From positions 2,818 through 66,817 of the forward strand of contig DEJF01000025.1 in assembly GCA_002353225.1 (NCBI GenBank): 64,000 nt of DNA, read 5' to 3'. Below the pieces are notes generated by a model. That model did no database searches and had not been told where the DNA came from. It worked only from the letters and a program-made list of their open reading frames with translations. Source of the stretch: Prevotella sp. UBA2755 (GTDB lineage Bacteria > Bacteroidota > Bacteroidia > Bacteroidales > Bacteroidaceae). The translations under genes were made by a program, and so were the position numbers. Of this stretch, positions 1 through 64,000 are shown in pieces (the first letter of the stretch is position 1; the number at the start of each line of letters is the position of its first letter).

Positions 1-133
1 TGAGATATTGCAGGTCGCCATACCAATAACTGGCCGTGCAGCCACCGTCTATCAGAAAGTCGGCACCGCTGATGAAACGTCCACGCGAGGACATCAGGAA
101 CTCAGCCATGTCACCCACTTCGTCAGGTGTTCC
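1..133 (-). pseudogene. 3' remnant of an SDR-family oxidoreductase (runs off the window edge)
   Basis: Minus-strand frame reads GTPDEVGDMAEFLMSSRGRFISGADFLIDGGCTASYWYGDLQYL, the SDR C-terminal G-x-P-x-E-V...ISG...IDGG motif. It has no start of its own and abuts the flavodoxin fragment out of frame. Confidence 0.75.
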
Positions 134-333
134 TGCTTGGCCTCTTCGATACAGGTCATGTAGTCCTTGCTGTACTCATAGATGGTGTCAATGTGGAACA
201 CATCGGCATCGGGCAGCAAAGCCTTGACCTTGCCGACCACCACTTCCGTATTACCCAGTTTCAGGTTCTTGATACTTCCGTTCACATAGTTCTCTCCGCG
301 ACGAGAGTAGTACGCAATCAAAGTCTTTCCCAT
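94..333 (-). pseudogene. Truncated flavodoxin (N-terminal ~55 aa only)
   Basis: MGKTLIAYYSRRGENYVNGSIKNLKLGNTEVV...YMTCIEEAKQE is a typical flavodoxin N-terminus. Similarity stops at about position 130 and the frame closes 10 codons later. Confidence 0.75.
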
Positions 334-360
334 AATCTTTCTTGTTTTATGATTCTGAGT

Positions 361-447
361 GCAAAACTCGTGCAAGCCGAATGCAATGGAACTCGTTCCT
401 ATTGCTGAGGCACCGCCGAGTTTCGCGGTGTGATGAAATCACGCCGC
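361..447. repeat. Nested palindromic intergenic element
   Basis: GCAAAACTCG (361-370) pairs with CGAGTTTCGC (417-426) and encloses the hairpin GCAATGGAAC-TC-GTTCCTATTGC. A second hairpin GCGGTGTGAT-GAA-ATCACGCCGC follows. Confidence 0.55.
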
Positions 448-522
448 AAAGGTACGACAATCCCCCGAAACTGCATTAACACAATTTTCGGGGGATTTTA
501 CCAAATCCGGATAATCGTTCTT

Positions 523-660
523 CTATTCTCTGAAATCACTCGGTTTCGCCCCTAAGTTAGTCTGCACATATCGGCTGAAATGTGACAGCGAGGAAAAGCC
601 GAACATCTCGCTGATGTCTGTAAAGGAGAGGCTGCGGTCTCTCAACAATCGGCTAATGTC
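523..660 (-). pseudogene. 3' remnant of an AraC-family regulator (second HTH)
   Basis: Frame reads DISRLLRDRSLSFTDISEMFGFSSLSHFSRYVQTNLGAKPSDFRE*, matching the AraC GF-x-S-x-S-x-F-x-R...G-x-x-P-x-x-FR motif. No start codon or N-terminal part; absent from the ORF track. Confidence 0.8.
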
Positions 661-904
661 AAGAGAGCAGAGACTTCAACCGTTTATAACCTTCAACACC
701 AAGAATGGTTAAGCCCCCATACTGGCAGGTCTTAGCCAATCCGAAGAGGATGGTCCATAATACCCCTTTAGCAGTCATACTGATAGGTAATAACATCTGG
801 GCGAAAGACAGAATATAGAAGGGGATACAGCATAACAGGACGACAACACCCGTCCTGAAGGATAGTGACTGCAACCACGATTTGATTTTCTCAATTGTTG
901 TCAT
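659..904 (-). CDS. Small two-TM membrane protein (transporter-suffix-domain-like)
   Basis: 81 aa with two hydrophobic segments and a LGxEGYKRLK tail; lies directly downstream of the AraC gene. Confidence 0.7.
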   Translation of the reverse strand: MTTIEKIKSWLQSLSFRTGVVVLLCCIPFYILSFAQMLLPISMTAKGVLWTILFGLAKTCQYGGLTILGVEGYKRLKSLLS

Positions 905-919
905 ATAAATAATAATGTG

Positions 920-1819
920 TTATTGATTCCTCCCGATGAACTCACTGGGGGTGACTCCCACTATCTTCTTGAAGAGGCGGGTGAAATGATGAGGAAACTC
1001 GAAACCGAGTATACGAGAAGTCTCACTGATATTACGTCCCTGCATCAACAGACCCTTGCCGAGATTAATGACATAGGTGTGGATATAGTGGATGGCGGTG
1101 GTGCCTGTCGCCTTACGGAACATATCACCAAAATAGTGGGAAGAATACGCCATCTCCGAGGCGCAGTAGGCTACTGTAGGCAGTCCTAACTGGTGTTGCT
1201 TGCCATCGAAATAATACTGTTCGAGCAAAGAATGAAACCGCTTGAGGATATCGTTCGTATCCTGGGTATCCACAGATAGTTGACGCTGGTAGATACGATT
1301 ACAGTACTCCAGCAGCAGACGCAGATAACCCAGAATGACATGGCGAAGTACCTGTGAGTCTTCATGTATTATGATCTCCTGACGTAACTGACTCAGTAAC
1401 TGAACGATGAATTCCCATTCTGATGGTTCCATCCTCAATGACTCCGTATAGAAATAGGAGAAGAAATGGAAATCACGCATACGGATTTCCAAATCAGTAT
1501 TATGTATTAGTTCTGGAGACCAGAGTAATGCCCAACCACTTAACCATAGGTCTTTTCCATCATCCTCGGCACCGCCCAGTTGTCCTGGTGCGACAGCAAG
1601 AATAGAACCATCGCAGAGTTCCAATGGTCTGACACCATAACTCAAGTTCTTAGGAAACTCACGCTGGAAGAACAACCCATAAACTCCATAGTCGTTCAGA
1701 CTGGTATGCACAGGCGACACCTCGTCATAACAAACAAGACTCAGCAGTGGATGCAACTCCGGTGCTCCAGCCTGACGAGCATAAACATTAGGATTGTCAA
1801 CCTTCAGGATTTTCTTCAT
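920..1819 (-). CDS. AraC-family transcriptional regulator
   Basis: C-terminal YFGDMFRKATG...LGFEFPHHFTRLFKKIVGVTPSEF double HTH; 299 aa. Confidence 0.95.
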   Translation of the reverse strand: MKKILKVDNPNVYARQAGAPELHPLLSLVCYDEVSPVHTSLNDYGVYGLFFQREFPKNLSYGVRPLELCDGSILAVAPGQLGGAEDDGKDLWLSGWALLWSPELIHNTDLEIRMRDFHFFSYFYTESLRMEPSEWEFIVQLLSQLRQEIIIHEDSQVLRHVILGYLRLLLEYCNRIYQRQLSVDTQDTNDILKRFHSLLEQYYFDGKQHQLGLPTVAYCASEMAYSSHYFGDMFRKATGTTAIHYIHTYVINLGKGLLMQGRNISETSRILGFEFPHHFTRLFKKIVGVTPSEFIGRNQ

Positions 1820-1825
1820 CGTAGG

Positions 1826-1912
1826 TGCAAAGATAGATCATTTTCTGCGAAATTGGTAGGAATATCGCAAAAATATGTGCTACATAATACAAAAAATGTT
1901 TGTAACTTTGCC
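1826..1912. promoter_or_regulatory. Divergent Bacteroidota sigma-A promoters (araC / cyclophilin-like gene)
   Basis: TATCTTTG on the minus strand (~1828-1835) and TAACTTTG on the plus strand (~1903-1910) match the TAnnTTTG -7 box. Confidence 0.6.
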
Positions 1913-1936
1913 AACGGAATATAAAATGAATGAAAC

Positions 1937-2557
1937 ATGATGAGATATTATTTCCTACTGATTACAACCTTGTTGTTTATCTGCTGCTCAGCAGACAACG
2001 GGACAAAAGCCCAGTCATCTTCTATATTACAGGCTCCATCCGACGATCTTAAACAAAGTAGTATGCAAACACAGACAATGCGCATCACCATTGACGGAAA
2101 GACAGAAGTAGTAAACCTCGTCAACAATACAGCCACACAGGCTTTAGTAAATAAGTTAAAAGAGGGTCCCATTAATATCTCACTTAACACTAACGGAGAT
2201 TTTGAGATATGGGGTGCCTTGGGTTTCTCACTGCCGACAAGCAATGAGAACATCAACGGACAACCTGGTGATGTCGTCCTCTATGCTGGCAGCAATATCT
2301 GCATCTTTTATGGTAGCAATTCGTATAGTTACACCCGACTGGGTAAAATCAATGGTCTCTCTGCCAGTGAACTGAAAGCATTTCTTAAAGGGGGACAGAA
2401 CAATATCAGTGTTACCCTTTCATTGCCTGATGTTTCTGCTATTAACCACATCCATACTGACAAAAGCGACAACATCTATTATACGCTGAATGGACAGCGG
2501 GTAGAGCATCCCACCAAGGGCATCTACATCATAAATGGCAAAAAAATCACCCTATAA
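1937..2557 (+). CDS. Exported cyclophilin-like fold protein with T9SS-like C-terminal tail
   Basis: Signal/lipobox (LLFICCS); GDVVLYAGSNICIFYGSNSYSYTRLGKI cyclophilin-like motif; tail YYTLNGQRV...KGIYIINGKK. Confidence 0.8.
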   Translation: MMRYYFLLITTLLFICCSADNGTKAQSSSILQAPSDDLKQSSMQTQTMRITIDGKTEVVNLVNNTATQALVNKLKEGPINISLNTNGDFEIWGALGFSLPTSNENINGQPGDVVLYAGSNICIFYGSNSYSYTRLGKINGLSASELKAFLKGGQNNISVTLSLPDVSAINHIHTDKSDNIYYTLNGQRVEHPTKGIYIINGKKITL

Positions 2558-2579
2558 CCATATTTCTATTAATATTAAT

Positions 2580-3713
2580 ATGAAGAATGTATTATTATCG
2601 GCAGTACTTGTAGCCACAGTGCTCACTGCTTGCCAAAACAAAGAGAGTAACAAACAAAACAATGAAAGTATGAATACAACTCTGCAACTGACTCAGGAGT
2701 GGGACAAAGTTTTCCCCTTGAGCGAGAAAGTGAACCACCACAAGGTGACGTTTGAAACACAGTACGGACTGACACTGGCTGCCGACCTTTATACACCCAA
2801 AGACGGAAAAGGCAAGATGCCTGCTATCGCTGTCAGCGGTCCCTTTGGTGCTGTGAAGGAGCAATCAAGTGGTCTGTATGCCATGAAGATGGCTGAACGT
2901 GGATTCGTAGCACTTGCCTTCGACCCTTCTTATACTGGTGAGAGCAGTGGGGAGCCCCGTCGCACGGCATCACCTGACATCAATACCGAGGACTTCATGG
3001 CTGCTGTTGACTTCTTGTCGAAGCAGGACTATGTGGATGCAGAAAAAATTGGTATCATAGGAATATGCGGATGGGGTGGCATCGCTTTGAATGCAGCCGC
3101 CGCCGACATCCGTATCAAAGCGACTGTGGCATCAACCATGTACGACATGACACGTATCAGCGGCAATGACTATAATGACGCTTTTGACGTAGAAGAGGCT
3201 CGTCATACAGCCAGAGAGAAAGTTGCCAAACAGCGTCTGACAGATCCTAAGGCGATGGCAGGTGGTGTGATTGACAGTGTACCGCCTCAGGCTCCACGTT
3301 TTGTTCACGACTATTATGATTATTATAAGACACCACGTGGCTATCATCCTCGCTCAGGCAATTCGAACGACGGCTGGCGTGTCATCGGTACTCAAGCATA
3401 CAGCAACAGCCGTTTCCTCTACTATATCAACGAGATTCGCTCTGCCGTCCTCGTAATGCACGGAGCCGATGCCCACTCTCGCTATTTTGGTGAGGCGGCT
3501 TATCACTACATGGTGGACGGCAAAGCCGAGGGCTATAAATTCACTGGCGAGCCTAATCCCAATCCAGAGAACAAGGAATTACTTATCATCCCTGATGCCT
3601 CTCACTGTGATCTCTATGATGGTGGTTACACGGAGAAGGTGGGCAAGGGTGAGCCAAAGAACATGATCCCCTGGGACAAACTGGCAGAATTCTTCAATAA
3701 GAATCTGAAATAA
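2580..3713 (+). CDS. Alpha/beta hydrolase lipoprotein (YcjY-like)
   Basis: Lipobox VLTAC; GPFGAVKEQ, FDPSYTGESSGEPR, nucleophile elbow GICGWGG and ASHCDLYD. Start moved to ATG 2580. Confidence 0.9.
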   Translation: MKNVLLSAVLVATVLTACQNKESNKQNNESMNTTLQLTQEWDKVFPLSEKVNHHKVTFETQYGLTLAADLYTPKDGKGKMPAIAVSGPFGAVKEQSSGLYAMKMAERGFVALAFDPSYTGESSGEPRRTASPDINTEDFMAAVDFLSKQDYVDAEKIGIIGICGWGGIALNAAAADIRIKATVASTMYDMTRISGNDYNDAFDVEEARHTAREKVAKQRLTDPKAMAGGVIDSVPPQAPRFVHDYYDYYKTPRGYHPRSGNSNDGWRVIGTQAYSNSRFLYYINEIRSAVLVMHGADAHSRYFGEAAYHYMVDGKAEGYKFTGEPNPNPENKELLIIPDASHCDLYDGGYTEKVGKGEPKNMIPWDKLAEFFNKNLK

Positions 3714-5067
3714 AACGGGAGGAAGGTTGCTTTTTAAAGATCAACCTCATCGTCTCCGAGTCGAGTGGCTGCATGGATGGGAGTTTCAAGGCTTTCACCA
3801 TGTGTAGCGTACCTTGCTTGTATTTCTGGAAGTGGTCCGTCTTGATATGACGCTGGTAGGCTTCCTCTGAGGCATAGATCTCAAGGATACGGATATGTGT
3901 GGAGTCCTCGGCACTCTGCATCGGGAAGAGACAGATAACACCTGGCTCACGTTCCACACTGAGACGGTCTACCTCATTGGCAAAAGACAGATACTCTGAC
4001 AGATATTGAGGATATACCTCTATCTCTGCAATACGGACAATCATCTTACCAGGGTTTGTGACTGTAGGCTGGTCTTTCGACAAGCCAAAGAGCCACTCTG
4101 CGTTCTTGTGCAGGATCATTTCCTTAAATGGTGCGAGATCAGGCTCTTCTGTCAAGTACTGACGCATCCTTGCAAGACCTCCTGTCAACACCTGAGGAGC
4201 CACATAGGGATAGTCAGAGCCATAGAGCAGATGGTCGGGCGTGGTCATTGTGAGCATCATGCGGATGACCTCAGGAGAATGCGCTCCTGCCAAATCGTAA
4301 TAAAGAGCGGCAAGGTTGGCTTCCCAATCAATATCACCCACCATTTTGTTTGCCTGCATCACAGGGGTCAATGATTTCATACGAGGTATAGCAAGAGGCA
4401 GATAGGCACCACAATGGGGCACTACGACCTTAACATTCGGATAACGTGCCAACACGTTGCGGCTAATCATATTCGTCACGGCACGTGTCGTCTCGGAGAG
4501 GTATTCCTGCATGGCTAATGGTGTCTGCTGCATCACCTGACAATTGACAGGATTCGGGCGATGGGGATGCAGAATAACCACGGCTTTACGTTTATTCAAA
4601 ACTGAGAAAAGGGTGTCGAGTTCTGGAGCGCCAAGATATTGCCCCTCTACATTTGTCGCCAACTTGACACCATCGGCTTTCAATACATCAAGGGCATAGA
4701 CAGCCTCACGAATTGCCGCATCCACATCAGGCAATGGTAGGGCGGCACAGAACAGAAAACGCCCAGGATGTTGCTTTTTCATTTTAGCCGCTGCCTCATT
4801 AGTTGCACGAACAACTTTTGCCGATGACGGCTGAGGAGCCGCCAATGTCAGAATTGAAGTCTGTACACCTGCCTCATCCATCCACTTCAGATGAGTCGCT
4901 TCATCGTATGTAGGAAGAGGGAACCCCTCGTCCATCAAGCGTCCCTCACTATTGAGAGTAGACAAAAACTCCTGAGTGATGAGGTGACTGTGCACATCTA
5001 CCACAACCTGAGCATTTACTATTGTGGCTAATGCCATCGTTACAATAATTGCTTTAATTCTTTTCAT
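3694..5067 (-). CDS. Amidohydrolase_2-family protein fused to a C-terminal ABM (antibiotic biosynthesis monooxygenase-like) domain
   Basis: Signal peptide; DVHSH, LHP, PHCG and YGSDYPY motifs; C-terminal EPGVICLFPM...LEIYASEEAYQRHIKTDHF ABM domain. Confidence 0.88.
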   Translation of the reverse strand: MKRIKAIIVTMALATIVNAQVVVDVHSHLITQEFLSTLNSEGRLMDEGFPLPTYDEATHLKWMDEAGVQTSILTLAAPQPSSAKVVRATNEAAAKMKKQHPGRFLFCAALPLPDVDAAIREAVYALDVLKADGVKLATNVEGQYLGAPELDTLFSVLNKRKAVVILHPHRPNPVNCQVMQQTPLAMQEYLSETTRAVTNMISRNVLARYPNVKVVVPHCGAYLPLAIPRMKSLTPVMQANKMVGDIDWEANLAALYYDLAGAHSPEVIRMMLTMTTPDHLLYGSDYPYVAPQVLTGGLARMRQYLTEEPDLAPFKEMILHKNAEWLFGLSKDQPTVTNPGKMIVRIAEIEVYPQYLSEYLSFANEVDRLSVEREPGVICLFPMQSAEDSTHIRILEIYASEEAYQRHIKTDHFQKYKQGTLHMVKALKLPSMQPLDSETMRLIFKKQPSSRFISDSY

Positions 5068-5072
5068 AAATA

Positions 5073-6533
5073 TTACTCCATACCATGTTCCCAACCACCA
5101 TGTGTGTCAATAACTAAGCCCATTCCCTTCGCTTTCTCCTTCAACAGACGCATCAAAGGCTCACGTTCGTTCTCTACTTGGTTGTCGAGTACGGCATCCT
5201 TTAAGTATTGCTTGAGGATACCCACCTCACGAGAGGGAGAGAGATGGAAGAGTTCCATGATCTCATTGCCGTCAATCACTGGCTGCAACAGACGCTTATA
5301 ATCTTTCTCCTTCAAATCTGCGAGTTTCTCACGTACCATACGGAAATTCTCCAAGAACAACTGTTTACGCACTTCGTTCTTCGAGGTGATATCCGCCTCA
5401 CAAAGTGTCATCAGGTCGTCAATATCATCACCAGCGTCATTGAGCAGACGACGTACGGCAGAGTCTGTCACTTCCTCATCAGCGATAGCGATAGGACGCA
5501 TGTGAAGGTCTACGAGTTTCTGCACGTAGCGCATCTCCGTCCCCATCGGCAGTTTCAGACGACGGAAGATATCTTGTACCATCTTTGCACCAATATAATT
5601 ATGGTTATGGAACGTCCATCCTATCTTGGGCTCCCAACGCTTCGTCTTCGTCTTGCCGATATCGTGCAACAAAGCACTCCACCTCAGCCATAAAGAAGCA
5701 TTCTGCCGACAAACATTCTCCAAGACTTCAAGGGTATGATAGAAATTGTTCTTATGGGCTCGCCCGTCTCTCTTCTCCACGATATCCAGCGCCGCAAGTT
5801 CTGGCAGTATGATTTGCAACAGCCCACTACGCTGTAAATATTCAAAGCCAATACTGGGATGAGGTGACATCATGATTTTATTCAGTTCTACCTCAATACG
5901 CTCTCCACTGACTATCTTAATACGGTCTGCCATCCGCTCCAACGCCTCAAAGGTTTCCTCTTCTATCTGGAAATTGAGTTGGGTGGCAAAACGAATACAC
6001 CGCATCATGCGCAAGGGGTCGTCGGAAAAGGTTATCTCTGGATCAAGAGGAGTGGAAATGATACCGTCCTGCAAATCGGCTATACCATTAAACGGGTCTA
6101 CCAGTTCGCCAAAGCGCTCTTTATTCAGACATATCGCCATAGCATTAATGGTGAAGTCACGACGATTCTGGTCGTCCTCTAACGTTCCATTCTCCACAAT
6201 AGGTTTGCGAGAGTCATGGCTGTAACTCTCCTTACGAGCACCAACGAACTCTATCTCCATCTCACGACATTTAACCTGGGCTGTCCCGAAATTGCGGAAA
6301 ACAGAGAGATGCGCCCTTCTGCCCAATTTCCTTTTCAACGCAGAAGCGACTTCGATACCACTACCCACCACGACGACATCAATATCTGCGGACGGACGCT
6401 CTAAAAAAATATCACGGACATAGCCTCCCACCACATAGCACTCAACGCCAATACTGTCGGCGACAGAACTAATCTGATGGAATATATCCTGGTCCAATAT
6501 CTTAGCCAAAGCGGCATCGGAGTAAAGCCTCAT
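5073..6533 (-). CDS. cca: CCA tRNA nucleotidyltransferase (HD-domain type)
   Basis: VGGYVRD...DID, RRDFTINA, DDPLRMMR and LLHDIGK motifs. Start at MRLYSD. Confidence 0.92.
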   Translation of the reverse strand: MRLYSDAALAKILDQDIFHQISSVADSIGVECYVVGGYVRDIFLERPSADIDVVVVGSGIEVASALKRKLGRRAHLSVFRNFGTAQVKCREMEIEFVGARKESYSHDSRKPIVENGTLEDDQNRRDFTINAMAICLNKERFGELVDPFNGIADLQDGIISTPLDPEITFSDDPLRMMRCIRFATQLNFQIEEETFEALERMADRIKIVSGERIEVELNKIMMSPHPSIGFEYLQRSGLLQIILPELAALDIVEKRDGRAHKNNFYHTLEVLENVCRQNASLWLRWSALLHDIGKTKTKRWEPKIGWTFHNHNYIGAKMVQDIFRRLKLPMGTEMRYVQKLVDLHMRPIAIADEEVTDSAVRRLLNDAGDDIDDLMTLCEADITSKNEVRKQLFLENFRMVREKLADLKEKDYKRLLQPVIDGNEIMELFHLSPSREVGILKQYLKDAVLDNQVENEREPLMRLLKEKAKGMGLVIDTHGGWEHGME

Positions 6534-6647
6534 AATACTTTCTTGTCTTTTCCGACTGCAAAAGTACAAAAAATATTTATAAAACTTAATTCTTATTTCC
6601 TAAATTATTTGTACCTTTGCACACAAATAATAAACTTTAATATGAAT

Positions 6648-8309
6648 ATGATGAAACAAATTTTGACAGCACTCCTTTTGTGGGCAACCACGAATGCCGT
6701 TGCCTTTAACGTTGACAACTACAAGAACTTAGAGCCTTTGACACTCGATGTTCCTGAAATGAAAGCAGAATTAGGTTCTATAAGTCATGAGAACTACAAC
6801 AAAAGTGAACTTAACCTAAATGCCCCAGAACCCAAAATGGATTTTGCATTCTTTAAGTCACGCACCAACCCCAACACCAAAGCCTATAAGTTCATGGATG
6901 ACATGACTTTCGTCGGTGTGCCTCTCTTCATTGCTGGTATTATTGCTAAGAGTGAGAAGAATGCGTTCAAGCAACAGGACAAGCACTCGTTAGTAACAAA
7001 ATTCAAGACAGGCATCGACGACTACACCCAGTTCTTTGGACCTGCCGCAGTAGTTGGATTGAAACTGGCTGGCGTAGAGGGTCGTAGTGACTGGCCCCGA
7101 CTGTTGGCAAGTGCAGGCATGGGTTATGGCATCATGGCTCTCTTTGTCAATACCATCAAACATACGGCAAAGGAAATGCGCCCCGACGGAAGTACCGCCA
7201 ACTCATGGCCCTCTGGTCATACAGCCACCGCTTTCGTAGGTGCCACGCTGTTGCACAAAGAGTATGGTCTGACTCGTTCACCTTGGTATTCTGTAGCCGG
7301 CTATGGTGTGGCAACGGCAACGGGTGTCATGCGTGTACTCAACAACCGTCACTGGATTAGTGATGTACTCTCTGGTGCTGGTCTTGGTATACTCTCTGGA
7401 GAGTTAGGCTATGCCATCTGCGACTTGTTCTTTAAGGGCAAGGGGCTGCTCCGCAATGACAATATCGGTGAGGCAAGCGTTATCACCCATCCCTCTTTCT
7501 TCTCCATCTCAATGGGTATCGGACTGGGGTCTCGTGACCTTGACTTTGAAATGACAGAATATGGATGGTCAGACGACATGAACCTGAAGTTCCAGGCTTC
7601 CACAGCAGTAAGTGCTGAAGGTGCCTACTTCTTCAATCCTTATATCGGTGTGGGTGGTCGCTTGCGTGTGAAGAGTTCTCCTATCAAGGGATGGAATAAG
7701 ATTACGGATTTCGCATGGGAAGACGTATATGGTTTGTATGATGCCATGTCGCAATTAGACGAAGAAGACCTGCAATCTATTGAGACAGAGATTGACGATG
7801 TCGATTTCGTCATTGAGAGCGACCACTTGACGGAGTTTGCCGTCGACTTGGGTGCTTATTTCAATTTCCCACTCTCTGACCGCTTTGCATTGGGTAGCAA
7901 ACTGCTCATTGGCCGCAGCATCATGCAGGAACTTTCTTTGGATGCCAGACTGTCTGGTCAAGAATACAAAAAAGAGGATGAGCCAATGAAGCCTACAGGA
8001 GACAAGTTCGACATCAATTGGGACTATTTCACCGTTAGTGGTAATAACACCATGAAGTTCGGTACTGGCATCTCACTGACCTATGCCTATAAAAAGAACT
8101 TCTCATGGAAAGTATTCCTCGATTATGACGTAGCACGTAAGACCTACACCATTAATTACGACTATGGAGGCATCGCTTACGGCTTGTTCCCCTCTTATTT
8201 TACTAACATGACTGCAGAACAATATAAAGAGGAGTACACTGCCAGCAAGAGCATCAAGAAAACGATGCACTCTTTCGTACTAGGTGCTTCATTCGCCATT
8301 AATTTTTAA
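6648..8309 (+). CDS. PAP2-family phosphatase with signal peptide and long C-terminal beta-strand-rich domain
   Basis: PAP2 motifs KHTAKEMRP, PSGH and RVLNNRHWISD; the C-terminal ~280 aa have alternating beta strands and end in ASFAINF. TACCTTTG promoter box at ~6612. Confidence 0.85.
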   Translation: MMKQILTALLLWATTNAVAFNVDNYKNLEPLTLDVPEMKAELGSISHENYNKSELNLNAPEPKMDFAFFKSRTNPNTKAYKFMDDMTFVGVPLFIAGIIAKSEKNAFKQQDKHSLVTKFKTGIDDYTQFFGPAAVVGLKLAGVEGRSDWPRLLASAGMGYGIMALFVNTIKHTAKEMRPDGSTANSWPSGHTATAFVGATLLHKEYGLTRSPWYSVAGYGVATATGVMRVLNNRHWISDVLSGAGLGILSGELGYAICDLFFKGKGLLRNDNIGEASVITHPSFFSISMGIGLGSRDLDFEMTEYGWSDDMNLKFQASTAVSAEGAYFFNPYIGVGGRLRVKSSPIKGWNKITDFAWEDVYGLYDAMSQLDEEDLQSIETEIDDVDFVIESDHLTEFAVDLGAYFNFPLSDRFALGSKLLIGRSIMQELSLDARLSGQEYKKEDEPMKPTGDKFDINWDYFTVSGNNTMKFGTGISLTYAYKKNFSWKVFLDYDVARKTYTINYDYGGIAYGLFPSYFTNMTAEQYKEEYTASKSIKKTMHSFVLGASFAINF

Positions 8310-8318
8310 ATAGGTACA

Positions 8319-8873
8319 ATGGCAGAGACTAACGAGAAAACCAACGCACAGTTTGAACAGGTGATGCAGGAATGCCGCAGCCTGTTTGAGAAGAAACTCC
8401 ACGATTACGGAGCGTCATGGCGTATTCTACGTCCACAGTCGCTCACCGACCAATTGTTTATTAAGGCTAAGCGTATCCGCTCTTTGGAGATTAAAAAGGA
8501 ATCTCTGGTGGGTGAAGGCATTCGTCCAGAGTTCATCGCCTTGATTAACTACGGTATTGTTGGACTCATCCAACTGGCACATGGATTCTCTGATACCGTT
8601 GATATGCAACCCAAAGAGGCAATGGCTCTTTATGACCGCTATGCCTTAGAGGCTCTCGAACTGATGAAACGCAAGAACCACGACTATGACGAAGCATGGC
8701 GTGGTATGCGTGTCAGCAGTTATACAGATTTCATCCTCACTAAAATAGAACGCATCAAAGAGATAGAAAATCTTGGAGGTGATACCCTCGTCAGCGAGGG
8801 TATTGACGCAAACTATATGGACATCATCAACTATGCTGTCTTCGGAGCAATCAAGTTGAGTGAGCAAGGATGA
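8319..8873 (+). CDS. DUF1599-family protein
   Basis: Internally duplicated K-x-HDY-x-x-x-WR motif ([10 protein letters not shown] / [10 protein letters not shown]) with INY motifs. Confidence 0.85.
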
Positions 8874-10795
8874 AAAAGATATTGGTGAATATCGCCCGTT
8901 TCGTGGTCGCCCTGACCTTTATCCTATCAGGATTCGTGAAGGCAGTAGACCCAATGGGCACACAATACAAAATTGCCGATTATCTCGCGGCGATGCATGT
9001 TGGGGAGTATATCCCCGACTTCATCACGCTTATTGCGTCCGTTCTGTTGTCGGCTGCCGAGTTCTGGCTCGGCGTTTGTCTGTTATTTGCCATACGGCGT
9101 CGTGTAGTGACACGCATCATACTGATATGGCTGACGATTATGACACTGCTGACCCTATGGTTGGCTCTTGCCAATCCTATTAGTGACTGCGGTTGTTTTG
9201 GTGATGCTATTGTGCTCACCAATTGGCAGACTTTCTGGAAGAATGTCTTCTTGTTTGCCTGTGCTTTATTAATTGCACGGCATCCTTTGGAGATGATGCG
9301 CTTCATATCAAGGTCGAACCAATGGATTGTGATGAACTTCACAGCCTTGTTTATCCTCATTGTGGCAGGAGAGTCGCTCTACAAATTACCCTATTTCGAT
9401 TTCCGTCCTTACCACATCGGGACTGACCTGCGAAAAGGATGGAATCAGATGATGGAGGGTGAGGAGTCGCCATATACAGATCTCTTCATGGAACGTGAGG
9501 ACGGTACTGACATAACAGACTCATTACTTAATATAAAAGGGTATGTGTTCCTGTTGGTGTCTCCACATCTGGAACAGGCTGATGAGAGTCAGTTTGACAA
9601 GATTAACCTGTTGTTCGAATACACGCAAGAGAAAGGTTACCCATTATTCGGGCTGACAGCAAGCAGTGAGAAAGTCATCAACAGATGGAGAAATGGTACA
9701 GGAGCCGAATATGCATTTTGCATGACAGACGATATCGTTTTGAAGACGATGATCAGAAGCAATCCTGGTCTGATACTCCTGAAAGATGGTAAGATTATCC
9801 GTAAGTGGAGTAATAACGATCTTCCTGATGAGGACATCCTGTCCGATCGGTTGGAGAAAATAGAGATAGGACAGATGCCGGAGGACTCCATACCCCGGAA
9901 AGTCACGATGATTATTCTGTGGTATATATTACCACTCTTCGTACTGACGATTACTGACCGTCTTTGGGCATGGTCAAACTGGGTAAAGAAAAAGGAAAAG
10001 TCAAATAAGATATATCAAACTTTTAAACGTAAAGACATGAGAAAGAAAATTGTAGCAGGAAACTGGAAGATGAACCTGAACCTGCAAGAAGGTGTTGCTC
10101 TTGCAAAAGAGTTGAACGAGGCACTTGCTGCCGACAAACCTAACTGTGGTGTTGTAATCTGCACACCGTTTATTCACCTTGCCTCTGTGGCTCAAGTAAT
10201 CAACCAAGACATTATCGGACTTGGAGCAGAGAACTGCGCTGACAAAGAGAAGGGTGCCTTCACTGGTGAGGTGTCTGCAGAGATGGTGAAGAGTACTGGT
10301 GCACAGTATGTTATTCTGGGCCACTCAGAACGTCGTGAGTATTATAAAGAGACTCCTGAGATACTGAAGGAGAAAGTGCTGCTCGCACTGAAGAACGGTC
10401 TGAAGGTCATCTTCTGTATTGGTGAGACTCTAGAGGAACGTGAGGCTAACAAGCAAAACGAGGTGGTAAAGGCTGAGTTGGAAGGCAGTGTTTTCAACCT
10501 TAGCGAGGAAGACTTCCGAAAAATTGTGATTGCCTATGAGCCGATCTGGGCTATCGGTACAGGTAAGACCGCTACCGCAGAGCAGGCTGAGGAAATTCAC
10601 GCATATATCCGCTCTATCGTTGCTGACAAGTATGGAAAGGCTGTTGCTGAAGACACTAGCATCCTGTATGGTGGTAGTTGTAAGGCAAGCAATGCCCCTG
10701 AGTTGTTCGCAAAGCCCGACATCGACGGTGGTCTTATTGGTGGTGCATCTCTGAAATGCGCAGACTTTAAAGGAATCATTGACGCTTGGAAATAA
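8870..10795 (+). CDS. tpiA: BT_3928-family (DoxX/MauE-like) membrane protein fused in frame to triosephosphate isomerase
   Basis: N-terminal [12 protein letters not shown] and DCGCFGD; from ATG 10037 [34 protein letters not shown] and LIGGASL. No stop between the two parts. Confidence 0.9.
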
Positions 10796-10800
10796 AACGC

Positions 10801-11415
10801 ATGATGCATATATCCTTTCATCGTAACAGATGGATTATCACATTTATACTGTGTGTTGGCATGTTGAACCATGCCAATGCACAGACTTATACTGAACGTG
10901 TTCAGAAGAAAGTGGACGGTAAGGGTACGGTGACGATTCATCAAAGCGAGGAAATTGACCAACTGGTGAACGACCCCAGTGCCACTGGAGTACCACAACA
11001 AACACAGAAGCCTAACGACAGCAAAAAGTTGTCGGAGCCTGTGAAGGACAACAGGCAACAGGCTAACGCCATAACTACAACTTCTCTCAATACCAATAAG
11101 GAAAATAAGGAAGAGGTAGAGCAACCTGTGGAGACAACAAAAAAAACCACCCAGAAAATTACAGGTTATCGTGTGCAGGCTTTTGCCGGTGGAAACTCTC
11201 GAAAGGACCGCCAAACTGCCGAACAGATACGTAACAATATCAAGGCACAAATTCCCAACGTCTCTGTTTACGTCCATTTCTACTCTCCACGTTGGATTTG
11301 CCGCGTAGGAAACTTCCGCACCTATGAGGAAGCCCATCAAATGATGGTAAGATTACAGAATATGGGCTATAAGCAGGCCTCCATTGTAAAAGGAAAAATA
11401 ACCGTATCATACTGA
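10801..11415 (+). CDS. SPOR-domain periplasmic protein
   Basis: Signal peptide, low-complexity linker, then GYRVQAFAG...[14 protein letters not shown]. Confidence 0.88.
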
Positions 11416-12002
11416 TGAATCCAGAGACAGAATACAGAGAAGGACTGGAAGAACTAACCGCCCATTACAAAGATATCCTACGATTACTCGGTGAGGATAC
11501 TGAGCGGGAAGGGTTACTAAAGACACCTATGCGAGTAGCAAAAGCCATGCAGGTATTGACTCGCGGCTACGACATGGATGCCCATAAGGTTCTAACAGAC
11601 GCTCTCTTCAAAGAAGACTACAGTCAGATGGTCATCGTCAAAGACATCGACTTTTTCTCCCTTTGTGAGCATCACATGTTGCCTTTCTACGGAAAAGTAC
11701 ATGTTGCATATATCCCTAATGGCTATATCACAGGACTCTCTAAAATAGCCCGAGTAGTAGATATTTACTCTCATCGTCTGCAAGTACAAGAACGCATGAC
11801 GTTACAAATTAAGCAATGTATTGAGCAGACCCTCCATCCACTGGGGGTTATGGTAGTTATTGAGGCTCGTCACATGTGTATGCAGATGCGTGGTGTCGAG
11901 AAACAGAACTCTATTACAACAACCAGTGACTTCAGTGGTGCCTTCAACCAAGCCAAAACTAGGCAGGAATTTATGAATCTCATACATAATAAGCAACTTT
12001 AG
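11415..12002 (+). CDS. folE: GTP cyclohydrolase I
   Basis: [23 protein letters not shown] and HMCMQMRG motifs. Confidence 0.97.
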
Positions 12003-12016
12003 AAAAACTTCAAAAC

Positions 12017-12589
12017 ATGGAACAAGACTCAAGAAATTCTTATAGGACAAAGCAATCTGTCGCAGAGGAGTTCTATCACAGTTGCCTCGGCAAGATTATT
12101 ATTCTCCTTGTCTTCTTATTCATCTTGTTCATCATTGCCGTTATGACCGTACCGTCTGATAAAAAGATGGAGACAGAGATGATGGACAATATCCGTGAGT
12201 GCATCCAGCAAAACGATAGTATCAAAGGGGATGCTATTGACGATGCAGTAGCCAACCTTGCTCGCATAGTCACAGAGGCTGATACCACGGTGAATGACAA
12301 AGAGGCAATGGAGGCTTTCCACAAATACAATAAGTTGGAAATCTATCGTCACTCCTTCTACTCCACCGCCCGTCTCCGCAACAACCTGAGTTCTGAGGGT
12401 ATCCGTGTGGGAGTAGGTATTTACAATATGGTGATTCCCACAATTCGTTATAGTGACATCATCTTGTTTGTGAGTACCATCAAGAATTACAATAAGGAAC
12501 GACTTATTGACCCGGTTCCACAAGATGATTATGTGGGAGAGAATCCTAATATCAAGGAATACCACTACCTCGGTGATCCCGACAACTAA
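12017..12589 (+). CDS. Hypothetical single-TM protein
   Basis: 190-aa ORF in operon order after folE, one N-terminal TM helix, followed by a terminator. Confidence 0.75.
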   Translation: MEQDSRNSYRTKQSVAEEFYHSCLGKIIILLVFLFILFIIAVMTVPSDKKMETEMMDNIRECIQQNDSIKGDAIDDAVANLARIVTEADTTVNDKEAMEAFHKYNKLEIYRHSFYSTARLRNNLSSEGIRVGVGIYNMVIPTIRYSDIILFVSTIKNYNKERLIDPVPQDDYVGENPNIKEYHYLGDPDN

Positions 12590-12603
12590 ACCAATAAACA
12601 TAA

Positions 12604-12641
12604 AAAAATGCTGACGACCACTAGTGGCTGTCAGCATTTTT
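12604..12641. terminator. Bidirectional intrinsic terminator
   Basis: AAAAATGCTGAC...GTCAGCATTTTT hairpin between the convergent operon and tRNA-Pro. Confidence 0.8.
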
Positions 12642-12648
12642 ATCTTTG

Positions 12649-12721
12649 TCGGGATTACTGGACTCGAACCAGCGACCTCGCGCCCCCCAGACGTGTGCGC
12701 TACCAACTGCGCTAAATCCCG
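12649..12721 (-). tRNA. tRNA-Pro (GGG)
   Basis: Reverse complement CGGGATTTAGCGCAGTTGGTAGCGCACACGTCTGGGGGGCGCGAGGTCGCTGGTTCGAGTCCAGTAATCCCGA folds as a cloverleaf; CCA not encoded. Confidence 0.95.
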
Positions 12722-12864
12722 ATAAGCGGATGCAAAGGTACGGCTTTATTTCTGGATTTGCAAATTTTTAACTGACTTTTTTGTTTATTATTTGCTTTTT
12801 ATTCTCACTTATACGAAATTTTCGTACCTTTGTAACGTTATTATATAAAATAAGGTACGCGAGA

Positions 12865-14127
12865 ATGACACAATATACAATTTCGGCTCCACAAAGTCTC
12901 CAACATACTGCTAAACTACCGGCATCCAAAAGTATTTCCAACAGGGCTTTGATTATCCATGCCTTGTCAGGAGGAACTATTCTCCCAGACAATTTGTCTA
13001 ACTGCGATGATACGGAAGTTATCATAGCCGCCTTAAAAGACAATCCTTATGAGATTAATATCAAGGCGGCAGGTACCGCCATGCGTTTCATGACAGCCTT
13101 CCTCGCTGTCAAGGACGGAGAGGAACACGTACTGACAGGAACTGAGCGCATGAAACACCGTCCTATCGGCATATTAGTTGACGCACTAAGATTTCTCGGT
13201 GCAGACATTGAATATGTAAACCATGAGGGATTTCCTCCACTCCGCATTCGTGGCAAACAACTCGAGGGAGGTTTATTGGAAGTACCTGGTAATATCAGTT
13301 CACAATATATCTCAGCCTTGTTAATGATCGGTCCTATACTAAGTAATGGATTGACATTACGACTGACTGGTGATATAATCTCACGTCCCTATATCGACTT
13401 GACACTCTGGACGATGCGGGAGTTTGGGGCTGATGCCGAATGGGGCGATTATGAGACAATCGTAGTTCATCCGCAACCCTACAAGAACCATCCCTATTAT
13501 ATTGAAAACGACTGGAGCAGCGCTTCCTACTGGTATGAAATGGTAGCGCTGTCAAAAGACCAAGAGGCAACTGTTCATTTAGAGGGACTGATGGATGGTT
13601 CCAAACAAGGAGATTCTTCACTACGCTATATTTTCAGTCTATTAGGGGTGAAAAGTACATTTAAGACTAAAAAACAGGGGGTACCGACGACTGTCACCAT
13701 TCAACAATCGAGGCATTGTGTACCTCGTCTGGAATATGATTTCGTCAACTCTCCCGACCTTGCCCAGACCTTCGTAGTCACCTGTGCCTTATTAAATGTC
13801 CCTTTCCACTTCCGTGGACTATCTACCCTCAAGATCAAAGAGACTGACCGCATTGAGGCGCTCAAAAAAGAAATGCGAAAACTGGGTTATGTCATCAAGG
13901 ATATAAACGAAAGTGAATTGCTATGGGACGGAGAACGCTGTGAGCCTGACCTGAAAAGTGGTATTGACACCTATGAAGATCACCGTATGGCACTTGCCTT
14001 CGCTCCTGCCGCATTTCACTTTGATGCACTGCGCATCAACAACCCTCAGGTTGTGACGAAATCCTATCCTAATTACTGGGATGATCTAAAGAACTCCCAT
14101 TTCTCCATTCTCAACTCTCAGATTTAG
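12865..14127 (+). CDS. aroA: 3-phosphoshikimate 1-carboxyvinyltransferase
   Basis: PASKSISNR, AGTAMRF, SSQYISALL, KETDR, DHRMA and KSYP motifs. Confidence 0.96.
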   Translation: MTQYTISAPQSLQHTAKLPASKSISNRALIIHALSGGTILPDNLSNCDDTEVIIAALKDNPYEINIKAAGTAMRFMTAFLAVKDGEEHVLTGTERMKHRPIGILVDALRFLGADIEYVNHEGFPPLRIRGKQLEGGLLEVPGNISSQYISALLMIGPILSNGLTLRLTGDIISRPYIDLTLWTMREFGADAEWGDYETIVVHPQPYKNHPYYIENDWSSASYWYEMVALSKDQEATVHLEGLMDGSKQGDSSLRYIFSLLGVKSTFKTKKQGVPTTVTIQQSRHCVPRLEYDFVNSPDLAQTFVVTCALLNVPFHFRGLSTLKIKETDRIEALKKEMRKLGYVIKDINESELLWDGERCEPDLKSGIDTYEDHRMALAFAPAAFHFDALRINNPQVVTKSYPNYWDDLKNSHFSILNSQI

Positions 14128-14129
14128 CC

Positions 14130-17100
14130 GTGAGTTTTGCCTTAATCGTCATCGGATCACTTGTCGCTCTCGGCATCATCGCTGCTCTTCTTTCAAAGGG
14201 TAGTGATGATGAGCCTATCGTACAGAATGACGGGGACTGCGGATCATGCAGCAGTCGTGCAAACTGTAAACTGGCTGATCTGAAAGAGGAGGGAAAAAAG
14301 AGGAAGGAAGAGAGATGCCATACTACTGTTGTGATATTATTCTTGATCTTAGCACTGACAGGATGTTCAACTAAAAAGAATACTGCGACAACTCGTTGGT
14401 GGCATTCCTTTAACGCACGCTACAACACCTATTTCAATGGTTCTCAAGCATTCATCGAGGGCCATCTGGAAAAAGAGAACGGTAATCACGACGACCACAC
14501 GCAGTTGATTCCGCTTTATATGGTCGCCAACAAGAACAGTAAGGATCTTGGAAAAGGGCAGTTCGACCGTGCCATTGAGAAATCTGAAAAGGCAATTCGA
14601 CGACATAGCATCAAATCCCGCCCTGTATGGAAAAAGACCAGGCGTAAAACCCAAAAGGACATTGAATGGCTGACGCGAAGGGAATATAATCCCTTCCTTT
14701 GGCGTGCATGGCTTCTACTCGGAAAATCACAATTCCAAAAAGGTGAGTTCGAAGAGGCGGCAGCCACCTTCGGTTATATGGCTCGTCTTTATCAGACACA
14801 ACCTGTCATCCTTGCAAGGGCAAGGGCATGGCAGGCGAAATGCTATGCGGAGATGAACTGGTTATATGAGGCAGAGGACCTCATCACGAAACAACGTCGT
14901 GACTCTATTCCCTATCGGGCAGCCGCAGATTGGGACTATACCCTTGCCGACTATCATATCCGCAGTGAGCACTGGCCAGAGGCTGTCACCTATCTACGTA
15001 AGGCTATCCGCCATGAACGCAGAAAGAAGCAACGAGCCCGTATGTGGTTCCTGATGGGACAAATAGAGACCCTTCAAGGTCATCGTCAGCAAGCATACGA
15101 TGCCTATAAACACGTCATCCGTCTCAGTCCTCCTTATGAGTTGGAGTTCAATGCCCGCATAGCACAGAGTGAGGTCATGGCGGCTACTGATGCACGTAAT
15201 ACGATTAAACGTCTGCGCCGCATGGCTTCCTCCGACAATAACAAGGACTATCTTGACCAGGTTTACTATGCCATCGGTAATATTTACCTGACACAACGTG
15301 ACACCCTCAATGCCATTGCCGCCTATGAGAAAGGTAATGAAAAGGCGACACGAGGAGGAACAGAAAAAGGTGTCCTGCTCTGGCAATTAGGTAATCTATA
15401 CTGGCAACAAGAGAAATATAGTGACGCGAGACGCTGTTACGGGGAAGCCATTGGATTACTCGACCAGGACCGTCCTGGTTATAAGGAACTGGCTCAACGC
15501 TCTAAGGTGCTTGATGAACTGGTACCTTATACGGAGGCTATCCATTTGCAGGACTCACTACAGCAATTAGCGAATATGCCAGAGGAAGAGCGTAACAAGG
15601 CTATTGACCGTGTCATCCAAGAACTTATCAAGAAAGAGAAAGAGGAAAAACGAAAGCAACAAGAAGCAGAAGCAGAACTGCAATCACAGCAAAACGGAGG
15701 TAACAACCTTCCACAGAGCCAGACACAGCAAGTCAACCGTCCTACCACTCCCACCTCTCAACAAAGCAACATCTGGTATTTCTATAATCCACAAGCGGTC
15801 AGTCAAGGAAAACAGCGTTTCGAACAGCAGTGGGGCAAGCGTCCTAATGCCGACAACTGGCAGCGATCCAATCTTACCGTTGTGAAATTAGACAATGACG
15901 AACAACAAGAGAATGAAATAGAAGGTGAAGATCATACAGAAAGCACTGACTCGACAACAACAGCGGAACCGACGGACAGTGTTGCCTCAGAGAATAATGA
16001 CCCACACACCCGAGAGTATTATCTTGCACAAATTCCGTTTACAGAGGAACAGAAACAAGCCAGTGATGCCATCATCATGGAGTCATTGCTCCATGCAGGT
16101 ATCATCCTCAAGGACAAGTTAGACAACCTGACACTTAGCCACCGTATGCTCTACCGACTCGTCAATCAATACCCAGATTATGAGCAAAATGACGAGGCTT
16201 GGTACCATCTCTATCTTATCTATGCCCGACAAGGGAAATGGGCTGAGGCAGAGATGGCACTCGCTAACATGAAAGAGCGTCATGCAGAGAGCAAATGGAC
16301 CATTCTGCTCTCCGATCCCTATTATGCGGAGAACCAACGTTTCGGAAAACATATAGAAGACTCACTATATGCCGCCACCTACAACGCCTTCCGAGAAGAG
16401 CGTTATCAGGAGGTGAATACGAATGTAAGACTTTCTGCAGAACGATTCCCTAATGGCCAGAACCGTGCTAAGTTCCTATTTATTGAGGGACTGAGCCTGT
16501 TGAACAACCAACAGGCAGACAGTTGTTTGGCAAGGATGCGCCAGATTGTGGAACAATATCCTGAAAGTGAGGTCAGTGAGATGGCAGGTCAAATCGTGAA
16601 AGGTGTGCAACAGGGAAGACGATTGCAGGGCAATCGCATGACTGCAGATGACATCTGGGGGCAACGACAAAGTATGAATCTCGCTGATTCCTCTATGATT
16701 GACACACTCAGTACACAGCGAGACACCCGTTACACCTTCATCCTCGCCTACTCTCCTGACAGTTTAGACCAGAACCAGTTATTGTATGATATTGCAAAAT
16801 ACAATTTCACGAGTTACCTCGTTCGTAATTTCGATATCAACATCGATACTGACGGGCCTATCAGCCGCATGATGGTCAGCGGTTTCCGCAGTTATGACGA
16901 GGCACTGCAATATGCCCGACAACTCTCCGCCAACCTACAAATGGGCGAGCGGTTGGCTGGTTGCCGACGTATCATCATCAGTGACCAAAACCTACCACTA
17001 TTAGGTACAGCATTCAGTTACGATGACTACGACATTTTCTATCAAGAGGAACTGGCGCCCGTAGAGGTTTCAAAGCAACAACTGCTGACACAACCAGACA

Positions 17101-17231
17101 CCATCGTAGAGGAACCAGACGAAGAAGATACACCACAACAAGAACAGAACGGGGACGATGACCTGTTCCCACCCAATGAGATACAACAAAACACAGAGAC
17201 CATCGACTTCGATGATGATTTCTATTATTAA
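14130..17231 (+). CDS. porW: TPR lipoprotein, T9SS component PorW/SprE-like, with N-terminal Cys-rich extension
   Basis: GCSTKKNT...WHSFNARYNTYFNG and WYFYNP...F..QWGKRPNADNWQRS signatures; multiple TPRs; adjacent to porX. Confidence 0.8.
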   Translation: MSFALIVIGSLVALGIIAALLSKGSDDEPIVQNDGDCGSCSSRANCKLADLKEEGKKRKEERCHTTVVILFLILALTGCSTKKNTATTRWWHSFNARYNTYFNGSQAFIEGHLEKENGNHDDHTQLIPLYMVANKNSKDLGKGQFDRAIEKSEKAIRRHSIKSRPVWKKTRRKTQKDIEWLTRREYNPFLWRAWLLLGKSQFQKGEFEEAAATFGYMARLYQTQPVILARARAWQAKCYAEMNWLYEAEDLITKQRRDSIPYRAAADWDYTLADYHIRSEHWPEAVTYLRKAIRHERRKKQRARMWFLMGQIETLQGHRQQAYDAYKHVIRLSPPYELEFNARIAQSEVMAATDARNTIKRLRRMASSDNNKDYLDQVYYAIGNIYLTQRDTLNAIAAYEKGNEKATRGGTEKGVLLWQLGNLYWQQEKYSDARRCYGEAIGLLDQDRPGYKELAQRSKVLDELVPYTEAIHLQDSLQQLANMPEEERNKAIDRVIQELIKKEKEEKRKQQEAEAELQSQQNGGNNLPQSQTQQVNRPTTPTSQQSNIWYFYNPQAVSQGKQRFEQQWGKRPNADNWQRSNLTVVKLDNDEQQENEIEGEDHTESTDSTTTAEPTDSVASENNDPHTREYYLAQIPFTEEQKQASDAIIMESLLHAGIILKDKLDNLTLSHRMLYRLVNQYPDYEQNDEAWYHLYLIYARQGKWAEAEMALANMKERHAESKWTILLSDPYYAENQRFGKHIEDSLYAATYNAFREERYQEVNTNVRLSAERFPNGQNRAKFLFIEGLSLLNNQQADSCLARMRQIVEQYPESEVSEMAGQIVKGVQQGRRLQGNRMTADDIWGQRQSMNLADSSMIDTLSTQRDTRYTFILAYSPDSLDQNQLLYDIAKYNFTSYLVRNFDINIDTDGPISRMMVSGFRSYDEALQYARQLSANLQMGERLAGCRRIIISDQNLPLLGTAFSYDDYDIFYQEELAPVEVSKQQLLTQPDTIVEEPDEEDTPQQEQNGDDDLFPPNEIQQNTETIDFDDDFYY

Positions 17232-17246
17232 TAATAAAAGAAAACG

Positions 17247-18788
17247 ATGACAAACGGATTATTACTTTGGGCTGACGATGAGATGGAACTGCTCCGTCCA
17301 CACCTCCTTTTTCTTGAGAAGAAAGGATACGAGGTTGTGACTGTCACCAATGGCATTGATGCCATTGAAGAGTGCCGTCAACACACTTTCGACTTGGTCT
17401 TACTTGATGAGATGATGCCTGGACTCACAGGACTGGAGACCCTTCAGCGCATCAAAGAACTACAACCTACCGTCCCTGTTGTCATGGTAACCAAAAGCGA
17501 GGAGGAAGATATTATGAACCAAGCAGTGGGTCAGAACATTGCCGACTACCTTATCAAGCCTGTCAACCCCAACCAGATACTGTTAACACTCAAGAAGTTC
17601 ATCCATAAGCGCGAGATTGTTGCCGAAGTGACCCAGACAGCATACCAGCAGCAATTCCAGCAACTAAGCATGCAGATGATGGACTGCAGGACATGGGATG
17701 ACTGGACGGAGATGTACCGCCAACTTGTCAGATGGGAACTGCAACTTTCTGCCACCGACTCCGCAATGGGTGATATGCTACGGATGCAGAAAGAAGAGGC
17801 GAATATCGGTTTTGCCAAGTTCGTCAAGAAGAACTATCTGTCATGGCTGGAGAAACGTGAGATGATGATGAGTCCTGATATCTTCAAGCAGAAAGTCTTT
17901 CCCACCCTCTCTGCAGGCAACAAAGTATTCCTGATAGTACTCGACAACTTCCGCTATGACCAATGGAAGACCATCGAGGGAGAACTTTCCGACTTTGAGA
18001 TTGACGAGCAACTCTATTGCAGTATTCTGCCTACTGCGACACAATATGCCCGCAATGCCATTTTCTCAGGACTGATGCCCGACCAGATAGCACGTATGTT
18101 CCCAGACCTCTGGGTCGACGAGGATGAGGAGGAAGGCAAAAACCTCAATGAGGCGCCCCTTATCCAGACACAGATAGACCGCTACAGACGCCATAATACG
18201 TTCTCCTACAACAAGATTAATACAACCGAAGACGCAGAGCGTTATATGAATCAGTTCGCATCATTAGGGAAAAACGACCTGAACGTATTAGTCATCAACT
18301 TCATTGATATGCTGTCACATGCAAGGACAGAGTCAAAGATGGTGCGCGAACTTGCCCATGATGAAGCGGCATACCGCTCGCTGACCCTCTCATGGTTTCG
18401 ACATTCTATCATGTCACAATTACTACGTCAATTAGCACAGACAGATTGTCAGGTGATTATAACGACCGACCACGGGTCAATACGCACGAACTCTCCCGTC
18501 AAGATTGTCGGTGACCGTAACACCAACACTAACTTGCGTTATAAGTTAGGTAAGAACCTTGCCTATTCCGACAAAGACCTTTTTGTCATCAAAGAGCCGC
18601 AGAAGGCATTCCTGCCCTCTCCCAACCTCTCGACAAGTTATGTGTTTGCCACTGGCGACCAATTCTTCGCCTATCCTAATAACTACAACTACTATGTCAC
18701 CTACTATCGGAATACCTTCCAGCATGGTGGAATCTCGATGGAGGAGATGATGATACCGTTTATCACATTAAAAGGAAAAAACAGATAA
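17247..18788 (+). CDS. porX: PorX response regulator (REC + PglZ/alkaline-phosphatase-like domain)
   Basis: LLWADDE...LLDEMMPG REC domain; DNFRYDQW, SILPTATQYARN, TTDHG and FQHGGISMEEM; upstream of tsaE. Confidence 0.93.
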   Translation: MTNGLLLWADDEMELLRPHLLFLEKKGYEVVTVTNGIDAIEECRQHTFDLVLLDEMMPGLTGLETLQRIKELQPTVPVVMVTKSEEEDIMNQAVGQNIADYLIKPVNPNQILLTLKKFIHKREIVAEVTQTAYQQQFQQLSMQMMDCRTWDDWTEMYRQLVRWELQLSATDSAMGDMLRMQKEEANIGFAKFVKKNYLSWLEKREMMMSPDIFKQKVFPTLSAGNKVFLIVLDNFRYDQWKTIEGELSDFEIDEQLYCSILPTATQYARNAIFSGLMPDQIARMFPDLWVDEDEEEGKNLNEAPLIQTQIDRYRRHNTFSYNKINTTEDAERYMNQFASLGKNDLNVLVINFIDMLSHARTESKMVRELAHDEAAYRSLTLSWFRHSIMSQLLRQLAQTDCQVIITTDHGSIRTNSPVKIVGDRNTNTNLRYKLGKNLAYSDKDLFVIKEPQKAFLPSPNLSTSYVFATGDQFFAYPNNYNYYVTYYRNTFQHGGISMEEMMIPFITLKGKNR

Positions 18789-18790
18789 TC

Positions 18791-19234
18791 ATGGAAATCA
18801 GAATACAAAGTTTAGACACTATCAGTGAGTCAGCCCGTAAGTTTATCCAGTATATCGGTGAGGCGCGTGTGTTTGCTTTCTACGGAAAGATGGGTGCTGG
18901 CAAGACCACTTTCGTCAAGGCATTATGTGAGGAGTTAGGAAGCACGGACGTGATTACCAGCCCCACCTTCTCCATTGTCAATGAGTATGGGATTTCCTAT
19001 AACAAAAAGTCCCCCCTCAGCAGGGAGGATTTAGGAGAATCTATTTACCACTTCGACTTCTACCGCATCAAAAAACTGGAGGAAGTATATGATATGGGGT
19101 ATGAGGAATACTTCTATAGCGGAGCGCTCTGTCTGATAGAATGGCCCGAACTGATAGAGGACATCTTACCAGAGGATGCCGTAAGAGTGACGATTGAGGA
19201 GCAAACAGACGGAAGCCGGTTGGTGACATGGTAA
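18791..19234 (+). CDS. tsaE: tRNA threonylcarbamoyladenosine biosynthesis ATPase
   Basis: GKMGAGKTT, SPTF, HFDFYR and IEWPE motifs. Confidence 0.96.
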   Translation: MEIRIQSLDTISESARKFIQYIGEARVFAFYGKMGAGKTTFVKALCEELGSTDVITSPTFSIVNEYGISYNKKSPLSREDLGESIYHFDFYRIKKLEEVYDMGYEEYFYSGALCLIEWPELIEDILPEDAVRVTIEEQTDGSRLVTW

Positions 19235-19272
19235 TATAAAAGGCGAGGTTGAGATCTCGCCTTTTATATTAC
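19231..19272. terminator. Bidirectional terminator overlapping both stop codons
   Basis: Perfect 17-bp inverted repeat GTAATATAAAAGGCGAG / CTCGCCTTTTATATTAC. Confidence 0.85.
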
Positions 19273-19583
19273 AACAAAACCTCGAATTTCTCTTTAATCT
19301 TTGCCTTTGGCTGGGCACCGACAACTTTCTCAATCAGTTGACCATCCCTAAAGAACAGAATCGTAGGAATATTACGGATACCGAACTCTACGGCAAGTTC
19401 CTCATTTTCCTCTACGTCGCATTTGCCAACAACAATCTTACCGTCATACTCTTCGGCAAGTTCAGAGATGACCGGCCCTACCATTCGACAGGGTCCACAC
19501 CATGTTGCCCAGAAATCAACTACTAATGGCTTATCGCCATTCTTCAGGCTCTCGAAATTTTCAGATGTGATAGTTACTTCCAT
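19269..19583 (-). CDS. trxA: Thioredoxin
   Basis: DFWATWCGPC motif; 104 aa. Confidence 0.97.
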   Translation of the reverse strand: MEVTITSENFESLKNGDKPLVVDFWATWCGPCRMVGPVISELAEEYDGKIVVGKCDVEENEELAVEFGIRNIPTILFFRDGQLIEKVVGAQPKAKIKEKFEVLL

Positions 19584-19642
19584 TGTCTGATTACTTTAAA
19601 TTATTAATAATGTATATGATTACTCTTGCAAAAAGTATGCCA

Positions 19643-22600
19643 CTAATTAATCTTATAATCCAAGGCTGGTGTCTGTTCTATAAAACGCACCAAGGTACTC
19701 TTGACATCCACATATTTTGAAGTACTGCGCATCAACACGTGTCCCTTTCCCGTACGGTCTACCAATCGGAAATAGAGTTTGGTCTTACCAGGATTCTCGG
19801 CTATCAGTTCCCCTAAGTCTGTCACCACTTGCTCGTCCAACAAGTCTGTTGACAATGTAATGGTGATACGGTCAATGGCTTTCTCCTTTACCGTCTGCAG
19901 GTATTGCACATCCTGCACCTTCAGTTCCATCTGATCACTATATTGAAAACGCGGCTGCATCTTACCTGTGACATAGACGGCTGACCCTACTGTGAACATA
20001 CCACTTCGCTCTCCCCAGTCCTTTCCGAAGAGTCCTAACTCACCTGATCCCTCAAAATCCTCTATCGTCACAAAGCCACATGGCTCTCCCCGCTTGGTGA
20101 ATTTCTGACGGACATCCGTTACGATACCACCGAAAATAACATCCTCGCGGTCTGTCAGTTTCTGGGATTCCGACAAGTCGGCACAATGCGTGTTACAAAG
20201 ATTCTCCAATACGATACGATATTCGTCGAGGGGATGTGCAGAGAGATAAATTCCCACAAAGTCACGCTCACGATTCAGTCGCTCAATATCGCTCCACCGA
20301 CTTGTCTGTGGTATAGGTGGTGTGGCAATATCCACCTCATTCTCACCACCGAAGAGCGAGTTACGCATCTCCTGCTGTTCCATCTGGTACATCTGCCCAT
20401 AACGCATCAGCGTATCGAGGAACATCTCACCTTTGCTGTTCTCGCCAAAGAAACTCTCACGAGGTATACCAAAACTATCGAAGCCGCCACTTAGTACAAG
20501 ACTTTCAAATGCCTTACGATTGACATTAGAGAAGTTGATGCGTTGGGCAAAATCAAATATAGTCTTATAGGGTCCGTTTTTCTCCCGTTCGTCAATAATC
20601 GCCTGTACCACATTATCACCCATTCCCTTGATAGCGGCAAGTCCAAAGCGTATCTCTCCTTTTTTATTCACACCAAACTTCAGGTAACTCTCATTGACAT
20701 CAGGACCCAGTGTAGCGATGCCCATCGACTTACACTCATCCATCAACTTGGTAATCTCCGAGATCTGGTCACGACGACGACTCATAATGGCAGCCATGAA
20801 CTCCGCCGGATAGTTCGCTTTCAGATAGGCAGTCTGGAAGGCAACCCAGGAATAGCAGGCGGCATGCGACTTATTGAAGGCATAAGATGCGAAAGCCTCC
20901 CAGTCGCTCCATATCTTCTCCAACACCTTCGGGTCATGTCCGTTTTTCTTACCACCCTCGATAAACTTAGGTTTCATGGCATCAACGATGTCCTTTTTCT
21001 TCTTACCCATCGCCTTACGAAGGGCATCACTCTCACCACGGGTGAAATCAGCAAGAAGACGGGACAGCAACATCACCTGCTCCTGATAGACCGTAATACC
21101 ATAAGTATCCTTCAGGTATTTCTCCATCACAGGGATATCATAGGTGATAGGCTCCTCTCCACGCTTACGTTTGATAAACTGAGGGATATAGCCCATAGGT
21201 CCCGGACGGTATAGCGCATTCATCGCTATCAGGTCCTCAAAGACGGTCGGTTTCAGTTCACGCAGATATTTCTGCATACCACTCGACTCAAACTGGAAGG
21301 TACCAATGGTACGTCCCTGCTGGTACAACTCATAAGTCTTGGGGTCGTCAATGGGGATATTATCCAAGTCAACATCTATACCACGTGTCTGCTTGATAAT
21401 GTCACACGCCTCCTTCAACTCCGACAAGGTCTTCAGTCCGAGGAAGTCCATCTTGATAAGACCTGTCGACTCAATGACATGACCGTCATACTGCGTACAG
21501 TTTGTCTTCTGGTCCTTGAAGTCTGGGTCGTCAGCAGTCGATACAGGTACCCAGTCGCTGATAGGGTCACGACAGATGATAAAGCCGCAGGCATGAATAC
21601 CCGTTCCACGCACTGTTCCCTCCAACATCTTGGCATACTTAATGGTGTTCCGCAATGCAGGATCATTACTTGCCTCTGCCTCACGCAACTCAGGGACCGC
21701 CTTGATAGCATTCGTCAAGTTCATCTTCGGCGTCTTTCCATCCACATCCGGCAGACGGTCGGGAATAGCCTTACACAACGCATTCGAGGTGGGAATAGGC
21801 ACTTTCTCCACACGAGCGACATCCTTGATGGAGTTCTTGGTCGCCATCGTCGCATAGGTGATGATATGGGCACAGTTCTCGTGTCCGTATTTGTCCTCCA
21901 CCCATTTCAGCACCTTTCCACGACCATCATCGTCAAAGTCGGTATCGATATCAGGCAAAGAGATACGGTCGGGGTTGAGGAAACGCTCAAACAGCAAGTC
22001 GTATTTCAAAGGGTCTATCTTCGTGATACCCAAGCAATAGGCAACCACTGAGCCAGCGGCGGAGCCACGACCTGGTCCCACCATCACACCCAACTCGTCA
22101 CGTGCCGAGTTGATGAAGTCCTGCACGATCAGGAAGTAACCAGGGAAACCCATCGTCTTCATGATATGCAACTCAAAACGGATACGGTCGTCCACCTCCT
22201 TCGCCAACGGGTCGCCATACCTCTTCGCAGCACCTTTATAGGCAAGTTCGGCAAGGTAGTCAGCCTCAAACTTGATTCTATACAGTTTGTCGTAACCACC
22301 CAGTTTCTTGATTTTCTTCTCACCCTCCTCTGGGGGTAACTGGTTCTCACCGTTCTCATCACTGGTGAACTCATCATAGAGTTGCTGTTCCGTGAATTTC
22401 TGCCGCCATTGTTCCTCTGTTCCGAAAGACTCCGGGATGGGGAAGAACGGCATGATGGGGTCATGGTCAAGACTATATATCTCTACCTTGTCTAAGATCT
22501 CCAAGGTGTTAGACAATGCCTCTGGCACATCAGTGAAAATCGCATTCATCTCCTCTTTCGTCTTGAACCACTCCTGCTTGGAGTACAGCATACGGGTCGG

Positions 22601-23362
22601 GTCGTCCAAGTCCTTACCTGTCGACATACACAACAGGTGGTCATGCGCCTCGGCATTCTCCTGGTCAACGAAATGAGCATCGTTCGTACAGACGAGTTTG
22701 ATGCCATACTCCTTTGCTAACTCAATGATGACCTTATTCGCTTTCTGCTGCAAGGGGAAGGTCTCACGATTGGCACGGATGGTGGGGTCTGTCACCTCAT
22801 GACGTTGGATCTCCAGATAATAGTCATCGCCAAAGACACCATGATACCACTCTATCGCCTCACGAGCACCAGCGATATCCCCGTCTAGTATCTTCTTAGG
22901 CACCTCGCCAGCGATACAGGCAGAGCAGACGATGAGTCCCTCATGGTATTTCTCCAGATCGGCACGGTCCGTACGAGGACGCATATAGTAGCCGTCCACC
23001 CAGGAGTTGCTGACCAGTTTGATGAGGTTCTTATAACCTTTATAATTCTTGGCAAGCACTATCAAGTGATAACCACTCATGTCCTCCTTGCCACGTTTCA
23101 GTTCTTTGCTACCATGACGTGACACATACATCTCGCAGCCGAAGATGGGCTTGAAAGGCTCCAACCCCTCCTTCTTACGACCTTTATTGACACCCCCCAC
23201 ATAATCATGAAATTCCTTGATACCAAACATGTCACCATGGTCAGTAATCGCCATGCCACGCATGCCGTTACCAACAGCCTTATCTACCAGTTTCTTGATA
23301 CTCGACTGTCCATCGAGAATCGAGTAATAAGTATGAACATGTAAGTGTATGAAGTCTTCCAT
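19643..23362 (-). CDS. dnaE: DNA polymerase III alpha subunit
   Basis: PHP domain HLHVHT...TDHG, GPGRGSAAGS, PDIDTDF and YAFNKSH motifs; OB fold. Confidence 0.98.
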   Translation of the reverse strand: MEDFIHLHVHTYYSILDGQSSIKKLVDKAVGNGMRGMAITDHGDMFGIKEFHDYVGGVNKGRKKEGLEPFKPIFGCEMYVSRHGSKELKRGKEDMSGYHLIVLAKNYKGYKNLIKLVSNSWVDGYYMRPRTDRADLEKYHEGLIVCSACIAGEVPKKILDGDIAGAREAIEWYHGVFGDDYYLEIQRHEVTDPTIRANRETFPLQQKANKVIIELAKEYGIKLVCTNDAHFVDQENAEAHDHLLCMSTGKDLDDPTRMLYSKQEWFKTKEEMNAIFTDVPEALSNTLEILDKVEIYSLDHDPIMPFFPIPESFGTEEQWRQKFTEQQLYDEFTSDENGENQLPPEEGEKKIKKLGGYDKLYRIKFEADYLAELAYKGAAKRYGDPLAKEVDDRIRFELHIMKTMGFPGYFLIVQDFINSARDELGVMVGPGRGSAAGSVVAYCLGITKIDPLKYDLLFERFLNPDRISLPDIDTDFDDDGRGKVLKWVEDKYGHENCAHIITYATMATKNSIKDVARVEKVPIPTSNALCKAIPDRLPDVDGKTPKMNLTNAIKAVPELREAEASNDPALRNTIKYAKMLEGTVRGTGIHACGFIICRDPISDWVPVSTADDPDFKDQKTNCTQYDGHVIESTGLIKMDFLGLKTLSELKEACDIIKQTRGIDVDLDNIPIDDPKTYELYQQGRTIGTFQFESSGMQKYLRELKPTVFEDLIAMNALYRPGPMGYIPQFIKRKRGEEPITYDIPVMEKYLKDTYGITVYQEQVMLLSRLLADFTRGESDALRKAMGKKKKDIVDAMKPKFIEGGKKNGHDPKVLEKIWSDWEAFASYAFNKSHAACYSWVAFQTAYLKANYPAEFMAAIMSRRRDQISEITKLMDECKSMGIATLGPDVNESYLKFGVNKKGEIRFGLAAIKGMGDNVVQAIIDEREKNGPYKTIFDFAQRINFSNVNRKAFESLVLSGGFDSFGIPRESFFGENSKGEMFLDTLMRYGQMYQMEQQEMRNSLFGGENEVDIATPPIPQTSRWSDIERLNRERDFVGIYLSAHPLDEYRIVLENLCNTHCADLSESQKLTDREDVIFGGIVTDVRQKFTKRGEPCGFVTIEDFEGSGELGLFGKDWGERSGMFTVGSAVYVTGKMQPRFQYSDQMELKVQDVQYLQTVKEKAIDRITITLSTDLLDEQVVTDLGELIAENPGKTKLYFRLVDRTGKGHVLMRSTSKYVDVKSTLVRFIEQTPALDYKIN

Positions 23363-23503
23363 AAGAGATGTTTTTTCGCATTTTGAGGTGTAAAGATACG
23401 GCTAAAAGGTGAGATAGCCAAAAGAAAAACGTAAAAAATTTGTAAGATAGACAAAAATAACGTATCTTTGCATGTTGAACGAAAACAATCGACTTTGCCG
23501 ATC

Positions 23504-24202
23504 ATGGGAGAAAGAATCCAAAAAATAAAAAGACTCAAGAAAATTAGAATACACCGCGAGGGAACCAATGAACTGACGATTAGTATGTTGCTGCTGATTG
23601 GTATCGGTTTTCTCCTCTGGTATATGATAGACAACCCCATCCCCTTCTGGGTTTTTATCGCCATCTTTGGTACAGCCTGGGCGATGGCACTCAACTTCTA
23701 TCGCTGTCCTATCCGTTATTTCAATGGTGACACAGAGAAACTGGTAGTGGCTCCTGCCGATGGTAAGATTGTGGTGATAGAGGAGACAGAGGAGAATGAG
23801 TATTTCCACGACAAGCGTTTGATGATCAGTATCTTCATGAGTCCGCTGAATGTCCATGCCAACTGGTTTCCTGTGGATGGCAAGGTGAAGTTCGTACACC
23901 ACCAGAACGGCAACTACCATAAGGCATGGCTGCCAAAGGCGAGTGAGGAGAATGAGCATGCAGACATCATGATTACCACCCCTGACGGTGAGGATATCCT
24001 CGTGCGTCAGATAGCCGGTGCGATGGCACGACGCATCGTGACCTACGCCAAGGCTGGGGAGGAGTGTTATATCGACGAGCACTTAGGATTCATCAAACTC
24101 GGCTCTCGTGTGGATGTTTTCCTGCCTTTAGGCTCTAAGCCTTGTGTGATTATGAACCAGCCGACGACTGGTGACCAGACTGTGATAGCAAAACTGAAGT
24201 AA
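23504..24202 (+). CDS. psd: Phosphatidylserine decarboxylase proenzyme
   Basis: [22 protein letters not shown] and LGSRVD cleavage motif. Confidence 0.93.
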
Positions 24203-24898
24203 ATGAGTATCAAGAAACACATCCCTAATACCATCACATGCTGCAACCTCATCTCTGGTTGTATCGCCACCTATTGGGCTCTTTGTGGTGTCTGGGACAC
24301 AGCATTACTGTTTATCATCATTGGTGCTGTCTTCGACTTCTTCGACGGCATGAGTGCCCGTCTGCTTGGAGTCAGTTCACCTATTGGCAAGGAACTGGAC
24401 TCCCTTGCTGATGATGTCACCTTCGGCTTTGCCCCTTCTGCTATCATCTTCGACTTCCTGAAAAGCGGTATGGAGTATCTGCCATGGCACTATCTCGCCT
24501 ATGCGGCATTCATCATGGCGGCATTCTCTGCCTTGCGTCTTGCCAAGTTCAACCTTGACGAGCGACAGGCAATGGGATTTATCGGACTGCCCACCCCTGC
24601 CAATGCCCTCTTCTGGGGAGCACTATTGGTAGGAGCAGGTGACTGGCTGGCATCATCGCCCTACCTGTACTACCTTGTTTTCGTAGGTATGCTCATCAGT
24701 TGTTACCTCTTGATTGCCGAGATTCCTATGTTTGCCTTGAAGTTCAAGCACTGGGGATGGAAAGGGAATGAGATCAAATATATCTTCCTGCTGACCTGTA
24801 TACCCTTGCTCGCCTTCCTGGGAATCAGTGGACTGGCAGCCATCATCGCATGGTATATTATCTTGTCGATAGCGACATCCAAGCATACTAATAACTAA
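24203..24898 (+). CDS. pssA: CDP-diacylglycerol--serine O-phosphatidyltransferase
   Basis: DFFDGMSAR...GKELDSLAD CDP-alcohol phosphotransferase motif; follows psd. Confidence 0.93.
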   Translation: MSIKKHIPNTITCCNLISGCIATYWALCGVWDTALLFIIIGAVFDFFDGMSARLLGVSSPIGKELDSLADDVTFGFAPSAIIFDFLKSGMEYLPWHYLAYAAFIMAAFSALRLAKFNLDERQAMGFIGLPTPANALFWGALLVGAGDWLASSPYLYYLVFVGMLISCYLLIAEIPMFALKFKHWGWKGNEIKYIFLLTCIPLLAFLGISGLAAIIAWYIILSIATSKHTNN

Positions 24899-24911
24899 AA
24901 ATCTTACTTCT

Positions 24912-25289
24912 ATGAAGGACTATGGGTTTGTTATCTTTGTTTTCTTTGTAGTCGTTTTCCTTCTTCTATTGACAGGCGGAAATATCATCCGCTATCTTAA
25001 AAATGCGAAGAAGAACGCAAAGAAAGCCGCTGATGAGAGGGCACAGAACTATCGTGACGAGACAGCCCGGCAGCAACGTCAGTATTATTATAGCAGACAG
25101 GCTGCCGCACCTAAGGGAAACACTAAGCCCCGTGCCGAGCAAGTGAGAGAGCCTGAGGTGGAAGAACCCGTAGAAACACATACCAAGACAGCCACAGGTG
25201 AGACGATTATCGACCGCCGCTCAGGGCGAGAGAATAAGAAGATTTACAAAGACGCTGAAGGAGAGTATGTAGAATTCAGTGAGGAATAG
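24912..25289 (+). CDS. DUF4834-like membrane-anchored protein
   Basis: N-terminal TM and C-terminal KKIY...EGEYVEFSEE motif. Confidence 0.75.
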   Translation: MKDYGFVIFVFFVVVFLLLLTGGNIIRYLKNAKKNAKKAADERAQNYRDETARQQRQYYYSRQAAAPKGNTKPRAEQVREPEVEEPVETHTKTATGETIIDRRSGRENKKIYKDAEGEYVEFSEE

Positions 25290-25295
25290 CCTGCC

Positions 25296-25372
25296 GACTT
25301 AGAGTCAAACAACCGGTTGCCTGGAGTCGAACGATCGGTTGACTCCAGGCAACCGTTAATTAGGATGCTTCT
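25296..25372. repeat. 22-bp-period palindromic array / long hairpin
   Basis: GAGTC at 25302 and 25324; CGGTTG at 25314 and 25336; perfect 15-bp inverted repeat 25314-25328 / 25341-25355. Confidence 0.7.
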
Positions 25373-25410
25373 AACACCTACGAAGAACGGGTTTTTCACC
25401 GTGCTTAGGA

Positions 25411-26121
25411 TTACGGATGCACCAGCGTTCCGATATCCTCGCCAGCCATCACCTTCTTCAGATTACCTACGATATCCATGTTAAACACATAGATGGGCAG
25501 GTTATTATCCTGACACATACAGATAGCCGTGAGGTCCATCACCTTCAGACCACGTGCCAACACCTCCTTGTAAGTAATCTCATTGAACTTCGTAGCGGTG
25601 GGATCCTTTTCTGGGTCTGCCGTATAGACACCATCCACACGGGTACCTTTCAGCATCACGTCGGCCTCGATCTCGATGCCACGCAGACTGGAGCCGGTAT
25701 CTGTGGTGAAATAAGGATTACCTGTTCCTGCGGAGAAGATACAGATATAGCCCTGTTCCATAGCCTCGATAGCCTTCCATTTGGTATAGAACTCCCCAAT
25801 AGGTTCCATACGGATAGCCGTCATCACCTTGTTTTTCACACCAATAGCCCCTAACGCGGAACTAAGAGCGAGGGAGTTGATGACAGTAGCACACATACCC
25901 ATCTGGTCGCCTTTCACACGATCGAAGCCCTTCTGTGAGCCGCTCAGTCCACGGAAGATATTACCACCACCAATGACAATACCAATCTGGACACCCATCT
26001 CACTCACTTCCTTGATCTGACGGGCATAGTCGCTCAGACGCTCCGGGTCGATACCATAACCCTGTTTTCCCATCAGGCTCTCTCCTGAGAGTTTCAGGAG
26101 GATTCTCTTAAATCTTGCCAT
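25411..26121 (-). CDS. pyrH: UMP kinase
   Basis: LLKLSGE, GGGNIFRG, GTGNPYFTTD and DGVYTADP motifs. Confidence 0.98.
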   Translation of the reverse strand: MARFKRILLKLSGESLMGKQGYGIDPERLSDYARQIKEVSEMGVQIGIVIGGGNIFRGLSGSQKGFDRVKGDQMGMCATVINSLALSSALGAIGVKNKVMTAIRMEPIGEFYTKWKAIEAMEQGYICIFSAGTGNPYFTTDTGSSLRGIEIEADVMLKGTRVDGVYTADPEKDPTATKFNEITYKEVLARGLKVMDLTAICMCQDNNLPIYVFNMDIVGNLKKVMAGEDIGTLVHP

Positions 26122-26176
26122 AATACTTCTTTTTTAATTCGATATTTCGTTATTTCGATATGCCGATATGCCGACA

Positions 26177-26878
26177 TCAAATGATAAATTGCACTTCTTT
26201 AAACGCATAGCGCCGCTCCTGACCGTTGTCATCGCACAGCACCAGATGCCCGTCGTCCTCCACATCCACTATCTCTGCCATGAAGGGACCACCCTTATCT
26301 ACATAGGGATGAAAGCCCTTGCGACGATACAACATGGACAGGTATTCCTCCTTGTTATATTTCCCCAAGTACTCCTCGAAAGTACGAAGAATCTCTGTTA
26401 ATAACTGCTCGCAGTCTGTCTCCTGCTCACAGATCTGCCACATAGACACAGGGTTGGGAGCATTGCTCTTGAAGACACGCTGGTTGATATTCAGTCCTAT
26501 ACCAATGATACAGTCTTTCACACTGTTGCCCATCAGGGTGTTCTCTATCAAGATACCGCCAATTTTACCGTCACGCCAATAGATGTCATTGGGCCATTTG
26601 ATGCTCAGGTCACCGATATATTCCCCCAGCACCTTACAGATGGCAAGTGAGATAGCCATCGATATGCGGAACTGTCTGTGAGCCCGGACCCCATTAGGAT
26701 GCAGGAGCATGGAGAAGGTCAGGTTCTTACCCCGCTCACTCTCCCAATGGTTCGTGCCACATCCACGTCCAGCCGTCTGGTAGTCTGCCCACACGACCAC
26801 ATTCCCCTCACCGCCCCGCTCACGAAGCCAGCGGTTGGTGGAGTCTGTCTCGACAATATGTATTATTTCCCATTCCAT
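26177..26878 (-). CDS. birA: Biotin--[acetyl-CoA-carboxylase] ligase (no HTH)
   Basis: DSTN, QTAGRG, KWPND, KIGGILIE and IGIGLN motifs. Confidence 0.95.
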   Translation of the reverse strand: MEWEIIHIVETDSTNRWLRERGGEGNVVVWADYQTAGRGCGTNHWESERGKNLTFSMLLHPNGVRAHRQFRISMAISLAICKVLGEYIGDLSIKWPNDIYWRDGKIGGILIENTLMGNSVKDCIIGIGLNINQRVFKSNAPNPVSMWQICEQETDCEQLLTEILRTFEEYLGKYNKEEYLSMLYRRKGFHPYVDKGGPFMAEIVDVEDDGHLVLCDDNGQERRYAFKEVQFII

Positions 26879-26917
26879 GTTGCAAAATTACAAAAAAAGT
26901 CGTAATTTTGCAACATG
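26876..26917. promoter_or_regulatory. Palindromic bidirectional promoter for birA and tadA
   Basis: CATGTTGCAAAATTAC-N10-GTAATTTTGCAACATG; each strand has TTG-N20-TAATTTTG-CAAC-ATG. Confidence 0.75.
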
Positions 26918-27367
26918 ACAGCAGAAGAACAACAAAAAAAAGACGAGCAGTATATGCGGAAGGCTCTTGCCGAGGCACAACAAGCCTTCGAGGAGGGGGA
27001 GATTCCCATTGGTGCCGTCATCGTATGCAAGGACCGTATCATCGCCAGAGCCCATAACCTGACAGAGACGTTGCATGATGTGACCGCTCATGCTGAGATG
27101 CAGGCTATCACTGCCGCTGCCAATGAGTTAGGAGGGAAATACCTGACAGACTGCACCCTTTATGTCACCATAGAGCCTTGCACGATGTGTGCCGGTGCCC
27201 TTGGCTGGTCGCAGATCAGTCGTATCGTCTATGGAGCAGTAGACGAAAAACGGGGCTACCAGTTGTATGCCCCGCATGCGCTTCATCCCAAGGCTTCTGT
27301 CACCAAGGGTGTCTTAGAGGAAGAATGCAGAGCGTTGATTCAGGATTTCTTCAAGAACAAACGCTGA
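26915..27367 (+). CDS. tadA: tRNA adenosine deaminase-like nucleoside deaminase
   Basis: EIPIGAV, HAE and EPCTMC motifs. Confidence 0.9.
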   Translation: MTAEEQQKKDEQYMRKALAEAQQAFEEGEIPIGAVIVCKDRIIARAHNLTETLHDVTAHAEMQAITAAANELGGKYLTDCTLYVTIEPCTMCAGALGWSQISRIVYGAVDEKRGYQLYAPHALHPKASVTKGVLEEECRALIQDFFKNKR

Positions 27368-27380
27368 GCATTCTTCTACC

Positions 27381-27737
27381 TTATTCTATAATATGCTTCG
27401 CTATTGTCTCCAGACAAATCTTGCTACTGACAGGTTTCGATAAGAAATCGTTACATCCCGCCTGCTTCGCATCCTCCTTATCGGTATCAAAAGCGTTAGC
27501 CGTCAAGGCGATAATGGGCATGGATGGATTCTTCGACTTGATCTGACGGGTAGCCTCCAAGCCATCCATCACGGGCATCTTTAAGTCCATCAACACCAAG
27601 TCAGGCTTCTCCGTATCCACCATCTCAACTGCCTCCTGTCCATTACGAGCCCTTACGAACTCGTAATGCTTTTTCAGGATATACGTCATCAGCATATAGT
27701 TGCTGTCGTTATCTTCCGCTATCAATATTTTCCTCAT
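27381..27737 (-). CDS. Single-domain response regulator (REC only)
   Basis: ILIAEDN, LMDLKMPVMDG, ALTA and SKP motifs; 118 aa. Confidence 0.93.
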   Translation of the reverse strand: MRKILIAEDNDSNYMLMTYILKKHYEFVRARNGQEAVEMVDTEKPDLVLMDLKMPVMDGLEATRQIKSKNPSMPIIALTANAFDTDKEDAKQAGCNDFLSKPVSSKICLETIAKHIIE

Positions 27738-27755
27738 AATACATTTGCTAAATGA

Positions 27756-29288
27756 TTACTGCTGCGATTCTTCAGGTAGTTCCTCCGGTTTCTGAGGCTC
27801 CTGACCTGGGACATAAGCCCTCCATCGCCATAACTTGGTCATATCCTCCAGTGACTTACCCTTGGTCTCAGGAACGAGTCTCCATACAAACAGAGCAGCA
27901 ATCACACAGATGACACCATAGAGTCCGTAGGTGAACCAATGTCCGAAGTCATCACCTTCTGTCAGATGCATATTGAACATCGGCACGAAAGTCGAACTGA
28001 CGATGAAGTTGAAGATCCACTGGAAAGCGACGGCGATAGCCACTGCCGCACCACGGATCGTATTGGGGAATATCTCTGCGATAAGTACCCAGCAGATGGG
28101 ACCCCATGAGAACATAAAGGAAGCGGAGTACACCATGATACTGATGGCGGTCACCATCTCCATACCTGCCTTGCCGAAGGTCAAGGCGACACCAAAGGCG
28201 CCTAATGCCATACCCAGGGAGCCCCAGATAAGCAAAGGCTTACGTCCTAACTTCTCGACAGTGAAGATAGCAACCAGGGTGAACAGGATATTGATGATAC
28301 CCATGAAGACCGTAATCACCATCGGGTTCTCCATACCCATATCACCGAAGATACGTGGAGCATAGTACAGCACTGCATTGATACCTACTGCCTGTTGGAA
28401 GACGGAGAGCATGATACCGATGAAGATACACATCGCACCATAGGTCATCAGTTTCTCTGTCTTCTGCACCAATGTCTCCTTAATAGCATTGAGGATAAAC
28501 TGCCCACGGTCGGTTCCGTTGATCTTGACAAGTACCTCAAGGGCTCTCTCATCCTTTCCGACAGAGACGAGATATCGGGGAGTCTCAGGAACGAAGCATA
28601 TCAACAGGGAGAAGAGTCCTGCCGGCACAGCCTCGCTTCCGAACATATAACGCCAACCGGTAGTAACGGTCCACTGTGCAGCAGGAGTAATGTTGGCAAT
28701 ACCCTTACCCATCTCCTCCACCAACGGCTGGATATGATCACCCAGGATAAAGAAGTTCACGAAATAGACAACCAACTGTCCGAAGATGATAGCGAACTGG
28801 TTACAACTCACCAGCATACCACGGATATTGGAAGGAGCCACCTCACTGATATACATCGGACAGATGGCAGAGGCAAGACCTACGCCAATACCACCGATAA
28901 CACGATAGAAGTTAAACATAATGAGGAGGGAGTATGTGGGCTCTCCATAGTTAAAGAACAAGAACTCCGGGTCCATCGATCCCAATGCGGAGATGAAGAA
29001 CAGGAGTCCTGCGATCACCAGTGAGCGCTTACGTCCTAAATTGGTGGCAAGGAATCCTGAAAGCGCAGAACCGATGATACATCCTATCAATGCGGAAGCA
29101 GACGTGAAGCCGTGCCATCCGTCAGTATAGGAAAAGTCCTTCGCCTCAGAGAAAAATGCTTGAAGTCCTTTCTCTGCACCAGAGATCACTGCGGTGTCAT
29201 AACCAAATAAAAGACCGCCTAAGACAGCGACCAGTACAATAGAAAACAAGTAGGCTGAACTACCTCTCTTTTGATATTCCATATTCAT
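27756..29288 (-). CDS. xylE: D-xylose:H+ symporter (sugar porter MFS)
   Basis: GGLLFGYDTAVISG, PETPR, QQAVGINAVLYY, WGPICW and PETKG motifs. Alternative start at 29282. Confidence 0.9.
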   Translation of the reverse strand: MNMEYQKRGSSAYLFSIVLVAVLGGLLFGYDTAVISGAEKGLQAFFSEAKDFSYTDGWHGFTSASALIGCIIGSALSGFLATNLGRKRSLVIAGLLFFISALGSMDPEFLFFNYGEPTYSLLIMFNFYRVIGGIGVGLASAICPMYISEVAPSNIRGMLVSCNQFAIIFGQLVVYFVNFFILGDHIQPLVEEMGKGIANITPAAQWTVTTGWRYMFGSEAVPAGLFSLLICFVPETPRYLVSVGKDERALEVLVKINGTDRGQFILNAIKETLVQKTEKLMTYGAMCIFIGIMLSVFQQAVGINAVLYYAPRIFGDMGMENPMVITVFMGIINILFTLVAIFTVEKLGRKPLLIWGSLGMALGAFGVALTFGKAGMEMVTAISIMVYSASFMFSWGPICWVLIAEIFPNTIRGAAVAIAVAFQWIFNFIVSSTFVPMFNMHLTEGDDFGHWFTYGLYGVICVIAALFVWRLVPETKGKSLEDMTKLWRWRAYVPGQEPQKPEELPEESQQ

Positions 29289-29415
29289 GTTTTAATGTTA
29301 GTATTTTCTTAATTAAATACAAAAGTAATGCTTTTTTGGTAAATTCCTTGCTAATCCGCTACTTTTTAACTAATTTTGTCGGAAGATATTATGTAACTAC
29401 AAAACATTTATACGA

Positions 29416-31407
29416 ATGAACAAGAAACTACTAATCTGTGCTCTTGCTTTGTCAACAGCACTTTCGTCTTTCGGACAGACAAGCGTGATGGACGTGAACA
29501 CCAAGAAATTGGGAGCACCCATCCAATCCACTATGTATGGCATTTTCTTCGAGGACATCAACTTCGCCGCCGACGGTGGCTTGTATGGTGAACTCGTCAA
29601 GAACCGCTCTTTTGAGTTCCCACAGGAATTGATGGGATGGCAGACCTTTGGGTGTGTGGATGTGGAGGATGACGGTCCCTTCGAGCGTTGTCCGCATTAC
29701 GTGGTCCTCTCCGACCCTGGTCATAAGGAGCGTCGCTCTGGTCTGGTGAACGAGGGATTCTTCGGCATTGGTGTCGAGAAAGGGGAGGCGTATCGCTTCT
29801 CCGTATGGGCAAAGGCTCCCAAGGGGGAGACAGCCATCCGCGTCCAATTGATTGACGAGAACTCGATGGACGAGAAACAGGAGTTTGTGGAGGAGGAGAT
29901 TACCATCACGGGGTCTGAGTGGAAGAAATACACTGTCACGCTGACATCTCCCAAGAAGGACAAGCAGGCTAAACTGCGTATCTTCCTGAAAGGTACCAAT
30001 AGTGTTGCTTTGGAGCATATCTCCCTCTTCCCCGTCAACACCTATAAGAATCGTGAGAACGGTATGCGTCGTGACCTCGCTCAGGCTCTTGCCGACCTCA
30101 AACCCGGCATCTTCCGCTTCCCTGGCGGCTGTATCGTAGAGGGCACTGACCTTGCCACCCGCTATCAGTGGAAGAACACCTTGGGACCTGTGGAGAACCG
30201 TCCTTTGAACGGCAACCGCTGGGAGCATACCTTCGACTACCGCTATTATCCCGATTACTTCCAGAGTTACGGATTGGGATTCTTCGAGTTCTTCCAACTC
30301 TCTGAGGATATCGGTGCCGAGCCACTGCCTATCCTGAGCGTTGGCCTGTCCTGCCAGTATCAGAACTGGAACGACGAGAGTGCCCATGTGCCCATGGACG
30401 AGTTAAAGCCATACATTGATGACTGTCTCGACCTCATCGAGTTCGCCAATGGTCCTGTGGACAGCAAATGGGGTAAGATCCGTGCGGAGATGGGACATCC
30501 CGCTCCTTTCAACATGAAGTATATCGGTGTGGGTAACGAGCAGTGGGGTGAGTTCTACTATGAGCGTCTGAAGCCCTTCGTAGCCGCTATCCGTGCCAAA
30601 TATCCCAATATCAAGATTGTAGGAACCAGTGGTCCTGTACCTGAGGACAAGCCCGACAACACCTATCGCTTCGAGGACGGCTGGAAGGCAATGAAAGCCC
30701 AGAAGGCTGATTTGGTCGACGAGCACTACTACCGCAACGAGGAGTGGTTCCTGACCCATGGACTGCGCTATGACTCCTACGACCGCAAGGGACCGAAAGT
30801 ATTCGCTGGCGAGTATGCCTGTCATGGAGAGGGTAAGAAATGGAACCACTACGAGGCTGCTATCCTGGAGGCTGCCTTCATGACAGGTTTCGAGCGTAAT
30901 GCGGATATCGTTCACATGACGACTCCCGCCCCACTCTTTGCCCATGTGGACGGCTGGCAGTGGCGCCCTGACCAGATCTGGTATGACAATACGGATATGT
31001 TCAAGACCGTCAGTTACTACGTACAACAGATGTACAGCACCAATGCTGGTACCAACGTCCTCTCCCTGACGATGGACAAGAAGCCTGTCGCCAACCAGGC
31101 AGGACAGAACGGGCTCTTCGCCTCTGCCGCCTTTGACAGCAAGACGGGTGAGATCATCATCAAGGTGGCTAACACCTCGAAGCAGAAGCAGTCTGTCGCC
31201 TTCAACCTCTCCAATATCAAGGGAGAGCGCACGGCAAAGACACTCACGCTCTGCCATGACGGTATGGATGACGAGAACTCCATCTGCAAACCCGAGTTGA
31301 TAACACCTAAGACAGGAACGGCTCAGGTAACTGCCGGGAGTAAGTCCGCTACCCTTAACGACGTACTCCCACCCATGTCATTCCGCATCTACCGTGTTGC
31401 AAATTAA
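29416..31407 (+). CDS. Alpha-L-arabinofuranosidase (GH51), secreted
   Basis: Signal peptide; YGIFFEDIN, RFPGGC, GNE acid/base and GEYA nucleophile motifs. Confidence 0.93.
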   Translation: MNKKLLICALALSTALSSFGQTSVMDVNTKKLGAPIQSTMYGIFFEDINFAADGGLYGELVKNRSFEFPQELMGWQTFGCVDVEDDGPFERCPHYVVLSDPGHKERRSGLVNEGFFGIGVEKGEAYRFSVWAKAPKGETAIRVQLIDENSMDEKQEFVEEEITITGSEWKKYTVTLTSPKKDKQAKLRIFLKGTNSVALEHISLFPVNTYKNRENGMRRDLAQALADLKPGIFRFPGGCIVEGTDLATRYQWKNTLGPVENRPLNGNRWEHTFDYRYYPDYFQSYGLGFFEFFQLSEDIGAEPLPILSVGLSCQYQNWNDESAHVPMDELKPYIDDCLDLIEFANGPVDSKWGKIRAEMGHPAPFNMKYIGVGNEQWGEFYYERLKPFVAAIRAKYPNIKIVGTSGPVPEDKPDNTYRFEDGWKAMKAQKADLVDEHYYRNEEWFLTHGLRYDSYDRKGPKVFAGEYACHGEGKKWNHYEAAILEAAFMTGFERNADIVHMTTPAPLFAHVDGWQWRPDQIWYDNTDMFKTVSYYVQQMYSTNAGTNVLSLTMDKKPVANQAGQNGLFASAAFDSKTGEIIIKVANTSKQKQSVAFNLSNIKGERTAKTLTLCHDGMDDENSICKPELITPKTGTAQVTAGSKSATLNDVLPPMSFRIYRVAN

Positions 31408-31464
31408 ATTGATTTGCAAAGTAAATCAAATTGAATTGTCGAGCAAATCAAATTGATTTGCAAT
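31399..31464. repeat. 3 x 22-bp palindromic tandem repeat
   Basis: GCAAATTAAATTGATTTGCAAA / GTAAATCAAATTGAATTGTCGA / GCAAATCAAATTGATTTGCAAT. Confidence 0.85.
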
Positions 31465-31483
31465 GACGGAAATAGTCACTAAC

Positions 31484-31526
31484 AAAAACAGCCTTGCTTC
31501 TAATCAGGAATAGCAAGGCTGTTTTT
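31484..31526 (+). terminator. Intrinsic terminator after the GH51 gene
   Basis: AAAAACAGCCTTGCT...AGCAAGGCTGTTTTT. Confidence 0.8.
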
Positions 31527-31624
31527 CATGGTTTATCACCATTGGAGAAGGAAAAATCAAGGCAAAATTTGGCTATTTGCCATAATCTTCGTAATTTTGT
31601 AGCGTATTGTGTAGATACGCGATT

Positions 31625-32581
31625 ATGACAGTAGCAGATTATATCAAACAAGATACAGGCGAGAGACGCTTCTCCTTTGAGGTACTGCCCCCACTGAAAG
31701 GTAATGGGACGGAAGCCTTGTTCCAGACCATCGACAAACTCGTGGAGTTCAACCCTGCGTTCATCAATATTACGACGCACCACTCGGAGTATGTCTACAA
31801 GGAACTGGAGAACGGACAGTTCGAGCGTCAGCGCATCCGCCGCCGACCAGGGACCATCGCCATCGCCGCGGCAATCCAGCACCGTTACGATATCCCCGTG
31901 GAGCCACATGTGATATGCAGTGGTATGACGATCGATCAGATCGAGTATGAGTTGCTTGACCTGCAGTTCTTAGGTATCCGCAACCTCATGCTGCTCAGGG
32001 GCGACAAGGCTAAGGAGGACAGCCGCTTTACGCCTACCCCTGGCGGTCATGCCCACACTACCGATCTCATCAAGCAGGTGGTACGCTTCAACGAGGGATT
32101 CTTTGCCGACGGTACTCCTATCAAGCACCCAGGTGCCAAGTTCGACTTCGGGGTTGCCTGCTATCCTGAGAAACATGAGGAGGCTCCCAATTTGGAGCGT
32201 GACATGGAGTATCTGAAGCAGAAGCAGGACTTAGGAGCCCAGTACGCGGTGACCCAGTTGTTCTACGACAACGAGAAATACTTCGAGTTCGTGGAGAAGG
32301 CACGACAGATGGGTATCACGATACCTATCGTACCCGGCATCAAGCCCATGGCGAAACTGAGTCAGTTGACAGTAGTGCCCAAGACGTTCCATTGTGACAT
32401 CCCAGAGGCACTCGCCAAGGAGATCGTGAAGTGTAAGACGGATGAGCAGGCTCGCCAACTGGGTATCGAGTGGACCAGCCACCAGTGTCAGGAACTCTAC
32501 GAGCACGGTGTCAAGAACATCCATTTCTATACGGTATCTGCCGTCGACTCCGTCGCGGAAATCACCAAGCGATTACTATAG
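31625..32581 (+). CDS. metF: Methylenetetrahydrofolate reductase
   Basis: FSFEVLPP, LRGD, VACYPEKH, TQLFYD and IHFYT motifs. Confidence 0.95.
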   Translation: MTVADYIKQDTGERRFSFEVLPPLKGNGTEALFQTIDKLVEFNPAFINITTHHSEYVYKELENGQFERQRIRRRPGTIAIAAAIQHRYDIPVEPHVICSGMTIDQIEYELLDLQFLGIRNLMLLRGDKAKEDSRFTPTPGGHAHTTDLIKQVVRFNEGFFADGTPIKHPGAKFDFGVACYPEKHEEAPNLERDMEYLKQKQDLGAQYAVTQLFYDNEKYFEFVEKARQMGITIPIVPGIKPMAKLSQLTVVPKTFHCDIPEALAKEIVKCKTDEQARQLGIEWTSHQCQELYEHGVKNIHFYTVSAVDSVAEITKRLL

Positions 32582-32601
32582 GCACTATAAAAAAAAAGAA
32601 T

Positions 32602-33708
32602 ATGTTCGAGCAAGTCATAGGACAACAAGAGGCACAAGCCCGGCTACTCCAGTTGCAACAGGAGCAGCGGCTGCCCCATGCCCTGATGCTCTGTGGACCC
32701 ATGGGGAGTGGTAAGATGGCGCTCGCCATGGCTTTTGCCAAGCACCTGCTGAGCCGCAACAGTAATGACGAGGCGATGCTGGCAAAATGGGAGCACCCTG
32801 ACTTGCATTTCACCTACCCTACCATCAAACTGCCTTCGATGGGTACCGACCACAAGCCCGTGTCCGATGATTTCGCACAAGAGTGGCATGAGTTGATTAT
32901 GGCAGGCTCTTACTTCACCATGACAGAATGGCTGGAGATGATGGGTGGGGAGAACCAGCAGGCGATCATCACAGCAGGTGAGAGTGACGCCCTCATCCGC
33001 AAACTGTCGCTCAAGTCGAGTCAGGGGGGCTATAAGGTGAGCCTCATCTGGTTGCCGGAACGCATGAATATCGAATGTGCCAATAAGATACTGAAACTCT
33101 TAGAGGAGCCTCCTCAGCAAACCATCTTCCTATTGGTGTGCGAGGAACCAGAGCGGTTGTTGGAGACCATCCGCAGTCGTGTACAGCGCATCGACATCAA
33201 ACGCATCGCCGATGAGGATATCCGACAAGCACTGATGAGCAAACGGGGACTCAGTGAGGAGAACGCCCAACGCGTGGCACGGATGGCAAACGGCAGTTGG
33301 CTGAAAGCACTGGAGATGCTGAGTGTTGACTCTGAGAACGAACTGTTCCTTGATATGTTCCAGACCTTGATGCGACTGGCGTATCAGCGAAAGGTGAAAG
33401 ACCTGAAGACGTGGAGCGAGCGGATGGCTGGCATGGGACGTGAGAAACAGAAACGGTTCCTCGACTATTTCCTGCGGCTCATCCGTGAGAATTTCATGTT
33501 TAACTTCCGAGAGCCCGACCTCTGCTATATGACACAGCGGGAAGAGGATTTCGCAAAGAACTTCGCCCGCTTCATCAACGAGGCAAATGTCATCCCTATC
33601 AGTGAACTGGCTAACCGCGCCATCAGGGATATCGGACAGAATGCCAATGCGAAGATCGTGTTCTTCGACTTCGCCCTGCAAATGATTGTACTATTAATAA
33701 CAAAATAA
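32602..33708 (+). CDS. holB: DNA polymerase III delta-prime subunit
   Basis: PHALMLCGPMGSGK, HPD, ANKILKLLEEPP and TIRSR motifs. Confidence 0.92.
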   Translation: MFEQVIGQQEAQARLLQLQQEQRLPHALMLCGPMGSGKMALAMAFAKHLLSRNSNDEAMLAKWEHPDLHFTYPTIKLPSMGTDHKPVSDDFAQEWHELIMAGSYFTMTEWLEMMGGENQQAIITAGESDALIRKLSLKSSQGGYKVSLIWLPERMNIECANKILKLLEEPPQQTIFLLVCEEPERLLETIRSRVQRIDIKRIADEDIRQALMSKRGLSEENAQRVARMANGSWLKALEMLSVDSENELFLDMFQTLMRLAYQRKVKDLKTWSERMAGMGREKQKRFLDYFLRLIRENFMFNFREPDLCYMTQREEDFAKNFARFINEANVIPISELANRAIRDIGQNANAKIVFFDFALQMIVLLITK

Positions 33709-33752
33709 CGATAGGTACTATAGCCACTATAGGAACTATAAAAACTAAAAGA
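33708..33752 (+). repeat. 5 x 9-bp degenerate tandem repeat (ACTATAGGN)
   Basis: ACGATAGGT ACTATAGCC ACTATAGGA ACTATAAAA ACTAAAAGA; a related stretch lies at 32575-32601. Confidence 0.75.
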
Positions 33753-33754
33753 AT

Positions 33755-34882
33755 ATGGAGAAAGTAAAAGACCTCGAGATAAAGACAGGATGTGACCGTG
33801 GACTCTGTCACCTTGCCGTAGGACGACAGGACAAGCAGTTGAACACCTACGACTGGCTTGCCGACGTACCCGGCAATACGGACACGACAGACTTGGTGGA
33901 GGTGCAGTTCAAGCATACCCGCAAGGGCTACTATCATAATGTCAACAACCTGGACTTGAAGAAAGGTGACATCGTTGCCGTAGAGGCAAACCCGGGTCAT
34001 GACATTGGGGTGGTCACCCTCACAGGACGACTGGTTAAGTTACAGATTAAGAAGGCTAACCTGAAGAGTGCGGACGACATCAAGCGTATCTATCGTATCG
34101 CACGTCCAGTGGACATGGAGAAATACCATGAGGCAAAGCGCCGTGAACACGCCACCATGATTGAGAGCCGCCAGATAGCCAAAGGACTGGGACTGAAGAT
34201 GAAGATCGGGGACGTGGAGTATCAGGGGGATGGTAATAAAGCAATCTTCTATTATATCGCTGACGAGCGTGTGGACTTCCGCCAACTCATCAAAGACCTT
34301 GCCGCTACGTTCCACGTACGCATCGAGATGAAACAGATCGGTGCCCGTCAGGAGGCAGGACGTATTGGTGGTACGGGACCTTGCGGACGTGAACTCTGCT
34401 GTGCCACATGGATGAAGAACTTCGTGAGTGTGGGAACCAGTGCCGCCCGCTACCAGGATATCTCCCTCAACCCCCAGAAACTGGCGGGTATGTGCGCCAA
34501 ACTGAAATGCTGTCTGAACTATGAGGTGGACGATTATGTGGAGGCTGGACGTAAACTTCCTGCCAAGGATATCGTCCTGCAGACACAAGACGCGGACTAC
34601 CACCTCTTCAAGTCGGACATTCTCGCTGGTCTCGTCTCCTACTCTACCGACAAGAATATCGCCGCCAATTTAGAGACAATCACGGCGGAGCGTGCCAAAC
34701 AGATTATCGAGATGAACCGCAAGGGAGAGAAACCGCTGTCATTACAGGAGAACGGCAGGAAACAGGAGCCTGTCCGTCCGCTTGACCTTGCCACCCAGGA
34801 GAATATCAACCGTTTCGACAAGGCGAAGAAGAAAAAGAAAAAGCATAAGAAGCCTAACAAGCCCAGAGATGCGAAAGAATAG
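33755..34882 (+). CDS. PSP1/YaaT (RicT)-family protein
   Basis: FYYIADERVDFRQL, GPCGRELCC and GMCAKLKCCLNYE motifs. Confidence 0.92.
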   Translation: MEKVKDLEIKTGCDRGLCHLAVGRQDKQLNTYDWLADVPGNTDTTDLVEVQFKHTRKGYYHNVNNLDLKKGDIVAVEANPGHDIGVVTLTGRLVKLQIKKANLKSADDIKRIYRIARPVDMEKYHEAKRREHATMIESRQIAKGLGLKMKIGDVEYQGDGNKAIFYYIADERVDFRQLIKDLAATFHVRIEMKQIGARQEAGRIGGTGPCGRELCCATWMKNFVSVGTSAARYQDISLNPQKLAGMCAKLKCCLNYEVDDYVEAGRKLPAKDIVLQTQDADYHLFKSDILAGLVSYSTDKNIAANLETITAERAKQIIEMNRKGEKPLSLQENGRKQEPVRPLDLATQENINRFDKAKKKKKKHKKPNKPRDAKE

Positions 34883-35342
34883 TTACACCTTATTATATTA
34901 TATAGGACTGATAGTGCTTCTTGCATGCTCCTCATGCGACAGCAAGACGACCTACAGCCGCTATCAGCATGTATCTATAGCAGGCTGGGAGAAGAATGAC
35001 GCTCTTTCCTATGAGATAGCGCCCATGAAAGAGAATGGCACATTCCAGAAAGCAATCGGGGTGCGTATCAGCAGTGACTATCCGTTCATGGGACTAACCT
35101 TGATTATAGAGCAGCAGGTATTCCCATCCATGGAGAGCCATAACGACACGCTCAACTGTAACCTGATTGACAAGGAGGGGAACGCCATCGGACAAGGTGT
35201 CACGCTCTACCAATACAAATTCCCCATCAACACGATGACCCTGCACAAAGGAGACTCATTGAGCATTCGTGTCCGTCATGACATGAAGAGGGAAATCCTG
35301 CCTGGCATTGCCGATATCGGTCTGATACTGACTAAACAATAA
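34869..35342 (+). CDS. gldH: GldH-family lipoprotein
   Basis: Lipobox region LACSSC; GW..ND, YPFMGL and HDMKREILPGIADIG motifs; follows the PSP1 gene. Confidence 0.85.
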   Translation: MRKNSYTLLYYIGLIVLLACSSCDSKTTYSRYQHVSIAGWEKNDALSYEIAPMKENGTFQKAIGVRISSDYPFMGLTLIIEQQVFPSMESHNDTLNCNLIDKEGNAIGQGVTLYQYKFPINTMTLHKGDSLSIRVRHDMKREILPGIADIGLILTKQ

Positions 35343-35344
35343 CC

Positions 35345-36808
35345 TTATTGTCTAATCAAGTTACGACTGGCATCTATTCGCAGGAAGATAAACAGCAGGA
35401 TGGTGAATCCCCATAAGGACGAACCGCCATAACTGAAGAACGGTAACGGAATACCGATCACAGGGGTCAGTCCTAACACCATACCCACATTGATAAACAC
35501 ATGGAACAGGAAGATACTTAGCACGCTATAGCCATATACCCTGCCGAAGCGGAACGGTTGTCGCTCCGACAGATGAATCAGTCGCAAGATCAAGGCAAGG
35601 AACAACAGCAACACACCTGCGGAGCCTAAGAAGCCCTCCTCCTCACCTACCGTACAGAAAATGAAGTCTGTATCTTGCTCTGGCACGAACTTCAACTTGG
35701 TCTGCGTACCATTCAGGAAGCCCTTTCCCTCCAAGCCTCCCGAGCCGATGGCTATCTCACTCTGATGGACATTATAGCCAGCACCACGAAGGTCTTCCTC
35801 CAAACCCAGCAAGACATTGATACGCGTACGTTGGTGGGGCTCCATCATGTTGTTCAGGATGAAGTCGGCACCATAGAAGAAACCCACTGACCCTATGGTG
35901 AAGAGTGCGATAAAATAGTAGTTACGGATGCGGGAACCCAATCCTTCCCATATCAGATAGCCAATCAGAATAACCGTCATGGCAAGTTGGATGTACACAA
36001 TATCGAAGGGGATCTTCAACAGTAACAAGGAGAACAGGGTAATACCCAAACAATAGAGTCCTATTTTCCAGGCGAGTTTCTTATTCCTGCCATAGACCCA
36101 TACCATGCCTGCCGCAAACAACTGTATCATCAACAACACAGAGAATTTACCCACAGAAGTCGGGGAGTCACCTAAATAGACCTCCGCATAACGGATACCC
36201 ACGACAAAGTAGATGACCATAGCCACACCAGTAAACAGAATGGAACCTGGCATTCCCTCCCTATAGAACATCAGGAAGAAGGCGAAGTACACCAAGGCGG
36301 AACCTGTCTCTCGCTGCATGATAATGAAAATCATCGGTAGGAAGATAATCGCCAATGTCGCCCCGAAATGCTTCCACTGATGGATATTATACCCATAGGT
36401 TGACATGAACTTTGCCAATGCGAGGGAGGTGGCGAACTTAGCGAACTCCGCCGGTTGTATGCGTAAAGGTCCTAATACCAGCCATGAGCGTGAGCCCTTG
36501 ATGGAATGCGTATTGAAGATGGTAAGGAACAGCAATATCAACAACAACCCATAGATGATATAGGCAAAGGTATCGTAGAAACGGTCGTCCGACATAAGGA
36601 TGGTGAAACCCAAGACAATCGACGTACCTATCCAGATAATCTGCATACCGGAACGTGTATCCAGACTGAAGATATCTGTGTTACCATAGGAATAACTGGC
36701 TCCACATACACTGATCCAGCCAAAGGTCAACAGGGCGATATAGATGAGTATCGTCCACCAGTCGATAGAACGGAAGATGCTGGTCTGCTTACCTGATTGT
36801 GTTGCCAT
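35345..36808 (-). CDS. rodA: Rod shape-determining protein RodA
   Basis: IQPAEFAK, PEQDTDFIF and PFFSYGGSS motifs; downstream of the PBP2 gene. Confidence 0.96.
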   Translation of the reverse strand: MATQSGKQTSIFRSIDWWTILIYIALLTFGWISVCGASYSYGNTDIFSLDTRSGMQIIWIGTSIVLGFTILMSDDRFYDTFAYIIYGLLLILLFLTIFNTHSIKGSRSWLVLGPLRIQPAEFAKFATSLALAKFMSTYGYNIHQWKHFGATLAIIFLPMIFIIMQRETGSALVYFAFFLMFYREGMPGSILFTGVAMVIYFVVGIRYAEVYLGDSPTSVGKFSVLLMIQLFAAGMVWVYGRNKKLAWKIGLYCLGITLFSLLLLKIPFDIVYIQLAMTVILIGYLIWEGLGSRIRNYYFIALFTIGSVGFFYGADFILNNMMEPHQRTRINVLLGLEEDLRGAGYNVHQSEIAIGSGGLEGKGFLNGTQTKLKFVPEQDTDFIFCTVGEEEGFLGSAGVLLLFLALILRLIHLSERQPFRFGRVYGYSVLSIFLFHVFINVGMVLGLTPVIGIPLPFFSYGGSSLWGFTILLFIFLRIDASRNLIRQ

Positions 36809-38645
36809 AAGATATATGTCTGTTTTGGAAATCTCTTGCTTTCTTCTCAGAAGCCTCAGAGAGTTTTCCGTGAATATACTGTTCCATGATCAAACCGCCA
36901 ATAGGCACACCATAGGTAGCGCCCCATCCGCCATTCTCCACATAGACGGCGACAGCGATTTGGGGTTTATCCATAGGGGCGAATCCCATAAACACAGAGT
37001 GGTCGTGGCCGCGGTTCTGTGCCGTACCAGTCTTTCCACAGGCGACGAAATCGTATTTTGCCAACTCATGACAGGTACCGCCGGTCGCAGACGCTCTCAT
37101 GCCAGCCACCACATAGTCGTATGCTTCGCGCTTAGCCAAAGTATAGTGTCTCTTGGTAAACGTCGTATCCAAGGCTTCGCCCTGCACCTTCTTCACCACA
37201 TGAGGAGTGAGGTAATAACCTCTGTTGGCTATCGTCGCTCCCAGATTAGCGATCTGCAATGGTGTGGCGTTCACCTCACCTTGTCCGATGGCAATAGAGA
37301 TAATGGTCAGACCGTTCCACGACCCCTTATAGGCACGGTCGTAATAGTCAGCATTGGGGATCAGTCCTCGTTTCTCTCCTGGCAAGTCGACACCCAGTTG
37401 ATAGCCAAATCCCATGCTCACCATATAGTCACGCCACTTGTTCATTGCCTTCTGCACTGAACCGTATTTCGAGATATTCTGGTTAATCATATAATAGAGT
37501 CCCCAGCAGAAATAGCCATTGCATGAAGTGGATAGGGCTGGTACCAAAGGTAATGGCGCCGCATGACCGTGACATCCCACATGCAAACCCCTGAAGTTGA
37601 AGCCATGGGCACAGGGATAGGCTGTCTGTGTGGGATGGATGATACCCTCACTCATGAAGGTTAGTCCCTGTGTGGTCTTAAAGGTGGAACCTGGAGGATA
37701 TTGTCCCATGATGCTACGGTTCAGCAGGGGTTTCCACACATTCTGACTCAGCAGACGATGATTCTTGGAGCGAGCACGTCCCACCATCATACGAGGGTCG
37801 TAGGACGGTGATGACACCATACAAAGAATCTCTCCTGTAGATGGTTCTATCGCTACGATACTGCCTATCTTTCCCTCCATCAGTCGCTCACCCAATGCCT
37901 GCAGGTCGGCATCCAGACTCAGTGTCAGATTCTTACCAGGTACCGGCTTACGGTCGAAAGCACCATTCTGGTAACGTCCCTGTATACGACCGTGAGCATC
38001 ACGCAAGAGGATCTGCATCCCTTTCTCACCACGCAACTGTTTCTCATAACTACGCTCAACACCCAGTTTCCCGATATAGTCACCCGGGATATAGTAGTCG
38101 TCTTGCTCTATATCTGCCGGTGATACCTCCGCCACATCGCCTAAGACATGGGCGGCAAAGGGATATTGGTACTGACGGATACTGCGTCGCTGCACATAGA
38201 AACCCGGGAAACGGAACATCCTTTCCTGAAACACGGAGAAGTCTTTGTCCGACAACTGACTGATGAATATCTGCTGGGTAAAACGACTATAGCCCGGATT
38301 CTTGATACGGTCCTTGATTTCCGCCATACGCTTGTCAAACTCCGCTTTCGTGATGTTCAACGCCTCACAGAACTCAAGGGTGTCCAAATGGTCTTTCGCC
38401 TCATTCATGATCACCATGATATCGTATGACGGTTGATTATAAACAAGCAGTTTCCCGTTTCTGTCCGTAATAATACCACGGGAAGGGTATTCTATCTTCT
38501 TGAGGAAAGCGTTAGAGTCGGCATTCTTCTTGTAGTCGTCACTCATAATCTGAAGAGTGAAGAGACGAATGATATAGATGACGACAATAGCAACCGCTAT
38601 CCCGCTAATCACATAACGCCGATAGTCTATCTCATAGTCTTTCAT
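36789..38645 (-). CDS. mrdA: Penicillin-binding protein 2
   Basis: RGIITDRNG, PGSTFK, SCN and KTGTAQ motifs; in the mre operon. Confidence 0.96.
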   Translation of the reverse strand: MKDYEIDYRRYVISGIAVAIVVIYIIRLFTLQIMSDDYKKNADSNAFLKKIEYPSRGIITDRNGKLLVYNQPSYDIMVIMNEAKDHLDTLEFCEALNITKAEFDKRMAEIKDRIKNPGYSRFTQQIFISQLSDKDFSVFQERMFRFPGFYVQRRSIRQYQYPFAAHVLGDVAEVSPADIEQDDYYIPGDYIGKLGVERSYEKQLRGEKGMQILLRDAHGRIQGRYQNGAFDRKPVPGKNLTLSLDADLQALGERLMEGKIGSIVAIEPSTGEILCMVSSPSYDPRMMVGRARSKNHRLLSQNVWKPLLNRSIMGQYPPGSTFKTTQGLTFMSEGIIHPTQTAYPCAHGFNFRGLHVGCHGHAAPLPLVPALSTSCNGYFCWGLYYMINQNISKYGSVQKAMNKWRDYMVSMGFGYQLGVDLPGEKRGLIPNADYYDRAYKGSWNGLTIISIAIGQGEVNATPLQIANLGATIANRGYYLTPHVVKKVQGEALDTTFTKRHYTLAKREAYDYVVAGMRASATGGTCHELAKYDFVACGKTGTAQNRGHDHSVFMGFAPMDKPQIAVAVYVENGGWGATYGVPIGGLIMEQYIHGKLSEASEKKARDFQNRHISYGNTIR

Positions 38646-39148
38646 TCCTGCTTGTCCTGAACAGTCTCAAATGTCAATATCATCAACAAGGTGATGGCGG
38701 CACTGCCTATCACGCTTTTCAACCATTCAACCCAGTTATAGAGGGTGAAAGCATCCAGCGTGAAGAACACCAGACAATAGATGAGCACCATGACCAGCGA
38801 ATAGTAGAAATACTTTACCCACCCGATATTCCGTATCGAGGGCTGCATATTCTCCGCAGCATCACGTGACACATACAACTCAAAGTAATATGGTTGAATA
38901 GCACCTAACAAAGTCATCGAGGCAGCGGCTACTCCTGGGGTATTGAAGAAAATATCCACTACGAGCCCTAATCCAAAACTCCACAGCAGGACTGCCCATT
39001 TGGGATAGTTACGGGGAAAGAGCAGAACGAAATAGACATAAAACAATGGTGTGGCATATCCAAACAGATGGATACGTCCCAGTATCAACGCCTGTGCCAA
39101 CACAAAGGCGACAAACAAACCTGCCCGTTTGAATATATCTGCCGACAT
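38642..39148 (-). CDS. mreD: Rod shape-determining protein MreD
   Basis: Hydrophobic 168 aa with GLVVDIFFNTPG, between mreC and mrdA. Confidence 0.9.
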   Translation of the reverse strand: MSADIFKRAGLFVAFVLAQALILGRIHLFGYATPLFYVYFVLLFPRNYPKWAVLLWSFGLGLVVDIFFNTPGVAAASMTLLGAIQPYYFELYVSRDAAENMQPSIRNIGWVKYFYYSLVMVLIYCLVFFTLDAFTLYNWVEWLKSVIGSAAITLLMILTFETVQDKQE

Positions 39149-39152
39149 TCCC

Positions 39153-40019
39153 CTATTCCTTCACATTTAGTTTCAATGAGTCACGCGCTGATTGCAACAG
39201 ACGGGTACGCTCCTCTATTGACGGGTCATTGATGACCACCACATCACGCAGACAACCGAAGTCTGTCGACAGGCGGACCTTTACGCGGTAGGACAAGCCG
39301 TCGGCAGAGTTATACACCGTCTCTATCTTTCCCACTAAGACTCCTGGCGGGAAGATGGAAGAATAACCATTCGTCTCCACCCAGTTGCCTCGCTTGAAAC
39401 GGGCATGACGGGGGATATCCTCCAGATAGGAGACTCCCGCATCCTTACCGTCCCACCGTAACACACCGAAATAGTTATGTCCACGGATGGCACAACTGAT
39501 GCGCGAGGAGGTATTCAGCACTGGGATGACAATGGTATAGTGGTCGGACACCAGATAGGTCACTCCCACAATACCCTGTCCGCAAGCGACACCCATTCCC
39601 ACACCAATACCGTCAGCCGCTCCACGATTGATCGTCAACAAGTTGTCCTGTCTGTTCAACTCATTGCTCACCACCTTGGCAGGGACCAGATGATACCTTT
39701 TGAGGAAATGCATCTCCTTATTCCAGAGCCCCGCGGTATCCTCTGTCGCCTCACCGTACAGACGGCGCAACTGAGTTACCTGCCGTTCCAAATAGAAATT
39801 ACGCAACGCAAGGTTCTCATTTGCACGCGCAAGTGAGAAATACGACTCCATCTCTGCCCTCCCCTCATTAACAGTACCAGCCACAGCATTGGCTGACGAG
39901 AGCCACACACTGCCTTGATAGTTGTTATAGGAAAACAACATCGTCAGGCTGATGACTTCCAACAGGACGAAGAGAAACCAGTGATGGTATTTCTGTAGGA
40001 ACTCCAGCAGGTTCTGCAT
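39153..40019 (-). CDS. mreC: Rod shape-determining protein MreC
   Basis: TM, coiled coil, INRGAADGI and IFPPGVLVG motifs. Confidence 0.93.
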   Translation of the reverse strand: MQNLLEFLQKYHHWFLFVLLEVISLTMLFSYNNYQGSVWLSSANAVAGTVNEGRAEMESYFSLARANENLALRNFYLERQVTQLRRLYGEATEDTAGLWNKEMHFLKRYHLVPAKVVSNELNRQDNLLTINRGAADGIGVGMGVACGQGIVGVTYLVSDHYTIVIPVLNTSSRISCAIRGHNYFGVLRWDGKDAGVSYLEDIPRHARFKRGNWVETNGYSSIFPPGVLVGKIETVYNSADGLSYRVKVRLSTDFGCLRDVVVINDPSIEERTRLLQSARDSLKLNVKE

Positions 40020-40022
40020 TGA

Positions 40023-41045
40023 TTATCGCATCAAGAAACTGAAACGGTCTACGTTCTTCAAGGCGATACCAGCACCCTTTGCCACGGAACGCAATGGATC
40101 CTCTGCGATATGGAACTGGATGTTGATCTTATCGGTAAGACGCTTGTCTAAGCCACGAAGCAATGCACCACCGCCAGAAAGCCAGATACCGTTCTTCACG
40201 ATGTCCGCATACAACTCTGGAGGGGTATTCTCCAAGGCGGAGAGCACGGCGTTCTCTATCTTTGCCACCGTCTTGTCGATACAATGGGCTATCTCCTGAT
40301 AGCATACAGGCACCTCCATAGGCAATGCCGTGATACGGTTAGGACCGTGTACCACATAATCCTCTGGAGCCTCATCACCAAGGTCTGTCAGTGCGGAACC
40401 CACATTGATCTTGATACGCTCAGCCATACGCTCGCTGACCTTCACATTATGCTGACGAGCCATATACTCTTGGATGTCTGCCGTCAGGTCGTCACCTGCA
40501 GTACGGATGGAGTTGTTGCAGACGATACCTCCCAATGAGATAACGGCGATCTCCGTAGAACCACCACCGATGTCGACAATCATATTGCCCTCAGGAGCCT
40601 CTACGTCGATACCAATACCGATAGCGGCAGCCATCGGCTCGAAAATCAGATACACATCACGTCCGTCGGCATGCTCCGCAGAGTCGCGGACTGCACGAAG
40701 TTCCACCTCCGTAGAGCCAGAGGGCACACCAATCACCATACGCAAAGAAGGTGAGAACAAACGGCTGCCCGTATGTACCATCTTAATCAGTCCACGCATC
40801 ATCTGCTCACAAGCAGAGAAGTCGGCAATCACACCATCACGCAATGGACGGATAGTACGGATATTATCATGTGTTTTCTCATACATCATCTTCGCCTCGT
40901 TACCGACGGCAATCATCTTGTCGGTACGGCGGTCGAGAGCAACAACCGACGGCTCGTCCACCACGATCTTATCATCACTGATAATAATCGTGTTAGCCGT
41001 TCCAAGATCCATGGCTATCTCCTGGACAAAACTAAAAAATCCCAT
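40023..41045 (-). CDS. mreB: Rod shape-determining protein MreB
   Basis: DLGTANT, EPMAAAIG, DIGGGSTE and GGGALL motifs. Confidence 0.98.
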   Translation of the reverse strand: MGFFSFVQEIAMDLGTANTIIISDDKIVVDEPSVVALDRRTDKMIAVGNEAKMMYEKTHDNIRTIRPLRDGVIADFSACEQMMRGLIKMVHTGSRLFSPSLRMVIGVPSGSTEVELRAVRDSAEHADGRDVYLIFEPMAAAIGIGIDVEAPEGNMIVDIGGGSTEIAVISLGGIVCNNSIRTAGDDLTADIQEYMARQHNVKVSERMAERIKINVGSALTDLGDEAPEDYVVHGPNRITALPMEVPVCYQEIAHCIDKTVAKIENAVLSALENTPPELYADIVKNGIWLSGGGALLRGLDKRLTDKINIQFHIAEDPLRSVAKGAGIALKNVDRFSFLMR

Positions 41046-41075
41046 ATCTTTTTCTACCTATTTGTTTTGTACTAA

Positions 41076-41669
41076 TTACTTTTCAAACCAATTATGAATA
41101 GCTGTATCATAATGACTGCTGACACCAAAGGCACGAGTAGCGAACTCACGACGCTGCGCCTTAGTGGTCTCCGCACCCTGCTTGTTCAGGATGTCCAGCA
41201 GAATACCGTATTCTGCCTTGGAGGGGACGATAACGACATCATTGAAATTCTTGGCTCCCGCGCGAATCAGTGAAATACCGCCGATATCAATCTTCTCGAT
41301 GATATCTTCCTCAGAGGCACCACTAGCAACGGTCTGCTCGAAAGGATAGAGGTCGACGATTACCAAGTCTATCTCCGGAATCTCATACTGAGCCATCTGC
41401 TCGCGGTCACCCTCGTTCTCACGACGCCCCAGAATACCTCCGAACACTTTCGGATGCAAGGTCTTCACACGACCTCCCAAGATAGAGGGATAAGTGGTTA
41501 CATTCTCCACTTTCTCACACTCGTAGCCCAAACTTTCAATAAAGGTCTGTGTACCACCTGTTGACAAGAACTTCACACCTTCAGCATGCAGCTTCTTCAA
41601 CAACTCTTCCAGCCCATCCTTATGAAACACGGAGATGAGCGCTGTCTTAATCTTCTTTGTATCTGCCAT
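41076..41669 (-). CDS. purH: IMP cyclohydrolase (stand-alone PurH N-terminal/MGS domain)
   Basis: ALISVFHK, STGGT, GGRVKTLHP and IDIGGISLIRAGAKN motifs; ends after 197 aa with no transformylase domain. Confidence 0.88.
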   Translation of the reverse strand: MADTKKIKTALISVFHKDGLEELLKKLHAEGVKFLSTGGTQTFIESLGYECEKVENVTTYPSILGGRVKTLHPKVFGGILGRRENEGDREQMAQYEIPEIDLVIVDLYPFEQTVASGASEEDIIEKIDIGGISLIRAGAKNFNDVVIVPSKAEYGILLDILNKQGAETTKAQRREFATRAFGVSSHYDTAIHNWFEK

Positions 41670-42003
41670 AATATAACGTTATATAAATTTCAATTGGGGA
41701 TGCAAAGGTAGTAAAAAACCACCATACTTCATCATCTTTTAACTAAAAAATTTCTCGCACATAAAAATTAATAATGTATATCAATCCCAAAGGCATCATT
41801 CAATCGGTAACTGAACGTCATTCTGTCGGTAACTGAGTCATGGTCAGTCGGCATGTGAATCCGCAACATTGTCCCTTTGCCACTTTGCCACATTAAGGTG
41901 GCATGATGGAAAAGGGATGTTTTTTTTGAATCTTCCAACTTTTTCATCATTTATTTGCGACTTTCATTTTTATTCCCTATCTTTGCTTATGAAATAGTGA
42001 ATC

Positions 42004-42033
42004 ATGTCAAACCCTTTAAATGTTGAAATGCCT
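42004..42033 (+). repeat. 30-bp direct repeat, copy 1
   Basis: ATGTCAAACCCTTTAAATGTTGAAATGCCT; 29/30 identical to 42828-42857. Confidence 0.92.
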
Positions 42034-42034
42034 T

Positions 42035-42057
42035 AGGAGTGCTAGCACTCTTTTTTT
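42035..42057 (+). terminator. Intrinsic terminator right after repeat copy 1
   Basis: AGGAGTG-CTAG-CACTCTT followed by a T run. Confidence 0.6.
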
Positions 42058-42100
42058 GTTTCCTCTATTTCTTTGTTTTTGCGAAATTTCTATTGAAACA

Positions 42101-42132
42101 TTTGCAACTTTCACTTTTTCTTTCTATCTTTG
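42101..42132 (+). promoter_or_regulatory. Sigma-A promoter of the TA operon
   Basis: TTTG (42101-42104)-N20-TATCTTTG (42125-42132). Confidence 0.7.
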
Positions 42133-42179
42133 CCCTCGGAGTGGGAAGGTTCTGCTCTGACAGAAGAAGCGTTATGTTT

Positions 42180-42476
42180 ATGAACACAGAGCAAATGACA
42201 CAGATGATAGCCGAGTATTTCAAGACACAACCAGTCTTGAAAGCATGGATTTTTGGCTCATATGCGCGTGGTGAGGAGACTGAAAGCAGTGATGTGGACA
42301 TACTTGTGATCCTTGATTATTCACAACCTATAGGATTGAAATTCTTTGGAATGTATGAAGATTTAAAGGAACTTTTAGGCCGTCCTGTCGATTTGGTTTC
42401 AGATCGGACTTTAGCCCCTTTCGCTCGTGCCAGCGTTGAACGTGATAAAAAACTTGTTTATGAGAGAGTCGCTTAG
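42180..42476 (+). CDS. Minimal nucleotidyltransferase (MntA-type antitoxin)
   Basis: FGSYARGEETESSDVD = GS-X10-DXD; LLGRPVDLV; overlaps the downstream HEPN gene. Confidence 0.92.
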   Translation: MNTEQMTQMIAEYFKTQPVLKAWIFGSYARGEETESSDVDILVILDYSQPIGLKFFGMYEDLKELLGRPVDLVSDRTLAPFARASVERDKKLVYERVA

Positions 42477-42828
42477 AGATCGTGAAAGGTTGGAACACAT
42501 GCTCTCTGCCATAGGTCGCATACTCCGTTATACAAATGGGAAAACATTTGAAGATCTTACGGCAGACGATATGATGTATTATGCTGTAGTGAAGAATATC
42601 GAAATCATTGGTGAGGCAGCCAATATGCTTACAGTTGAGTTTACTGAACAACATCCTCAAACACCTTGGAAGCAGGTTAGAGGTATGCGCAATTACATAG
42701 TTCATGAATATTTTCAGATTGATGATGTGGTTGTATGGGATGTTGTAACAAACAATCTTTCAGAACTCAAGCAACAAATAGAATCGTATCTCGCTGAAAC
42801 CAATTGGGCAAAGTGGGTACAACAATAA
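42460..42828 (+). CDS. HEPN/DUF86 ribonuclease toxin (HepT-type)
   Basis: IEIIGEAA...PWKQVRGMRNYIVHEY = R-X4-H-X-Y motif. Confidence 0.92.
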   Translation: MRESLRDRERLEHMLSAIGRILRYTNGKTFEDLTADDMMYYAVVKNIEIIGEAANMLTVEFTEQHPQTPWKQVRGMRNYIVHEYFQIDDVVVWDVVTNNLSELKQQIESYLAETNWAKWVQQ

Positions 42829-42857
42829 TGTCAAACCCTTTAAATGCTGAAATGCCT
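42828..42857 (+). repeat. 30-bp direct repeat, copy 2
   Basis: ATGTCAAACCCTTTAAATGCTGAAATGCCT; starts on the last base of the toxin stop codon. Confidence 0.92.
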
Positions 42858-42962
42858 ATGGGCTGAGATTACTTTACATGGACATATAGGATGAACATCC
42901 ACTATACCCCACATATTGTAGACGTAATTCTGTTCACTTTTTTTATTCAAAGTAAAGATAAG

Positions 42963-45900
42963 ATGAAATTGTGTAATATAAAACAAGTTTTGTTGTTTGT
43001 TGCGCTGACTTTTTCTGTGAAAGCCTCCGCCTATGATTTTATGGTCGACAAAGTGCAATATACAATAATTAGCACTGAACCTTATTTAGAAGTTAAAGTC
43101 GTTGGAGGAACAACAGGTACTTTACATATCCCTGCAGAAGTTGAATATAAGGGTCTGAATTTCAAAGTACGCTATATTGACGGGCATGCTTTTGAAAACA
43201 AGTGGGGATCAGAACACGACATATGGGAACTTACGATAGATGAAGGTGTTTATAGCATTGGTGCATGGGCTTTTGTAAATAACTATAATTTAAATAAAGT
43301 GTCTTTGCCTAAAGACATAATAATACATGAATATGCATTCGGAGGTTGTTCTGGACTGGAAACGTTTAAATTCCCTGAATCTGTTTCAGAATTAAATGAA
43401 GGTATCCTTGCAGAATGTGCCAATTTGAATTCTGTGGAATTACCCTCTGGATTGAAGATAATACCCAAAGATTTGCTAAACGGATGTAGTAACTTAAATA
43501 CAATGGAAATACCAAATTCAGTCGTTTCCATTGGTGATTATTCTCTTTCTAGAACAGGTTTTTCTGAAATTAACATACCTGAGTCTGTGGAAACCATAGG
43601 TAGAAATGCCTTTGCAGGATCCGCTCTGAAGACTATAACTATTCCCAATTTAGTCACTAGTATTAGTGCTTATACTTTTCTATCTTGTAAGAACTTAGAA
43701 TCAATTATTATCCCAAATACTATAACTGAAATTGAAGGGAGTGCTTTTTACGGATGTAGCAATTTAGAAAATATTAATCTACCAGAAGGAATTACGAAAA
43801 TAAGTGGATCAACATTTAAGGATTGTTATAGTTTGAAGTCCATTGTCATTCCAAGTAAAGTTACAACTATACAAAATAATGCTTTTGAGGGGTGCACTAA
43901 ACTTGAGTCTGTAAATATTCCAAGTTCTGTAAAAGAAATATATTCTGGCGCTTTCTACTATTGCAGTAATTTGCAGACAATCAATTTACCCGAATCCCTT
44001 GAGAAGATTGGGGATAAAGCATTTGCAAAATCTGGTCTAACATCGATTTGCTTTCCTAATTCATTAAAAAATATTGGTGAATCAGTTTTTGCTGAATGTG
44101 ATGATCTCACCAGTGTTGTCTCGCGCATGGAGGAACCTTGTACCATAGAGAACGAAAACTGTTTTGACAATGTGGCATATTTACTTATAAAATTGACGGT
44201 TCCGCCTTTAACCGCAGAAAAATATAATGAGAGTTATGCTTGGCATAAGTTCAAAAATATAATAGAAAAACCTCATGACGAAAACGATAACCCGATAGTC
44301 ATATCAGTACAAGACGCATCTAGTGAATATGGTGACAAACTTCCAAAATTCCAAATAACATCGGAAGGGGCTATACTTGATGGTACTCCGGAGATTATAT
44401 GCGAAGCAACAGAAAACTCACAAGTAGGAACGTATGATATTATTGTCAAGCCAGGTTCTGTTAAGAACTTTAATGCAACCTATGTAAATGGTAAACTAAC
44501 CATCACTAAGGCTCCTTTGACAATTACAGCCAAGGACTATACCATCAAGCAAGGTGAGGAACTGCCAACCTTTGAGGTAACCTACGAGGGCTTCAAGAAT
44601 AATGAGACAGAGGATGTATTGACTAAGAAACCCACGATCGCAACAACGGCAACATCTGCCAGTGAGCCTGGTGAATATAATATCACCGCTTCTGACGCTG
44701 AGGCAACGAACTATGAGATTGGTTATGTAAATGGAAAGCTTACGATTGGAACTTCCAATATTATTTCCAAAGGTGTCTATGCGCTTGGTTCTGGTAATAT
44801 GGCCACTGGTAGCCCCAGCAATCTGACCTATTTCGATTATAATACAGGAAAGGCAACTCCTAATGCTTTCGAGGTTAATAACGGTGGTATGAGTCTTGGT
44901 ATGACAGCCAATGACATCTTAAAGTATGGTAAGAAGATTTATATCGTCGTAGACGGCGAGCACACAGTTTTTGTTACTGATGCAAATCTGAAACTTCTTC
45001 ACAAAATTGACATGACCTCTGCTGACATGTTAGGTGAGGCTGGCGGTGTAAGTCCTCGTCGTATCACTGCTGATGGTCCCAATATCTATGTATCCACCTA
45101 TGGTGGTTATGTTGCTGCTATCGATACCCTTAATTTCTCATTGGTCAAGAAGTATAAGGTTGGTTCCTATCCTGAGGGCTTAATAGTAGATAACGGTTAT
45201 CTGTATGTGGCAAACTCTGATTATGGCTATGGTAATGCTTCTATCTCAAAAGTCGATTTGAATTCTGGTGCCGACACACCTATTACTGACGAGAATATCC
45301 GTAACCCTCAAGAGATTGTCATTGCCGGTTCGGACATCTACTTCCTGGATCTTGGACAATACGGTACAGAACCTCCCTATGCACAAGAGAACGCTGGTGT
45401 CTATTGCATCTCAGGTGGCAAGGTGACGAAAGTCGTTGCTGACGCTACAGGTTGGGCTATATCCAGCCCTAATATCTACACCTACAATGCACCTTATTCC
45501 TATGGTGATCCGAAGCCTGTAACCTACAATATCTATAATGTCCAGACAAAAGAGTTGGAATCATTCACTCCCAGTGATATTGAAAGTCCTGCAACCATGT
45601 GTATCGATCCTGTTCAAGGGTTGTTGTATATCGCCTCCTATCATATGACAACCTCTGAGTGGGGAACATTTCCCGACTACACATCAAATGGTTATGTGAA
45701 TTATTATGACCTTTCCACGATGAATAAGATTGGTTCGTTTGATTGTGGTATAGGTCCACGGCGCATCGGAGTCAATTTGGGCACCGATTATATCTTGGGC
45801 GATGCCAATGGTGACGAACAAGTGAATGTGACGGACATCGTGGCAACGGTGAACTACATCATGAACAAGCCGTCTACAGACTTTAACTTCGAAGCTGCTG

Positions 45901-46028
45901 ATGTGAACTGTGATGGCGAAGTAAATGTGACGGACATCGTGGCAATGGTGAACATCATCATGAAAGACGGTACGCAGAATGCACGTGAAGTCATGAGTGT
46001 CCTGCGTAGGAGCGGATTTATATTCTGA
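42963..46028 (+). CDS. Secreted BspA-type LRR protein with 2 MBG-like domains, a YncE/BtuG-like beta-propeller and a C-terminal dockerin
   Basis: Signal peptide (SVKASA); 23-aa IPxSVTxIxxxAFxGCxxLxSI repeats; two YVNGKLTI modules; propeller; GDANGDEQVNVTD / DVNCDGEVNVTD duplicated Ca-binding loops. Confidence 0.9.
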   Translation: MKLCNIKQVLLFVALTFSVKASAYDFMVDKVQYTIISTEPYLEVKVVGGTTGTLHIPAEVEYKGLNFKVRYIDGHAFENKWGSEHDIWELTIDEGVYSIGAWAFVNNYNLNKVSLPKDIIIHEYAFGGCSGLETFKFPESVSELNEGILAECANLNSVELPSGLKIIPKDLLNGCSNLNTMEIPNSVVSIGDYSLSRTGFSEINIPESVETIGRNAFAGSALKTITIPNLVTSISAYTFLSCKNLESIIIPNTITEIEGSAFYGCSNLENINLPEGITKISGSTFKDCYSLKSIVIPSKVTTIQNNAFEGCTKLESVNIPSSVKEIYSGAFYYCSNLQTINLPESLEKIGDKAFAKSGLTSICFPNSLKNIGESVFAECDDLTSVVSRMEEPCTIENENCFDNVAYLLIKLTVPPLTAEKYNESYAWHKFKNIIEKPHDENDNPIVISVQDASSEYGDKLPKFQITSEGAILDGTPEIICEATENSQVGTYDIIVKPGSVKNFNATYVNGKLTITKAPLTITAKDYTIKQGEELPTFEVTYEGFKNNETEDVLTKKPTIATTATSASEPGEYNITASDAEATNYEIGYVNGKLTIGTSNIISKGVYALGSGNMATGSPSNLTYFDYNTGKATPNAFEVNNGGMSLGMTANDILKYGKKIYIVVDGEHTVFVTDANLKLLHKIDMTSADMLGEAGGVSPRRITADGPNIYVSTYGGYVAAIDTLNFSLVKKYKVGSYPEGLIVDNGYLYVANSDYGYGNASISKVDLNSGADTPITDENIRNPQEIVIAGSDIYFLDLGQYGTEPPYAQENAGVYCISGGKVTKVVADATGWAISSPNIYTYNAPYSYGDPKPVTYNIYNVQTKELESFTPSDIESPATMCIDPVQGLLYIASYHMTTSEWGTFPDYTSNGYVNYYDLSTMNKIGSFDCGIGPRRIGVNLGTDYILGDANGDEQVNVTDIVATVNYIMNKPSTDFNFEAADVNCDGEVNVTDIVAMVNIIMKDGTQNAREVMSVLRRSGFIF

Positions 46029-46039
46029 CAAAAATGAAA

Positions 46040-46153
46040 CAACCCTGCTATCCCTGCTACAATTTTGCATAACATGTTGATAATCAGGGAAAGTACGGTG
46101 CAGGATCGGTAGCGAAATGGGGGTTCAACCCTGCTACTGATCCTGCACTTTTT
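46040..46153. repeat. Palindromic element with CCCTGCTA repeats (also terminator-like)
   Basis: CAACCCTGCTA at 46040 and 46126; inverted repeat GTGCAGGATCGGTAGC (46098-46113) / GCTACTGATCCTGCAC (46133-46148) followed by a T run. Confidence 0.65.
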
Positions 46154-46168
46154 GTTGTCTTCTATTTT

Positions 46169-46308
46169 GGCTATAGGCGTAAGACCTTACGGCTATAGGC
46201 GCACAGCCTTTTGCCTATAGGTGCACGGTTGCTAGGATGCTTCTTTCTCCCTGTTAGGTAGGCACTTTCTCCCTGTTAGGCTGGCACTTACTCCCTATAG
46301 AAATAGTC
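46169..46308. repeat. Two adjacent 3 x 22-bp tandem arrays
   Basis: GGCTATAGGCGTAAGACCTTAC / GGCTATAGGCGCACAGCCTTTT / GCCTATAGGTGCACGG, then CTTTCTCCCTGTTAGGTAGGCA / CTTTCTCCCTGTTAGGCTGGCA / CTTACTCCCTATAGAAATAGTC. Confidence 0.85.
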
Positions 46309-46356
46309 GGGAGACAATGAATGGTGACAGATGACAGTTAAAATACACTTACGGCA

Positions 46357-46980
46357 TTACTGTTTCCTCATTGTAACACCTGCTTGCATGCCATTGATGC
46401 TCTTCATCAATGAGGTGATGGTGCGAATCTGGGAGCTGCTCGACTTGGCACCGAAGGTCTTGAAAAGGTTGAGCAGTTTGGTGGCATCCGTCACAAACAT
46501 CATCTCCTTGCCAGAAACCTGCGTCGTCACGGCCAGCGACTTTACACCAGCAGCAGTCAGCATTAACTTCGAGTCCTTCACCGTCCATTTACCCTTGACC
46601 GTCTTTCCGTTCAACGTCTCCGTAAATGTTCCGTCTTCATTGAAGGTCATGGTGAAGGCACCTGGCTTGATACCATATCGTGTCAGGTATTCTTGTATCT
46701 TTTTTTCCAGTTTGTTGGCAGCAATCTTCGAACCTGTCTTTGCCAGAATATTGTCAGACGTAAACACAATAGCAGGTTCCGTGTATGACCATGTGCCGAT
46801 AACATTCTCCTTAGTCGCCTGTTTCTTGCTGGAGAAAATTGATGTCAGGTTAGACACCGCATCGTCACCAGAGCCACCCAGCACACTATTCAGTACATCA
46901 CTGATGTCTTGTGCCTGAACCGATACACCCACCATCAACATGACCATCATCATGACGGCTTTCATCATCATTCCTTTCAT
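46357..46980 (-). CDS. DUF4923-family exported protein
   Basis: Signal peptide; IGTWSYTEPAIVFTSDN.LAK.G motif. The ORF-track extension into the tRNA is discarded. Confidence 0.82.
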   Translation of the reverse strand: MKGMMMKAVMMMVMLMVGVSVQAQDISDVLNSVLGGSGDDAVSNLTSIFSSKKQATKENVIGTWSYTEPAIVFTSDNILAKTGSKIAANKLEKKIQEYLTRYGIKPGAFTMTFNEDGTFTETLNGKTVKGKWTVKDSKLMLTAAGVKSLAVTTQVSGKEMMFVTDATKLLNLFKTFGAKSSSSQIRTITSLMKSINGMQAGVTMRKQ

Positions 46981-47000
46981 ATCACATCTTTTTAGTAAAC

Positions 47001-47037
47001 AAGAACCCCTGCGAGCACTTGTCCGCAGGGGCTTCTT
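47001..47037 (-). terminator. Terminator/processing hairpin downstream of tRNA-Met
   Basis: AAGAACCCCTGCG...CGCAGGGGCTTCTT. Confidence 0.65.
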
Positions 47038-47039
47038 TG

Positions 47040-47113
47040 TAGCGGGACCCAGGATTGAACTGGGGACCTCATGATTATGAATCATGCGCTCTAACCAGCT
47101 GAGCTATCCCGCC
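47040..47113 (-). tRNA. tRNA-Met (CAT), probably elongator
   Basis: Reverse complement GGCGGGATAGCTCAGCTGGTTAGAGCGCATGATTCATAATCATGAGGTCCCCAGTTCAATCCTGGGTCCCGCTA; lacks the initiator 3 G-C anticodon-stem pairs. Confidence 0.93.
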
Positions 47114-47258
47114 ATCAAGGGTGATTCTCTTGAAATCGGGTGCAAAGGTAATACAAACTTTTCAATTCACAAAACTTTTCTCTAAAAAAAGAATAAATTT
47201 CTTTGTTTTATACATATTTAGTTGTATCTTTGCAACACAGAAACTAACCGCTTAGGAT

Positions 47259-47666
47259 ATGCATAAACACATTCTAAAGAAAGAATACCCACTTTCGGCA
47301 AAGTCGCCAAAAATAGTTTGGGAAATGATTAGCAACGCAGCAGGACTACAAAAATGGCTCGCTGACGTAGTGGTAGAGAATGGTGACGAATGGACTTTCA
47401 CTTGGGGGCATCCATGGACAGAGCGCGACACAAAAGTGTCGAGACTGCTGGAACTGGAGAAATACGACCATATCAAACTGAAATGGGACTATCAAGAGGA
47501 CGACCCCGACGCATACTGGGAGATGCGTATTGAACAGAGTGAACTAACGGGCAACCTGAACCTGTTGATTACCGACTATGCCGACCCCGAGGACATCAAC
47601 GACCTCAACGGACTATGGGATGCCAATATGGAACGGTTGCACCGTGTCAGCGGTTTCCTGTTATAG
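47259..47666 (+). CDS. START-like (SRPBCC) domain protein
   Basis: VWEMISNAAGLQKWLADVV...FTW motif; 135 aa. Confidence 0.85.
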   Translation: MHKHILKKEYPLSAKSPKIVWEMISNAAGLQKWLADVVVENGDEWTFTWGHPWTERDTKVSRLLELEKYDHIKLKWDYQEDDPDAYWEMRIEQSELTGNLNLLITDYADPEDINDLNGLWDANMERLHRVSGFLL

Positions 47667-47741
47667 ACACTTAAATGATAAAAAAACGAAATATTTGCCG
47701 TGCTCTGAATTTTTTATGCTAATTTTGCATGCTCATAGTGC

Positions 47742-49718
47742 ATGTCGCTGATGTTTCGAATCAAGAAATTAGACATATTCATCACCAAGCAGTTCGGACT
47801 GCTGTTTATTGGAACGTTCTTCATCTGCCAGTTTGTGCTGATGATGCAGTTCCTATGGCGTTATGTCGACGAGTTGATTGGTAAGGGACTCTCACTGGAG
47901 GTCATGGCACAGTTCTTCTGGTATATGGGACTGATGCTGATGCCACAGGCGTTCCCCCTCGCTATTCTGCTGAGTTCACTGATTGCCTTTGGTAACCTTG
48001 GTGAAAGTTCAGAGTTGACGGCTATCAAGGCGGCAGGCATCTCGCTCTTGCAGGCGATGCGCTCTCTGATAGCCATCGTTCTCGTCATCTCCTGTATCTC
48101 TTTCTATTTCCAAGAAGTGATCGGTCCGAAATCATTCATCTCCTTCCGACAACTGCTTTTGTCTATGCAGCAGAAGAACCCGGAGGTGGAGATTCCAGAA
48201 GGCATCTTCTACGACGGCATCAGCGGCTCTAACATCTATGTGCAGAAGAAAGACATGAACACCGGCATGCTCTACGGCATTATGATATACCGTATGAACG
48301 GAGGGTATGAGGACGCTGCCGTCATCCTTGCCGACTCTGGGCGCATGCAGACCACGGAGGAGAAAAAGCACCTGCTACTGACACTCTATAGCGGGGAATG
48401 GTTTGAGAACATGCGTTCACAGGACGTGGCTGGCTCCGCCAATGTCCCCTATCGCCGTGAGACGTTCTCCAACAAGCGTATCGTCCTGGACTTTGACGGT
48501 GACTTCAACATGGCGGAAGCAGGTTATATCTCTGGTGATGCCCGCTCGAAGAGCATGGGGAAAATCCTGCATGACCTCGACTCCATCCGTGAGTTCAACG
48601 ACTCCGTAGGACATCAGTTCTATAAAGAGGCGAAACAGGCCGGCTTCTATCTGCCTGCCCTTGATAAAAAAGACTCTGTGAAGATTCTGACGGATATCCG
48701 TCAAGGCACCATCAATTTTGACTCGCTTTACCAGAAACTGACACCCGAGGAGAAACAGCGTGTGATGAAAGCGGCGGTAAGTGACGCCCAGACAGCATCC
48801 GTCGACTTGGAGTTCAAAGGTGACTACTCCGACGCGCTGAACTCGAACGACCGCCTGCACATGATTGAGGCGATTAACAAGGTGACATTGTCGTTCTCAT
48901 GTCTGATATTCTTCTTCATCGGAGCACCCTTGGGAGCCATCATCCGAAAAGGAGGACTGGGAGTTCCTGTCATCATCTCCGTCTTGGTGTTTATCGTCTA
49001 CTATATCCTGGAGAATACAGGTATGCGCATGGCACGAGATGACAACTGGACGGTCTGGTTCGGCAAAATGCTGGGCACCTGTACGCTGACACCTATCGCC
49101 GCTTTCTTCACCTACAAGGCAAACAACGACTCTGTCGTGTTCAATATCGACCTCTACAAACAGATCGTCTTCAATATGCTGGGACTCCGCAGCAAGCGAC
49201 ATATTAGCAGCAAGGAAGTCATCATCGAGGATCCCATCTATATGGCAGATGCCTACCATCTGTTACGTATCAACCAAGAGATTGAGCAATATAGCGCAGA
49301 GCATCAGTTGCTGCACCTGCCCAATCCCATCAAGGTGTTCTTCCGTCCTGGCGACGACCATACTATCCAACGTATCAGCGACGAACTGGAGGAAGTCATA
49401 GAGGATCTGTCAAACACCAAGGACAGGGGTATCCTCACCTACCTTAACCGCTATCCCATCGTGGCTACTCATGCCCATACCAGACCGTTCCGTCAGAAAT
49501 GGCTGAATATCATAACGGGGCTGGTGATTCCTGTAGGACTCTTCTTCTATCTGAGAATGTGTCGTTTCCGTCTCCGTTTGCGTAAGGACCTGCATACCAT
49601 CAGCAACACCAATACCCTGATGGTACAAAGGATATCAGAGTGCCACCCTGGTACTCCGGTAACAATGGAGGAGTTGCAGAAGATGCCACTGATCATCGAT
49701 CTTATTAATAATAAATAA
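47742..49718 (+). CDS. LptF/LptG-family LPS export permease
   Basis: [19 protein letters not shown] and [16 protein letters not shown] motifs. Confidence 0.92.
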
Positions 49719-49740
49719 TGTGTAACTACTTAAATAATAT

Positions 49741-50952
49741 ATGGAGAATTTCAAACTAAATACCATTGAAGAGGCTTTAGAGGATTTCCGTGAGGGGAAA
49801 TTCGTCATTGTCGTAGACGACGAGGACCGTGAGAACGAGGGTGACCTTATCTGCGCGGCAGAGAAGATCACACCAGAGATGGTAAACTTCATGCTGAAGA
49901 ACGCACGAGGACTGCTCTGCGCACCTATCACTATCAGCCGTAGTCAGGAACTGGACCTGCCCCATCAGGTACAGGACAACACCTCCCTGCTGGGCACCCC
50001 TTTCACTGTGACCATCGACAAGATAGAGGGATGCACCACTGGTGTCTCCGCCCACGACCGTGCGGCTACCATCCGTGCGCTCGCCGACCCCACCTCCACC
50101 CCTAAGACATTCGGACGACCTGGTCATATTAACCCTCTCTACGCCCAAGACAACGGTGTGCTACGCAGAAGTGGACATACCGAAGCCGCCATCGACCTCT
50201 GCAAACTCTCCGGACTCTATCCTGCAGGTGCCCTGATGGAGATTATGAACGACGACGGCACCATGGCACGCATGCCCCAATTAATGGAGTTTGCCCGCCT
50301 GCACCACATGAAAATCATCACCATCAAGGATATGATCGCCTACCGCCTCCAGAAAGAATCACTCATCGAGGTTGGCGAAGAGGTGGAGATGCCCACAGAC
50401 TACGGACACTTCAAACTGATTCCCTTCCGACAGGTGAGCAACGGTCTGGAGCACATGGCACTTATCAAGGGAGAATGGAAGGAGGAAGAGCCTATTCTGG
50501 TACGCGTACACTCCTCCTGTATGACGGGTGACATTCTCGGTTCGAAACGCTGCGACTGCGGTGAGCAACTCCACAAGGCAATGCAGGCTATCGAGAAAGA
50601 AGGAAAAGGGGTCGTCATCTATATGCAACAGGAAGGACGCGGCATCGGACTGATGAACAAAATAGCAGCCTACAAACTGCAAGAGGAAGGACTGGACACC
50701 GTGGATGCCAATGTCCATTTAGGATTCAAACCCGACGAGCGTGACTATGGATGCGGTGCCCAGATGCTGCGCCACCTGGGTGTCCATAAGATGCGACTGC
50801 TGACCAATAACCCTGTCAAACGCGTCGGACTGGAAGCGTATGGGCTGGAGATTGTGGAGAACGTACCCATCGAGGTAACTCCCAACCCCTATAACCTGCG
50901 TTATCTGGAGACTAAGAAAAACCGCATGGGGCACACCCTCCATCTGAAATAG
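49741..50952 (+). CDS. ribBA: Bifunctional DHBP synthase / GTP cyclohydrolase II
   Basis: [32 protein letters not shown] and QEGRGIGL motifs. Confidence 0.97.
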
Positions 50953-51055
50953 TGTTGGTTTTTCAAGGTTTTCATTAAAAAAATGACACATTTCTTTCTT
51001 TTAAAAGAATAAAATGATTACTTTTGCACCTAAATAAAAAACACTGACAACAAAT

Positions 51056-52249
51056 ATGGCACAATTATCTGACCGTCTGCAACGTCTGGCACCCTCCGCC
51101 ACACTTGCTATGTCACAAAAAAGTTCTGAAATGAAAGCACAGGGCATCGATGTCATCAATATGAGCGTCGGAGAGCCCGACTTCAATACCCCCGACCACA
51201 TCAAACAAGCGGCTAAACTTGCCATTGATGAGAACTATTCCCGCTATTCACCCGTACCCGGCTATCCCGACCTTCGTCAGGCAATAGCCCGTAAACTGGA
51301 ACGTGAGAATCACCTGCACTATCAGCCTTCTGAGATTCTGGTGTCTAACGGAGCCAAGCAAAGCGTGTGCAACACCGTCATGGCATTAGTTAATCCTGGT
51401 GATGAGGTGATTATCCCTGCCCCCTACTGGGTCAGTTATCCACAGATGGTACTCCTTGCAGGAGGCAAACCCGTCTTCGTTGAGGCAGGTTTCGAGCAAA
51501 ACTTCAAGATGACACCAGCGCAACTGGAGGCGGCTATTACCCCAAAGACCCGCCTGTTGATTCTCTGTTCACCCAGCAATCCTACGGGCAGTGTCTATAA
51601 CAAGGAGGAACTGGAGGGACTTGCCAATGTCATCAAGCGTCACGATGACCTCTTCGTCCTCGCCGATGAGATATACGAGCATATTAATTACGTGGGCAAG
51701 CACGAGAGTATCGCCAAGTTTGAGGGCATGAAGGAGCGCAGCATCATTGTCAACGGTGTCAGCAAAGCATACGCCATGACAGGCTGGCGTATCGGTTATA
51801 TCGCAGCACCCGAGTGGATCGTCAAAGGCTGTAACAAACTACAAGGACAATACACAAGCGGTCCTTGCTCTGTCAGTCAGAAAGCCGCAGAGTTCGCCTA
51901 CATCTCCAGTCAGGAGTGCGTGGAAGAGATGCGTAAGGCTTTCGAGCGTCGCCGTGACCTGATAGTCAAACTCGCCCAAGAGATTCCCGGACTGGAGGTC
52001 AATGTCCCAGAGGGAGCCTTCTACCTGTTCCCCAAGTGCAGCAGTTTCTATGGCAAGAGTGATGGGGAGAAGACCATCAACAACTCCACTGACCTCGCCC
52101 TCTATCTGCTGGAGAAAGGGCATGTAGCGACTGTTGGTGGCGATGCCTTCGGCGACCCGGAATGCTTCCGCATGAGTTACGCCACGAGTGACGAAAATAT
52201 CATTGAGGCAATGCGCAGAATCAAGGAAGTTCTGGCGAGGCTTCATTAA
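51056..52249 (+). CDS. Class I PLP-dependent (aspartate) aminotransferase
   Basis: GEPDF, GAKQ, SPSNPTG, DEIY and SKAYAMTGWRIG motifs. Confidence 0.95.
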   Translation: MAQLSDRLQRLAPSATLAMSQKSSEMKAQGIDVINMSVGEPDFNTPDHIKQAAKLAIDENYSRYSPVPGYPDLRQAIARKLERENHLHYQPSEILVSNGAKQSVCNTVMALVNPGDEVIIPAPYWVSYPQMVLLAGGKPVFVEAGFEQNFKMTPAQLEAAITPKTRLLILCSPSNPTGSVYNKEELEGLANVIKRHDDLFVLADEIYEHINYVGKHESIAKFEGMKERSIIVNGVSKAYAMTGWRIGYIAAPEWIVKGCNKLQGQYTSGPCSVSQKAAEFAYISSQECVEEMRKAFERRRDLIVKLAQEIPGLEVNVPEGAFYLFPKCSSFYGKSDGEKTINNSTDLALYLLEKGHVATVGGDAFGDPECFRMSYATSDENIIEAMRRIKEVLARLH

Positions 52250-52437
52250 AAATTGACGAATATCAAGTTAAAAGTTCTTAAAAGGACGGTTTAACCGCCG
52301 TAAATTGTTATCTTTGCCAAATGATAGGCGTATAAAAATGCCGTGTCAGCGACCTAAAGCAAGGCAAGACGCAATAAATCAGAAAGATATATTATAAATC
52401 AATTTATTTAATAACTAAAATTTAAACTTTTAAAATT

Positions 52438-53265
52438 ATGGCAACTACACAAAAGGCTGTAGCCCCAGCCAAGAAATCGGGCTTCCAAGGTGTTAAAGCT
52501 GCGTGGATTATTCTCGCTATCTGCTGCGCTGCAGGTTATGGCGTATGGTATTTCATTATGGGTAACCCCGACAACTTCGTTGGTGGTGACCGTAGCGGAC
52601 ACCCTGCAAATCTGTTAGGTACAGTTTATAAAGGAGGTTTCGTAGTAGGTTTGATCCTGACTCTGCTCTTCACCGTTATCTGCTTGGGTATCGAGCGTTT
52701 CTTCGCTATCAAGAGTGCTTCTGGTAAGATCAACCTCGCCAAGTTCACCGCTCAGGTTAAGGATCTCATCAAGGCTCAGAAGTTTGCTGAGGCTGACGCT
52801 CTCTGCGACAAGATGCAGGGTTCTGTAGCCAACGTAGTAAAGGCTTCTATCAACATGTACCAGTCTGTAGAGGGTGACACCACTCTGAAGAAGGCCGCTA
52901 AGATTGCTAAGATCCAGCAGGCTCACGAGGAGGCTACTCAGTTGGAGATGCCTACCCTTCAGATGAATATGCCTATGGTTGCAACCATCGTATCTCTGGG
53001 TACCCTGACCGCTCTGTTCGGAACCGTGCTCGGTATGATCGGATCATTCCAGGCTCTGTCTGCTGGTGGTGGTGCTGACTCTATGGCTCTGTCTGCCGGT
53101 ATTTCTGAGGCCCTTGTAAACACTGCATCTGGTATTTTGACCTCTTGGGTTGCTACCGTTGTTTACAACTTCTTCTCTAACAAGATTGACAAGTTGACCT
53201 ACGCACTCGACGAGATTGGTTTCACAATCGCTGCTACATACGATTCAAACCACAACGAGGCTTAA
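52438..53265 (+). CDS. exbB: MotA/TolQ/ExbB proton channel
   Basis: LFGTVLGMIGSF...GISEALVNTA motif. Confidence 0.92.
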   Translation: MATTQKAVAPAKKSGFQGVKAAWIILAICCAAGYGVWYFIMGNPDNFVGGDRSGHPANLLGTVYKGGFVVGLILTLLFTVICLGIERFFAIKSASGKINLAKFTAQVKDLIKAQKFAEADALCDKMQGSVANVVKASINMYQSVEGDTTLKKAAKIAKIQQAHEEATQLEMPTLQMNMPMVATIVSLGTLTALFGTVLGMIGSFQALSAGGGADSMALSAGISEALVNTASGILTSWVATVVYNFFSNKIDKLTYALDEIGFTIAATYDSNHNEA

Positions 53266-53297
53266 TTTTTAACCATCTAAATAAAGCATTTTAGAGA

Positions 53298-53915
53298 ATG
53301 GCTAAAATTAAGATACAGAAAAAAGACATCTGGATTGACATGACGCCTATGTCAGACGTGATGACACTGCTTCTGTGTTTCTTCATGTTGACCTCAACAT
53401 TCCTGACCCCAGAGCCGGTACAGGTTACTGCACCTAACTCTGTGTCAGAGTTGAAGATACCAGAGCAGGACGTTCTGAACATTCTGGTAACCCCAGAGGG
53501 TCGTGTCTATTGCGGTACGGAAAACAAGAACAACATGCAGGCGATGCTGGACATCATGACCGACAAGTTCGGCGTTCAGCTCAACCCAACCCAGATCAAG
53601 CATTTCCGCGAGGATGCTATGGTTGGAGCCAGCATGTCGCAAATGGCAGCGTACCTCAACCTCGAGCCTGAGAAAATGGCAGAGGAAGTCCAGAAGCTCG
53701 GTCTTCCACTTGACAGTATCAAGGGAGGAAAGAGCGAGTTCCAGGAGTGGGTCTCTGCGGCCCGCGAAGCAAATCCTGACATCAAGCTCGCTATCAAGTG
53801 CGACTCAAAGACTCCTTATGCATCTATTAAGAAGTTGATGTCAGAGCTACAAGATATGAACGAGAACCGTTTCCAGCTCATTACGAATCTCGATGTTAAA
53901 CGTTTAAACGACTAG
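53298..53915 (+). CDS. exbD: ExbD/TolR-family protein 1
   Basis: DMTPMSDVMTLLLCFFML motif. Confidence 0.9.
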   Translation: MAKIKIQKKDIWIDMTPMSDVMTLLLCFFMLTSTFLTPEPVQVTAPNSVSELKIPEQDVLNILVTPEGRVYCGTENKNNMQAMLDIMTDKFGVQLNPTQIKHFREDAMVGASMSQMAAYLNLEPEKMAEEVQKLGLPLDSIKGGKSEFQEWVSAAREANPDIKLAIKCDSKTPYASIKKLMSELQDMNENRFQLITNLDVKRLND

Positions 53916-53919
53916 TATT

Positions 53920-54585
53920 ATGGCAAAAAAGAATCTATCCAAGCAGAAGAAGATGGATACCCGCGTGAACTTCACGCCAATGGTAGACATGATGATGCTT
54001 TTGATCACGTTCTTCATGCTGTGTACTACACTGGCTAAGCCGCAGGCTATGCAGTTGACCATGCCGTCAAACGATGACACGAAGAATCTGAATGAAGAAC
54101 AGAAGCAGGTTACAAAGGCTTCTCACACCATTACTCTTTACCTTGGCTCTAATGACAAGGTATGGTATATTGCCGGTCTGCCCAATTACGATGATCCTTC
54201 ATGCGTAAAGGAGACCACCTATGGCAAAGATGGTATTGAGAAAGTTCTCAATGAGCATACCACCGAGGAAGGTATCAACCCTATTGCCAAGATCAAGATG
54301 GCAAAGAAGGAACTTGATGCCAAGAAGAATGAGTATAACTCAAAGATGACTGACGAGCAGTATCAGGAAGCTCTCAAGAAGCTGAAAAAGGGTGAACTCC
54401 CCAATGGCGAGAAGGTTCCTACGATGACCGTCATTATCCGTCCTCTGAACACTGCCACCTATGAGAACATGGTGGCAGCCCTCGACGAGATGCTGATAAG
54501 CAATGTTGATAAGTATGTCATTGACAATGTCGACAAGATGAGTGACGAAGACAAGGCACTCATCCAGAAGGCAGGTGTCAAGTGA
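53920..54585 (+). CDS. exbD: ExbD/TolR-family protein 2
   Basis: NFTPMVDMMMLLITFFML motif. Confidence 0.9.
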   Translation: MAKKNLSKQKKMDTRVNFTPMVDMMMLLITFFMLCTTLAKPQAMQLTMPSNDDTKNLNEEQKQVTKASHTITLYLGSNDKVWYIAGLPNYDDPSCVKETTYGKDGIEKVLNEHTTEEGINPIAKIKMAKKELDAKKNEYNSKMTDEQYQEALKKLKKGELPNGEKVPTMTVIIRPLNTATYENMVAALDEMLISNVDKYVIDNVDKMSDEDKALIQKAGVK

Positions 54586-54611
54586 TTAACCCCTAAAAAG
54601 CAGAAAGAACT

Positions 54612-55445
54612 ATGGCAAAAATAGATCTTATAGACAATGGCTGGGTTGACCTCGTCTTTGAGGGTAAGAACCAAGCATACGGTGCTTATCAATTGCGCAA
54701 GAATACTGGTGCTCGTAACCTGAAAGCACTTATCACGATGTTCATTGGTTTCGCTATCATCGCAGCCATCGTCATCGCAAAGGTATCTATTGAGAACTAC
54801 ATCGCATCACAGAATGCAGCCATCGAGGCAGACGTAGAACTCCAGAGCCTTGCAGAGAAGAAGGAGGCCAAGGTAGAGAAGAAAGATGAGCCCGAAGTTG
54901 AGAAGATTGAGGTTGAGCGCGTTAAGAGTTCTGTAGCCTTCACCGTTCCTGAAATTAAGAAGGATAATGAGGTAAAGGAAGAGCAGGAGATGAAATCTCA
55001 GGAAGAACTTCAGGAGACCAACACCGCCATCGGTGCCTTCAACGTAGAGGGTAACGACGAGACAGCCGGTGAGGTGCTCAAAGCCAAGGAAGTAATTGCT
55101 GAGCCAGAGCCTCCAAAGGTAGAGGAGACGAAAGTCTTCGACGTTGTAGAGCAGATGCCTTCATTCCCTGGTGGACAAGGTGCACTGATGTCTTGGCTTA
55201 GCAGCAACATCAAGTATCCTGTAGTAGCCGAGGAGAATGGTGTACAGGGTCGCGTAGTTTGTACCTTCGTGGTTGAGCGTGACGGTTCTATCACAGACGT
55301 AAAAGTCGTTCGTGGTGTTGACCCCTCTCTTGACAAGGAGGCTGTACGCGTGCTCAAGCAGATGCCGAAATGGATTCCTGGTAAGCAGAATGGTTCAGCC
55401 GTACGTGTAAAGTACACTGTTCCTGTAACCTTCAAACTCCAGTAA
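54612..55445 (+). CDS. tonB: Energy transducer TonB
   Basis: DLVFEGKNQAYGAY, TM, and MPSFPGG...YP...QGRV...DG TonB C-terminal domain. Confidence 0.94.
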   Translation: MAKIDLIDNGWVDLVFEGKNQAYGAYQLRKNTGARNLKALITMFIGFAIIAAIVIAKVSIENYIASQNAAIEADVELQSLAEKKEAKVEKKDEPEVEKIEVERVKSSVAFTVPEIKKDNEVKEEQEMKSQEELQETNTAIGAFNVEGNDETAGEVLKAKEVIAEPEPPKVEETKVFDVVEQMPSFPGGQGALMSWLSSNIKYPVVAEENGVQGRVVCTFVVERDGSITDVKVVRGVDPSLDKEAVRVLKQMPKWIPGKQNGSAVRVKYTVPVTFKLQ

Positions 55446-55448
55446 TTG

Positions 55449-56405
55449 ATGACAAAGAACCTATTCAACAAACTCGTTGGATTAACACTTATTTTAGGCT
55501 TGCTCTCCTCTTGTGGGAGCAAGCCTAATCCTGAACAGGAAGAAGCATACCTGAAAGCCGCCGAGGAATTTGTGGCAGACGAGAGTTTCTATCCGATTCT
55601 TGACGAGGAACTTTTCTATTTCAACAGTCAGCGTATTGACACCATCGGTGTAAACTACATCAACGAGCAAGAGGCTGTTGAGAAACTGATGAAGTTGGAG
55701 ACATGGCTTGCGTTCACCACTCGTGATTTCACTGCCAAGGAAAAGAAAAGCCTGCAAGACCGTAAATATCTGCCCCGTGCGATACCCATCGCTTACGACG
55801 GTCTTTCCATTATCGTCAATAATACCAATCCCGACAGTTGCATCACCATCAAGGATTTTGCACGCATTCTCCGCGGAGAGGTCACGCAATGGGGCGAGAT
55901 TTATCCCAATTCCAAATTGGGAGCCATTGATGTCGTATTCGACAATCCATTATCCAGTACGGTTCGTTGGTGCGTAGACTCTATCCTTGGAGGAAAGGAG
56001 TTCACGAACCCCAATATCGGAGCCGTCAAGACCAGTGCCGCTGTGATAGACTATGTGGAGAATCACAAGAACTCCTTGGGCATCATCGGTTCCAACTGGC
56101 TGAATGACAAGCGTGATACCACGAATGTCACCTTTAAGAAGAACATAACAGTGATGGGTGTGTCAAAACTGGACTCTGCCACCAAGGCAAACAGTTGGAA
56201 GCCCTACCAATACTATTTATATAATGGCAACTACCCGTTGCGCCGTACCATCTATGCGTTACTGAATGACACCCGTAACGGAACACCTACGGCTTTCGCA
56301 CACTATTGTCAGTTGCCCAAGGGACAACTCATCATCCTCCGCTCCGGACTACTACCCCGTTCAGCGAACATGAATGTGCGACAAATAATTGTCAATAAAG
56401 AATAA
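55449..56405 (+). CDS. PstS-like periplasmic-binding-fold lipoprotein
   Basis: Lipobox LSSC; DESFYP, IAYDGLSIIVN and YPLRR motifs. Confidence 0.85.
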   Translation: MTKNLFNKLVGLTLILGLLSSCGSKPNPEQEEAYLKAAEEFVADESFYPILDEELFYFNSQRIDTIGVNYINEQEAVEKLMKLETWLAFTTRDFTAKEKKSLQDRKYLPRAIPIAYDGLSIIVNNTNPDSCITIKDFARILRGEVTQWGEIYPNSKLGAIDVVFDNPLSSTVRWCVDSILGGKEFTNPNIGAVKTSAAVIDYVENHKNSLGIIGSNWLNDKRDTTNVTFKKNITVMGVSKLDSATKANSWKPYQYYLYNGNYPLRRTIYALLNDTRNGTPTAFAHYCQLPKGQLIILRSGLLPRSANMNVRQIIVNKE

Positions 56406-56476
56406 ACCAATTTGACGTTCCAACGTCATAACGATAGAGAGTAGAAACAAGAAGTATAACCTTTAATAAATGAATT

Positions 56477-57904
56477 ATGAAAGCAATTAAATATCTTGTA
56501 ATGGGAGCGCTGATGATAGGATTCGGCACTCCAGTGTTGGCACAGGACGGTACAAAGGCCGATATTGATGCCGTAAAGAAAATCATTAGTAGCAAACCCG
56601 CAGATCTCGACAAGCAGATGAAGCCTTACTACAAGGAAAACAGAAAGAATGCCGAGATGATGATGGCTTTTGCACGTGCCTTCTATGAGGCAAAGGACAC
56701 TGCTCATGCTCATGAGTATGCACAGTACGCTCTGGTAGCCTCTAAGAACAAGTATGCTCCCGCATACGTTCTGTTAGGTGACATCGCTGCCCTTGCAGAT
56801 GATGGTGGTGCTGCTGCTTCATGGTATGACCAGGCAATCTATTATGACAACAAACTCGCCGAGGCATATCGTAAGTATGCGATGGTATACCGTAAGATCG
56901 ACCCAAGAGGTGCTGCCCAGAAACTGGATGACCTGAAGGCTAACTGTCCGGAGGTGAACGTGGATGCTATCAAGGGACACATCTTCATGGTGGCTGGTGA
57001 TGAGAAGAGCGCTTACAATGAGTTCAAGAAAGTACCCATCGCCCAGTTGGACAAGAGTTACCTGAACGAGTTCGCACGTGCCAGTTATTTCCAGGGTCAC
57101 TTTGAGGACGCTCTCGCAGCCTGTGAGCAGGGACTGAAGGAAAAGCCCCGTAATGCCACCTTCACCCGTCTTGCTATGTTCAGCAACTATGAGTTGAAGA
57201 ACTACGATGCTGCCAAGGGTTACATCTATAAGTATTTCAACGAGACCGATAGTGCTAAGTATTCAGAGTACGACCACTACTATTCCGCTTTGATCTATGA
57301 CGCACTTGGTGAGCAGCAGAATGCCTTCGGTGAGTATGACAAGGCTCTGGCACTGGTTAACGACTCTTCAATGATTAAGAAATGGGCTATCTTGAAGACC
57401 CTCTCTGACGCATACCTGAAGAACAAGGACTTCGCCAAGGCAACCGATTACTACAAGCAGATGCTGGGTGCCAAGAAGGATCTGACCTATGATGACGAGG
57501 AAGGTCTTGCCAATATCTACTCAAAGGATGGAGATGCCTCAGCAGATCCCGCCAAGAAGGTTGAGATGATTAAGAAGGCTGACGAGGTTTATGCAGACCT
57601 GATTAAGAAATATCCTACTCAGGAGGTTTACTCCACCTATATGCGTGCTAACCTCAACAACAAACTCGACAACAATATGGAGAAGAGTCTTGCTAAGCCC
57701 TATTACGAGAAACTTGCCTCCTTGTTGAGTGGCAGAAGCGATCGTACGAAGGGACAGGACACCATGCTGAAGACCGCCTACCACTATCTGATGTTTAATG
57801 CTTATATTAACAAGAATGTGGATGGTGCTAAGGGATTCGCTGAGAAGATTCTCCAGATTGACCCAGAGTATAAGGCAGCATTGGAGATTCAGGCTCTGAA
57901 ATAA
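56477..57904 (+). CDS. Exported TPR protein
   Basis: Signal peptide (VLAQ) and all-helical TPR pattern. Confidence 0.85.
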   Translation: MKAIKYLVMGALMIGFGTPVLAQDGTKADIDAVKKIISSKPADLDKQMKPYYKENRKNAEMMMAFARAFYEAKDTAHAHEYAQYALVASKNKYAPAYVLLGDIAALADDGGAAASWYDQAIYYDNKLAEAYRKYAMVYRKIDPRGAAQKLDDLKANCPEVNVDAIKGHIFMVAGDEKSAYNEFKKVPIAQLDKSYLNEFARASYFQGHFEDALAACEQGLKEKPRNATFTRLAMFSNYELKNYDAAKGYIYKYFNETDSAKYSEYDHYYSALIYDALGEQQNAFGEYDKALALVNDSSMIKKWAILKTLSDAYLKNKDFAKATDYYKQMLGAKKDLTYDDEEGLANIYSKDGDASADPAKKVEMIKKADEVYADLIKKYPTQEVYSTYMRANLNNKLDNNMEKSLAKPYYEKLASLLSGRSDRTKGQDTMLKTAYHYLMFNAYINKNVDGAKGFAEKILQIDPEYKAALEIQALK

Positions 57905-57916
57905 ACCGAATATTAC

Positions 57917-57952
57917 AAGGAGCGCAAGTCTCGGCTTGCGCCCCTTCTTTTT
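57917..57952 (+). terminator. Intrinsic terminator of the tonB operon
   Basis: AAGGAGCGCAAGTC-TC-GGCTTGCGCCCCTT followed by a T run. Confidence 0.7.
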
Positions 57953-57963
57953 AATAAAAACGT

Positions 57964-60003
57964 ATGATTAGAAACTTATCCCTTCGCCGTATCCTGACCA
58001 GTATGATGCCATGCATCCTATTGTTCTTTTTTGCATGCTCAAAGCAAGGTGATTCCGTTTCTACTCATCATGACACCAATGAAGGACAGGACTCTATCAT
58101 CCAAGACATGATAGAGGAAGAACCTGAGAAAGCCCTGTTATTAGTAGACAGTCTTGAACAAAAACACCAGATTTCTAACTATAAGGCGAATTATCTCAGA
58201 GGACAGATTCACTACAGGTTAGGTCAAGAACTGACCGCAGAACTATACTATAAGCGTGCTATTGCGGACAACAATCTCTATAACGAGGAACCCAAATTAT
58301 ACTATTATGTTGCCGACCAACTATCCACAATCCTTACGGTCAAGGGCGATCAGGATGGGGCTTTGATGACAGCCACAGACGCTTATGCTGTCGTACAGGA
58401 AGACACCACGAAGATAGGACAGTTGTGGGCATCTATCCTACTACATGATATCGGCTATAGCCAAATGCAGTTAGGTCACAAGGCGGAAGCAGAGAAAAGT
58501 TTCACGAAGGCTTGGAATGATCTCAAACAACTTTCAGAAAAAGACTCTACTTTCGACATCACTCAAGTATGGGCACGTATCACCTATAATATTATTGATG
58601 CCTATACCAGTACGGAGCAGTTCCAGGAAGCCGCCCAATGGCTGACACATGGTGACGAGGCAATAGGAAAGATGGCATCCTCTCCTGACTGTCCTGCCTC
58701 TCTCGCCGAAGAATACATGGCAGGACTCAACACCCATAAGGCACTTGTCTATCTCAAGACAGGTAGACGTACCGAAGCAGAGAAAGCCTATCAGCGCTTT
58801 TTAGGTACTGCCTATTCTAAGTCCAGTAAGGGTACCATAGAGCATTGTGAGTACCTTGAACTCGCAGGAAAATGGAATGAGTTAGCCAACCTGACTCCAA
58901 AGGTTGACTCCATTATCCGCTCTTGGGGAACCCCGCCTTCACTTTATTATTTCAAATCATATCTCAAACCATACCTGAAAGGTTATATCCGTTCCGGGCG
59001 CACGACAGAGGCACTTGCCATGGCGGAGCGTATTGCCGAACTTGCCGATTCCATCTATGATTATGAAAGAGAACATAATGCCGCAGAACTTGCCATTATG
59101 TATGAGACACAACAGAAAGAGAAACAGATTGCCGACCAACAGTCAATGCTGAAGAACCAGCGTTTCCTGATGGCATTTATCGGTATCCTGCTGTTACTCA
59201 TCTCTTTGGTCATCATCTCTCTTCTCCGTCTTCGCAATGCCAAGCAACTTGCTGAGAAGAACAAGGAACTGGAGCATAAGAACAAGGAACTGACAGAAGC
59301 CAATGCCCGTGCTGAGGAGTCGTCACGCATGAAGACAGACTTCATACAACAGATATCCCATGAGATCCGCACCCCACTGAATGTGCTGAGTGGTTTCACA
59401 CAGGTGCTGACAACCCCAGATACGGACCTGACCGATGAGGAGCGTCAAGACATCAACAATCGTATCACCATGAATACGAACCGTATCACAGAACTCGTCA
59501 ATAAGATGCTGGAACTCTCCGACATTCATAGCAAGAGCATCATCGAGCGTACCGATAAGGTAAACACCATACAAATAGCAGCCCAGGCAGTGGAAGGCTC
59601 TGACATTCCCAAAGCGAAACATATCACTTTTAACTTAGAGTACGACCCCTCTGCCGACAAAACGATACGCACCAACTCCCTGTCCGCCTCCCGTTCATTG
59701 GCATTATTACTGAACAATGCCGCTAAATTCACCAAGGAAGGCAATGCGGAATTACGCATCACCCTCGATGACACCGCCCACATGGTCGTCTACACCGTTA
59801 CCGATACGGGTATAGGTATTCCTCCCTATGAGGCAGAGCATATCTTTGAGGAGTTCTTCCAACTCGACAACTACTACGAGGGAACGGGTATCGGTCTCAG
59901 TGTGGCTCGTAGTATTGTACGCCGTCTGGGTGGTGACATCCGTCTGGACACCAGTTATCAGGGTGGTGCCCGTTTCATCATGACCCTTCCTGACGAGGCA
60001 TAA
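57964..60003 (+). CDS. Sensor histidine kinase with TPR-like periplasmic domain
   Basis: TM, ISHEIRTPLN H-box, NNAAKFT, DTGIG and GTGIGL motifs. Confidence 0.93.
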   Translation: MIRNLSLRRILTSMMPCILLFFFACSKQGDSVSTHHDTNEGQDSIIQDMIEEEPEKALLLVDSLEQKHQISNYKANYLRGQIHYRLGQELTAELYYKRAIADNNLYNEEPKLYYYVADQLSTILTVKGDQDGALMTATDAYAVVQEDTTKIGQLWASILLHDIGYSQMQLGHKAEAEKSFTKAWNDLKQLSEKDSTFDITQVWARITYNIIDAYTSTEQFQEAAQWLTHGDEAIGKMASSPDCPASLAEEYMAGLNTHKALVYLKTGRRTEAEKAYQRFLGTAYSKSSKGTIEHCEYLELAGKWNELANLTPKVDSIIRSWGTPPSLYYFKSYLKPYLKGYIRSGRTTEALAMAERIAELADSIYDYEREHNAAELAIMYETQQKEKQIADQQSMLKNQRFLMAFIGILLLLISLVIISLLRLRNAKQLAEKNKELEHKNKELTEANARAEESSRMKTDFIQQISHEIRTPLNVLSGFTQVLTTPDTDLTDEERQDINNRITMNTNRITELVNKMLELSDIHSKSIIERTDKVNTIQIAAQAVEGSDIPKAKHITFNLEYDPSADKTIRTNSLSASRSLALLLNNAAKFTKEGNAELRITLDDTAHMVVYTVTDTGIGIPPYEAEHIFEEFFQLDNYYEGTGIGLSVARSIVRRLGGDIRLDTSYQGGARFIMTLPDEA

Positions 60004-60028
60004 AAAAGGCTTTCCTTTCGGAAAGCCC
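60002..60028 (-). terminator. Intrinsic terminator of the ferredoxin gene (possibly bidirectional)
   Basis: Reverse complement GGGCTTTCC-GAAA-GGAAAGCC followed by a T run. Confidence 0.75.
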
Positions 60029-60053
60029 CATATTCATTTTAACTACACCTGTG

Positions 60054-60224
60054 TTAAGCAGGCAGGCTGATAGCCTCTGACGGACAAACGTCAGCACATG
60101 TGCCACACTCTGTGCAGACATCAGGGTTGATTGAATACTTATCGCCCTCAGAGATTGCTCCTGCTGGGCACTCATCGATACATGTTCCACATGCGATGCA
60201 GTCGTCACCAATTACGTATGCCAT
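60054..60224 (-). CDS. 2[4Fe-4S] ferredoxin (56 aa; missing from the ORF track)
   Basis: MAYVIGDDCIACGTCIDECPAGAISEGDKYSINPDVCTECGTCADVCPSEAISLPA*, with two CxxCxxCxxxCP motifs. Confidence 0.96.
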   Translation of the reverse strand: MAYVIGDDCIACGTCIDECPAGAISEGDKYSINPDVCTECGTCADVCPSEAISLPA

Positions 60225-60371
60225 AATCTTTTTTATTTAAAATGTTAATACTAAATACTTACTTTTGATGATGCAAAGATAGGAATATTTTTCGATATAT
60301 ACCTAACTTTGGGTAGAATATTTTCATAATTTATACGATGTCGAAATAATAAAGAACCTTTTTCCTGCGTT

Positions 60372-61130
60372 ATGTTTAATGTGAACAAGAAACGATTATT
60401 TCTCTTAGCAATATTGCTTGTCGGTATTCTTTCCGCACAAGCACAACAGCGTCGCGTGCAGCACAAGCCCTATATTGACTTGCGCCCATTGCACTTCGGC
60501 ATCGTAGTAGGTACGCATCTGCAAGACATTGAGTTTGAGAATGTGGGCCCACAGGTTCTTGTCGACGAGGAAGGCAATGTCAGTGAGCATCTCATCACGG
60601 CAGATGCCGACAAGTGGAACCCCGGTTTCTCCGTCGGTGTGCTTGCTGAGTTACGACTGCATGAGAACATTGCCTTGCGCTTCTCCCCCTCCATGCACTT
60701 CGGTGCCAAGCATCTTACCTTTCTTAATATGTTAGATCTTGACGAGGAAGGACGACCCCGTAAGGTGACGCAAGACTTGAAGAACACGTATGTCGGACTG
60801 CCTGTGAACATCAAGTTCAGTGCTCCCCGCTTCAACAACTACCGTCCTTTCATTGCTGCTGGTATCAGTGGGATGATCAACCTCACGGGAGGTGGTGAGG
60901 ACTATGTCAGTCTGAAGCGTTTCTCATCCATGGTCGAGGTAGGTATCGGCTGTGACTTCTACCTGCCCTTCTTCAAGTTGATTCCTGAGTTGAAGTTCTG
61001 CTATGGTTTGGGCAACAGTCTTGACACCAACCATATCAATGAACTGCGCGACACCAACAAACGAGCCTATGCAGGCAGTGTCAGCAGTTCACAGTCGAAG
61101 ATGATCATGCTCTCGTTCTATTTCGAGTGA
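60372..61130 (+). CDS. porT: PorT/SprT-family T9SS outer-membrane beta-barrel
   Basis: PYIDLRPLHFG, GFSVG, GIGCDFYLPFFKLIPELKFCYG motifs; ends in SFYFE. Confidence 0.88.
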   Translation: MFNVNKKRLFLLAILLVGILSAQAQQRRVQHKPYIDLRPLHFGIVVGTHLQDIEFENVGPQVLVDEEGNVSEHLITADADKWNPGFSVGVLAELRLHENIALRFSPSMHFGAKHLTFLNMLDLDEEGRPRKVTQDLKNTYVGLPVNIKFSAPRFNNYRPFIAAGISGMINLTGGGEDYVSLKRFSSMVEVGIGCDFYLPFFKLIPELKFCYGLGNSLDTNHINELRDTNKRAYAGSVSSSQSKMIMLSFYFE

Positions 61131-61963
61131 AGCGTCATCACCATCTTCCCCACGAAAATAGCATGCTTCCCGTTCTGGTCGACAGGCACCTGCTTGCCGT
61201 CCAAATCCTTCTCATACTCCAATTGTTTGAAATAGGTATGCGTATGTCCACCTAACACCAAGTCGATATGGCGTGACCTCGGTATCATATATTGGTCGTC
61301 CTCCCCTCGGTTGCTATACCATCCCAAATGGGACAGACAGATGACGACATCGCATTTCTTATCTTTTTTCAGCATCGTCGCCGTCTCTAAAGCCACCTTT
61401 CCAGGGTCGAGATACTTCACGCCCACACAGTTCTTTTCCGATACGAGTCCCTCCATCTTGGGGGAGAGTCCGAACACCCCGATCCTCACCCCATTCCGTT
61501 TGATGATGATATACGGTTTCACCAGTCCCTCGCACGGAGTGCCCGTGAAGTCATAGTTCGCACAGACTATCGGGAAAGTGGCAAGACGGAACACACGAGC
61601 CATCTCCTCCATCCCGAAGTCAAACTCATGATTCCCGATGGCAACGGCATCATAGCCCATCCTGTTCATCAGTCCTATCTCCACATCCCCCTTGAACATG
61701 GTATAATAGGCAGACCCTTGGAAGAAGTCACCACTGTCAAACAACAACAGGTCGGGACATTTCTCACGCTCCTCCCTCAGCATGGCGATACGACGGAGCG
61801 CCCCTGCCCTGCCCGCCTTCATGGTATCTGGCAGTTGGGGGTTAATGGGCATAATCGTACTGTGCGTGTCATTCGTATGCAGAATGACCAGTTGTTTCTC
61901 TTTCTTAGCCTGTCCCGACAAGGACAGCAGCATCATCAATATGACTCCAAGATATCTCATCAT
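61118..61963 (-). CDS. 5'-nucleotidase, metallophosphoesterase (N-domain) subunit
   Basis: HTNDTHS, DSGD, GNHEFD, SHLG and GGHTH motifs. Confidence 0.92.
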   Translation of the reverse strand: MMRYLGVILMMLLSLSGQAKKEKQLVILHTNDTHSTIMPINPQLPDTMKAGRAGALRRIAMLREEREKCPDLLLFDSGDFFQGSAYYTMFKGDVEIGLMNRMGYDAVAIGNHEFDFGMEEMARVFRLATFPIVCANYDFTGTPCEGLVKPYIIIKRNGVRIGVFGLSPKMEGLVSEKNCVGVKYLDPGKVALETATMLKKDKKCDVVICLSHLGWYSNRGEDDQYMIPRSRHIDLVLGGHTHTYFKQLEYEKDLDGKQVPVDQNGKHAIFVGKMVMTLHSK

Positions 61964-61968
61964 AACAC

Positions 61969-62730
61969 CTAATCCTCTATGGTTATTCTTCCTTCCATCT
62001 GCGCATCCACCTCCTTGCCCTGTTTGTCCATCTCACGGAAGTAGTTCATGATGACAAAGCGGGAGTTGTTCTTCTCCTCCTGGGGTGAGTTGATATTCCT
62101 ACCCTTCTTAAAAGCACTCATCTTATCCGTACCACCCAACAGATAGTCGATAGTAACGATTCGATAGTCTTGCTGCGGATTGATAGATTTTCCATGGATG
62201 GTCGCACGCACCAACTTGCCGTCTGTGGTGATGACCATCCTGACGGCATGGCTCACCCCCTCGCCTCCGACAGCAGCCATCTCACGGAAGAGTTCCAGCA
62301 CCTCAGCACCAGAAAGGGTGGTGAAGGCGATCTTATTCTCAAAAGGAGCAATATCCAACACATCACCATAGGTCACATCACCCTTCGGCAAGTCAGCACG
62401 AATACCTCCCATGTTATATACCCCAAAGTCAGGATGCTCCCCATAGTCCTTTGCCGCCCACACCATGATGTCAGCAAGCAGGTTGGAGATCTCGCTCTCC
62501 GGGCGTTTCGGCGACATAAACTTTGCCGACCGTCCCACCTTCGGTCCCATGATACTGTCAATGACCTGGGTATAATATTGGAGGAACGTCGCCGCCTCCG
62601 CGTCAGGATGAGCGTCATAACGACTGTTGACCAGTATGGTGGAACGCTCCACCGATGCCACCTGATAGTGGGTCCGACAAGCCGTCAGCCCCACCGTCAT
62701 CATGATGATAATCACTAATTTCCTGTCCAT
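61969..62730 (-). CDS. 5'-nucleotidase C-terminal-domain lipoprotein
   Basis: Lipobox LTAC; NLLAD, NMGGIR, PFEN and DYLLGG motifs. Confidence 0.9.
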   Translation of the reverse strand: MDRKLVIIIMMTVGLTACRTHYQVASVERSTILVNSRYDAHPDAEAATFLQYYTQVIDSIMGPKVGRSAKFMSPKRPESEISNLLADIMVWAAKDYGEHPDFGVYNMGGIRADLPKGDVTYGDVLDIAPFENKIAFTTLSGAEVLELFREMAAVGGEGVSHAVRMVITTDGKLVRATIHGKSINPQQDYRIVTIDYLLGGTDKMSAFKKGRNINSPQEEKNNSRFVIMNYFREMDKQGKEVDAQMEGRITIED

Positions 62731-62822
62731 ACCTGTAGTTTTAGCGACAGCAAAAGTACGAAAAAAAGAGGGTAAAAAACAAAAAATCCTCCGAATTTAT
62801 TGTGAGATTCGAGAAAAAGCAG

Positions 62823-62892
62823 TACCTTTGCATCCGCTTTCCGCGTAATCGCTGGCAGGAAGTCACGAGTTGCCTGTTATGTTGCGTAGGAA
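62823..62892 (+). promoter_or_regulatory. rplS promoter (-7 box) and structured 5' leader
   Basis: TACCTTTG at 62823-62830; hairpin TTCCGCGTAA...GGCAG..TTGCC...TTGCGTAGGAA. Confidence 0.55.
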
Positions 62893-62922
62893 CGATACAA
62901 CAATTTAATTTAAAGAAATACA

Positions 62923-63282
62923 ATGGATTTAATTAAAGTTGCTGAAGAAGCATTTGCAACCGGCAAGAAGTTCCCAGAGTTCAAGGCTGGTGACACTGTA
63001 ACTGTCGCTTACAAAATTATCGAGGGTTCCAAGGAGCGTGTCCAACTCTACCGTGGCGTTGTCATCAAGATCAGCGGTCACCAAGAGAAAAAGCGCTTCA
63101 CTGTTCGCAAGATGTCTGGTACTGTTGGTGTAGAGCGTATCTTCCCTATCGAGTCTCCGAACATCGACTCCATTGAGGTGAACAAGGTTGGTAAGGTTCG
63201 TCGCGCTAAACTTTACTATCTGCGCAAACTCACTGGTAAGGCTGCCCGTATTAAGGAGAAGCGCCACAACGTAGGCGAGTAA
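62923..63282 (+). CDS. rplS: 50S ribosomal protein L19
   Basis: [14 protein letters not shown] and [12 protein letters not shown] motifs. Confidence 0.98.
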
Positions 63283-63303
63283 TACCTTCGACAATTACGA
63301 CAT

Positions 63304-63338
63304 AAAAAGGAGACATTCCCAACGGATGTCTCTTTTTT
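63304..63338. terminator. Bidirectional terminator after rplS
   Basis: AAAAAGGAGACATTC...GGATGTCTCTTTTTT. Confidence 0.8.
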
Positions 63339-63540
63339 ATGCCCTCGGCTTCTCCCCTACCTTGTAGTTCTCCTCGCCGTCGCCCTCTCCATGCAGGGCT
63401 TCCTGAAACGACTCCCAGTCCTGAAAGCCTGCCAACAGTGATAACCTGTCGAGTGTCTTCTGGTTCGGCTTCTTCAGCAGTTCGTGCTCTACCGCCTCCA
63501 GCAACTTGCGCAGTGCGTGTCTCTTTTTCTCCATAATCAT
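63337..63540 (-). CDS. Small hypothetical protein
   Basis: Helical ORF with KP..KTLDRLSLLAGFQDWESF, directly downstream of the RNase Z-like gene; exact start uncertain (63534/63540/63561). Confidence 0.6.
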   Translation of the reverse strand: MIMEKKRHALRKLLEAVEHELLKKPNQKTLDRLSLLAGFQDWESFQEALHGEGDGEENYKVGEKPRA

Positions 63541-63561
63541 ATTGTCTATTGGGTTACTCAC

Positions 63562-63999
63562 TTACAAGATGATCCGTTCCAGATCATCCGGCACACAGAC
63601 TTTCCCACTGAACGCAGACTGAGCCTCAGCAGTATATCGCTCACGACGGGTGTCAAGGGTCTTGTCCTCTGTATGGTAGAGTATGAGATTCTTAACATGA
63701 AGACTCTCAGCAAGACGCGCCGCATCGAGTGCCGTACTGTGATGCTTCTCGTATGGCTTGAAACGGTCACGGTCCTCATACAGACAGAATGCCTCACTCA
63801 TCAACCAGTCCGCATGTTCCGCATACTGCTGGCATTGTGGACTATACGGCTCATCACCAAGACAACACAAACGCTGTCCGCCAGGTAATAATGCCAAGAA
63901 ACCGAACTGGCGCTCCTTCGTAGACTGGATGTCGAAGCATTGCAGATGGATGTCGCCCACCTCGAAAGTGTCACCATCCTCCAGACAATGCATCGTCAC
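63562..63999 (-). CDS. MBL-fold hydrolase, RNase Z-like (5' part outside the window)
   Basis: CLGD, SEAFC, HST, LILYH and PDD motifs. Confidence 0.82.
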   Translation of the reverse strand: MTMHCLEDGDTFEVGDIHLQCFDIQSTKERQFGFLALLPGGQRLCCLGDEPYSPQCQQYAEHADWLMSEAFCLYEDRDRFKPYEKHHSTALDAARLAESLHVKNLILYHTEDKTLDTRRERYTAEAQSAFSGKVCVPDDLERIIL

Positions 64000-64000
64000 G

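Follow-up and report, generated by a model that had tools for sequence, protein, structure and literature searches.

The window, as we call the whole stretch analysed, comprises 64,000 nucleotides of contig DEJF01000025.1 of Prevotella sp. UBA2755 (assembly GCA_002353225.1, here G000; positions 2,818 to 66,817, forward strand). Between positions 41953 and 46028 it carries two promoters, a direct repeat in two copies (R1 and R2), a terminator-like hairpin (X), a toxin-antitoxin (TA) pair of the MNT-HEPN type, a shortened RNA leader, and a bspA gene for a surface protein of 1024 aa. As shown in Table 1, P1 lies 14 nt in front of R1, X lies 40 nt in front of P2, and the likely start codon of bspA, chosen from the position of the ATG behind the leader in other copies, is situated about 95 nt 3' of R2. 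The TAnnTTTG box, a motif named from Bacteroides promoters, was taken by us as the mark of a Bacteroidetes-type promoter.

Table 1 Features between positions 41953 and 46028 of the window.
Feature	Position	Strand	Basis and remarks
P1, Bacteroidetes-type promoter, original leader promoter	41953..41986	+	Sequence reading; TTTG ... TAtcTTTG at 41978-41985
R1, stub with only the first 34 nt of the leader	42000..42033	+	32/34 identical to R2
X, terminator-like hairpin	42035..42059 (hairpin 42035-42052, then T run)	+	7-bp stem, -7.0 kcal/mol, z -1.41
P2, promoter of the TA operon	42100..42133	+	Sequence reading; 28/34 identical to P1
MNT, MntA-like minimal nucleotidyltransferase antitoxin	42174 or 42180..42476	+	Pfam, motifs
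HepT-like HEPN RNase toxin	42460..42828	+	Pfam HepT-like; Rx4H; stop inside R2
R2, 5' end of the resident leader	42824..42857	+	Repeat of R1
Mini-ORF ATG GGC TGA within the invariant core TGCCTATGGGCTGAGA	42858..42866	+	Same nine bases in most copies of the genus
Decayed short leader variant	42824..42947	+	5' module (42824-42903) followed directly by the degenerate terminator part of the 3' end (42904-42947)
BspA-type LRR surface protein gene	42954..46028	+	LRR_5, MBG_2 and dockerin (Pfam); likely start ATG 42954 (MKLCNIKQVLLFVALTFSVKASA)

The antitoxin matched the Pfam families Polbeta (57.4 bits, E 1.7e-15) and NTP_transf_2 (55.3 bits), and the toxin matched HepT-like (100.3 bits, E 7.8e-29). 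The translations contain GSYARG...DVD in MNT and RNYIVH (Rx4H) in the HEPN protein, and the two genes overlap by 17 nt. In the adjacent, overlapping order of MNT and then HEPN, in the GSxxRG...DxD and Rx4H motifs, and in Pfam scores above the cut-off, the pair resembles the type VII HepT/MntA systems. This putative member differs from them in that both NCBIfam equivalog scores (MntA_antitoxin, 56.6 bits; HepT_toxin, 41.7 bits) are under the 60-bit cut-off. A sequence search for a solved relative of HepT at E 0.001 gave none. P2 and the 5' UTR (42100-42176) matched MNT loci of other species at 81-89%; other species share the P2-TA(-R) part of the cassette but not X.

R1 and R2 are identical at 32 of 34 positions (94%) with a spacing of 824 nt, and the toxin stop codon (TAA, 42826-42828) falls within R2. 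When the 28-nt core of the repeat (with Y) was searched with up to 3 mismatches allowed, exactly these two sites were found in the window and none of 100 shuffles matched; the whole assembly, which is 86.6% complete, gave exactly two copies, with none on the reverse strand and none for a control pattern. Among 59 R modules, the closest to R1 was R2, the next best reaching 27 of 34 positions and the median being 24. Alignment therefore shows a recent duplication or homogenisation of R1 and R2, because R2 is the nearest relative of R1 while the copy of the same genome on contig C45 (see below) is quite different. The likeness of P1 to P2 was also considered as evidence of promoter duplication, and this was dropped: other promoters of the genome are only 7-9 mismatches away from P1 or P2, so that most of the likeness is accounted for by the extended promoter consensus of the genus. 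Upstream, this consensus reads ATTTGsnACTTTCA in the genome, about 20 nt before TATCTTTGC.

The R1 and R2 regions folded no better than shuffles (z 0.07 and 0.25), and no inverted repeat was found at R or at the ends of the 824-bp unit. The string GTTGAAC, present in many R copies, fits GTTRRRY, but its third base varies (T, A, G, C). Much of the preliminary description of this locus was confirmed by these analyses, namely a genuine direct repeat at both sites (now 34 nt), its overlap with the toxin stop, the MNT-HEPN pair, the terminator behind R1, the LRR gene behind R2, the lack of attC structure in R, and the lack of an integrase or transposase in the window; its caution that part of the promoter similarity is consensus was likewise right.

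Comparison with other genomes showed that R is, judged by its conservation and position, the first ~34 nt of a conserved structured 5' leader and not an independent recombination site. The genus was searched in 200 and then 400 genomes, with two candidates scored per genome. R2 and the next 50 nt (42824-42903, about 80 nt) were conserved at 73-89% in 55 of the 400 genomes, and the likeness of the window ended sharply at 42903, while among those 55 genomes it extends over about 250 nt. With a full copy as the query, the element was detected in 63 of the 400 genomes sampled from the family, belonging to 15 of 35 genera; family-wide, many copies have the core without this type of R. Copies that no gene abuts (L024, L029, L032, L046, L061, L091, L093, and C45) have a TAnnTTTG box 11-25 nt ahead of their start, and the arrangement of P1 and R1 is the same as this promoter-leader junction of TA-free copies. 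At 20 loci from other genera, most copies also stood directly behind such a promoter, with an R-like start (AACC...AAAAC...TGCCTATG).

Alignment of 21 full copies (mean column identity, 76%) gave a consensus fold of 56 pairs in 8 helices. In this fold 97.3% of the cells were paired, compared with 38-44% when the partners were slid by 1-3 columns. Sixteen pairs covaried, with 113 cells changed on both sides against at most 19 cells after sliding and at most 34 in shuffles, and none of 500 shuffles reached the observed number of covarying cells or the score. Three helices swap GGGG/CCCC, CGCC/GGCG, CGGC/GCCG, and similar arms. The folding strand is the gene-sense strand, because G-U pairs are frequent. 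A conserved hairpin followed by a U run forms the 3' end (98.2% paired), and ~35 nt beyond this terminator stands the start codon of a gene for a signal-peptide protein. The genes behind the leader encode BspA LRR_5 proteins, OMP beta-barrels, Big_2, PEGA, and DUF5627 proteins, and many small lipoprotein-like proteins without a family.

Directly after R, most copies of the genus carry the mini-ORF of Table 1. In other genera the letters differ while an ATG, 0-3 codons, and a stop are kept, as in ATG TAA, ATG TAG, ATG AAT TAA, ATG ATA TAA, ATG AGA TAA, and ATG GTA TAG, among others. In 87 rows, in which some loci occur twice, a stop within 3 codons was counted in 63 and a longer ORF in 7; the pattern was missed in 17, most of which show the same feature on reading. 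A rough control with 18 copies, which included some mis-picked ATGs, gave a stop within 3 codons in 16 copies in the frame of the ATG compared with 7 and 2 in the other frames. These counts point to a conserved minimal ORF that is putatively translated. Since no amino acid is conserved in it, it would sense translation as such and not one amino acid.

The arms of the terminator are the partners of helices 2-4 in the consensus fold, and minimum free energy structures of single copies took the closed or the terminator form. This layout is that of an attenuator, and the fold predicts a transcription attenuator that responds to translation or to a factor. The leader is like attenuators and riboswitch-like leaders with short upstream ORFs in its promoter-proximal conserved structure, its putatively competing terminator, its 5' tiny ORF, and its fixed distance to the start codon; unlike known families of this kind, it has no match in Rfam 15 (0 matches at E up to 1 in 41000-44000, and none on the element in 5 full-copy loci). 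No description of this element was found in the literature. The available text of PMC5737381 and PMC8040213 names other Prevotella motifs only, and the supplements of these two papers may list the element. By its alignments, the leader is a widespread and previously uncatalogued candidate structured RNA ahead of surface-protein genes in rumen Prevotella-like bacteria, and together with its mini-ORF it is a more notable result than its junction with TA genes. Should this appearance be borne out, a dominant lineage of the rumen and gut would have a new candidate regulatory RNA for its cell-surface proteins, one that is large and well supported, and the unusual minimal ORF would make a translation-sensing mechanism directly testable.

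In the own genome of the window, nhmmer with the full-copy profile found one full copy (C45:26624-26871), with a promoter in front of it and a gene for a 992-aa LRR-type protein behind it. The order on C45:26087-29890 is a DUF2442-like gene of 83 aa, 285 nt, the promoter, the leader, and the gene for the LRR-type protein. In the window, nhmmer matched only model positions 4-87, at 42822-42903, and what follows is a degenerate 3' end of the leader (ATACCCC...GTAGACGTAATTCTGTTCACTTTTTTT). The leader of the window thus jumps from 42903 to this end and lacks the central ~130 nt; no stable terminator hairpin forms in the remnant (-1.3 kcal/mol). A similar, non-identical internal deletion was found in G076 (L034), and short variants or stubs with variable ends are frequent (L034, L019, L042, L050, L068, L076, L077, L080, L083, and L089). 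After R, L042, L050, and L077 share a second type of sequence (AAGTACAYCGGGATRAGG...), which is perhaps another leader core on the same 5' module. At L058 (G080:C8, 9976-15830), an IS4-type DDE transposase gene (DUF4372 and DDE_Tnp_1) lies between a full leader and a BspA gene of 1408 aa.

The junction of a TA pair with R recurs in other genomes. Of 60 distinct R copies from the window's genus, 31 are preceded by an ORF on the same strand, 60 aa or longer, whose end falls 14-58 nt before the ATG of the mini-ORF, either inside R or a few codons ahead of it; in 21 the nearest such ORF was 75-393 nt off, and in 8 none was present in the DNA examined. Pfam domains of TA type were found in the abutting gene or its partner in 26 of the 31 cases and fell into six kinds: HepT or HEPN with MNT (12), DUF4160/DUF2442 (7), PIN (2), RelE/ParE (2), PemK (2, one of them at 23.0 bits against a cut-off of 23.1), and Zeta (1). 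The DUF4160/DUF2442 pairs are presumably TA-like. Four abutting genes belonged to no TA family (L088, L057, L067, and the gene for a GNAT protein in L075), and L087 was left out of the Pfam scan. Among the distant cases, broken HEPN or PIN genes run up to R at L050, L068, L096, L058, and L066. Each TA pair has its own promoter, and the toxin ORFs often enter R and stop there (tails NNV* and NNVEP*). These counts show a real and recurrent junction, in which the joining at R looks systematic. About 15 R copies lie behind a promoter without a TA gene. MNT/HEPN was found upstream in only 2 of the 20 copies from other genera, so that the association with TA genes belongs to one lineage and not to the leader as such.

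The elements are solitary, with one strong copy per context in 20 stretches of 10-20 kb, and at most TA-R loci there is no second R upstream. A stub together with a further copy was found only in G149, G309, and G257. On G149:C1, a gene-end remnant precedes a 58-nt R stub and a terminator hairpin; then come a promoter, the MNT and HepT genes, and an R that heads a partial leader. On the alignment, this full R differs clearly from the stub. On G309:C149, MNT and a truncated HEPN gene are followed first by a 48-nt stub and a terminator, and then by a promoter, the DUF4160 and DUF2442-like genes, and R. From TGTTGAACCC to AGAAATAG there is no difference between its two R copies, and a 38-nt second repeat (a terminator) follows each. 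The layout of stub, terminator, promoter, TA genes, and R is therefore shared by the window with two other species. G257:C72 carries two 5' modules in tandem with no cargo. At 7 or more further loci, an R-only stub behind TA genes gives way to unrelated sequence after 45 to 100 nt, and stub end points in general vary (after 43, 52, 60 nt, and more).

An upstream gene is common to G175 and G323 (83%); it is followed by MNT-HepT in the former and by antitoxin-PemK in the latter, and the likeness resumes at R for 47 nt. This pair was considered as one site with two cargos, and that reading was rejected: nothing else is in common over 10 kb, which therefore indicates modular reshuffling. Between the shared gene and the differing TA modules, short tandem repeats CTCTCCCTGTTACCTGCCGCCT are present at L045 (G175:C182) and L077 (G323:C38).

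It had been proposed that R is a recombination site through which cassettes are stacked or excised by a trans-acting recombinase in an integron-like way, and we looked for the parts of such a system. A Pfam search of the 53+4 ORFs of the window gave no integrase or transposase. The integron integrase model TIGR02249 had 0 matches over its cut-off in G000, and the five Phage_integrase (tyrosine recombinase) genes of this assembly are all on other contigs, none reaching the cut-off for an integron integrase. A metagenome scan for an empty-site or alternative-cargo allele at the P1-R1 junction returned one contig only, which is 99.4% identical and likewise occupied. Of 24 public runs, all of them DNA-type contigs, 20 contain part of the stretch. 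In the contigs of four runs with partial shares, which are short and break at the repeat, there was neither a joint skipping 42034-42857 nor the back-joint of an 824-bp circle. Through the BspA protein, 45 relatives were obtained and none was a clear orthologue of the locus; the leader was present at 1-2 of these 45 loci, and an all-against-all comparison of flanks gave no pair of loci alike on both sides.

Chromosomal integron cassette arrays, with attC sites and IntI, are rich in TA cassettes that have their own promoters. An attC site is an imperfect inverted repeat that forms a hairpin with R''/L'' and L'/R' boxes. The locus resembles such arrays, as far as the available accounts of them go, in having a TA module with its own promoter beside a conserved, structured, strand-specific sequence, stop codons inside the conserved site, and direct repeats flanking one module. 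It differs from integrons as outlined in the available text of PMC5737381 (IntI, attC, arrays) in having no IntI, no attC-type hairpin at R, and no tandem cassette array; instead, it follows the promoter-terminator-start codon logic of an RNA leader. Membership among strict integrons was rejected on these three grounds. An insertion sequence or transposon with target duplication was rejected as well, with no transposase in the window and no inverted repeats at the unit ends. In Bacteroidales, rAID-1 combines a XerD-family recombinase with gene arrays that have repetitive intergenic sequences, and its authors drew the comparison with integrons (bioRxiv 10.1101/471110, available part). The locus is like rAID-1, as presented there, in its order Bacteroidales and in a repeated intergenic sequence before genes for small secreted proteins, and differs in having no adjacent recombinase, no array, and no immunity-gene content seen here. 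Since the window contains neither a XerD-family recombinase nor a gene array, membership in rAID-1 was rejected.

The preliminary proposal thus survives in part. A non-chance repeat does bound a self-contained TA module, and it is the head of a leader, not a free-standing recombination site. Copies with different cargo do exist in other genomes, with only two copies in the own genome. The stacking of cassettes is contradicted by the 20 contexts, up to 20 kb long, in which the element stands alone, and the integron-like recombinase and the empty site did not materialise. At this locus the strict integron-like model fails, with two copies only and no empty site or circle seen, and a weaker version stays alive through R-like copies with other cargo in other species.

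Taken together, these findings suggest that the TA pair is nested in the 5' end of a leader: the ancestral state would have been P1-leader-bspA, and a TA module would have entered it via R. We consider this reading probable. A full leader of ~250 nt would have started 11-25 nt behind its promoter, carried a tiny ORF (ATG, 0-3 codons, stop), folded into several helices, the outer ones in competition with an intrinsic terminator hairpin, and ended ~35 nt before the start codon of the secreted or surface protein. The MNT/HepT operon, consisting of terminator X, P2, and the two genes, now lies inside the 5' end of this leader, whose first 34 nt remain on both sides. Entry may have occurred by R-R recombination, in which an incoming TA-R unit met the P-R leader already in place, through homology or with the help of an unknown enzyme, and the leader core would have decayed after it. 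More generally, TA genes may be joined to R by homologous recombination over 34-60 nt, by an unknown site-specific enzyme, or through repeated selection for zero spacing. At present, P1 would give only a ~55-nt transcript ended by X. P2 would drive mntA-hepT. With neither core nor terminator hairpin left in the leader remnant, transcription from P2 probably extends into bspA; the surface protein would therefore be expressed from an autoregulated TA promoter. We infer the insertion from the anatomy alone, because no empty site, no alternative cargo at the exact locus, and no circle were seen.

That R is instead a dedicated recombination site, at which a trans-acting recombinase captures or exchanges TA cassettes as in an integron without arrays, would explain why TA genes of all six Pfam kinds lie within a few codons of R, why toxin ORFs often stop inside it with NNV(EP)* tails, and why R stands on both sides of a TA module in three species. 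The resumption of likeness at R between G175 and G323 behind different TA cargo fits this reading as well. However, in these two genomes the likeness does not go beyond 47 nt of R and the upstream gene, each of the 20 contexts has a solitary element, R has neither an inverted-repeat core nor a hairpin, and a second R is absent upstream of most TA-R loci, with stub ends that vary. With no recombinase in or near the window and no integron integrase in the genome, we regard a dedicated site as unlikely.

The divergence of the stub and the full R in G149 fits a juxtaposition of two different leaders better than an insertion with duplication. Because stub ends vary and partial leaders are common, R1 could be what a deletion has left of an upstream leader-gene unit; the locus would then derive from a tandem of P1-leader-geneA-X and P2-TA-leader-bspA, from which most of leader A and gene A were lost. 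The frequent decay of leaders, including the internal deletion in the window itself, and the fact that X is not conserved with other TA cassettes favour such a history. It requires, however, two adjacent and nearly identical leaders of a rare R variant (32/34, with 27/34 as the next best), although the C45 copy is quite different, and more events than a single insertion, which makes it quite unlikely in our judgement. A further proposal, that R belongs functionally to the TA operons as a 3' UTR element for processing or stabilisation and that the leader core joined it secondarily, could draw on the R-only stubs that remain attached to TA genes where the rest of the leader is absent and on the many copies across the family whose core lacks this type of R. 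Yet ~15 R copies follow a promoter without any TA gene, and in other genera the R-like start lies directly behind promoters; we hold this proposal to be very unlikely.

The nesting of the TA pair in the leader can be set in a wider frame. The leader would be a family-wide attenuator RNA with a mini-ORF close to a bare start and stop, and in one lineage R would serve as the preferred joint for the capture of TA modules of at least six kinds, so that the leader receives transcription from stress-responsive, autoregulated TA promoters and a variable surface-protein locus is guarded by its TA pair. As a whole, this wider proposal is doubtful. If capture at R is true, it would be a new cassette mechanism, either independent of a recombinase or as yet undescribed. 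Current views of TA module movement do not account for the repeated fusion of unrelated TA operons to one exact point of a leader, and the TA-R fusions offer a natural system in which to ask whether these modules spread by short common sequences and not by the enzymes of dedicated mobile elements.

The rest of the window is occupied by housekeeping genes, among them mreBCD, the genes for PBP2, rodA, dnaE, and tonB-exbBD. A purH-like gene at 41076-41669 (minus strand) encodes only 197 aa, comprising the IMP cyclohydrolase part (MGS-like) and, of the AICARFT profile, positions 1-58; a complete bifunctional PurH has ~500 aa. The mreB gene follows this short gene after 30 nt. Upstream of P1, two 19-nt direct repeats separated by 22 nt lie at 41796-41836 (TCATTCAATCGGTAACTGA and TCATTCTGTCGGTAACTGA). 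A 44-nt stretch at 41858-41901 contains the palindrome TGCCAC-ATTAAG-GTGGCA and had five matches of 85-100% in four other genomes of the genus (G147, G034 twice, G135, and G174); it is possibly an operator or a small dispersed repeat.
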